A stretch of DNA of 39,681 nt from Coleofasciculus sp. B1-GNL1-01 (GTDB lineage: Bacteria > Cyanobacteriota > Cyanobacteriia > Cyanobacteriales > Coleofasciculaceae): the NCBI GenBank assembly GCA_040220235.1, contig JAVJTO010000007.1. The stretch is one strand, 5' to 3'. Position numbers and translations under genes: made by a program. How positions within the stretch are numbered: the first letter of the stretch is position 1; every line of letters begins with the position of its first letter. The notes under the pieces are model-generated. The model was given only the letters and a program-made list of their open reading frames with translations. It did not search any database and was not told where the DNA came from. This document shows, one piece after another, positions 1-39,681 of this stretch.

Positions 1-234
1 GTTTAGGGAAAGCTCAGTGCGACTCGATAGTTCAACTGAGGCTTGTTCACAATCACTTGTACCTGCTTTTTCCAACAGCACCTCCACTGTTTTTTGAGCC
101 TCATCTGACAAGCTCTCACGCCATAGACACCACTGTTTAAACGGACTGCCCAGCCTGGGTTCAGCCGCTTGAGTCATTTCACACCCCCACCCCCAGATAC
201 TTAAGAAGAGGGTGATCCCACTAATCCATTTCAT
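1..234 (-). CDS. Secreted internalin-type LRR protein, 5' part only (runs off the window); paralogue of 636..1985
   Basis: ATG complement at 232-234. Positions 10..234 are near-identical to 1761..1985 (MKWISGITLFLSIWGWGC...SSRTEL), then diverge (ELSLN vs ELNLY). Confidence 0.9.
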   Translation of the reverse strand, partial: MKWISGITLFLSIWGWGCEMTQAAEPRLGSPFKQWCLWRESLSDEAQKTVEVLLEKAGTSDCEQASVELSSRTELSLN

Positions 235-338
235 TAACTTAATATATTGAAGACAACAAACAATTTAAAATTGATTTCCCATTAATTCGACTTCTAGGGA
301 AGTCTACAGAGCCACTCTCTAGCGAGCCTCTCTGTGAA
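10..338. repeat. About 330-bp direct repeat, copy 1 (upstream region, signal peptide and N-cap of the LRR gene); copy 2 at 1761..2088
   Basis: Direct comparison at offset about 1751 shows only a few substitutions and one 1-bp indel. Confidence 0.95.
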
Positions 339-480
339 GAAATTATACACCCTTGGTTTTATAGGGGTCAAGCTCTGAGGTGAATAGCTCATTATTGTCC
401 AAAATTCAATTATTCTGTTTTCAATAAATGGATAGTATAACTTTTTTGCGGGTAATTAATCATAATAACTCTAGCCGAAT

Positions 481-617
481 TAGTGGCGTGGTATAGCTAA
501 AATTTTGAAATAAATTGTAGGTTGAATTGACGACAGCAAAACCAACAAAACATAGAGCTAATGTTTTCTCCTACAAGCCTAATTTAATTCATCAAATAAG
601 GTGTACCACGCCAGTAG
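481..617. mobile_element. Small MITE-like element with a degenerate GTAG hairpin inside
   Basis: Imperfect terminal inverted repeats tagtggcgtggtat / gtaccacgccagta. The internal gtaggttgaattgacg...aaaaccaac resembles gtaggttgggtagagcg...aaacccaac at about 18216. Confidence 0.5.
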
Positions 618-635
618 CATAATTCGCGGCTACGA

Positions 636-1985
636 TCAGAAATTGCAAACACTTGGAGGACTGACTGGGCAAATTGGCTGTGTTATAGGATTGTCTTTAA
701 GGGAAAGCCTAGTCAGATAAGTAAGTCTAGACAGAGGACTGATATCTTTTATTTGGTTTTCGTCGAGTTGAAGCCTATTTAGATTGATAAGTCTAGAGAG
801 AGAACTTACATCTTTTATTTGGTTTTCGCTTAGGTAAAGGCTATTCAAATTGATAAGTCTAGATAGAGGACTGACATTTTTTATTTGGTTGTCGTTTAGG
901 GAAAGCCTATTCAGATTGGTAAGTCCAGAGAGAGAACTTACCTCTTTTATTTCGTTACTCCAGAGAGCAAGCTCAGTCAGATTGGTAAGCCTAGATAGAG
1001 GACTGACATCTTTTATTTGGTTGTCGCTTAGGGAAAGGCTATTCAGATTGGTAAGTCCAGAGAGAGAACTTACCTCTTTTATTTCGTTACTCCGGAGGAA
1101 AAGCTCAGTCAGATTGGTAAGTCCAGAAAGAGAACTTACATCTTTTATTTCATTACCGCTTAGGGAAAGGCTATTCAGATTAGTAAGTCCAGAGAGAGGA
1201 CTGACATCTTTTATTTGGTTTCTGTCGAGTAAAAGTTTCCTCAGATTGGTAAGTCCAGAAAGAGAACTGACATCTTTTATTTGGTTGGAGAAGAGGTTAA
1301 GTACAGTCAGATTGGTAAGTCCAGAGAGAGAACTTACCTCTTTTATTTCGTTACCGTAGAGGTTAAGCTCAGTCAGCTTGGTAAGCCTCGATAGAGAACT
1401 TACATCTTCTATTTGGTTGTCGCCGAGGTTAAGCTCAGTCAGATTGGTAAGCCTAGATAGAGGACTGATATCTTTTACTTGGTTAGCAAAGAGGTTAAGC
1501 TCAGTCAGATTGGTAAGTCCAGAGAGAGAACTTACATCTTTTATTTGGTTTTCGCCGAAGTTAAGCTCAGTCAGATTGGTAAGTCCAGAGAGAGGATTAA
1601 CATCTTTTATTTGGTTACCGTAGAGGTTAAGCTCAGTCAGATTGGTAAGTCCAGAGAGAGAACTTACATCTTTTATTTGGTTAACGTAGAGATTAAGCTC
1701 AGTCAGATTGGTAAATCCAGAGAGAGGACTTACATCCTTTATGTGGTTACCGTAGAGGTTAAGCTCAGTGCGACTCGACAGTTCAACTGAGGCTTGTTCA
1801 CAATCGCTTGTACCTGCTTTTTCCAACAGCACCTCCACTGTTTTTTGAGCCTCATCTGACAAGCTCTCACGCCATAGACACCACTGTTTAAACGGACTGC
1901 CCAGCCTGGGTTCAGCCGCTTGAGTCATTTCACATCCCCATCCCCAGATACTTAAGAAGAGGGTGATCCCACTAATCCATTTCAT
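636..1985 (-). CDS. Secreted internalin-like leucine-rich repeat protein (about 17 x 22-aa LRRs, Cys-containing N- and C-caps)
   Basis: Hydrophobic signal peptide; repeats of TNLTELNLxxNQIKDVSxLSGL; N-cap FKQWC...SDCEQA; C-cap CPVSPPSVCNF. Confidence 0.95.
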   Translation of the reverse strand: MKWISGITLFLSIWGWGCEMTQAAEPRLGSPFKQWCLWRESLSDEAQKTVEVLLEKAGTSDCEQASVELSSRTELNLYGNHIKDVSPLSGFTNLTELNLYVNQIKDVSSLSGLTNLTELNLYGNQIKDVNPLSGLTNLTELNFGENQIKDVSSLSGLTNLTELNLFANQVKDISPLSRLTNLTELNLGDNQIEDVSSLSRLTKLTELNLYGNEIKEVSSLSGLTNLTVLNLFSNQIKDVSSLSGLTNLRKLLLDRNQIKDVSPLSGLTNLNSLSLSGNEIKDVSSLSGLTNLTELFLRSNEIKEVSSLSGLTNLNSLSLSDNQIKDVSPLSRLTNLTELALWSNEIKEVSSLSGLTNLNRLSLNDNQIKNVSPLSRLINLNSLYLSENQIKDVSSLSRLINLNRLQLDENQIKDISPLSRLTYLTRLSLKDNPITQPICPVSPPSVCNF

Positions 1986-2088
1986 TAACTTAATATATTG
2001 AAGACAACAAACAATTTAAAATTGATTTCCCATTAATTCGACTTCTAGGGGAGTCTACAGAGCCACTCTCTAGGAGCCTCTCTGTGAA
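1761..2088. repeat. About 330-bp direct repeat, copy 2
   Basis: Matches 10..338. Confidence 0.95.
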
Positions 2089-2113
2089 TAATATCAAGAA
2101 TAGCGAAATCATG

Positions 2114-2163
2114 GTAGTGCGTTTAGCGAAGCCATGCCGCAGGCTTTGCATCTTGCTCGCTAC
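2114..2163 (+). repeat. RAYT-type REP interrupted by a 26-nt insert (2122..2147)
   Basis: gtagtgcg[tttagcgaagccatgccgcaggcttt]gcatcttgctcgctac; the same composite occurs at 25955..26004. Confidence 0.85.
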
Positions 2164-2264
2164 TCACTAATCGGACTGTCTTGAGTTTTGTCAATAGACC
2201 TCAAACCCTTACAAAGAACAAATGACACTCTCTATCGTTCACTTTAATTCCTTAAGGTTAGTAG

Positions 2265-2346
2265 CACTGACTTTAGAGTTTGTAGTCAGCGCTGTCTTCA
2301 CTTCTGGCACGCTTCGTGCCTACTACGAACCCCGCTTAAGTCAGTG
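2265..2346. repeat. Small palindromic dispersed element
   Basis: Outer inverted repeat cactgactt/aagtcagtg, inner gtttgtagt/actacgaac, and a ggcacg-ctt-cgtgcc hairpin. Confidence 0.5.
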
Positions 2347-2421
2347 ACATTCAACTTAGGTGACTTCTGATTGATCGGATTGAAACAGGTTTTTTGTATT
2401 CTTAATATAAAACCCTTCTTT

Positions 2422-2462
2422 CTCCCCTCTCCCCAGAGTGGGAGAGGGGCTGGGGGTGAGGG
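2422..2462. repeat. CCCCTCTCCC...GGGAGAGGGG hairpin dispersed repeat (related copies at about 19603..19643 and 17841..17927)
   Basis: ctcccctctccccagagtgggagaggggctgggggtgaggg. Confidence 0.75.
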
Positions 2463-2548
2463 ATTTCTGTTGATTGATAATACGCCTCCCAATTTGGTAT
2501 GATTCCCTCAACCGTTACGCTTCAACCTAACCTAATCAGCATCTCGTC

Positions 2549-5500
2549 ATGAAAATTCTCCATGGCACCTGGATTCCTCAACCCTCTGACGCATTCATCC
2601 AAACGGGCGCGTTTTATCTGTGGGTGGAAACGGATACCCCTTCTCCCCAGAAAACTGCCCAAAGTAATACTCATCCGGCTCAATTAACCCAAGCCGATTT
2701 AGTCAACCTTCTGGTCAATGAACTCGGCGTTTCCCCAACCTCATCTAGCCTGATTCAGGATCAGATTACTCCCCAATACTTTATTCTGCCCACCACTCAA
2801 GGGCAACCGCTTCCGTCACCGGAATTAAGCCGCTATCTGGAAATTGAATTGCCAGAATCCGTGGAGTGGCATATCTGGACAATTGATTGTTACCAGATTA
2901 GCCCAGTTTACCAAACATCTGGACGTAAATCTGGCGCAATCGCCCCCGTGATTAAATGCTTAAATGACCTGCATTTTATTGCCCTCTACAATCCCGCCGA
3001 ACTGCAACTGGGGTCTGATTTACTGTTTTGGTATCACTACACCCAGTCCTTTAAACAGATTATCCTCAAAGACCAATATATTCCAGCCCTTAAATACAGA
3101 GAAATTCCGCCACCCAAAAGCAAACGGAAACGCAGCGCCAAAACTCAGTTATTTGAACTTTATCCAGCTTGGCAAATTATATCGGATCACTATGAAGAGA
3201 CGATTGACTATTATCAAGACTATATGCCCCTTGCCTGTGTATCCGGTCACGCTAGTCCCCCCGAACCTATCGAATTTTACGACAAAGAAACCTTACTCCG
3301 CCATTTTTCTGAATGCTTGCTGACGGAGATTGTCACCAATACACCAATCCCGGCTGTCTTGGATAAAAGAATTAATCATTCTCTGATTACCGATTGCCTC
3401 TATTCCTCACAAACTCCTCTAGCACAAGCCCCTGAACCCGCCTTAGACCTCTATAAACAATGGTCAAGTTGGAAACAACAGATTAAGGGAGGATCTGATA
3501 CCTCAACATTCCATCTTTGTTTTCAATTAGAAGACCCAGCGGAGGAGTCCCAAAACTCCTGGCAGATTCAGTTTATCGTCGCATCTAAAAAAGACCCCTC
3601 TCTAAAACTAGCCGTTGCCGACTATTGGACTCTAACTAAAAAAAAGAAAGCCACCGTTTATCAACAATTTGGTCAAGAGTTCGAGAAAACATTACTCCTT
3701 AATCTCGGTTATGCTGCCCGGATTTACCCGCAAATTTGGCGCGGCTTAGAAACCGACCAACCGACGGGATTAAACCTTACCTTAGAAGAGGCGTTCACCT
3801 TTCTCAAAGAACAAGCCTGGGTGCTAGAAGATGCCGGATATAAAGTCATTGTTCCCGCCTGGTGGACTCCCTCCGGGCGTCAACGTGCCAAGCTACGCCT
3901 CAAGGCTTCCCCGAAAACCTCTCAATCTACAAAAGCGGCGAGTAAGGGTTATTTTAATCTAGATACCATTATTCAATATCACTACCAACTCTCCATCGGC
4001 GGTCAAGTCGTCACCCCCCAGGAATGGCAACAGTTAGTGGCGGCAAAAACGCCTTTAGTCCAGTTTCGAGGTCAGTGGATTGAACTGGATAAAACTAAGA
4101 TGCAGCAAATGCTGGACTTTTGGCAATCCCACCAGGAAGAAACAGCGGAAATGACACTGCTGGAGTTGCTCAAGAAAACCAGCGAAGCGGATACAGAGAT
4201 AGAAGTCGAACATGATGCTATCTTAGGTCAAATGATGGCGTGCTTGAATAACCCCAGCCGCCTGGAACCGATTGACAATCCTGCTCAATTAAAAGGAACC
4301 TTAAGGGAGTATCAAAAACGCGGTGTGTCGTGGCTGCAATATTTAGAACAATTGGGACTCAATGGTTGTCTGGCGGATGATATGGGCTTGGGTAAATCGA
4401 TTCAGATTATTGCCCAGTTAGTCAAGGAACGCGAAACCGAATCTTCGGTAGCCCCTACCTTGTTAATTGCGCCAACTTCGGTGGTGGGGAATTGGCAAAA
4501 AGAGATTGAAAAATTTGCCCCGCATTTGCGGACTTTAGTCCATCATGGGAGTAACCGAATTAAAACCGAAAAGGAGTTTAAATCAGCTAGCCAAACCCTT
4601 GATGTCATCATTACCTCATTTACCCTCGCCCGCAAAGACGAAAAACTGCTTAAACGTGTCACCTGGCACCGTTTAGTTCTCGACGAAGCCCAAAACATTA
4701 AAAATCCCAAAGCCGCCCAAACCAAAGCCATTCTCAAATTACCCGCCCCTCATCGGGTGGCGTTAACCGGAACGCCGATAGAAAACCGTTTATTAGACCT
4801 TTGGTCAATCTTCAACTTCCTCAATCCGGGCTATTTAGGCAAACAAGCCCAGTTTCGCAAAGCTTTTGAACTTCCGATTCAAAAAGACAATAACCGCCGA
4901 CAATCAACGGTGTTAAAGCAGTTAGTTCAACCGTTGATTCTACGACGGGTGAAGACAGACAAACAGATTATTAAAGACTTACCCGATAAACTTGAACACA
5001 AACAGTATTGTCAGCTAACCCAAGAACAAGCCTCCTTGTATGAAGCCGTGGTCAAAGATGTGGAGGCAAAACTGGAAGAGGCTGAAGGAATAAACCGCAA
5101 AGGCTTAATTTTGTCAACCCTACTGAAACTGAAACAAGTTTGTAATCATCCCGCCCAGTTTCTCCAAGATAACAGTGAATTCTCGCCCACGCGATCGCAT
5201 AAATTAGAACGCCTGATCGAAATGATTGAAGAAGTGAATGCGGAAGGGGAAAGTTTGCTGATTTTCACCCAATTTACAGATATTGGTAGCGCCCTAACCA
5301 ACTACCTCAAACAGACCTTGCATTACAACACCTATTATATTCATGGCGGCATCAGTCGGGCAAAACGAGAGCAAATGATTACTGCCTTTCAAGACCCTGA
5401 TACTGAACCCTCGGCGTTTATTTTATCCCTGAAAGCTGGAGGAGTCGGCATCACTTTAACCAAAGCCAATCACGTTTTTCATTTTGACCGTTGGTGGAAC

Positions 5501-5734
5501 CCCGCCGTCGAAGATCAAGCCACTGACCGCGCCTTTCGGATTGGTCAAAAGAAGAATGTTTTTGTGCATAAGTTCGTGGCATTAGGCACGTTAGAAGAAC
5601 GGATTGACCAGATGATTGAAGAGAAGAAAAAATTGTCGGGGACGATTGTCGGGGCGGATGAGTCGTGGTTAACGGAGTTAGATAATGAACGATTTAAACA
5701 GTTGATTGCTTTGAATAAAACCGCTATTTTATAA
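2549..5734 (+). CDS. SNF2/SWI2-family helicase-like ATPase
   Basis: LREYQKRG, Walker A DDMGLGKS, DEAQ box, LTGTPIEN, SLKAGGVGITLT, WWNPAVEDQATDRAFRIGQ. Confidence 0.97.
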   Translation: MKILHGTWIPQPSDAFIQTGAFYLWVETDTPSPQKTAQSNTHPAQLTQADLVNLLVNELGVSPTSSSLIQDQITPQYFILPTTQGQPLPSPELSRYLEIELPESVEWHIWTIDCYQISPVYQTSGRKSGAIAPVIKCLNDLHFIALYNPAELQLGSDLLFWYHYTQSFKQIILKDQYIPALKYREIPPPKSKRKRSAKTQLFELYPAWQIISDHYEETIDYYQDYMPLACVSGHASPPEPIEFYDKETLLRHFSECLLTEIVTNTPIPAVLDKRINHSLITDCLYSSQTPLAQAPEPALDLYKQWSSWKQQIKGGSDTSTFHLCFQLEDPAEESQNSWQIQFIVASKKDPSLKLAVADYWTLTKKKKATVYQQFGQEFEKTLLLNLGYAARIYPQIWRGLETDQPTGLNLTLEEAFTFLKEQAWVLEDAGYKVIVPAWWTPSGRQRAKLRLKASPKTSQSTKAASKGYFNLDTIIQYHYQLSIGGQVVTPQEWQQLVAAKTPLVQFRGQWIELDKTKMQQMLDFWQSHQEETAEMTLLELLKKTSEADTEIEVEHDAILGQMMACLNNPSRLEPIDNPAQLKGTLREYQKRGVSWLQYLEQLGLNGCLADDMGLGKSIQIIAQLVKERETESSVAPTLLIAPTSVVGNWQKEIEKFAPHLRTLVHHGSNRIKTEKEFKSASQTLDVIITSFTLARKDEKLLKRVTWHRLVLDEAQNIKNPKAAQTKAILKLPAPHRVALTGTPIENRLLDLWSIFNFLNPGYLGKQAQFRKAFELPIQKDNNRRQSTVLKQLVQPLILRRVKTDKQIIKDLPDKLEHKQYCQLTQEQASLYEAVVKDVEAKLEEAEGINRKGLILSTLLKLKQVCNHPAQFLQDNSEFSPTRSHKLERLIEMIEEVNAEGESLLIFTQFTDIGSALTNYLKQTLHYNTYYIHGGISRAKREQMITAFQDPDTEPSAFILSLKAGGVGITLTKANHVFHFDRWWNPAVEDQATDRAFRIGQKKNVFVHKFVALGTLEERIDQMIEEKKKLSGTIVGADESWLTELDNERFKQLIALNKTAIL

Positions 5735-5814
5735 AGTGAGGATTGGGAATTTGAGTAAATTTTGGTGGGCAATGTCAACCCTACAAGTGCTATTAAATTG
5801 AGGAGTTATGCCGA

Positions 5815-6654
5815 ATGTCTAGATTCAGCCGAACCTGGTGGGGCAAACGCTTTATTGATGCCTTAGAATCCTTTACCGACTCAGGTAGACTGGGACGGGG
5901 GCGTTCTTATGCCAGTGGGGGAAAGATTAAAGAGTATCAAATTATTCAAGGTCAAATAACCGCAAAAGTTAGGGGTTCAATTAATCCCTATTTTGGCGTT
6001 TATAAAGAACCCTTATACACCACAACCATTGAAATAAAACCAATTTCAGCAGCATCTTGGTCAAAGGCGATCGCGAATTTGTCATCTAAGGCAAGTTTCG
6101 TTTCTAAACTACTCATGAATGAGATGCCAGATAATATTGAAGAAGCATTTGCTGATGTCAACCTTCAATTGTTACCCAAAAGCCGTTCTGACTTTAATAC
6201 TCATTGTTCTTGTCCCGACTGGTCAAATCCCTGTAAACATATCGCCGGGGTGTATTACTTAGTCGCCAACGAATTAGACGCCAACCCATTTTTACTCTTT
6301 GAACTCAGAGGTTTATCACCAGAAAAGCTACAGCAAGAACTGGCTAAATCCCCCCTAGGTCAAGTGTTATCCCAAGCCTTACAGGATCAAGAAGCCACCA
6401 TAGAACCTGCCCAATCTTACTATACCCAGCCCGGAAAAATGCCACCCCCGTCATCTGTGAATCAGAAGGAGTTCTGGTTAGGAGAGAAACGATTACCCTC
6501 AAGGGTAGAGGTGGATGCAACTACAAATATTCCCGCCATTTTGATTAAAAAAGCCGGAGATATTCCTCCCTTTTGGCACAAGGATAGTTCGTTTATTGAG
6601 GCAATGGAACAAGTGTATCAGCGAGTGCGGACTAAAAATAAAGAGAGCTTTTGA
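5815..6654 (+). CDS. SWIM zinc-finger protein, usual partner of this SNF2 subfamily
   Basis: CSCPDWSNPCKHIAG; RLGRGRSYA; PFLLFELRG; gaggag RBS upstream. Confidence 0.95.
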   Translation: MSRFSRTWWGKRFIDALESFTDSGRLGRGRSYASGGKIKEYQIIQGQITAKVRGSINPYFGVYKEPLYTTTIEIKPISAASWSKAIANLSSKASFVSKLLMNEMPDNIEEAFADVNLQLLPKSRSDFNTHCSCPDWSNPCKHIAGVYYLVANELDANPFLLFELRGLSPEKLQQELAKSPLGQVLSQALQDQEATIEPAQSYYTQPGKMPPPSSVNQKEFWLGEKRLPSRVEVDATTNIPAILIKKAGDIPPFWHKDSSFIEAMEQVYQRVRTKNKESF

Positions 6655-6738
6655 AAAAAGGGGTGCTTTCGGTAGACTTGTTTGCGGCAAAAGTCCGTTG
6701 CGAAATTCACGAAATTCCAGTTATTGTTCGTTGTTGTT

Positions 6739-6762
6739 GTAGTGCGAGCATCTTGCTCGCTA
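6739..6762 (+). repeat. GTAG-REP hairpin upstream of RAYT
   Basis: gtagtgcgagca-tct-tgctcgcta. Confidence 0.9.
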
Positions 6763-6972
6763 AGTAGGGTCTGCTGAATAATTGGTTAGGGGAAGATGGG
6801 GGAGATGAAGGAGATGAGGGAGATGCTGCTTTTTAGGTAAAAGTGTAAGGTTTTATTCACAATTTAAATACGTGATATTAGGATGAGTATACAAACGAAA
6901 TTGATATCATTCCAAATTTAAATGCGTGACAGCTTTTAATCCCGTTATAATAAAAATTTAAATCATATTTAT

Positions 6973-7086
6973 CCTATATTCCCATAGCGAACGAGAATCT
7001 TATATTCCCATAGCGAGCGAGAATCCTATATTCCCATAGCGAACGAGAATCCTATATTTCCATAGCGAGCGAGACGCTCGCACTAC
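6973..7086 (-). repeat. 26-bp tandem repeat (about 4 units) ending in an inverted REP (7063..7086)
   Basis: Unit cctatattcccatagcga(a/g)cgagaat; the last unit continues into tagcgagcgagacgctcgcactac. Confidence 0.9.
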
Positions 7087-7113
7087 GGGCTAATATAACA
7101 ACAGGGAAATACA

Positions 7114-7563
7114 ATGAAATTCAAAAAACCAATCCACCGATTAGAAATAGCAAAAGGCAGATACTTCATTACTTTTGTGACCTGGGAACGACTAGAACTA
7201 ACCCCAAACGCTCGACAGGTTGTGCTAGAGGCTTGCCAATTCTTCCACAATCAACGATATCAGATATTTACTGGGGTTATTATGCCAGACCACGTACATC
7301 TACTGATTCAACCTTTCCTCAAAACTGAAACAGAGTTTTGGTCAATTGGCAGTATTTTGCATAGTATCAAAAGTTATAGCGCCAAACAAATTCCCAAAGT
7401 CATGAAACATATTGGGAAAGTTTGGCAAGATGGAAGATATGATAAGCTGATGAGGGATGAAAAGGAATTCGAGCAGTCATGGGAGTATATTAGACAAAAT
7501 CCGGTTAAGGCAGGATTGTCAAAAACTCCGGAGGATTATCCTTTCTTTTGGGAGATATTTTGA
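7114..7563 (+). CDS. rayT: REP-associated tyrosine transposase (RAYT/TnpA-REP, IS200-like HUH Y1 nuclease)
   Basis: YFITFVT, HUH motif MPDHVHLL, WQDGRYD, catalytic Tyr in YIRQNPVKAGL; REPs on both sides. Confidence 0.9.
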   Translation: MKFKKPIHRLEIAKGRYFITFVTWERLELTPNARQVVLEACQFFHNQRYQIFTGVIMPDHVHLLIQPFLKTETEFWSIGSILHSIKSYSAKQIPKVMKHIGKVWQDGRYDKLMRDEKEFEQSWEYIRQNPVKAGLSKTPEDYPFFWEIF

Positions 7564-7564
7564 A

Positions 7565-7588
7565 GGAGTGCGAGCATCTTGCTCGCTA
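7565..7588 (+). repeat. REP hairpin immediately after the RAYT stop codon
   Basis: ggagtgcgagcatcttgctcgcta. Confidence 0.85.
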
Positions 7589-7660
7589 CCTAACAATTAG
7601 AGTTCGTAAGTAACATCGAATCATTTCATGTGTATTGTAGCTGGGAAGGCGATCGCGCCT

Positions 7661-7736
7661 TAAGCTGTTCGGCATTTAAACTTTATTGTCAAGCATTGCG
7701 AAATCCTTATGGGTAGTGCGACCATCTTGGTCGCTA
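7661..7736 (+). mobile_element. Partial REP-carrying MITE (left end plus REP variant at 7713..7736)
   Basis: taagctgttcggcatttaaa...gaaatcctt...gtagtgcgaccatcttggtcgcta; homologous to the element at 20237..20339. Confidence 0.75.
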
Positions 7737-7757
7737 GAGCACCAAACAACTTATTAC

Positions 7758-8783
7758 TTACAAATGGGGGAATAACTTCAAAAAAGATTGCCGATAAAAA
7801 TTTAAAACTCGTTGAGTATAATCCGCCGTGGAACCCTGATTATATTGCTGGGGATCACCCGTCATCCACCAAGCCGCCGCTCGCTGTACCGCTACTGTCT
7901 CATTGTTACCACTCGCCTCATACTGTTCATTAAATACATCTCCCATCACACAAACTAAAATAGTACGGGCAGTCGCCGGACTCGCTGCAAAATCGGCGGG
8001 TGTTAGTTCCTCTCCAATACATTGATTAGACCAACGAGGAATATTTTCTGGTTTAATTTGCCAATCACTGTAAAGTCCATCATTTTCGATTCCCGTTTGC
8101 GGTGCGGCGCGTCGTAATGCTTCCACTAAAGCAGCGACTTTTGTATCAGAAATCGCGTTATTGGCTGAGGAACGGGCGGCGGCTTGAGGCTGAGAGGCGG
8201 CTGACGATTGACTTTCCGTCGGTGGAGAGGATGATGCTGGTTTTGCCGCCGAGGGAGTCGGGGTGGGTTGAGCAGGAGTTGCAGATTGTTGCGTCTGGGG
8301 ATTGCGGCGTTGCTGTTGGTAATTTTTCAGCACATTCTGAATGTAAGTGTAGGTGTAAGAGTTTTCAGGAATGCTATTATATTGACTCCCATCCCCAGTC
8401 ATCCACCAAGCGGCTGCTCGTTGTATTGCCACCGACTCATTATTATTACTGGCACGAAACTGCTCATTCAACACATCCCGCATCACGCAAACCAAGATAG
8501 CCCGCGCTGTAACCGGACTCGCTTCAAAATCGGTCGGTGAAAGTTCTCGTCCAATACATTGCTTTGACCAGCGGGGAATGTTACCTGGTTTAATTTGCCA
8601 GTCGCTATAGAGTCCATCATCTGCCCTTCCCGTTTGCGGTGCGGCTAGTCGCAGGGCTTCCACAAGCGCTGAAACTTGAGCATCAGAGGCTTGAGCGTAT
8701 ACCGGGGAACTCCAGAATCCCAGAGAAAGTAACGCTGTACTCAGTAGGACTCGTTGAACTGGTTTAATGAATCTGAAACCCAT
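7758..8783 (-). CDS. Secreted protein with two tandem copies of a lysozyme/transglycosylase-like domain joined by a Pro/Ser/Gln linker
   Basis: Signal peptide ending VYA-Q; duplicated ALVEALRxAAPQTG..DGLYSDWQIKPxNIPRWS...QRAAAWWMTGD...Y..VL..Y. The fold is inferred. Confidence 0.8.
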   Translation of the reverse strand: MGFRFIKPVQRVLLSTALLSLGFWSSPVYAQASDAQVSALVEALRLAAPQTGRADDGLYSDWQIKPGNIPRWSKQCIGRELSPTDFEASPVTARAILVCVMRDVLNEQFRASNNNESVAIQRAAAWWMTGDGSQYNSIPENSYTYTYIQNVLKNYQQQRRNPQTQQSATPAQPTPTPSAAKPASSSPPTESQSSAASQPQAAARSSANNAISDTKVAALVEALRRAAPQTGIENDGLYSDWQIKPENIPRWSNQCIGEELTPADFAASPATARTILVCVMGDVFNEQYEASGNNETVAVQRAAAWWMTGDPQQYNQGSTADYTQRVLNFYRQSFLKLFPHL

Positions 8784-8994
8784 GGCGACAACCCTTGTTT
8801 AGCTAAAGAAGTCAATCGTAGGCGTGGTTTTAGAATCAATTGTAGGGGTGGGTTTAGACATTAACGCTAGCTTACCCGCCAATAATTGTTCAACACAACC
8901 TGCCTTTATCTAATTGTAGGGGCTACGTTCTTCTGCCAAAGCGCTAATCTTATACTTAGAGACACCCAGACAGCCCGGTTGAAGGAGCAGTGCG

Positions 8995-9732
8995 ATGAAT
9001 AATCCATTTGACAAATATCAGATTAGTCCCCATAAGTTAGGGATACTCAGAAACCTGATGATGATGACGACAGGCGCTACAGTAGTTATCGCCCTGATTT
9101 TTGGCATTGGGTTATGGCGCACCGGGTCTCGTTTTTTGGGACAAGTGACAACCCTATTTAGCACCCCTCAACCCGCACCCGAAGTTGACGTGCGCTCCTT
9201 GATTGTCCAGCAAGTGCGGGAGGCTAGCGACTTAACCACGGCGGTGTTTACGATGGAGGCAGTAGTTCCGACTCGTCAAGCTCGGACATTGGCAGGGTAT
9301 CCGATCGCGGAAACCACACTCCTTTATATTGCTTATGGTGAGGTGCGAGCTGGTGTCGATTTGGCAGAACTCAAACCAGAAAATGTGCAAACTGTCAATG
9401 ATACGCTGCAACTTCAACTGCCACCCCCCAAAATTTTAGATAGCAAAATTGACGTGAATCGGTCTCAGGTGTATGACTACGATCGCGGATTCTTGGGATT
9501 AGGTCCCGATACAGCACCCCAGTTGCAGATGTTGGCGCAACAAGAGACGTTGAAAAAAATTGTCTTCAATGCCTGTGAGCAAGGGGTATTAGACAAAGCC
9601 AACGAACGCGCCGAACTGGTTGTGAGTCAGTTGTTGACGACAGCCGGATATAAACAGGTGGAGGTAAATACTCAATCCCCTGTACCAGGTACTTGTCAGT
9701 CGGCGGCGTTAGCCTCTCAGCCTGGTAATTGA
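8995..9732 (+). CDS. DUF4230 domain membrane-anchored protein
   Basis: N-terminal TM; LLYIAYGEVRAGVDL, LPPPKILDSKID, ACEQGVLDKANERA; aaggag RBS. Confidence 0.85.
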   Translation: MNNPFDKYQISPHKLGILRNLMMMTTGATVVIALIFGIGLWRTGSRFLGQVTTLFSTPQPAPEVDVRSLIVQQVREASDLTTAVFTMEAVVPTRQARTLAGYPIAETTLLYIAYGEVRAGVDLAELKPENVQTVNDTLQLQLPPPKILDSKIDVNRSQVYDYDRGFLGLGPDTAPQLQMLAQQETLKKIVFNACEQGVLDKANERAELVVSQLLTTAGYKQVEVNTQSPVPGTCQSAALASQPGN

Positions 9733-9748
9733 GGAGATAGGGAGCAAT

Positions 9749-9772
9749 GTAGAGACGTGCCATGGCACGTCT
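9749..9772 (+). repeat. GTAGAGACG-type REP hairpin (family copies at 16101..16126, 21196..21222, 24307..24330)
   Basis: gtagagacgtgccatggcacgtct. Confidence 0.85.
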
Positions 9773-9802
9773 GGGAGATAGGTGTCAGATCAGGGAGATT
9801 TT

Positions 9803-9864
9803 GTAGGGGCGGGTTTCACTACTATCTTTTTGGTTACATCCAGATTTAACTAAACCCGCCCCGA
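9803..9864 (+). repeat. GTAGGGGCGGGTTT...AAACCCGCCCC long-loop REP (inverted copies at 19388..19449 and 22421..22483; degenerate copy at about 8842)
   Basis: Inverted arms ggggcgggttt / aaacccgcccc. The loop is similar to the reverse complement of the 19388 copy. Confidence 0.85.
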
Positions 9865-10125
9865 CTTGACATAAGACATAAGACGAATGACGAATGACCA
9901 ATTTTTTGTTCCAGAAGTCCCTCAGGAGGATTACGCTGGAATTAGAGGACTTGTAAATATACCAATGAAGATGCGTAGGAGTAGTATAAAACCTTACCAA
10001 AGGGACAATTCGCTAATCCAGTCCAGGCAAAAGCAGTCTACGCCATGCCATCAATTGGCGAATGCGGGTAAACCCCCTTTGTTGCATGGGGTTCCCAGTC
10101 GAATTCATGAGGACGTAATTTGACA

Positions 10126-10896
10126 ATGACTTACTGTCTGGGCATTATTAACCGTTTTGGTATAGTCTTAGCGGCAGACTCTCGCACCAATGCCGGGGTA
10201 GACTATATTTCTACTTACAATAAGCTTTTTGATTTTTCCCTGCCAGGAGAACGAGCGATTGTTATATGTACATCGGGAAACCTTTCGATTACCCAAGGGG
10301 TGATCAATCGGTTGCATCGGGATCTACAAAGTCAGGAAGAACTGAACATCCATTCCCTCCCGAATATGTATGAAGTGACTCGTTATATTGGCAGCAAACT
10401 GCGGCAAATTCAAGATCAAGACCGCCCTTGGTTAGAACGCGATCGCATTGATTTTAACTGTAGTTTGTTAGTCGGGGGTCAAATTCGCGGCGAAGCACCA
10501 CAACTCTATCTGATTTACACTCAAGGGAATTTTATTCAAGCCACACTGGAAACGCCATTTTTGCAAATTGGCGAAACCAAGTATGGCAAACCCATTCTCG
10601 ACCGAACTCTCACTTATGATATGCCCCTAGAGGCGGTTGCCAAGTGCGCTCTGCTGTCTATCGATTCAACCATGAAATCGAATATTTCAGTCGGACCTCC
10701 GATTAACTTGGTCATGTATGAAGCTGGCACATTTATGGCTCGCCAGAAACTGCAACTGCGCTTAGGTGATCCCTATCTGGCAAAGATTCGCAAATTGTGG
10801 GAAGATTCGTTACGACGGGCATTTGAATCCATGCCGAATATTGAATGGCAGCATCCAGTAGAGGATAATCAACAAGAAGATATTCTGATTGATTAA
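10126..10896 (+). CDS. Anbu proteasome-type (Ntn hydrolase) protease
   Basis: MTYC start (Thr1 nucleophile after Met removal), DSRTNAGVD, SGNLSITQ, QIGETKYGKPILDR, DSTMKSNISVGPP. The ATG at 10126 is preferred over the TTG at 10120. Confidence 0.92.
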   Translation: MTYCLGIINRFGIVLAADSRTNAGVDYISTYNKLFDFSLPGERAIVICTSGNLSITQGVINRLHRDLQSQEELNIHSLPNMYEVTRYIGSKLRQIQDQDRPWLERDRIDFNCSLLVGGQIRGEAPQLYLIYTQGNFIQATLETPFLQIGETKYGKPILDRTLTYDMPLEAVAKCALLSIDSTMKSNISVGPPINLVMYEAGTFMARQKLQLRLGDPYLAKIRKLWEDSLRRAFESMPNIEWQHPVEDNQQEDILID

Positions 10897-10922
10897 ATTC
10901 CCCATTCCCTGACAAATGACAA

Positions 10923-11816
10923 ATGACGAATGACAAAGGACAACTAACAAACCGATATTGGATTGGAGCGATCGCGGTTTTGGGAATGCTGGAGACGGCA
11001 TTTCTCACCGTGGTTGAATGGTTAGGAAAAGCAGGGGAGATTTGTCCCACTCATGGCTGTCAGGCGGTGCTAGAAAGTCCTTACGCCCAGGTTTTTGGAC
11101 TCCCTCTCCCCCTATTTGGGTTTCTTGGCTATACCACTTTGTTAGGGGTTTCCCTAGCACCCTTAGCGATTAAATCCTTGTCATCCGAGTGGGTGCAATC
11201 CAGTTGGCTAGTTATGCTGGCAATTACCACCTGTATGCTGGTGAGTAGCGGCTATCTGATGGTCGTGATGCTGTTTATTGTCAAGGGAATTTGTCCCTAC
11301 TGCATCGCCTCGGCGCTGTTGTCCTTAATCCTATTTCTGTGGACTACCATCGGTCATGATTGGCAAGATATTAAGCAAGTTACGCTGACAGGATTGGCGG
11401 TTGGTTTGCTGACGTTCACGGGGATAGTGGGAGTCTATACTCAGGTTCCTAGCGCTAGCGCTAATACAGGAGAATCCAGTCCACCCATTACCCATATCTC
11501 CGGTGCGGCTGAACTCAGGTTAGCACGTCATTTGGACACTGTAGGGGCAAAGATGTATGGTGCATTTACTTGCCCTCATTGTCACGAACAAAAACAACTT
11601 TTTGGTCAAGCGGCATTTAATCAAATTGATTACATAGAATGCCATCCTCGTGGCAAGAATGCCCAACCCGAACGCTGTAAAGCTGCCAATATTAAAGGGG
11701 TTCCCACCTGGGAAATTAAGGGACAGTTTTATTCCGGGGTGCAACCCTTAGAACGATTGGCAGATATTTCGGGTTATCAGGGTTCAGAGGCGTTTAAGTA
11801 CGAGTTTCCTTATTAA
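10923..11816 (+). CDS. Vitamin K epoxide reductase (VKOR) fused to a thioredoxin-like domain (disulfide bond formation)
   Basis: Loop CPTHGC-xxVLxSPY, TM helices, CPYC, Trx MYGAFTCPHC, GVPTWEI. Confidence 0.93.
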   Translation: MTNDKGQLTNRYWIGAIAVLGMLETAFLTVVEWLGKAGEICPTHGCQAVLESPYAQVFGLPLPLFGFLGYTTLLGVSLAPLAIKSLSSEWVQSSWLVMLAITTCMLVSSGYLMVVMLFIVKGICPYCIASALLSLILFLWTTIGHDWQDIKQVTLTGLAVGLLTFTGIVGVYTQVPSASANTGESSPPITHISGAAELRLARHLDTVGAKMYGAFTCPHCHEQKQLFGQAAFNQIDYIECHPRGKNAQPERCKAANIKGVPTWEIKGQFYSGVQPLERLADISGYQGSEAFKYEFPY

Positions 11817-11830
11817 TCTGTTCACGGAAC

Positions 11831-12502
11831 TTATGAACACAATTGAGTGGAAAGTTCCCCGATTATATCCCGAAGTTCAGCAGAGGGATTATCTACCCGA
11901 TAGACTTCTTGCAGCGCATCTGACCAAAGTTGCTGTTTGCTAAAATAATTGGCTCGTTCTAATGCCATTTCTTCAGTCGTTGCCCCTTTTTCCTTCAATT
12001 GTGCGGCTAAAATAATCAATCGCACCCGAATGCGATCGCGCTGTTTGCCATTGAGGACGGTAAAGGGTATAAATCGTATAGGTTGGCTATCGTCTGCCTG
12101 ATCAAAAATGACCCAGTGGTAGGTTTGACCAGGTTCTAATGGATCTCCTGTATAACTTACACGATTCACGCTTTCTGTCTCACTGGCTGCAATGGGTTGA
12201 CGCCAAATCATCTGCTCACTATTTGCCTGACGAATGCCAATTCCACCGATTTTTCCTTGCCAAACAAATACGGGGCGATTATGCCAAAGTGTAGCTGAAT
12301 TTCTATGGTATTCTGGTGTAATTAGGCAAAGTTCAACAGGTCGTGAGCCTAAGGGCGGATCTTCCTGGCGATTTAACAAGTCACGGCGAATGGTTCTCCA
12401 GGATACATCAGGATGAATAGGGGCGGTTAGCGCCAGCTTTGCTGAAGATAAAACGAGACAAGTTGTCAGAAATAAACACTGTATTCTGTTAAGATTCACC
12501 AT
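11831..12502 (-). CDS. DUF928-like secreted protein
   Basis: Signal peptide; GSRPVELCLITP, RPVFVW, LEPGQTYHW, YFSKQQLWSDAL; overlaps the stop of the upstream CHASE2 gene. Confidence 0.8.
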   Translation of the reverse strand: MVNLNRIQCLFLTTCLVLSSAKLALTAPIHPDVSWRTIRRDLLNRQEDPPLGSRPVELCLITPEYHRNSATLWHNRPVFVWQGKIGGIGIRQANSEQMIWRQPIAASETESVNRVSYTGDPLEPGQTYHWVIFDQADDSQPIRFIPFTVLNGKQRDRIRVRLIILAAQLKEKGATTEEMALERANYFSKQQLWSDALQEVYRVDNPSAELRDIIGELSTQLCS

Positions 12503-14954
12503 TCAATCGTCTCCAAAAAATAGGTAGTGCGTAAATCCAAATTGTAACCGATGGTAAAACCAAGGGAACCAATAGGGCGGCGGAAATATAAACCTGTAAG
12601 CTAATGATTCCATAAATAGCGGTGGCACTGGTTAATAGTAGTAACCCTTGTCCTGTCCGAATTTGTCGGCGTTCACTGATGAGTAATACCATTCCTTTAC
12701 CGAGAAATGCTGCAATACCAACCATCCATAAATCTGGTATGGGAATTACTAATCGCTGGCTTAATAAATGGTGCATGGTATAGGCATGAGATTCACCCCC
12801 TGTATATACAGGGGGATAATTCAGGTGCGGATTTTGCGATCGCCAATAGTCTACAGCCATAGGAATGGGAAAGTTATCACTCCCTCCATCGGTTACCCCA
12901 GCTTGGTCATATCCGCCCGCCGCAATCAGGACAACTTGCTGGTTTAATTGTGCCGCTGTTGGTGCATTATCGGTATTTTCTAGTAACTCCCAAGCGGCAA
13001 TTGTTTGATACGCATAATCGGGGGGAATGGAAAAATCAATAATTGGATATAACCAAAGTTGTTGAAAATTTCGCGATGGGTTCGTAATTGCAGGAAGACG
13101 CAACGGATGCAAAAATTCCGTGAGGGAATTGGGTGCAGGATTGTTGTCTAAATAGTGAATGAATCGGGTGCGGAAATCTGCCGATGAATCCGTCTCGGTT
13201 AATCGCTGCGGTTGGGGTAAATTTGGATTAGGGGTTTGATTAGCGGCGTGGGCGAGGGCTAATAAATAAGCAAAGGAACAACTATCGGCACAATTGGCAT
13301 TAGGGGAGAGAAGTTTGGTATACCAAAGCGGCGCATTAATATAAGCCTCTAAACTCCAATTAGGGTGGGCGAGACTATCAATGATTCCTAGTTCTTCGTT
13401 CCCAGTTTTTGCCGAAGCAAAGACTAACCAGGTTTGTTTTTTATCAATGGATTGCTGAATAGACTGCGCCAGAACCTCATCTTCATCGGTGGGACTATCC
13501 AGGAGATAATCTAAGCCAATCACTTTGGCATCTAAGGCGGTAAGCTGATCAATAAGACGGGCTAAATAGGTGCGGTCAATAGGATTAATTCGTCGCGCAT
13601 CAATATTAGCGTGGATGAGAGACTCGCGATCAATATGCACTAAGAGAACAGGGGGAGATTTCTCTGTAGGAAGCTGTTCAGTAATGTTCCGGTAAACCGA
13701 CTGCATCCAAACCCGCCGTTCCAGTAGAAAATCTTGCACCCCAGGGCGTAAACTAAGAAACATGAGAACCAAAAGTGCGATCGCTTCAGGTTTCGTCGGT
13801 AACCAACGTTTTATCCGTTGCTTCCAGCCTGTGGGTTCTAAGCGAAAGGGGGGCGCGTCAGGATGGCGAAATAGGGAGGGAACTAGATAGGCGCTAGGAT
13901 AGGTGAGATGCTTTTCTAACTTGAGATACTGACAGGCTTCCCGCAGAGAGTCTTGCACATCATGAAACTGGGCTAACCGTTGCAGAAACTGCACCAGGAA
14001 TTCTTGGGCGACTTGGTTGTGAATCGGTTCTCGCATCACCGCCACCTGAGGAAAGCCCAAATCAATCAGGGAATTGGCTAAACTGAGTCCATTACAGGAG
14101 TTAAACAGGGCAAACTGTAAGCCGCGTTCCTTGGCGATTTTCAGAGGGGTGACGATTTCACTGAAATTCAGAGACACTCCGGGCGCGATCGCAAACTCTC
14201 CTCCGGTTAAGATGGTTTCATTACTATGACCTGCGAAAAATAAGATATCCCAGCCTTGTGTATCGGTGATTTGCTTGACAATTTCCGTTTTTAATGATTC
14301 AGTGTCCTGTCCCGGTTGCCAACCGACAAACACAACCTCAGCCATTCCAGAGAGCGATCGCACCGCCTCTTGATCCGCATTAAAATTTAATCCGGTATCA
14401 TCTCCCCAAATCACCAAAACCCGCGCCCGTCGCCGCCGCCTGGGTGTGACAGTGGTGCCTTGAATGGTTAGAGGGGTTCGCAGGATATGAATTTGACCCT
14501 GTACCGCAAACTCCGTCCCAATTTCCCAAGCTTCCCAGGGTAATCGGGCAAGTTCTAGGGGATTACAGGTAATAAAAATTTCAATAATCGGCGTAGTGTC
14601 TTGTATCCCCTGATCTCGAACCGCCTGAACGATACGAGAACGAAGTTCAAACAACTCCCCTCGCCGCAACCATTGATGAAACTCGTAGAGTAATTTTGCC
14701 TCAGCTTGAACCAGTTTAGCGTGCCAATCGACAGGGGGTTTCCTCAAGTTCCCCATCTGAGACACCCGCCCTCGCAGCGCTTGCTTATAGAAACTCAGAT
14801 AGACTGAACTCCACTCCTGATACAGTGTGGTTAGGGTTTCTGGATAGGGTACAGTCACACCAATTTGTTGTCCTCGTCCCCAGGACAACTCAAACAGACA
14901 AGCCTGTTCGACGCGCTGAACTTTGAGATGGAACACAAAACGGTTGGGAGTCAT
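12489..14954 (-). CDS. CHAT (caspase-like) domain-TM-CHASE2 sensor-TM membrane protein
   Basis: LARLPWEAW, ILFFAGHS, LFNSCNG, VMREPI (CHAT); PPVLLVHID, RTYLARLIDQL..AKVIGLDYLLD, GGESHAY (CHASE2); C-terminal TMs. The ATG at 14954 is preferred over the track start 14984. Confidence 0.9.
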   Translation of the reverse strand: MTPNRFVFHLKVQRVEQACLFELSWGRGQQIGVTVPYPETLTTLYQEWSSVYLSFYKQALRGRVSQMGNLRKPPVDWHAKLVQAEAKLLYEFHQWLRRGELFELRSRIVQAVRDQGIQDTTPIIEIFITCNPLELARLPWEAWEIGTEFAVQGQIHILRTPLTIQGTTVTPRRRRRARVLVIWGDDTGLNFNADQEAVRSLSGMAEVVFVGWQPGQDTESLKTEIVKQITDTQGWDILFFAGHSNETILTGGEFAIAPGVSLNFSEIVTPLKIAKERGLQFALFNSCNGLSLANSLIDLGFPQVAVMREPIHNQVAQEFLVQFLQRLAQFHDVQDSLREACQYLKLEKHLTYPSAYLVPSLFRHPDAPPFRLEPTGWKQRIKRWLPTKPEAIALLVLMFLSLRPGVQDFLLERRVWMQSVYRNITEQLPTEKSPPVLLVHIDRESLIHANIDARRINPIDRTYLARLIDQLTALDAKVIGLDYLLDSPTDEDEVLAQSIQQSIDKKQTWLVFASAKTGNEELGIIDSLAHPNWSLEAYINAPLWYTKLLSPNANCADSCSFAYLLALAHAANQTPNPNLPQPQRLTETDSSADFRTRFIHYLDNNPAPNSLTEFLHPLRLPAITNPSRNFQQLWLYPIIDFSIPPDYAYQTIAAWELLENTDNAPTAAQLNQQVVLIAAGGYDQAGVTDGGSDNFPIPMAVDYWRSQNPHLNYPPVYTGGESHAYTMHHLLSQRLVIPIPDLWMVGIAAFLGKGMVLLISERRQIRTGQGLLLLTSATAIYGIISLQVYISAALLVPLVLPSVTIWIYALPIFWRRLNGES

Positions 14955-15070
14955 AGTCGATGAGAATCGCCAATTGGCAACCAAAATGCCTCGTGTCTTG
15001 ATTTTATCTCTCAGCCATAAAGTTGGACTTTGGACAAAAAAAGCCCCAAGTATTCAGCAGACCCTAATTA

Positions 15071-15140
15071 TAACCAATGACCAATGACCAATGACCAATG
15101 ACCAATGACCAATGACCAATGACCAATGACCAATGACCAT
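15071..15140. repeat. Heptamer short tandem repeat (TGACCAA x about 10), cyanobacterial STRR type
   Basis: Directly visible; related heptamer runs at about 9866-9901, 10910-10943, 21111-21135 and 31848-31876. Confidence 0.95.
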
Positions 15141-15142
15141 TC

Positions 15143-18100
15143 TCAAGCCAATCCCTGAGAGACAAAACCAGCCCAATAATAGGGATGAGAAAAAGGCTGT
15201 TTCTCCTTTGCCAACGACTGCAAACGCTGCTGCTGTACCTGAATCTTATCCGCTAATTCCTGCCACTTCTGACACTCAGCCACATCACCTTTAACTTTTG
15301 CATGATTCCGCCGAGTCACCGCCTGATCATACTGCTGTTGCAACGACTTGCCCATCTCCCCTTGATAATTCCTGGCAAACTCCTCTCCAGTTAAATTCCG
15401 CAATTTAATCTGCCCCTGCTGTAACGCCTGAGAACGGCTCATCCCCGCCTGACGAAAATTGTAGTAAAAAATCGCTAACAGGGCGCTGGCTAAGTCCTCT
15501 ACCGACCACTGCGTACTCACCACACTCCTGGCTCCAGCACAGAGAAATCCGGTAGCTAAACTGAGTAAATCATCGGTCAGTTCGTTAACACTAAAATTGA
15601 CCTCACAGCAGCAGGCAAAGACATCGGATAAATTGGGCATTCGCCAACCGGGGCTGATGAGTTGACTCAAGGTTAGAGAACCATCCCCTAATACTAAATA
15701 AGAGTTTAGAGGTTGTGCAGGATTCGATGTGGCATGATGGCTAGAGTGGAGAACTTGCACCTGTGAGGCTAAGGTTTGGTATTCGGTTACTGTCGCCTTG
15801 CGCCCTTGCAGGCGTTTGTCAGCAGAAACGCCGTAGGATTGGGCTAGGGTTTCGCATTCGTAGCGGCTGAAAAGTAAGTCTTCTGTGGCATCTTCAACAA
15901 TACCCATTGTCGGCTGATTTTGGATTGGTGGGCGTTGCTGGCAATAGTAGAGAATTTGGCAGCTTGGTACAATGCGAATTCGGAATAAATCGCCTAAATA
16001 GGTGGTGGGAGTTACGGTTACTTTGGGTTGAAATTTTTTGCCAATCACTAACCCCCGTGTTTCTCCATTTCTCCGTGTTTTTCCCTCATTTCCTATCCTC
16101 GTAGAGACGTTCCGGTGGAACGTCTCATCCCGGTGGAACGTCTCATCCTGGTGGAACGTCTCATCCCGGTGGAACATCTCTATCCCATCAATCGGTAATG
16201 CAGCAAAAGGCATTTGATGTAAACGCAAATGAGGCACAATAATTAATTCCTCAATTCCGGTGAGATACTGATCAATCAAATCCTTTAACTGCAAACGCTG
16301 GGCAAGTTCTTTGAGAAATAAACCCATGTTTTCTCGCCATTCTGAATTTGAGCCAATATAATAGGGAATAAACCAGTTTTTACCTATCCAATTCTGGAAT
16401 GTTTTAATCCCCTGTCCTTGGCAGGTATAAACTTGTGGATTCTTATCCTTAAGCAGGATAAAAATATGAGTATCTTCTTGGGTGGTATAGAAACTCAGCA
16501 AAGCAGTAGTATCATTTGGGATTAACTCCTGCATCTGGTCTAAATTCAGATGTTCCACCTGAATTTGTCCCGCTAATACCGGATCATAACGGCGTAGTTG
16601 TTTCCAAACCTGTTGTTTTTGTTCCTCTAATCTCTGAATTTCTGCTTGGTTGGCGGTTAATGCTTCCCCATCGGGCAATCGACGACTCCTGGTTAATGCT
16701 GGCGTCGCTTCTGTTTGAGAACTAAACCGTAGGGCATTAATCCGCTGGTGCAGTTCCTCATAGTCGATTAACAATTCTTGGACTTCTGGCGTAATTTCTC
16801 CCCCTGGGTTAAGGATATCACTTGCCATCAATTCGACTAAGCGTTGACAACGGAAACGTTCGGTATATTCTAAAGCTTTGGCAATTTCACCAGTATTCAG
16901 ATAAGCTTGGATGATTCTTTCATAGACATAAATTGACTCCGTGAGAATTTCTTGGCGGCGTTCTTCATCTATCACCCAGTTGCGACTTTGTTCTACGGCT
17001 TTGATAGCTAGTTCGTAGCTTTGAATCGCCAAGTTAAAATCGTGATTATCCCAGGCGAGGTTGCCTAAATTACGGCTAGTTTGCAAGCAATCAATTGGGA
17101 AGTTATTAGGAGTATAGACAAGTAAAGCGTGATGATAATGGGCGATCGCCGCTTCTAAATTCTCTGCCCTATCCCCCCGTATTCTATATGAGTAGGCAAT
17201 CGCCAGATTGTTTTGAGTCATTGCCCAATCTTGGGGAAAGTCTGACTGGGTAAGCACAAGTAAAGCGTTATCATAATGTGCGATCGCCGCTTCTAAATTC
17301 TCTGCCCTATCCCCCCGTATTCTATTATTGTAGGCAGCCGCCAGATTGTTTTGAGTACCTGCCCATTGTTGGGGAAAGTCTGACTGGGTACGGACAAGTA
17401 AAGCGTTATGATAATGTGCGATCGCGGCTTCTAAATTCTCTGCCCTATCCCCGCGTATTCTATTACGGTAGGCAGCCGCCAGATTGTTTTGAGTCATTGC
17501 CCATTGTTGGGGAAAGTCTGACTGGGTAAAAACGGTAGCAACGGCTTGATAGCCAGCAATCGCAATTTCTTTGTTGCTGGCGATATTTCCTAAAGGAAAC
17601 TCTTGCATCAAATTACTGAAATCAAAAATAGTCGCAGCGATAAAATTGGCAGCGTCTGGTTCAATGTCAGCTAAGGTTTTCCTTGCCCCTGCTGTTAATA
17701 TCTGGGCAAAGTTATCATCCAGCTTATCCAGATTATTCTGTAGCAGAGGGTAGATTGACTGAGGACTGTTGTCAGTTGCGACTGCCTGCAATACAGACAT
17801 CAAGAAATCGAGATAGTCTTCAGGTGTTACCGAGGTTGAACCCAACCCTCCCAACTCCCCTTCATTACTAGAGAAGTGGGGAGTATTTCCCCCCTTTCCT
17901 TGCAGGAGAGGGGCAGGGGGAGAGGTTGAAGAAATTCCCAACATTTCCGCTAATTTTGCCGCTAACTTTAGTAACCAATTCGCGGCATTCTCATTTCCCG
18001 CCTCAGCCATTTGCGCCGCAACTACTACCATTATCTGCACAAACTCCTGATCCACTAATTCGGCGTTCGCCTGCAATAATGATACTTCTTCCCCATCGGG

Positions 18101-18157
18101 ACAAGTTAACAGGGATTCAATCAAATTAATATAGGCAGTCATTCGTTGTTCGTCCAT
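15143..18157 (-). CDS. TPR-repeat CHAT-domain (caspase-like) protein
   Basis: Three 46-aa TPR-like repeats (WAMTQNNLAxAYxxRIRGDRAENLEAAIAHY); LIIVPHLRLHQMPFAAL, LHSSHHA, FACCCE, GARSVVSTQWSVED, PFSHPYYWAGF. Confidence 0.93.
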   Translation of the reverse strand: MDEQRMTAYINLIESLLTCPDGEEVSLLQANAELVDQEFVQIMVVVAAQMAEAGNENAANWLLKLAAKLAEMLGISSTSPPAPLLQGKGGNTPHFSSNEGELGGLGSTSVTPEDYLDFLMSVLQAVATDNSPQSIYPLLQNNLDKLDDNFAQILTAGARKTLADIEPDAANFIAATIFDFSNLMQEFPLGNIASNKEIAIAGYQAVATVFTQSDFPQQWAMTQNNLAAAYRNRIRGDRAENLEAAIAHYHNALLVRTQSDFPQQWAGTQNNLAAAYNNRIRGDRAENLEAAIAHYDNALLVLTQSDFPQDWAMTQNNLAIAYSYRIRGDRAENLEAAIAHYHHALLVYTPNNFPIDCLQTSRNLGNLAWDNHDFNLAIQSYELAIKAVEQSRNWVIDEERRQEILTESIYVYERIIQAYLNTGEIAKALEYTERFRCQRLVELMASDILNPGGEITPEVQELLIDYEELHQRINALRFSSQTEATPALTRSRRLPDGEALTANQAEIQRLEEQKQQVWKQLRRYDPVLAGQIQVEHLNLDQMQELIPNDTTALLSFYTTQEDTHIFILLKDKNPQVYTCQGQGIKTFQNWIGKNWFIPYYIGSNSEWRENMGLFLKELAQRLQLKDLIDQYLTGIEELIIVPHLRLHQMPFAALPIDGIEMFHRDETFHQDETFHRDETFHRNVSTRIGNEGKTRRNGETRGLVIGKKFQPKVTVTPTTYLGDLFRIRIVPSCQILYYCQQRPPIQNQPTMGIVEDATEDLLFSRYECETLAQSYGVSADKRLQGRKATVTEYQTLASQVQVLHSSHHATSNPAQPLNSYLVLGDGSLTLSQLISPGWRMPNLSDVFACCCEVNFSVNELTDDLLSLATGFLCAGARSVVSTQWSVEDLASALLAIFYYNFRQAGMSRSQALQQGQIKLRNLTGEEFARNYQGEMGKSLQQQYDQAVTRRNHAKVKGDVAECQKWQELADKIQVQQQRLQSLAKEKQPFSHPYYWAGFVSQGLA
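16101..16182 (+). repeat. Intragenic REP plus three 18-bp tandem copies of its distal arm, in frame within the TPR-CHAT gene
   Basis: gtagagacgttccggtggaacgtctc followed by (atcc(c/t)ggtggaac(g/a)tctc)x3; encodes EMFHRDETFHQDETFHRDETFHRNVST. Confidence 0.9.
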
Positions 18158-18400
18158 GGGTGTTTCTCCTCGGCATTCAGAACATTTACATAAACCAAAG
18201 ATTGAACAGTTAAAGTAGGTTGGGTAGAGCGATAGCGAAACCCAACAAATTAAAATACTGAGTGGGTTACTCTACCCTTCAGGTTTTCCTCTAGAGTACA
18301 AGAAGGCTTTGCATACGTTGCTTAACCTCACTATATTTCAGCCTCATTTTCAAGGTAAGAGAAATTGAATTCTCATTTGTCAAAAAGGTTAAAGAAGTAT

Positions 18401-19285
18401 CTACACCTCCACCACCTCAAACGCCTGATAAAACCCCCGCCAATTTTCCTCACCTTCCAAATTAACCCACAATTGATGCAACCGTTCCGTATCCCAAATC
18501 GGCGCAGGTTCCTCCTCATTCACATCTAACCAGGGAAACTCTAACCAGCGATTCACCACAATCCCCAGAAACTCTTCTTTTCCCAGACTATCAAACTTAA
18601 TTTTATCCTGTTCACACATCGCCCCAAGCTGAGGCACAAGAATTGTTTCTCCCGTGAGTCGATTCTTTGGCGCAAACGCGGCTGATGGACACATTACATA
18701 CTGACTCTCACCGCCGCGATTCAGTAATAATAAATGTCCCGCATCACACTCTAAATCAATATGCATCATCGAGGGAATATTTACCCCAATCACAGGTTGT
18801 TCTCGCGTCTTCCCCACAGGAACCACTAATTTTTTATCCCCCGGATTAACCGGAGTAAATCGAATCCAATCTGCTGGAGAATTCGCCTGCTTCACCAACC
18901 CCTGCCAAATCCAATCCAATTGCCATCGCGGGAACTTATCCTCCCACAACCACTGATAAACCACCTCCCACGCGCCCTTTTTACCCCGTTGTCGCTGAAT
19001 TAACGGCGCTGTATTCACGCCATCCTTTGCCATTTCCTCACCACACACCTCCACCAGCCGCCGAATTACATTTTGTACGGTTGTATTAATTGAGGTTTGA
19101 CAATTAACCCCCTGTAACGGTTCTGTCTGACTCATTTGTTTAGCGATTTCCAGATGAGACGGCTGAGACTCGCGACGCTGAAACCGCAGCGGAAAGAAGA
19201 TGTGTTCTCTGAGATGTTTATCGGTAAAATTTTGTGGAAACAACTGCTGGTTGATATCGTCCAGAAAGTTTTGATTGTAATTCAT
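18401..19285 (-). CDS. Hypothetical protein: N-terminal HTH-like region and C-terminal DUF4384-like domain
   Basis: 294-aa ORF; SHLEIAKQM...INTTVQNVIRRL; HLLLLNRG..YVMCPSAAFAP...GKEEFLGIV. Domain calls are inference. Confidence 0.7.
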   Translation of the reverse strand: MNYNQNFLDDINQQLFPQNFTDKHLREHIFFPLRFQRRESQPSHLEIAKQMSQTEPLQGVNCQTSINTTVQNVIRRLVEVCGEEMAKDGVNTAPLIQRQRGKKGAWEVVYQWLWEDKFPRWQLDWIWQGLVKQANSPADWIRFTPVNPGDKKLVVPVGKTREQPVIGVNIPSMMHIDLECDAGHLLLLNRGGESQYVMCPSAAFAPKNRLTGETILVPQLGAMCEQDKIKFDSLGKEEFLGIVVNRWLEFPWLDVNEEEPAPIWDTERLHQLWVNLEGEENWRGFYQAFEVVEV

Positions 19286-19544
19286 ATTGTTAACCCTAAG
19301 TTTTCGATATTTTAACCCTCATCCTCTCTATCCCCCTACCGTCTTCTTTCAGCGCCTAACTTTTTAGGAGAAGTCTAGAAACCTGAATCGGGGCGGGTTT
19401 AGCCACATCTGGATGCAACCCAAAAGATAGTAGTGAAACCCGCCCCTACACAATCTCTCACTCAAAACCAGGTTTCCTTGAACGAAGCAAAGGGTCAAAA
19501 CTTACCTCCTTTCCTTGTGTCACATACCGTGAAAAGTTAGCTAC

Positions 19545-19643
19545 TTGCTCCCTTTTTGTTTCCCTCTTGCTCCCCTCTTGCTCCCCTCTTGCTCCCCTCT
19601 TGCTCCCCTCTCCCAAGCTTGGGAGAGGGGCTGAGGGTGAGGG
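19545..19643. repeat. 11-bp tandem repeat (ttgctcccctc) running into a CCCCTCTCCCAAGCTTGGGAGAGGGG hairpin
   Basis: Directly visible. Confidence 0.85.
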
Positions 19644-19936
19644 CTGGCTTAACTTAACCTAGATAGCAAGCCTTGCGCCCCTCCATTTAACGTAGCAAAA
19701 CCGATGTAAATTGTCAGTAGAAATACCCTAAAAAATAAAAGCTACTATTTTCAGCTATTTCCGATTATTTCCCTCTATTTATAAACCATTTACACCTATT
19801 TGCAGACAATTAACTGCAAATTATCACCACACCAATCAATCAAATAACTTTTTCTAACTACCTACTTCCAGTTTTCAATCTATTTTTCCCGTCGCCACAC
19901 TAGACCTCATAACCCCAAAATTAACGAGGTCAAGCC

Positions 19937-20239
19937 ATGAAATCCCCAACATCAAAAACCTGGAAAAAGAAACTCTGGCTATTAGCCGAATTCCTAATTC
20001 CTAATCTCATCGGCTGGTTGTTCAAATCCAACCTGGAACCCGGCGTCAGTCTTTGCTTTCTACTGTGGAATTGGCTCATGGATGAAGAGACACCATCCGA
20101 TGAACGCCAACGCCGCAAATCCTGGCTCACGTTCTTAATTCTTTCGGGTATGGTGTTAGCCATATCCTTCAGCCAACCCTCACCCCCCGTTGATTGGCAG
20201 ACACCTGTCACTTTCCCGTCTCGCCAATCAACCCTATAA
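19937..20239 (+). CDS. Small hypothetical membrane protein
   Basis: gaggt RBS before the ATG, hydrophobic segments, AT-rich upstream region; the stop codon TAA is the first 3 nt of the MITE. Confidence 0.55.
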   Translation: MKSPTSKTWKKKLWLLAEFLIPNLIGWLFKSNLEPGVSLCFLLWNWLMDEETPSDERQRRKSWLTFLILSGMVLAISFSQPSPPVDWQTPVTFPSRQSTL

Positions 20240-20339
20240 GCTGTTCGGCATTTAAACCTTAATGTCAATAATGGTGAAATCCTTGTAGTGCGAGCATCTT
20301 GCTCGCTACTAATACCCAATTTAAATGCATGACAGCTTA
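20237..20339 (+). mobile_element. 103-bp MITE carrying a RAYT-type REP (20285..20309)
   Basis: Terminal inverted repeats taagctgt-tcg-gcatttaaa / tttaaatgc-atg-acagctta. Confidence 0.85.
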
Positions 20340-20573
20340 GACAGATTCCAGGAAATGTCTCTACCCTAATCCTGACCCATCAGACAAATAACAATCATTA
20401 AACCAATCCCTGATAGGCAAACCCTGATCCATCTACAAGAATTTCCCTATTATTGACAATAACGTTTAATTGATAAGGTGGGCAATGCCCACCCTACATG
20501 GAACTGTGCGTAAGTCCTATTACCGTTATTGTTGGTTTATCGTACCCCGAAAAACAATAAACGGATCAAATCC

Positions 20574-21023
20574 TTACTCGTAAATCCAAGGATTGATGGT
20601 TGGTTGCCAGCTTACCAGTTCTTCATCCTTAAACCAGAGTTTAATTTCCTCTTTAGCCGTATCTGCTCCATCGGAACCATGAATCAGATTGCGACCAACG
20701 GTAACGCCAAAATCACCCCGAATCGTTCCCGGTTCAGCGCTGAGGGGATTGGTTGCACCAATGATTTTCCGGGCGGAGGCGATAATTCCCTCCCCTTCCC
20801 AAACCATTGCCACAACGGGACCAGAGGTGATAAATTCAATCAGTCCAGCAAAAAACCCCTTGTCTTTGTGAACCGCATAATGTTGTTCAGCCAGTTCCCG
20901 GCTAACACTCATCAGCTTAAGTCCCACCAGGGTAAAGCCTTTTGTTTCCAGCCGTTGGATAATTTCACCCACCAGATTACGCTGAACGCCATCTGGCTTA
21001 ATCATCAAAAATGTCCGCTCCAA
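20574..21023 (-). CDS. ndk: Nucleoside diphosphate kinase
   Basis: [34 protein letters not shown] start at 21023 with a gaggag RBS gives the typical 149-aa length. Confidence 0.98.
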
Positions 21024-21250
21024 GTTTCTCTCCTCAACATTTTTTACAAATTGCCAAACCCAGATTAGACCATATTCGTGTCCATTGCCCAATATAGCGC
21101 TACGCGCTAGGCAATGGGCAATAGGCAATGGGCAACAGGACTCAAGGTATAAAGGGGGTTACAAAGGTAGATTTGGTATCATGTTTTAGCAAGGCGAGAG
21201 ACGTTCCATGGAACGTCTCTACAAATTCCGATATGGTATTACCCGTTTGT

Positions 21251-22330
21251 TTACTTGGTCTTGGTTTGCCCTTTAGCCTGTTCTAAGGCAATTTCTTTCA
21301 GCGCCTGATAAGAATTGGAATTTGAGGTTCCTTCAATTGCCTTAACTGCTAAATCCTGCACCTGTTTCAGCGCCGCATCCAGTTGTTTGGAGAGATTTTC
21401 AATGCGGGATTCCTGGTTTTCAATGGTTTCTTGCAGCGATTCAATTCGTAGGTTATAGAAGCGCTTTTGTCCGTCGATTTCTAACTGTTGTAAATCTGCC
21501 TTAACTTTAACTTGATTATTCGCGATCGCCTTTCCTTGTTCTTTGGCTTTCTTCACCGCCGCTTCCTTCTCTTGGTCAAAGGCGTCTACCTTAGATTTTA
21601 ACTCATCAAACGTCTTCTCCTGTTGGGCGATCGCCTTTTCTCGTTCCTCCCATTGCTGTTGTTGCGCTTGATGGGCTTCTTCTAGTTCTTTGTACAGGGT
21701 TTTCTGCTGCTGATCATAAGTATCCTGATCTAAATTACGACGTAATTCTAAATCATACTTATACTCTTGTTCGTCCCGTTTCCGACTCTTTTCATAGTCT
21801 TCATTCCGTTCTTTAATCGCCTGTTGATGTTCAGTTTGCTCTTTTTGCCAAGCTTGGCGCAAGTCCTGGATTTCTTGCTCGCACGCTTCTCGCTGTTGAC
21901 TCAGTTCGGCTTCAAAGGCTTTGGAGTTTTCTTCGTAAGTTTCAATTAACTCATCCAGCGTATCTTCTTCAATGTCGTCTAAATCATATAAGGCTTCAAG
22001 CTGTTGGGTTTCTTCGGCAACCGCTTGGCGCAATTCTTGTAAACTTGCCGCTTCAGTTGTGAGTTTTTCCGATAACTCACTCACCGCACCCCCAAATCCA
22101 ACTTGCAACTCAACCAAACAATCCATTGTTGCTGTCATTTTATCAGAAGCGGCAGACAGCTTTTTACTTACAATTCCGGATTGCTGACCATTTTTGGATG
22201 CGCCGTTATTTTTGACCTCTTTCTGAAGTTGTTTTAGTTTACCTTCTAACTCTTTCCGCTCTTTCCATAATTCTTCATAGGATTCGAGGATTTCAGCTTT
22301 GGTATTTTTGCTATTGGGTTTGCTTGCCAT
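21251..22330 (-). CDS. Coiled-coil-rich protein B (paralogue of 22493..23491)
   Basis: E/Q/K-rich helical sequence; start MASKPNSK with gaggt RBS. The longer track start runs through a REP. Confidence 0.88.
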   Translation of the reverse strand: MASKPNSKNTKAEILESYEELWKERKELEGKLKQLQKEVKNNGASKNGQQSGIVSKKLSAASDKMTATMDCLVELQVGFGGAVSELSEKLTTEAASLQELRQAVAEETQQLEALYDLDDIEEDTLDELIETYEENSKAFEAELSQQREACEQEIQDLRQAWQKEQTEHQQAIKERNEDYEKSRKRDEQEYKYDLELRRNLDQDTYDQQQKTLYKELEEAHQAQQQQWEEREKAIAQQEKTFDELKSKVDAFDQEKEAAVKKAKEQGKAIANNQVKVKADLQQLEIDGQKRFYNLRIESLQETIENQESRIENLSKQLDAALKQVQDLAVKAIEGTSNSNSYQALKEIALEQAKGQTKTK

Positions 22331-22492
22331 AATTCTTACCTCGTATATTCTGAATCGTGATGGATAATCGTTGCTCTTTGCTGAGAAATGGTCAAATGCC
22401 ATTCGTGTTAACGGTTGGGTCAGGGCGGGTTTAGTTACCTTATCGGTTTTGTCCAAAACGTTATCGGTAAAACCCGCCCCTACAGAACGGAT

Positions 22493-23491
22493 CTAGGCTT
22501 TAGTTTTTTGTTCATTATTATTTGTAGAACTATCAAAGGCTCTCATTGCCAACGCCTGAGACTGCTTGAGGCTATCCTGCAACTGAGCATAGAGTTGATT
22601 AATTTGTTCAGTCTGCTTTTGAATTGTTTCTTCCAGCGACTGAACTTTGAACTCGTAACTTTGCTTGCTGGCTTCCCATTCTTTATCCAGTAACTCGGCT
22701 TTAACTTTAGCGTCTTGGTGAACGTCTTTAATCGCCTCTTCCCTAGCTTTTTTTACCGATTCCTCTAAGTCTTTGGGGAAGTTATCAACTTTTTGTTGAT
22801 AGTCTTTAAATAGAGGCTGACGCTCTTGCAGGATTTTTTCCCGTTCCGACCAATGTTTTTCTTTTTCTTGGTTGGCTTCGTGCAGTTCTCGTTCTTGGTT
22901 ACGTTTTAAGGTTTCATATTCATCAGCTTCAATTTTGCGCTGACGTTCTAGTTGATAAGTATAGTCAGATTCTTGCTGTTGTCGCTCTTTGGCTAAGGAT
23001 TCAGCTTCTTCCTGAACCTTCTGCTCAAATTCCGCCTGTTCTTTTAACCAGGATTTGTGCTTATCCGCTTTATCTTTCTCAATTGACTGACGCTGTTCTG
23101 TAGTGGTTTGTTCAAGACGTTTCAGGTTTTCCTGGTGTTCTTGGGTGAGAATATGCAAAGCATCAGCGACGACGCGAATTTGTTGCAAGTATTGTAATTG
23201 CTGCGTTTCTACCTGAATGGCTAACTTGAGTTGATCCCCTTTTTCCGATTCGCTGGTTAATTTTTCCGAGAGTTGATTAATAATTGTGCCAAAGTCTAAT
23301 TGTAAATCCGCTAATCCTTTGACAATACTATCAACGGTGTAGGTTGAGGCGACGTCTAGAACCTGTTGATTTTTCTGTTTTTCAGCTTCTTCTTCCTTCG
23401 TGGCGATTTTGGAGTCAATGGTTTTGCGTTGGTTCAGGATTTGCTCAAAGGCTTTAAAAATTTGGTCTTTGCTGTCTTTAGTTGCAACCAC
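22493..23491 (-). CDS. Coiled-coil-rich protein A
   Basis: GTG start after aaggag RBS; ATKEEEAEK, YTVDSIVKGLADLQLDFG; long coiled coil. Confidence 0.88.
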   Translation of the reverse strand: MVATKDSKDQIFKAFEQILNQRKTIDSKIATKEEEAEKQKNQQVLDVASTYTVDSIVKGLADLQLDFGTIINQLSEKLTSESEKGDQLKLAIQVETQQLQYLQQIRVVADALHILTQEHQENLKRLEQTTTEQRQSIEKDKADKHKSWLKEQAEFEQKVQEEAESLAKERQQQESDYTYQLERQRKIEADEYETLKRNQERELHEANQEKEKHWSEREKILQERQPLFKDYQQKVDNFPKDLEESVKKAREEAIKDVHQDAKVKAELLDKEWEASKQSYEFKVQSLEETIQKQTEQINQLYAQLQDSLKQSQALAMRAFDSSTNNNEQKTKA

Positions 23492-23587
23492 AATTAGTCT
23501 CCTTGCTCTCAATAACGTAAATTAACTCGCGATCGCATGTTCCCTAGGTTAGCCTCTCAGGATTGGAATTGGGTGTGATCTGGGTGT

Positions 23588-23710
23588 CTAGTGCAAAGGC
23601 AGAAATAACTGAACAGCTACTATCTCCCCCATCTCCTCCAGCTCCCCCATCTCCCCCAGCTTCATAGTATCTACGAAGCTGCTCAAGTATTTCCAAGGGC
23701 GCTGCACTAG
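23588..23710. mobile_element. 123-bp MITE-like element in the leader of the coiled-coil operon
   Basis: Termini ctagtgca / tgcactag; inner imperfect inverted repeat aaataactgaacagct / agctgctcaagtattt; internal ctcccc-type short repeats. Confidence 0.65.
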
Positions 23711-23745
23711 GGCTTTTCACGGGACTCGCGATCGGCTAGCTTGTT

Positions 23746-23761
23746 TAGTACATTTGTACTA
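23746..23761. promoter_or_regulatory. Cyanobacterial LexA (SOS) box
   Basis: tAGTACatttGTACTa matches the Anabaena-type consensus RGTAC-NNN-D-GTWCB. Confidence 0.8.
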
Positions 23762-23766
23762 TAAAT

Positions 23767-23796
23767 AGTATATTCAGATTCTTCTACAACTGTCAA
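23767..23796 (-). promoter_or_regulatory. Sigma70-type promoter for the coiled-coil operon
   Basis: On the minus strand, TTGACA (23796-23791), an 18-nt spacer, then TATACT (23772-23767). Confidence 0.75.
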
Positions 23797-23900
23797 GTTG
23801 AGCAAACAGCTCTCAGACAGCGTAAATTAAAGGGATATTGAGAATTTGCCGAAATTTAGCAGATACAGCAGATTTCAGGTTGATGAGGTACAGCTTTAAG

Positions 23901-24218
23901 CTGAAGTTCCCCCAACCAAAAAATCAAAACTGCATCACCGTGCGGCTTTCCGCGATTTTTTAGACGTTCGGCGAGCGCTCAGTCGAGCCGCCGCCCTACT
24001 TATGTACAATCGCGCTCAACATTGATGTGGCGTGGGTTTCAACCGTTCTCTTGTCATATTGCAAAAATACCGCGTTGGCGGAGCCTGTTCGATAGAACGT
24101 ATCGCGGTATTTTTGCAAGGGCTACTTATGTACGATTTTTGAGGGAATTGAGCGCTCAAACTACCACGGAATAAGGCTTTAGCCTGTGTGTAGTACATCC
24201 GCACGGGGGGAACTTCAG
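23901..24218. mobile_element. About 320-bp non-autonomous element with IS1634-type ends
   Basis: 13-bp terminal inverted repeat ctgaagttccccc / gggggaacttcag; same sequence as the IS end at 39416. Confidence 0.7.
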
Positions 24219-24263
24219 GTTAGAGGGTTGTGCAGCAAGCCCTAAGTAGGTGGACACAAACAA

Positions 24264-24287
24264 GAGCGAGCGAGACGCTCACACTAC
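24264..24287 (-). repeat. RAYT-type REP, inverted copy
   Basis: gagcgagcgagacgctcacactac. Confidence 0.75.
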
Positions 24288-24341
24288 TATTTTTATCATC
24301 TTCCCCAGACGCGCCATGGCGCGTCTCTACATGGCTTCCCC

Positions 24342-25529
24342 TTATCCCAATCCCATCCCTTGCAATTCTTGACGTAACCGTTGGGCTTCCTGGGGATTGG
24401 TGACTTGATGACGGGCGATCGCCGTCTCAAATGCGGCTAAACTTTCAGGTACTCGTCCCAGTTTCAGTAACACAACCCCTAAGTTTTGGTAAGCGTCGGC
24501 ATAGTCGGGATTCAGTTGAATGGCTTTTTCATAAGCGGTTATCGCAGATTCCCACTGTCCCAAGGCTTTTAAGGTCATCCCCAGGTGATTGTATCCCACC
24601 GTAAAACTCGGATCAATCTTCACCGTGGTTTGATATGCCCGTTTCGCTGTGGTGAAATCGCCCACGCGGAATAACAAATTCCCTAAATTATTATAGGCTC
24701 CCAGTTTAAGTTGGGGCAGAATCGGTTGCTTAATCGCGTCTTGATAGTGATCTGCCGCGAGTTGGAGTTGATTCTGTTTGGTGTAAGCATTGCCTAAATG
24801 GTAATGTAATTCAAATAAGACCGAAGCGTCTACCTGTGCATCGGTGAATCCACGTTTAAGCAGGGCAATTCCCTCGCCTACTTGACCGATTTGCACATAA
24901 AGCGCCCCTAATTTACTACACAAGTATGAATCATTCGGATGATCAGCCAGGAATCCTTCCATCGCAGTCTTGGCGCGAGTGTATTTATCCAACGCCGCGA
25001 TCGCACCCGGTTGATAGCCATAGTGTAAAATGCCCACCGTAGACAGGGAAATCACCTGCCAATCGGGTTCTCGCTGCACCAATTGACTAACACTATCATC
25101 CACCAGAGAATGGTAGGGGCGAGAAAAATAGATATCGGGGTGATGGCGAAATAAACGGGATACCAGGGAATAGGGCGATTGAGTCGCACCCACTTCTTGA
25201 CGGATCAGATTAATCACCAAGTTGCGATCGTTTTGTATTGCCTGTTGGATTTCGGGGACAATTTCCGGCGTTAACACCTCATCCGCATCCAGCACCAACA
25301 CCCACTTCCCGCGCACATATTGCAGCGCATGGTTGCGGGCGGCGGAGAAGTCATTGCACCATTGAAAATGATAGACTCTTGCCCCATACTCTTGGGCAAT
25401 ATCAATCGTGCGATCGCTTGATCCGGTATCTAGGATAACCATTTCATCGACAATTGGCTGCACAGTCTCCAAGACTTGAGGTAAACTGGCTTCCTCGTTT
25501 TTCACAATCATGCATAGACTGAGATCCAT
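24342..25529 (-). CDS. Family 2 glycosyltransferase with C-terminal TPR repeats
   Basis: LSLCMIVKNEE, DTGSSD, WCNDFSAARN, LDADE, HYGY; TPRs AYNNLG, AYQNLG. Confidence 0.95.
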   Translation of the reverse strand: MDLSLCMIVKNEEASLPQVLETVQPIVDEMVILDTGSSDRTIDIAQEYGARVYHFQWCNDFSAARNHALQYVRGKWVLVLDADEVLTPEIVPEIQQAIQNDRNLVINLIRQEVGATQSPYSLVSRLFRHHPDIYFSRPYHSLVDDSVSQLVQREPDWQVISLSTVGILHYGYQPGAIAALDKYTRAKTAMEGFLADHPNDSYLCSKLGALYVQIGQVGEGIALLKRGFTDAQVDASVLFELHYHLGNAYTKQNQLQLAADHYQDAIKQPILPQLKLGAYNNLGNLLFRVGDFTTAKRAYQTTVKIDPSFTVGYNHLGMTLKALGQWESAITAYEKAIQLNPDYADAYQNLGVVLLKLGRVPESLAAFETAIARHQVTNPQEAQRLRQELQGMGLG

Positions 25530-25604
25530 CCTTAATTCCCTCTTTGGTGACAGTCAGACATGGAACAATAAGATCAGTTGATTTGCTATTCATACTAGAA
25601 AACA

Positions 25605-25853
25605 ATGCCAAAACCGACACAAGCCCACATGTCTCGCACAATCTCTAAGAGTCAACCCAGTGGTGCGAAGGATATGACTAAGCGTCAGATGGAATATTAT
25701 ATGGGAGCAAAGCTGATTGAGGTTGGGGTTAATCCAAAATCGGCGATTTATCGTTGGTCAGTGGAAGATAAAGGAAGTCGTGAAGTCTGGACATATAGCG
25801 CCTACTGGAGTGATTCTAAAGAGGAATTATTGCAGAAGGAACAGGAATCCTAG
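25605..25853 (+). CDS. Small hypothetical protein (true start may be a later ATG)
   Basis: Protein-like ORF MTKRQMEYYMGAKLIEVGVNPKSAIYRW...SAYW, divergent from the GT2 gene. Confidence 0.65.
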   Translation: MPKPTQAHMSRTISKSQPSGAKDMTKRQMEYYMGAKLIEVGVNPKSAIYRWSVEDKGSREVWTYSAYWSDSKEELLQKEQES

Positions 25854-25906
25854 AGTGTTGGTCAAGTATTCCGAGAAACCGGGTTTCTCGTAAGGATGAC
25901 AACGAC

Positions 25907-26138
25907 TAAGCTGTTCGGCATTTAAACCTTCATGTCAACAATGACGAAATCCTTGTAGTGCGTTTAGCGAAGCCATGCCGCAGGCTTTGCATCTTGCTCG
26001 CTACTAATACCCAATTTATAGCGCTTCGCGCTGGTCTAGTTACACTTTGTTTGTACGAACATCCCATCTGGACACAGTTTCAGGTACGGGAGTTGTAAAT
26101 ACTCGCCTAGCGATTTGCTATAAATGCATTACAGCTTA
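25907..26138 (+). mobile_element. Copy of the 103-bp REP-MITE with two nested insertions (25963..25988 and 26019..26120)
   Basis: Aligns end to end with 20237..20339 once both inserts are removed; the second insert is flanked by a TA duplication. Confidence 0.85.
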
Positions 26139-26318
26139 TCAAGCTTTCACCCAAAGAAACCCAGTTTCTTGACCGATGACTTAGAGCGCCGGTCCAGTAA
26201 TCACGATGGGGGTAAAGCATGAGAAAATGGGTTGACACAACAGTTGTCAGAGGTCTGATTAGATGAAGTTTTATAAAGAATTTCTCATTCTCATTTAAGT
26301 CAAGCAGGAAGAAAACCA

Positions 26319-26914
26319 ATGCATCCACCACTGTGGCATCCGCCGATAGAATTGTCCGCCGCAGAACAAGTTATTGTTTCCCGTATCCGTCGCGCCAAAC
26401 TATTTATCTTTTTACGCCTAATACGCCACCGTAGAAGCTGTAGAGTCTTGGTTAGCTCAACTTCCCCAAGATGATATGAATCAAACAGCCAAGAAAACTC
26501 TTGGCATCGCACGCCAGATAGAAGCGCAAGATGTGGAAGTAGATGCTGAGGGTTCACCTGTACTGCGTCGTGGGGTGGCTAAAGATAGACGCATCAGTAT
26601 TGAAGGGTGTTTTAGTAAAAATGCTTTTGTTCTAGATTGGCAAGAGCAAACTCTTACTTGTCCCAATCAAATCAGCGTACCACTCAAACTGGGCAAAACT
26701 TTACATTTCCCAGCATCCGATTGTGGTGTTTGTCCTTTGCGAGAGCGTTGTACTACCAATCAACGAGGTCGTAGTGTCCAGATTCATCCGGATGAACCCT
26801 TGCTGTTTGAGTTACGAAGACGCCAATTAACTTCTTTGGGACGAGCTAAGAATCGAGAGCGCACAGCAGTTGAACATTCCTTGGCACATCTGGGACCATG
26901 GCTTGGCAATCGCG
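26319..26914 (+). pseudogene. Internally deleted IS1182-like transposase remnant
   Basis: MHPPLWHPPIELSAAEQVIVSRIRRAKLFIFLR, then a frame change to RRGVAKDRRISIE | FSKNAF..LTCPNQ..CGVCPLRERCTT..GRSV..AVEHSLAHL. Confidence 0.8.
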
Positions 26915-27043
26915 GGCGTTGACCAACTGCGGGAATTAGCCAGGGTATTAGTCAGCCGCATTCGTAAAAATGCCTCCATCGACTGGAATCTCAAAGAAAG
27001 TGCCAGAGCCAGAATGAAAGTGATGGTCAACCTACTTATATAA
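26915..27043 (+). pseudogene. Fragment of a type I restriction endonuclease HsdR C-terminus (DUF3387-like)
   Basis: Manual translation GVDQLRELARVLVSRIRKNASIDWNLKESARARMKVMV; not in the ORF track. Confidence 0.7.
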
Positions 27044-27490
27044 CCCGCCCCTCAACCGTGTAATACAAAAATCTCCATTTTTGGTCTATCTGTCTTACAG
27101 CGACTCTCCGTAGAAATCACCGAGAGAAAAACTTCACAACCCTTGTGTTGTCTATATTACGTCTATTGCAGACTATAGCGATATATTTTAATATATCACA
27201 AACTGTTGTGTATTAACATTGAAAGTGTAATACTAAAACTATCTAATTCTGCCGACAAATTCATAAACTAGCTAATCTAAAGAAAGGAATTATAGCAGAT
27301 AAATAAAATTATTAACATTTTATTAATAAAAATTTTTATTTTACCAGTGTTTGCTTAAATATACTTTGAGTTATTTTCACAATTCCGTCTTCTGCCTGAA
27401 GGTAGAGGCTATCTCCCCAAAGCAACAACTATTGTTAGTTCTTAATGGTTTTCCGCCATTTTCCGGTAAATCAGCCTTGTTTCGGCAAAA

Positions 27491-27537
27491 ACACTATATA
27501 TAGTGTTTTTTACACTTAAACTGCCTACATCTATTGC
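27491..27537. promoter_or_regulatory. Tandem NrdR-box-like operators
   Basis: ACACTATATATAGTGT at 27491..27506 (inside the perfect 24-bp palindrome 27487..27510) and tgcCTACATCTATtgc at 27522..27537; starts are 31 bp apart. Confidence 0.65.
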
Positions 27538-27724
27538 TTTTGCTGCTTATCTTGCCTAAGGATTCAAGTCAAAATGAGTCATTTTATATAAAAAAGCGGT
27601 AAACTAATTCTTCCAGTTTTTTAAAGAAATGATGAAGTTTGGAAAAAAATATACAAAGAGGTTGCACAAGTTAAAACTTATTCGTTAATATGCTATTCAG
27701 AACGAAAAAACCAGGGAAACTTGC

Positions 27725-29155
27725 ATGTCAAACTCGGCTTTGCCTCAAGATAATCCAACGCATCTCACCGATTCAAGCGCGAGCAAACCACGGAAAAGTA
27801 CAAAGACTAAAATTTTAATTGGCACCCTTGCCGTATGTATTGGTGTAATTGGTTTAGGAGGAGCTGGACTGGCGTATCGACAGACCACTCGATATAAAGT
27901 CAGCGATGCAATGGAGGTTAGTCTCAAGGAATTAACCAATACTCAATATCCCGCCAACACATCAGGTTTAAGTAAAAAATTCCGCCGCTATAACGACCGC
28001 ACCTTAACCGTTGTCAAACGGGATGACAACCATTTCGATTTTGTTCTGGAGCCGAATAACGATCATACGGCTAAAATCGTCATCAAAAATATTGATTTAG
28101 AACTTTTAACCCCGAAAGCCCCCGAATGGACTAAAAACGATGAAGACTTAGAAGTCGTTGCTTTTACTAACCGCGAATGGAACCGCCAACAGATCAGTTT
28201 CCCGGCGGATTCCGAACATATTGAAGTTAGTGGCGGTGACGGGTTTGAAGAAGACAACCTATACCAAGTCGCCTTAGCCAATAACTGCATCAATGGTGGA
28301 CTGTGGGAAGTCATTCTCACCACCAAAGAAGATGGTAATAAAAAGCTTTACTACCAAGGATGGTTCACCTTCCCCCACGGACTGTACAAAGAAGTCTTTG
28401 AAAAAATCAACAATATATCCTACTGGAAACACTGGCGACGCTTAGAACATTGGAAAGATCCCAGTGGCGCTGTTGTCAAAACTGACTTGCTGCGAGATGT
28501 CATCGATGAGCAGGAAGTTCAAGCAGACTTCCCCCTTGATGAAAAAATAATTGCGTCCGGTGAGCAAGTCCGTAAAGTCCGCACTGTTCTCGCCAATAAC
28601 TTACAAACTTGGGGCGATTTCTATAGCGGTGAACATGAAATTCAATTTGGATCTTTTATTCCCCCGGGCTACTACAATACCGATAAACCCTGGGGACATG
28701 AATACTGGCGCATTGGTCAATTTGACAAAGCTGTTCTCCGGAATGTTGACCCTGTAGGTGTTGATGAAACCTTACAGGAACTGGAGTTAACGTTCACGGA
28801 TACAAAAACTAATGAACAAAACAAATTGTTCATTAGTGGTGTCAATATCAAAGACCTACCGCAGTTACCTGTAGAGGAATATAATAAGGGGTTGTATATG
28901 CCTCTTGGGATTGGTATTCCTCCGTTCTATCAAGACTACGAAGAACTCAAAGCCAACCATCCCGATAAAAGTCCTTATTTCAGTGGATTACTGGATTCTC
29001 AAGGCAGGTGGATTAACAATCATCAAGTTGCTCTCGCTGGCGTCGCCATGCACCGTGATCAGGATGACCCAGAACTGTTGCATCTGTACTTCTTGTCCTA
29101 CGAACGGATGACTCTAATTGCCCACTTCAAAATTGATATCAAATCCCTCTACTAG
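27725..29155 (+). CDS. Uncharacterised N-terminally membrane-anchored protein
   Basis: 476-aa ORF; basic stretch plus TM (ILIGTLAVCIGVIGLGGAGLAY); family not recognised. Confidence 0.85.
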   Translation: MSNSALPQDNPTHLTDSSASKPRKSTKTKILIGTLAVCIGVIGLGGAGLAYRQTTRYKVSDAMEVSLKELTNTQYPANTSGLSKKFRRYNDRTLTVVKRDDNHFDFVLEPNNDHTAKIVIKNIDLELLTPKAPEWTKNDEDLEVVAFTNREWNRQQISFPADSEHIEVSGGDGFEEDNLYQVALANNCINGGLWEVILTTKEDGNKKLYYQGWFTFPHGLYKEVFEKINNISYWKHWRRLEHWKDPSGAVVKTDLLRDVIDEQEVQADFPLDEKIIASGEQVRKVRTVLANNLQTWGDFYSGEHEIQFGSFIPPGYYNTDKPWGHEYWRIGQFDKAVLRNVDPVGVDETLQELELTFTDTKTNEQNKLFISGVNIKDLPQLPVEEYNKGLYMPLGIGIPPFYQDYEELKANHPDKSPYFSGLLDSQGRWINNHQVALAGVAMHRDQDDPELLHLYFLSYERMTLIAHFKIDIKSLY

Positions 29156-29194
29156 GCACTCGTCATAACCCACCCATAAGATACCCGATTTCTC

Positions 29195-29223
29195 GTAGGG
29201 GTACGGCACTGCCGTGCCCCTAC
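29195..29223. repeat. GTAG-capped palindrome between convergent genes (possible terminator)
   Basis: gtaggggtacggca-c-tgccgtgcccctac. Confidence 0.75.
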
Positions 29224-29370
29224 AGGTAGCATCTGCCTCCTACCTGCTGTCTTATACCCAATCTTTATTGCCCCCTGTAAGAGGAGGCGATTTAAATCGC
29301 TGCTACACTTGCCTGACGTCCGCAAGGTAAGGACTGGGTTTTAACGGGGATAGCTAACCCGCATTTGGTA

Positions 29371-30516
29371 TTATCCCAGATGCTTCTGCACCATCTCCAA
29401 CAATTCTTGAGCTTGAGGCGGTTTGGCTAAAAATCCGGTTGCACCCACAAGTTGAGCGCGAGTCCGGTCAATTGACGTATTTTTAGCCGTCAATATAATA
29501 ATCGGTGTCTTTTTAAACACAGGCGTTTCTCGCAGAAACTTACAAATGCTATAGCCATCAGCATTTGGTAAAAGGAGGTCAAGCAAAATTAAATCTGGCT
29601 TATGTTCAATCAGTTGAGAGAACCCTCGCATCGGTTCGGGAATACTCAACACTTGATATCCATTCGGAATTAAAATTTTCCTTAACGTGAGCGTTAACAC
29701 CGGACTGTCATCAATGCAAGCAATTAAAGAGGTTTTAGCTTTGGGTAGAGTTTGCTGGATTTCAGGTGGCTTTTTATCAGCAACTATCGGAGTATCCCCA
29801 CCATTATCGTTGCTGCTTGGTAACGTCAAATCAGGAATGTCTTGAAATTTGATCATCCCTCGTTTAGTCCAATCCACCAAAGACTGAGTAACTTCAATGA
29901 TGGATTGATTTCGCTCAACCGCAATATCCCACAAGGTTAATTTTCCATTGAGATACTTATCTTCAATCGGCAATTCGGATATGTCTGCTCCCTCTTGTAA
30001 AATAGGAGCCATAGTCGGGTGAAGGTGACTCAACCCAGCCACTTGCCATTGTTGCTGCATTTGTTCGGTTGTACTCAGAATCGTTTGTATTTCGTTGCTG
30101 GATAAGGCGACAACTTTGCAAAATGTCGATATCGCTGTTTGGGTGGGCTTCCAGTCTCTGTTCAAATCCGAGTAAGGCGTGAGTTCAAATAAACATTCTT
30201 GAACTAAACTGCGAATGATTAACTTGGCTTGAATCAGGCTAAGTTGTTTTTGGCTCAAGCCGCGATCGATGAGCTGACATTCCCAACTAGGATTGTCGGA
30301 AAACTGGGAGTAATCAGCCCTCCAGTGCCAATTCGACCGATGCTGATTGATTGCCCGGTTCCAGCGTCTCACGGGATGATGTTTACTCTTCGGATAAAGT
30401 AATTGACCCCGAACCAAGTACAATGTCCAAAATGCCTGAGAGTTTTTGAGAATTAGCTCTCCGTTTCCATGTTTACTATAGTCGTTTAACTCTTGAATTA
30501 GACGGGTTAAGTTCAT
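29371..30516 (-). CDS. PatA-family response regulator (PATAN/DUF4388-like N-terminus plus receiver domain)
   Basis: GELIL...WTLYLVRGQLLY...HPVRRW; receiver IACIDDS, PDLILLDLLLP, DGYSIC, FLAKP. Confidence 0.9.
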   Translation of the reverse strand: MNLTRLIQELNDYSKHGNGELILKNSQAFWTLYLVRGQLLYPKSKHHPVRRWNRAINQHRSNWHWRADYSQFSDNPSWECQLIDRGLSQKQLSLIQAKLIIRSLVQECLFELTPYSDLNRDWKPTQTAISTFCKVVALSSNEIQTILSTTEQMQQQWQVAGLSHLHPTMAPILQEGADISELPIEDKYLNGKLTLWDIAVERNQSIIEVTQSLVDWTKRGMIKFQDIPDLTLPSSNDNGGDTPIVADKKPPEIQQTLPKAKTSLIACIDDSPVLTLTLRKILIPNGYQVLSIPEPMRGFSQLIEHKPDLILLDLLLPNADGYSICKFLRETPVFKKTPIIILTAKNTSIDRTRAQLVGATGFLAKPPQAQELLEMVQKHLG

Positions 30517-30882
30517 TCGGAATAATTACATTATTTTTTATAAATAGAAATTTGTGACCTAATACAAGCGGCTTCCCCACCTACGTGATAACACGAGAGT
30601 TTCAGGTCACTGCTAGTATTCTTTGTCAAAAGAATTAGCATCTGATTCAAAGAGAGAACCGATGCACTAGAAGAGTAGATGCTTGCCTTGAAACGTAAAT
30701 GGTCTGAATTGACTCAACGGCGCGATCGCGCTCAAAAAACGGATAATTAATCAGAAACACCTGTATCTGCTGCTGGAAAGGTTTTCACCCCATGCACCGT
30801 CTGACTAGCAGCAAGATACCATGTCTGAGTATAAACTAGCGTACTTGGTTAAGATTTGTCTACTTATTCTCCGTTAGCACGT

Positions 30883-31767
30883 ATGTTTGAGCAATTTACC
30901 CAGCATCGAATTACCACCTCAGACACCACAATTAATCTGGTGATGGGTGGCGCAGGATATCCTCTATTATTACTCCATGGTTATCCGCAAACCTATGTAA
31001 TGTGGCATCAGGTTGCGCCCGTTCTGGCCCAGCACTTCACAGTAATTTGTGCAGATTTGCGCGGCTATGGTGACAGCGATAAACCCAACTCTGATCCAGC
31101 CCATCTGACCTATTCTAAACGGGTAACTGCCCAAGACCAAGTGGAACTGATGGATATCCTGGGTTTTAAGCGCTTTTTCGCCGCCGGACACGATCGCGGC
31201 GGACGGGTGTTGCATCGCCTCCTGCTTGACCATCCTGATCGGGTGGAGAAGGCGGCGGTTTTAGATATTGTACCCACCCGCACGATTTTCCAAACGGTGG
31301 ATAAGGAGTTAGCCACAGCTTACGAACATTGGTTTTTTCTGATCCAACCCTATGATTTCCCCGAACGACTGATTGGTGCAGACCCAGAATTTTACTTAAA
31401 GACCAAGATACACCAATGGAGTGCAACACAGACAGGGTTCACCGAAGCGGCGATGGCGGAGTATAGTCGCTGCTTTAGTCAACCTGCGGTGATTCACGCC
31501 ACCTGTGAGGATTATCGCGCGGCGGCGTCTATTGACCTAGACCATGATGAAGCGGACATTGACCAGAAGATTCAATGTCCTCTGTTGGTGCTATGGGGTG
31601 CAAAAGGCGTCATGCAGCGCCGCTATGATGTCCTGCAAACCTGGCGCGATCGCGCGATCGATGTTCGGGGTCAGGCGCTGGAGTGCGGTCATTTTCTACC
31701 CGAGGAAGCGCCGCAACAGACAGCCCAAGCGCTGTTAGATTTTTTTAGTGACATCCTCCTACACTGA
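30883..31767 (+). CDS. Alpha/beta hydrolase, haloacetate (fluoroacetate) dehalogenase-like
   Basis: LLHGYPQT, DLRGYGDS, nucleophile GHDRGGRV, HWFF, CEDYRAAA, CGHFLPEE. The ATG at 30883 is preferred. Confidence 0.9.
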   Translation: MFEQFTQHRITTSDTTINLVMGGAGYPLLLLHGYPQTYVMWHQVAPVLAQHFTVICADLRGYGDSDKPNSDPAHLTYSKRVTAQDQVELMDILGFKRFFAAGHDRGGRVLHRLLLDHPDRVEKAAVLDIVPTRTIFQTVDKELATAYEHWFFLIQPYDFPERLIGADPEFYLKTKIHQWSATQTGFTEAAMAEYSRCFSQPAVIHATCEDYRAAASIDLDHDEADIDQKIQCPLLVLWGAKGVMQRRYDVLQTWRDRAIDVRGQALECGHFLPEEAPQQTAQALLDFFSDILLH

Positions 31768-31975
31768 CCCTACGGGTACAGTGTAGGCTTCCTTTGGTAT
31801 TAAATTCAACCCTATTAAGTTATGCAAACCAGCCTCAAACCCTTACTGTTGCCTATTGCCTGTTCCCTGTTGCCTAATCTCAACCATTAACTTTAATGTT
31901 GTCCGACTACTTATCCTATTGACTTCTGGGTTGCCTTGATTCATTATGTTTGACATGAGCAATGCCGTATGTTAA

Positions 31976-32059
31976 TACCAGTCTGTCAAAATCGCTCAAA
32001 CCATGATGGGGTAAAGCTGAAAGCATTGTGTCGTCCCTCTGCACCGGAGGAACTTCAGT
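31976..32059 (+). mobile_element. Solo IS1634-type end remnant
   Basis: aaatcgctcaaaccatgatggg...ggaggaacttcag resembles the reverse complement of 39416..39480 (aaatcgccctaagccaagatagg...ggggaacttcag). Confidence 0.5.
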
Positions 32060-32103
32060 TTAAAAGTCCCCGGAAAATCTAAACTCTGCTGGAGGAATTA
32101 GCC

Positions 32104-35100
32104 ATGAACAGAGTGCATCATTTAACCGCCGTTGTTACCGGATTTGGGTTGGGGATTGCAAGTCTGGGTACGTTCTCTGAAGTCCTAGTTCTGGCGCAAC
32201 CGATTACCTCAGCCAGAGATAGGACGGGGACAATTATTACACTGGATGACAACCGCATCGATATTTCTGGGGGTAGTCTTTCTGCTGATGGCAAAAACCT
32301 CTTCCACAGTTTCCAGCAGTTTGGCTTAGATGCCAACCAAATCGCTAACTTTTTGGCTAATCCAAATTTAAACACTATCCTCGGTCGCGTCGTGGGTGGT
32401 GACGCCTCTGTGATTAACGGGTTGATTCAGGTCACCGGAGGCAATCCGAACTTATATTTAATGAATCCGGCGGGGATGATTTTTGGGGCGTCTTCCCGAT
32501 TAAACGTCCCAGCAGATTTTATCGCCACCACCGCTACAGGTATGGGGTTTGGCGATAATCGTTGGTTTAATGCAGTGGGAGAGAATGCTTATGAGAACTT
32601 AGTCGGAACCCCCAACCAATTTGCCTTTGATCAGTTGGAGGCGGGAAGTATTGTTAATGGGGGTGACTTAGCCGTATCACAGGGGCAAAATTTAACCCTA
32701 CTCGCCGGTAATGTGATTAATACCGGGACACTAACTGCACCTGGGGGAACCATTACCGTGGCGGCGGTTCCCGGTGCCAATTTGGTCAAGATTTCTCAAA
32801 AAGGACAACTCCTTTCGTTGGAGATTGAAGCACCGAGGACTCCTACCGGGGAATTGTTGCCCATCAAACCTCTGGATTTAGCTCAATTGTTAACCGGGAA
32901 GGAGGAAAATGTTGAGACAGGCGTTGAGGTTAACCAATCTGGTGATATCCAACTGACAGATACGGGAGTCACCTTGCCCAAACAGACTGGAGTGACTATT
33001 GTATCCGGTAAAATTGATGTTTCTGTCGGGGATTCACGCCTTGACTCCTCATCCTTACTTGGGGGTGAAGTCAATATTATTGGCAATACAGTGGGTTTAA
33101 TCGCCGCTAACGTAGACGCATCAGGACGCCAGGGTGGGGGTACTGTACGAATTGGCGGCGGTGAAAAAGGTCAAGAACCGATCCCGAATGCGGATGTGAC
33201 GTTTGTCAGTAACGATGCGACAATTAATGCCAATGCTCTGGATCAGGGGCATGGGGGTCGAGTCATAGTCTGGTCTCAAAAGACGACTCGCACTTATGGT
33301 CATATTAGCGCCCGAGGTGGGGTAAATGGGGGAAATGGGGGGTTTGTGGAAACCAGTAGTGCCGGATTCTTGGATGTTCCGGTAGCGCCCGATATCACCG
33401 CACCTGCTGGAGATGGGGGAACCTGGCTGATTGACCCTTACAATATTACCATTAGTGGGGTGGCTGATACCAATATTAGTAGTAGTGACACGGCGCCTAA
33501 TTTTACAGCCACGGCTGATGATTCAATCCTAAATATTAATACCCTATTAGCGGCATTAACGCAGGGTGATGTCACTGTGGATACAGGGTCTTCCCCACCA
33601 GGAATCGGTCAAGCCGGAAATATTACCCTAGCGACAGACTTAGATTTTAATGGTAAGGGTGTTAAGACCTTAACCTTAATCGCGGCGAACAATATCTTGA
33701 TCAATGGGCAGATATGGGATAGCGATAGGATAACGACACCGACGGATGGATTGAGTTTAGATTTTCGCGCAGGTGGCGCTGTCGAACTGAATGAAAGTAT
33801 TTCCACAGCAGGGTTTGACCTAACCGTTACGGCGAAGGGGGCGATTACTCAAGGAGATAACACCACATTGGATATTGGCGGTAGAACCCGGTTAAGCGCT
33901 GGTGATGGGGAGAATCCCACGAATATCACGCTTAATCGTGCCAACAACAACTTTAATGAAGTCGTTATCACCAACGCCAACCAGGTCAAACTTACAGATG
34001 TCAATGATATTTCTCTGGGTTCTAGCCAAGAGCCTACCACGTCTACGATTCAAGGCGATTTGAGATTGACCAGCCAAGGTGTGATTCAACAAGTAGATGC
34101 CAATGATTCTCTGGTTGTCGCAGGGGAAACTCGGTTAGACGCTAACGGGAACGACATCATCCTCAACAATAACACTAATAACTTGAATCAGGTTATCGTT
34201 ACCCGGGCGAATAATGTTTCCCTCAACGATATCAATGAGATACAGCTAGGAACGTCCCCGGATGATCCAGAATCTACCATCTCTGGGACGCTTGATGTCA
34301 CCGCGACGGATGTGAGCATCAACTCTACAGTAGAGGTGGGAAATGCTACTTTTGAGCCAATTAATCCTACCTCAACAATCGGTATTGGGGACGGTGCGCC
34401 TGGGAATTTCCTCCTAACTGAAGCTGATTTAACTAACTTGGAATCAAGGGGTACAGTCCAAATTGGCAGTCCCCGTGTCACAGGAGAGGTGACGATCGGC
34501 GATGTTAACTTGAGGCGGGAACGGTTTAACTTGACAGTGCAAGGTGGCAATCCGACGTTCCAGGGGAACCTCAATGTAGCGAATGACCTAAATGTTACCG
34601 CCACGACTGACAATATTCGCCAAAATAGTGGCACGATCATCAACGTCAACGGCACAGCTACCCTGGAAGCCGGAAATAACCAGGATATCACTCTTAATAA
34701 TACCGATAACGACTTTAATACTATCGTGGTTAATCGGGGCAATAATGTCACGCTCAATGACAAAGATAACCTGAATCTGAATTCAGTCTCGGTTTCGGGA
34801 ACGCTAGGGGTGACAGCCGAAAATACTATCTCGACGACGGGAGACATCAATGCCGGAGCGGTTAACTTAAGGGGTGACAGGATTGCTCTAAACAGTACGA
34901 TTGAAACGTCAGATAGAGTGGATAACAATGTTATCTTAACTGGACCGGTGACGTTAGGGGAAGAGGCGACGATTAATACGGATAATCCCAACAATGACGG
35001 TGATATTACGATTAATCAATCCATTAATGGTGCAGGTGACTTGACCCTGGATGCGGGAAACGGCGATATAACCATAAATGAAGCCATTGGTAGCACCACA

Positions 35101-38100
35101 GCGCCCTTGAACGTAAGCTTAAATGGGGGAACGATTACCTTAGCGAATATTGGCAAGGTAACCGAAGCAGGCGTGAGCGACACAGCGACAATCAATGCCA
35201 CAGAAGCGATTAATTTTACCGGAGAAATTTACAACGCCCAGAACCAGAACTATACAGCCGACACAGCCTTTAATCTCAACCAAACCACAACGTTTACCTC
35301 GGATGGGGGTGCGATCGCGTTCAACACAGGAACGATCCGGGGAACGGAAACGAACCCAGCTAACCTCACCCTGGACGCCGATACAGGTAGGGTGACAGTC
35401 GGTGCGATCGGTAATGGCAATGAAATTAAGAACCTGAGGATTCAGGGGAGTGAGGGGATTACCCTGAATGGCGATATCACGACGGCTGATGCGGCGAATA
35501 ATACAATTAACCTCAACAGTCGAGTCACTCTAGGTGAAGATATTACCGTGACTAATCAAGGGGGTGAGATTAATTTCAACGATTCTGTGGATGGATCTCA
35601 AGATTTAACCGTCAACGCCGATAATAGCACGGTCGTGTTTGCCGACGATGTGGGTAATCGCACAGCGTTAACAAATTTGACGGTTAACAATGGGGAATCG
35701 GTAACCTTTAATAACCGAGTCACCGTAGCCGACACTATTGATCTAACGGCTGATGAAATTGACTTCAAGGGCAAAGATAACTCCGTCAGTACCCCAAATC
35801 AGGGTACTATTTCCCTAAAGCCAACCACAGATAATGCTTCAATTGATATTGGTTCACCCGCCAACGGAGAAGGAAATTTAGATATCAGCGATCGGGACTT
35901 AGGGGCTATAGCAGACGGCTTTAGCCAGATCACGATTGGACGGGAAACAGGTAATGGAGAAATTGTCCTCGACTCCCAGGGCGTCAGTTTCCACGATCCA
36001 GTGACAATTCAATCCCCGGCTTCTGGGGGCGAAATTAAGGTAAATGGCAATCTGACTGGAACCGATGATGCGGCGATTACAATTAATGGTGAAAATGTCT
36101 ATTTTGGGAACCCCAATCAGCCAAACGTCACCCTAGAAACCGCCGGACAACCGATTACCTTAAGTCAAACCATCTGGTTGTACGCCCAAGAAGAGGTGGA
36201 GGTGAGAATCGGTGCAGGAGGCGGTGACATTACCTTCATGGGTGATGTTACGGGGAGAACACCGGAGACGCAAAGTCTCACCGTGACACCAGGTATTGGT
36301 AATGTTTCCTTTCAGGGAGAAATCGGTCAGCCGAATGCCTTGAAAACGTTAAGGATTGGTGATGATACCACCATCAATGCAGATATTGTCGGCACTTCAA
36401 CGACGGTGTTTGATAGTTTATTTATTAATGCCCAACAGAGTCGAGTCGCGGGTAAGATTAACACCCGTGGCGGTCCAATTGAATTTACAGGTGATGTGAT
36501 TCTGGTGCGGGATACCCAATTCGATACAATTTCTCAAGCATCACCAGGATCGAGGGGCGGTGATATTAGCTTCGGTGCTACGGTATCCAGCGCCAAGGAA
36601 ACCCTTGGGAATTCTTCCTCGACATCACCGTTTGACTTGCACCTAAACAGTGGGTCGGGAAATGTCAGGTTTGCTGGTGCGGTTGGCGCTCAAGACTTTG
36701 GCGGTGGATGGACGACAACAGATTTGGGGGCGCTGACGATTGAACGGGCGACAGAGGCGATCGCGGATTCGACAATAACAACCCTTGACTCAGACGGGAT
36801 TCAGATTACCGCAGATACGATTCAACTTCGAGACGATATCCAGGCGACAGTCGTAGAACTGAATGGGACGGATGATATCAGTACCGCCAGTATTACCGCC
36901 ACTGAAGACGGTATAACTCTCGATAGTGCAACGGGTTCGATTGATACGAGTCAAGGAAAACTCACAGCACCTCAGGGTGAGGTCAATCTTACCGCCAACC
37001 AAGGTGAGATTACGACAGCCGATATAGAAGCCAAAAGCGTCAACCTGCAAGCCAATAACACGATTACTACAGCGAATGTCTCTGCTACCCAGGGCGGAAT
37101 TACCATAACCAATCCGTTCGGCTCGATCCAAAGCGGCGATTTAACTGCCCAAGGAGAGACAGAAGACAATGCCGTGACGCTGACGACTCCGGGTAATATT
37201 ACCACGGGTCACATCGATACGTCATCAGCAACGGGGAAAGGGGGGGCGATCGCCCTGACGAGCCAAACCGGAGATATTACCAGTGGGAATTTGAACTCAT
37301 CGGGTCTTTTGGGGGGTGGTGCGATCGATGTTTCCAGCTTGGGTCAACTGACAGTTGCAGAAGTTAATTCCAGTTCGACAGCGGGTTTAGCGGGTTTAAT
37401 CACCCTGAATAACCGTCAACCCGAATTTATCAAAGACGCTCCTGGCATTGATTTGATTTTGATCAATGCTCAAGGTTTGCCCAGAAATCAGGGTGCGATC
37501 GCCACCCGTCCCTCGGAAACGGAAGGGATTGAAATTACAATTAACATTACCACCGATGGGTATTTCAGAGCAACAGGCACATTTAAGGCTCAAACTGGCA
37601 TAGAAGCAACGCTAGCCACAGGTGGTGATCCGATTGTGATTCGCCATGGTGGTGGTACCGCCTTTGACCCCTTTGAAGTCGGAAATCCGACGCAAAATGG
37701 CACCGCCGGGGCAATTACCAATGGCAAGGGATTTTTCGGTTCAATTTCCCCCCTGCAATCGTTTATATTTCCGGTTGTTCAAGACAATATTGAAATCATT
37801 CCTCGGATACTCTCTCAAAGCAATCTGCCCTTAAACACCATCTCGCCTCAACTCCCCGTGAGTGGTCAAGTCGCGGATGCTGACCTAGCCATTTCCACCC
37901 TTGACCGTCTGCTTGCCGATACCTTTTCCGGATATTTGGGACCCCAACCCAGCGTCAATAATCCCGCTGATGCTGCCAAAATTCTGGCGCAAATTGAGCA
38001 AAAAACAGGGGTAAAATCAGCATTTATTTATGCCATTTTTGTTGCTGATAACCTGGAACTGATCATGGTTTCCGCTCAGGATAAAAAGATTGTCAGTATC

Positions 38101-39093
38101 CCGAATACGACACCAGAAACGATCAGGCAAACGGCGAAAAAATTCCGCCGAGAAATTACCAACCCAATTAAACGGAGAACCACCAGTTATTTAGCACCGG
38201 CGCAGCAACTGTATCAATGGTTAATCGCCCCCTTACAAGCGGAGTTAGACGCCCAAGGAATCCAAAATCTGGTATTCATCATGGATAGGGGCTTACGTTC
38301 GTTACCCGTGGCGGCGCTGCATGATGGTCAAGGCTTTTTGGTGGAAGAGTATAGTGTGGGGTTAATGCCCAGTCTGAGTATTACTGATACTAGCTATAAC
38401 AATATTCAGAATGTTCCCGTTTTGGCAATGGGAATTGCGGAATCGAGTGATCTAGCCAAGGAACTGAACCTGAGTTCTTTACCCGCTGTCCCTCTGGAAC
38501 TACAAACAATTGCCAGCATTCGTGATGGAGAATCATTCCTGAATGAAAAAGTCACCCTAGAATCACTCAAAGTCCACAGCCAAAATGCTTCTATTGTGCA
38601 TTTAGCCACCCATGGTGAATTTAAACCCGGTTCCCTAGAAAATTCTTATATTCTGTTATGGAATGATCTACTGCGCCTGAACCAACTGCGAGAATTAGGC
38701 TGGAATAATCGTCGCACCCCGATTGAATTGTTAATCCTTTCGGCGTGTCGCACCGCCGTCGGTGATGAAAAAGCGGAGTTAGGTTTTGCTGGATTAGCCG
38801 TGCAAGCTGGGGTCAAGTCAGCGCTGTCAAGTTTGTGGTATGTCAGTGATGAAGGAACCTCTGGATTGATGACAGAGTTTTATCGGAAGTTGCAAACCGC
38901 TCCGATTAAAGCCGAAGCCTTACGCCAAGCACAATTAGCGATGATCAAGGGAGAGGTGCGTTTGGAAGGGGGACAATTACGGGGAAGTGGACAACCTGTT
39001 CGGTTACCGCCAACACTAGAAACTCAAGAGGACAAGTCTCTCTCCCATCCCTATTACTGGGCAGCATTTACCCTGATTGGAAGTCCTTGGTAA
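32104..39093 (+). CDS. Filamentous haemagglutinin-like (TPS domain, beta-helix) exoprotein with a C-terminal CHAT domain
   Basis: Signal peptide; NLFHSFQQF, NLYLMNPAGMIFG, GGFVETSS, GTWLIDPYNI; G/T/N/D-rich repeats; CHAT LPVAALHDG, HLATHG, LSACRTAVGD, HPYYWAAF; ggagg RBS. Confidence 0.95.
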   Translation: MNRVHHLTAVVTGFGLGIASLGTFSEVLVLAQPITSARDRTGTIITLDDNRIDISGGSLSADGKNLFHSFQQFGLDANQIANFLANPNLNTILGRVVGGDASVINGLIQVTGGNPNLYLMNPAGMIFGASSRLNVPADFIATTATGMGFGDNRWFNAVGENAYENLVGTPNQFAFDQLEAGSIVNGGDLAVSQGQNLTLLAGNVINTGTLTAPGGTITVAAVPGANLVKISQKGQLLSLEIEAPRTPTGELLPIKPLDLAQLLTGKEENVETGVEVNQSGDIQLTDTGVTLPKQTGVTIVSGKIDVSVGDSRLDSSSLLGGEVNIIGNTVGLIAANVDASGRQGGGTVRIGGGEKGQEPIPNADVTFVSNDATINANALDQGHGGRVIVWSQKTTRTYGHISARGGVNGGNGGFVETSSAGFLDVPVAPDITAPAGDGGTWLIDPYNITISGVADTNISSSDTAPNFTATADDSILNINTLLAALTQGDVTVDTGSSPPGIGQAGNITLATDLDFNGKGVKTLTLIAANNILINGQIWDSDRITTPTDGLSLDFRAGGAVELNESISTAGFDLTVTAKGAITQGDNTTLDIGGRTRLSAGDGENPTNITLNRANNNFNEVVITNANQVKLTDVNDISLGSSQEPTTSTIQGDLRLTSQGVIQQVDANDSLVVAGETRLDANGNDIILNNNTNNLNQVIVTRANNVSLNDINEIQLGTSPDDPESTISGTLDVTATDVSINSTVEVGNATFEPINPTSTIGIGDGAPGNFLLTEADLTNLESRGTVQIGSPRVTGEVTIGDVNLRRERFNLTVQGGNPTFQGNLNVANDLNVTATTDNIRQNSGTIINVNGTATLEAGNNQDITLNNTDNDFNTIVVNRGNNVTLNDKDNLNLNSVSVSGTLGVTAENTISTTGDINAGAVNLRGDRIALNSTIETSDRVDNNVILTGPVTLGEEATINTDNPNNDGDITINQSINGAGDLTLDAGNGDITINEAIGSTTAPLNVSLNGGTITLANIGKVTEAGVSDTATINATEAINFTGEIYNAQNQNYTADTAFNLNQTTTFTSDGGAIAFNTGTIRGTETNPANLTLDADTGRVTVGAIGNGNEIKNLRIQGSEGITLNGDITTADAANNTINLNSRVTLGEDITVTNQGGEINFNDSVDGSQDLTVNADNSTVVFADDVGNRTALTNLTVNNGESVTFNNRVTVADTIDLTADEIDFKGKDNSVSTPNQGTISLKPTTDNASIDIGSPANGEGNLDISDRDLGAIADGFSQITIGRETGNGEIVLDSQGVSFHDPVTIQSPASGGEIKVNGNLTGTDDAAITINGENVYFGNPNQPNVTLETAGQPITLSQTIWLYAQEEVEVRIGAGGGDITFMGDVTGRTPETQSLTVTPGIGNVSFQGEIGQPNALKTLRIGDDTTINADIVGTSTTVFDSLFINAQQSRVAGKINTRGGPIEFTGDVILVRDTQFDTISQASPGSRGGDISFGATVSSAKETLGNSSSTSPFDLHLNSGSGNVRFAGAVGAQDFGGGWTTTDLGALTIERATEAIADSTITTLDSDGIQITADTIQLRDDIQATVVELNGTDDISTASITATEDGITLDSATGSIDTSQGKLTAPQGEVNLTANQGEITTADIEAKSVNLQANNTITTANVSATQGGITITNPFGSIQSGDLTAQGETEDNAVTLTTPGNITTGHIDTSSATGKGGAIALTSQTGDITSGNLNSSGLLGGGAIDVSSLGQLTVAEVNSSSTAGLAGLITLNNRQPEFIKDAPGIDLILINAQGLPRNQGAIATRPSETEGIEITINITTDGYFRATGTFKAQTGIEATLATGGDPIVIRHGGGTAFDPFEVGNPTQNGTAGAITNGKGFFGSISPLQSFIFPVVQDNIEIIPRILSQSNLPLNTISPQLPVSGQVADADLAISTLDRLLADTFSGYLGPQPSVNNPADAAKILAQIEQKTGVKSAFIYAIFVADNLELIMVSAQDKKIVSIPNTTPETIRQTAKKFRREITNPIKRRTTSYLAPAQQLYQWLIAPLQAELDAQGIQNLVFIMDRGLRSLPVAALHDGQGFLVEEYSVGLMPSLSITDTSYNNIQNVPVLAMGIAESSDLAKELNLSSLPAVPLELQTIASIRDGESFLNEKVTLESLKVHSQNASIVHLATHGEFKPGSLENSYILLWNDLLRLNQLRELGWNNRRTPIELLILSACRTAVGDEKAELGFAGLAVQAGVKSALSSLWYVSDEGTSGLMTEFYRKLQTAPIKAEALRQAQLAMIKGEVRLEGGQLRGSGQPVRLPPTLETQEDKSLSHPYYWAAFTLIGSPW

Positions 39094-39414
39094 ATCCTAT
39101 CAATTTCCCCACATCCTACACCCCAAACCCAGTCTCTTAGGTTTTTTCATCGGCGTGATCGCTAAATTCATCAAATTCATCATATTGATTTTGTTTTTCC
39201 CTTCATTTACCCTGCTAGACAGGGGCAATACGAACTGTTATGGGACAAGCGGTAGCCGATCAATTCAGAATCGATAACCTGGTTAACCTGAGTGCAACCG
39301 TCGGGATGGTGCGCCAGATGCTGGAACGGTATCGTTGATGCAGCGTTGCGACATTAGCCTATCAGTTCAATCTCTCAGCACCGGGGATTGTTGCCGCTTG
39401 TACTCGTGCCTTAA

Positions 39415-39681
39415 CCTGAAGTTCCCCTTTGACAAATGGCTACACCGTATGCCTATCTTGGCTTAGGGCGATTTCACTTTTGGCTTCACTGGGTACAAAT
39501 CAGGCTAACGCCCAATAAATCTAAAGCCTTTCTTTGTACCGGAGTCGGTTCGGTTACTTTGTCAAAGTCGAAATTTACACCTGGGATATTAGACTGAATT
39601 CGATTGTTAACAATCGTGCCTAAATCAGCTAACAAGGTTTGAAAGCTATGCACGGGTAAGTTATCGGCTGTCCGCTTCTTT
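39415..39681 (-). mobile_element. 3' end of an IS1634-family insertion sequence (runs off the window)
   Basis: Terminal cctgaagttcccc about 70 bp beyond the transposase stop codon. Confidence 0.75.
39486..39681 (-). CDS. IS1634-family transposase, C-terminal part
   Basis: Manual translation KKRTADNLPVHSFQTLLADLGTIVNN...TEPTPVQRKALDLLGVSLICTQ*. Confidence 0.8.
   Translation of the reverse strand, partial: KKRTADNLPVHSFQTLLADLGTIVNNRIQSNIPGVNFDFDKVTEPTPVQRKALDLLGVSLICTQ

Follow-up and report, generated by a model that had tools for sequence, protein, structure and literature searches.

Two co-oriented genes, designated A and B, are encoded on the minus strand of the window, a 39,681-nt stretch of the genome of Coleofasciculus sp. 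B1-GNL1-01, and are preceded by a near-consensus promoter with a LexA-type palindrome (Table 1). The first-pass annotation had taken the two products for paralogues, and this is borne out by a BLASTP comparison (33% identity over 337 columns, E 3e-44); on the phylogenetic tree, the A and B sequences form two clades, each of them monophyletic with an SH-aLRT support of 100. Protein A is predicted to be entirely helical, and its AF2 model consists of three long helices (pLDDT 82). A search at E ≤ 1e-3 revealed 1171 homologues of gene A, all of which are unnamed or "hypothetical", and neither A nor B had a match above the cut-off in Pfam, NCBIfam or PADLOC. The earlier suggestion that the pair could act as an anti-phage checkpoint gained nothing from this comparison: at E ≤ 0.01, neither protein matched any PADLOC family.

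Table 1. Features of the A/B locus, with positions numbered along the window.
Feature	Position	Strand	Remarks
24-nt perfect palindrome	21197..21220	-	30 nt past the B stop; seen in the sequence
Gene B, 359 aa, coiled-coil, conserved C-terminal tail	21251..22330	-	ATG start; likely ZacK/ArhE orthologue
Mobile hairpin repeat GGGGCGGGTTT...AAACCCGCCC in the A-B spacer	22423..22480	-	copy number among relatives 0, 1 or 2
Gene A, 332 aa, coiled-coil	22493..23491	-	GTG start, AAGGAG 7 nt upstream; likely ZicK/ArhD orthologue
Predicted 5' leader	23492..23760	-	inferred from promoter geometry
58-aa ORF	23544..23720		inside the strain-specific leader segment; judged spurious
Strain-specific leader segment, GGGGAGAT-type short repeats	23590..23739	-	missing in 7-8 relatives and in RNA-library contigs
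LexA-type operator TAGTAC-AAAT-GTACTA (TAGTACAAATGTACTA)	23746..23761	.	spans the predicted transcription start at ~23760
-10 hexamer TATACT	23767..23772	-	18 nt 3' of the -35 hexamer; 11/12 consensus matches together with it
-35 hexamer TTGACA	23791..23796	-	promoter scan and relatives' loci

The promoter described in the first-pass annotation, a minus-strand TTGACA-18-TATACT at 23796..23767, was found as claimed upon re-reading of the sequence. It is the sole promoter-like site with 11/12 consensus matches in the region 21000..24300, the four others having 9/12, and the total of five sites is at the chance level (shuffle mean 4.5). The palindrome that had been placed over the predicted start site lies directly 3' of this promoter, at 23761..23746, and begins six bases 3' of the -10 hexamer. 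Its core, AGTACAAATGTACT at 23747..23760, is an exact match to both cyanobacterial LexA consensus forms, RGTACNNNDGTWCB and AGTACWNWTGTACT, found in the available part of PMC3091678, and the initial assignment of the palindrome to the LexA type therefore stands. In the same partially available source (Li et al. 2010, PMC3091678, also citing Mazon et al. 2004), a 14-bp AGTAC-N4-GTACT core is reported on the promoters of recA, lexA, ssb and uvrA. The A/B box shares with these the core and the location on a promoter; it differs in its target, a structural coiled-coil pair instead of a repair enzyme. By number alone, such palindromes are no more frequent than chance predicts: a single copy of the 16-mer is present in the genome of 8.66 Mb, versus 0.7 expected per strand, and AGTAC-N4-GTACT is present at 7 loci genome-wide, versus 9.5 expected. 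The features that do exceed chance are the position of the box on the promoter and its conservation. An NtcA site, which has the form GTA-N8-TAC, was also considered for the palindrome and did not fit by eye.

The gene pair was found in 80 of 401 sampled genomes, in tandem every time, with 0/29 genomes in family f25 (small genomes), 27/45 in f5 and 24/25 in f2. Upstream regions were compared for 77 loci, of which 29 belong to families f1 and f5 (Coleofasciculaceae, Nostocaceae) and 48 to other families. The box that the first-pass annotation had led us to expect upstream of orthologues was present, together with a promoter, in 29/29 Coleofasciculaceae and Nostocaceae genomes, with at most one mismatch in 24 of them and two mismatches in 5. 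Among the other 48 regions, none had a box with at most one mismatch and three had one with two mismatches; in shuffled upstream regions, the corresponding frequencies were 0.27% for at most one and 4.8% for at most two mismatches. A CTTGACA motif is located at a constant distance from the box in all 29 loci, and most relatives carry a TAnnnT hexamer 4-6 nt 5' of the box, which gives the layout CTTGACA-17-TAnnnT. In these 29 genomes the arms of the box are nearly invariant and the 4-nt spacer occurs in 11 forms, and three relatives have symmetrical GAAC/GTTC variants. The lexA gene was detected in every genome searched of the two families with the box (3/3 in f1 and 45/45 in f5).

The genome that contains the window likewise has a lexA gene (TIGR00498, 209.9 bits versus a curated cut-off of 110.95). 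Its product carries AAGG, GDSM and LKH motifs, which represent the cleavage-type residues Ala-Gly, Ser and Lys; their positions, named in PMC3091678, we take to be those of E. coli LexA. Boxes with at most one mismatch are located upstream of recA (C6:9878), lexA (C17:7641) and two ssb genes (C143:22199 and C21:14798), the site at lexA being irregular, a 23-nt palindrome in which the best 14-mer has one mismatch. Genome-wide, 144 sites with at most one mismatch were found, 55 of which (38%) lie outside long ORFs, compared to 21% of the genome. One could suppose that the palindrome at A/B serves a different dimeric regulator as operator, or is a repressor-free promoter-proximal element, and that its likeness to a LexA box is coincidental; the chance-level frequency of the 16-mer and the irregular site of lexA itself are consistent with that. 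However, the perfect match to two LexA consensus sequences from the literature, the conservation of the arms around a free spacer in 29 genomes, the confinement of this box class to families with lexA in all genomes searched, and the occurrence of the same motif at recA and ssb make such a coincidence highly improbable, and we prefer a LexA operator.

In 39 of the 48 regions from other families, a divergent gene for an XRE repressor is located beside the pair, mostly accompanied by a gene for an IrrE/ImmA-type protease. The Pfam domains HTH_3 and Peptidase_M78 were confirmed on the XRE-layout examples tested, and an XRE gene and a box with at most one mismatch occur together in 0 genomes. Families f6, f9, f13, f14 and f16 have lexA, yet display the XRE layout, and therefore the presence of LexA alone does not predict the box; in family f2, lexA was found in 1/25 genomes, as a weak match. 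An XRE repressor combined with an IrrE/ImmA-type protease is the architecture of damage-cleaved repressor switches. The relatives' loci, with an XRE repressor and a Peptidase_M78 "IrrE N-terminal-like" protease beside the pair, thus resemble DdrO/IrrE of Deinococcus and ImmR/ImmA of ICEBs1, a likeness that holds for the 39 relatives' genomes and not for the window, with repressor cleavage in these relatives being putative.

A related arrangement is known from Limnospira indica (Arthrospira sp. PCC 8005), in which, according to the available excerpts (PMC8400943, PMC4398503), the genes arhA-E are induced 8-30-fold by gamma rays and have a divergent XRE gene, arhR; excerpts from the same authors state that Arthrospira has no LexA. 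Among 24 genomes of family f2, 20 have the pair as the two final genes of a co-oriented series with a divergent XRE gene at its head, which is the published arh layout. The window differs in containing the last two genes only and in their predicted control by a LexA-type box. The five-gene arhA-E layout with arhR was not found in the window, and a tblastn search of its genome with arhB/arhC-like, XRE and M78 queries revealed no cognates. The second perfect box of this genome (C82:112844) is accompanied by three small ORFs, and no match to arhB/C or to any of the upstream regions was found there.

A and B are likely the ZicK/ZacK pair, Alr4504/Alr4505, an assignment based on gene order and distribution rather than on direct sequence comparison. 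In strain PCC 7120, all4503-all4501 are listed as a response-regulator unit adjoining alr4504. Upstream of A, 24 of 26 Nostocaceae loci contain a divergent ORF of about 250 aa with a shared receiver-like N-terminus, and both of the two divergent Nostocaceae ORFs run through Pfam were OmpR-type response regulators, as expected of all4503, which favours the link to ZicK/ZacK. Like ZicK and ZacK, A and B are adjacent co-oriented coiled-coil-rich hypothetical proteins with weak SMC-like matches, absent from genomes of picocyanobacterial size, common in filamentous forms and with about 55-60% identity among homologues; the fit of the pair's distribution to the published spread of ZicK/ZacK also favours the link.

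In vitro polymerisation and heteropolymer formation have been published for ZicK/ZacK. According to the accessible text of the preprint (bioRxiv 10.1101/553073), the proteins interact with ParA and MreB, the distribution of DNA is disturbed in the mutant, both genes are expressed under standard growth with no common transcript in RT-PCR, and mutant phenotypes appear without added damage. Expression and phenotypes under such conditions indicate that the pair is not damage-only. The accessible text presents the pair as a housekeeping shape determinant, whereas here a LexA-type operator on the promoter is a conserved feature; the terms "LexA" and "DNA damage" are absent from that preprint. A published LexA scan of Nostoc PCC 7120 comprises 389 sites at p<0.05; its available part (PMC3091678) has no entry for alr4504. 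A comparison of alr4504/alr4505 and 12 Nostocaceae box variants with published LexA tables also gave no matching unit. Either the PCC 7120 box is weak, as in the sampled genome G144, where it has 2 mismatches, or the orthology is off.

The nature of the scaffold could also be viewed differently, with A and B forming a coiled-coil scaffold of SMC/Rad50 type, without the head, that tethers or compacts damaged DNA directly, and the filament or shape phenotype being secondary. Protein B has matches to SMC/Rad50 coiled-coil regions in NCBIfam at E 0.0016-0.07, far below the cut-offs, homologues elsewhere are labelled "chromosome segregation ATPase" or "SbcCD ATPase subunit" in their sources, the partially available preprint describes the ParA interaction and the altered DNA distribution, and two regulatory layouts link the pair to damage. 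However, neither an ATPase head nor a DNA-binding domain was found in A or B with Pfam and NCBIfam, and any long coiled coil typically attracts matches of this kind. No hit of a sequence-based PDB profile search fell below E 0.3, and Foldseek found no match in PDB. A wide VIA-align search revealed generic long coiled coils alone (BICDR1, tropomyosin, lamin, vimentin), with Z values of at most 9.5 and a very large rmsd, a comparison uninformative for long helices. Taking into account also the published in vitro polymerisation of ZicK/ZacK, we regard a direct SMC-like action as unlikely and a filament-forming pair as the preferred reading.

As to the inducing signal, both the location of the pair beside an XRE and IrrE/ImmA-type switch in other lineages and the published induction of arhD/E and Alr4504/5 favour DNA damage. 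In Nostoc, Alr4504 was up 4.35-fold and Alr4505 20-fold, together with RecA and SSB (PMC8147232, PMC7354497), and a recA promoter with the LexA motif in Chroococcidiopsis responds to UVC, H2O2 and gamma rays according to the available part of PMC13416735. In the excerpts available, it is contested for some species whether cyanobacterial LexA truly acts as an SOS regulator, and roles beyond SOS are described for LexA of Synechocystis and Anabaena. LexA could thus bind the box as a general stress or redox regulator, and the pair could answer oxidative, desiccation, nitrogen or metabolic stress. The papers on BMAA describe alr4504/5 as NtcA-controlled and stress-induced, and further LexA-like boxes in the genome studied here precede, alongside repair genes, kinases, STAND ATPases and a pentapeptide/NuiA protein, both of which point in this direction. 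Nevertheless, the motif is found at recA, lexA and two ssb genes of the same genome, its LexA retains the cleavage-type residues, and in other lineages the pair adjoins the IrrE/ImmA-type switch, the Limnospira version being responsive to gamma rays. A general stress response is therefore rather doubtful compared with release by DNA damage.

Altogether, we consider it probable that the conserved LexA-type palindrome on the near-consensus promoter holds the likely ZicK/ZacK (ArhD/ArhE) pair, two ancient paralogues, off and that DNA damage, as predicted from the locus, releases it. A LexA dimer on TAGTAC-N4-GTACTA directly 3' of the -10 hexamer would block initiation; upon damage, LexA self-cleavage would free the promoter, A and B would then be made together and could join into one heteropolymer in the way published for ZicK/ZacK, and the polymer may influence nucleoid positioning, segregation or the shape of cells and filaments during repair. 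One could hypothesise further, with somewhat less than even confidence, that the ZicK/ZacK heteropolymer is a conserved DNA-damage effector scaffold rather than a housekeeping cytoskeleton, wired to LexA in Nostocaceae and Coleofasciculaceae or to an XRE/IrrE-type pair elsewhere, which would keep nucleoids, segregation or septa in position during repair.

SulA, YneA and SidA are SOS-induced division inhibitors, LexA-controlled small single proteins. The A/B pair resembles them in LexA control and in an action on cell morphogenesis during repair, both predicted here; in contrast to these small single inhibitors, it consists of two rod proteins of about 340 aa, with predicted co-polymerisation and no sequence relation to them.

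A LexA-controlled version of the pair was not found in print in our literature searches, and a search for literature linking LexA with ZicK gave no cyanobacterial paper among the matches listed. Very probably, the same two genes are present in three literatures without mutual citation, as the ZicK/ZacK shape heteropolymer, the radiation-induced unknowns ArhD/ArhE, and the BMAA-induced hypothetical proteins Alr4504/5. The LexA-type operator, swapped for an IrrE/ImmA-type switch elsewhere, turns a filament pair in the DNA-damage response into a testable idea. If true, it would account for the abnormal DNA distribution in the mutant, link a cell-shape scaffold with the damage response and give the bacterial SOS repertoire a structural member that forms polymers, and the regulator swap would be a clean case of one effector under two unrelated damage-sensing repressors.

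The predicted leader owes its length of about 270 nt to the strain-specific segment, and the small ORF within that segment had no family match in Pfam or NCBIfam. Nine metatranscriptome runs contain about a fifth of the sampled words. Contigs assembled from four metatranscriptome runs, representing a relative with about 94% identity, span A and B and run on past the promoter as far as 23875; they carry no start, strand or level, and DNA carry-over is possible. At the leader segment, these contigs skip 150 nt and have 33 other letters in place. The 24-nt palindrome after B is possibly a transcript-end hairpin; it has no T run, and the terminator scan gave no call there. The Rfam search gave only one sub-threshold match, attributed to chance. 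The hairpin repeat in the A-B spacer, given its variable copy number, does not count as a conserved element of the system. Foreign contigs accumulate at this repeat in large numbers, and look-alikes of it are located upstream of lexA and recA.

The pair of co-oriented paralogous coiled-coil genes described by the first-pass annotation, here A and B (table), was borne out by the comparison of their products, which are 33% identical (E 3e-44). Searches of Pfam, NCBIfam and PADLOC assigned neither protein to a family above the cut-off, and the 1171 proteins collected for the A/B family at E<=1e-3 all lack a name. The AlphaFold model of A, built from 27 sequences (pLDDT 82, pTM 0.29), consists of three long helices (residues 5-50, 53-223 and 225-318), for which fold searches returned generic rods and no specific match. 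For protein A, the ESM Atlas lists a cluster with near-identical features (score 0.99) and 77 members, among which Thermodesulfobacteriota is the most frequent phylum; the family of A may reach beyond cyanobacteria. The A-B spacer carries a MITE-like hairpin repeat, GGGGCGGGTTT...AAACCCGCCCC, present in zero, one or two copies in this spacer among Coleofasciculus relatives; look-alike copies lie upstream of lexA (contig C17, about 7500..7560) and recA (contig C6, about 9695..9755) in the same genome.

Positions of the paired genes, their promoter elements and neighbouring repeats in the window
Feature	Position	Strand	Remarks
-35 TTGACA	23796..23791	-	read in the window sequence
-10 TATACT	23772..23767	-	18 nt after TTGACA
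Perfect palindrome TAGTAC-AAAT-GTACTA	23761..23746	-	six bases past TATACT
Repeat segment	23590..23739		about 150 nt, GGGGAGAT-type short tandem repeats, 5' leader
Gene A	23491..22493	-	GTG start behind AAGGAG, 332 aa
Hairpin repeat	22423..22480		MITE-like, A-B spacer
Gene B	22330..21251	-	ATG start, 359 aa
Perfect palindrome AGAGACGTTCCATGGAACGTCTCT	21197..21220		24 nt, between gene B and ndk, without a T run

The minus-strand promoter and the palindrome proposed for this pair were both found in the window where they had been placed. In a consensus scan of 21000..24300, TTGACA-18-TATACT was the top-ranked promoter with 11 of 12 matches, followed by four sites with 9 of 12 each; the total of five promoter-like sites is no excess over the shuffle mean of 4.5. 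RNA-library contigs from a relative about 94% identical extend past the promoter, and show neither start nor level of transcription. The tandem-repeat segment of the leader occurs in this strain only, its place being taken by about 33 nt in relatives; a 58-aa ORF without relatives is the product of this segment, and a run of similar repeats also lies upstream of recA (C6).

The pair is present in 80 of 401 sampled Cyanobacteriota genomes, A followed by B every time, and all these genomes belong to the taxonomic order of the source strain except one, of the same class; in one family (f25), represented by 29 small genomes, it was not found. Each paralogue forms a monophyletic group (SH-aLRT 100) in a tree built from 27 sequences of A and 27 of B, indicating that the duplication is older than these families. 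The comparison of upstream DNA covered 77 genomes; the other three of the 80, whose matches are fragmentary, were left out. A site resembling TAGTAC-N4-GTACTA precedes A in all three Coleofasciculaceae and all 26 Nostocaceae genomes, at a distance of 67 to 387 nt, with at most one mismatch in 24 of the 29 loci and two mismatches in the other five. CTTGACA lies upstream of the box in 29/29 of these loci, and most of them also have a TAnnnT hexamer whose end is 4-6 nt from the start of the box. The arms of the box are nearly invariant, the spacer taking 11 different forms, and a symmetrical variant, TAGAAC-N4-GTTCTA, occurs in three relatives (genomes G002 and G095 and a Symploca contig). Mononucleotide shuffles of these upstream regions yielded such sites in 0.27% (at most one mismatch) and 4.8% (at most two) of cases. 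The orthologue scan proposed earlier thus found the box in all 29 genomes covered from these two families and, at up to one mismatch, in none of the 48 upstream regions of other families, three of which have a site with two mismatches.

These other lineages carry an alternative damage-type switch. In 39 of the 48 genomes tblastn detected a divergent XRE-type HTH gene no more than 2.5 kb upstream of A, and a Peptidase_M78 ('IrrE N-terminal-like') gene usually comes next, as confirmed by Pfam on examples; none of the 77 upstream regions has both the XRE gene and a box with fewer than two mismatches. The lexA gene was identified in 3/3 Coleofasciculaceae and 45/45 Nostocaceae genomes, in one of 25 genomes of family f2 (a weak match), and in none of the searched genomes of f7, f8, f15 and f19. 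Families f6, f9, f13, f14 and f16 have the XRE layout despite possessing lexA; therefore, the rule is that the box occurs only where LexA exists, not that XRE occurs only where LexA is missing. One f6 locus (L086, genome G228) has a perfect palindrome, TAATAC-ATAA-GTATTA, 7 nt after TTGACA and at -138 from gene A, which may be a variant operator between -35 and -10, since lexA is present in G228 and no XRE gene neighbours the pair there.

In f2, two or three small genes separate the XRE gene from A, and arhB-like ORFs (23/24 genomes), arhC-like ORFs (24/24) and the XRE gene (20/24) reproduce the published arhR / arhA-E order of Limnospira indica. Gamma irradiation induces the arh genes 8-30-fold, and Nostoc has conserved counterparts of two arh products, at about 48% identity (PMC8400943, PMC4398503); according to the same authors, Arthrospira has no LexA. 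In contrast, the source genome lacks arhB/C-like genes and the cognate XRE and M78 genes.

The window is contig C7 of its source genome (172 contigs, 8.66 Mb), whose closest named relatives belong to Coleofasciculus. This genome encodes one LexA, well above the curated cut-off, which retains the Ala-Gly site and the Ser and Lys motifs for self-cleavage named in PMC3091678. The fit claimed earlier to the Anabaena-type LexA consensus holds: the window box matches both cyanobacterial versions in print, RGTACNNNDGTWCB (from Mazon et al., cited in PMC3091678) and AGTACWNWTGTACT (Li et al. 2010, PMC3091678). The 16-mer occurs once in the genome, with 0.7 expected per strand, and its 14-mer core at 7 loci versus 9.5 expected; the bare palindrome count is at chance level, and it is position and conservation that exceed chance. 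Elsewhere in this genome, recA (AGTACCTGTGTTCT) and lexA have upstream boxes with no more than one mismatch, as do the ssb/mreB spacer and a position 219 nt before a second ssb. Genome-wide there are 144 such sites, 55 (38%) of them outside long ORFs, compared with 21% of the genome as a whole. The lexA box, a regular 14-mer with one mismatch, lies within a 23-nt perfect palindrome, GGACATTAGTA-C-TACTAATGTCC (C17:7642..7664); the autoregulatory site may therefore be atypical.

Genes A and B are very probably the counterparts of ZicK/ZacK (Alr4504/Alr4505) of Anabaena, judging from the published description, gene order and co-induction with RecA. ZicK and ZacK co-polymerise and have MreB and ParA as interaction partners; when the two proteins are lost, the distribution of DNA changes (10.1101/553073). 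Their description shares with A and B the adjacency, hypothetical annotation, weak SMC-like matches, absence from picocyanobacteria and about 55% identity among homologues. In Nostoc PCC 7120 under BMAA, Alr4504 rises 4.35-fold and Alr4505 20-fold, together with RecA and SSB (PMC8147232, PMC7354497), as a LexA box predicts, which supports this identity. Of the 26 Nostocaceae loci, 24 have an ORF of about 250 aa divergent from A, and these ORFs have a receiver-like N-terminus in common; both of those submitted to Pfam are OmpR-type response regulators, and all4503-all4501, numbered just before alr4504, is a response-regulator unit in the table of Li et al. (PMC3091678). Counting against the identity, the 389 sites that this table gives for PCC 7120 at p<0.05 do not include alr4504.

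The comparative evidence supports the earlier interpretation of A and B as a putatively LexA-controlled, damage-inducible pair. LexA bound over the start site would repress transcription, and its damage-triggered cleavage would free the promoter; A and B, then made together, could co-assemble into a polymer acting on nucleoid placement, segregation or shape during repair. In Chroococcidiopsis, a recA promoter with a LexA motif is damage-responsive (PMC13416735). The genes and their damage induction in one lineage are already known; neither 'LexA' nor 'DNA damage' occurs in the text of the ZicK/ZacK preprint (10.1101/553073), and in the literature searched, no description was found of the conserved LexA operator on the pair or of the regulator swap.

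The only other box sharing the spacer of the window box, AGTACAAATGTACT (C82:112844; locus L018:3001), is followed by small co-oriented ORFs of 88, 125 and 153 aa. None of the three has a Pfam family, and the 153-aa ORF has a paralogue on C77 with 46% identity; all three are candidate members of the LexA regulon. One-mismatch LexA-like boxes also lie upstream of an NB-ARC/NACHT STAND ATPase (C50:44952), between a GUN4 Ser/Thr kinase and a TnpB-type gene (C42:30468), beside a pentapeptide/NuiA (nuclease-inhibitor-like) protein (C30:106122), and before another kinase (C18:6572) and a pentapeptide/DUF1963 protein (C33:4982). GTAC-N4-GTAC occurs at 32 loci, whereas base composition predicts about 128; this genome strongly avoids GTAC, possibly owing to a restriction system.
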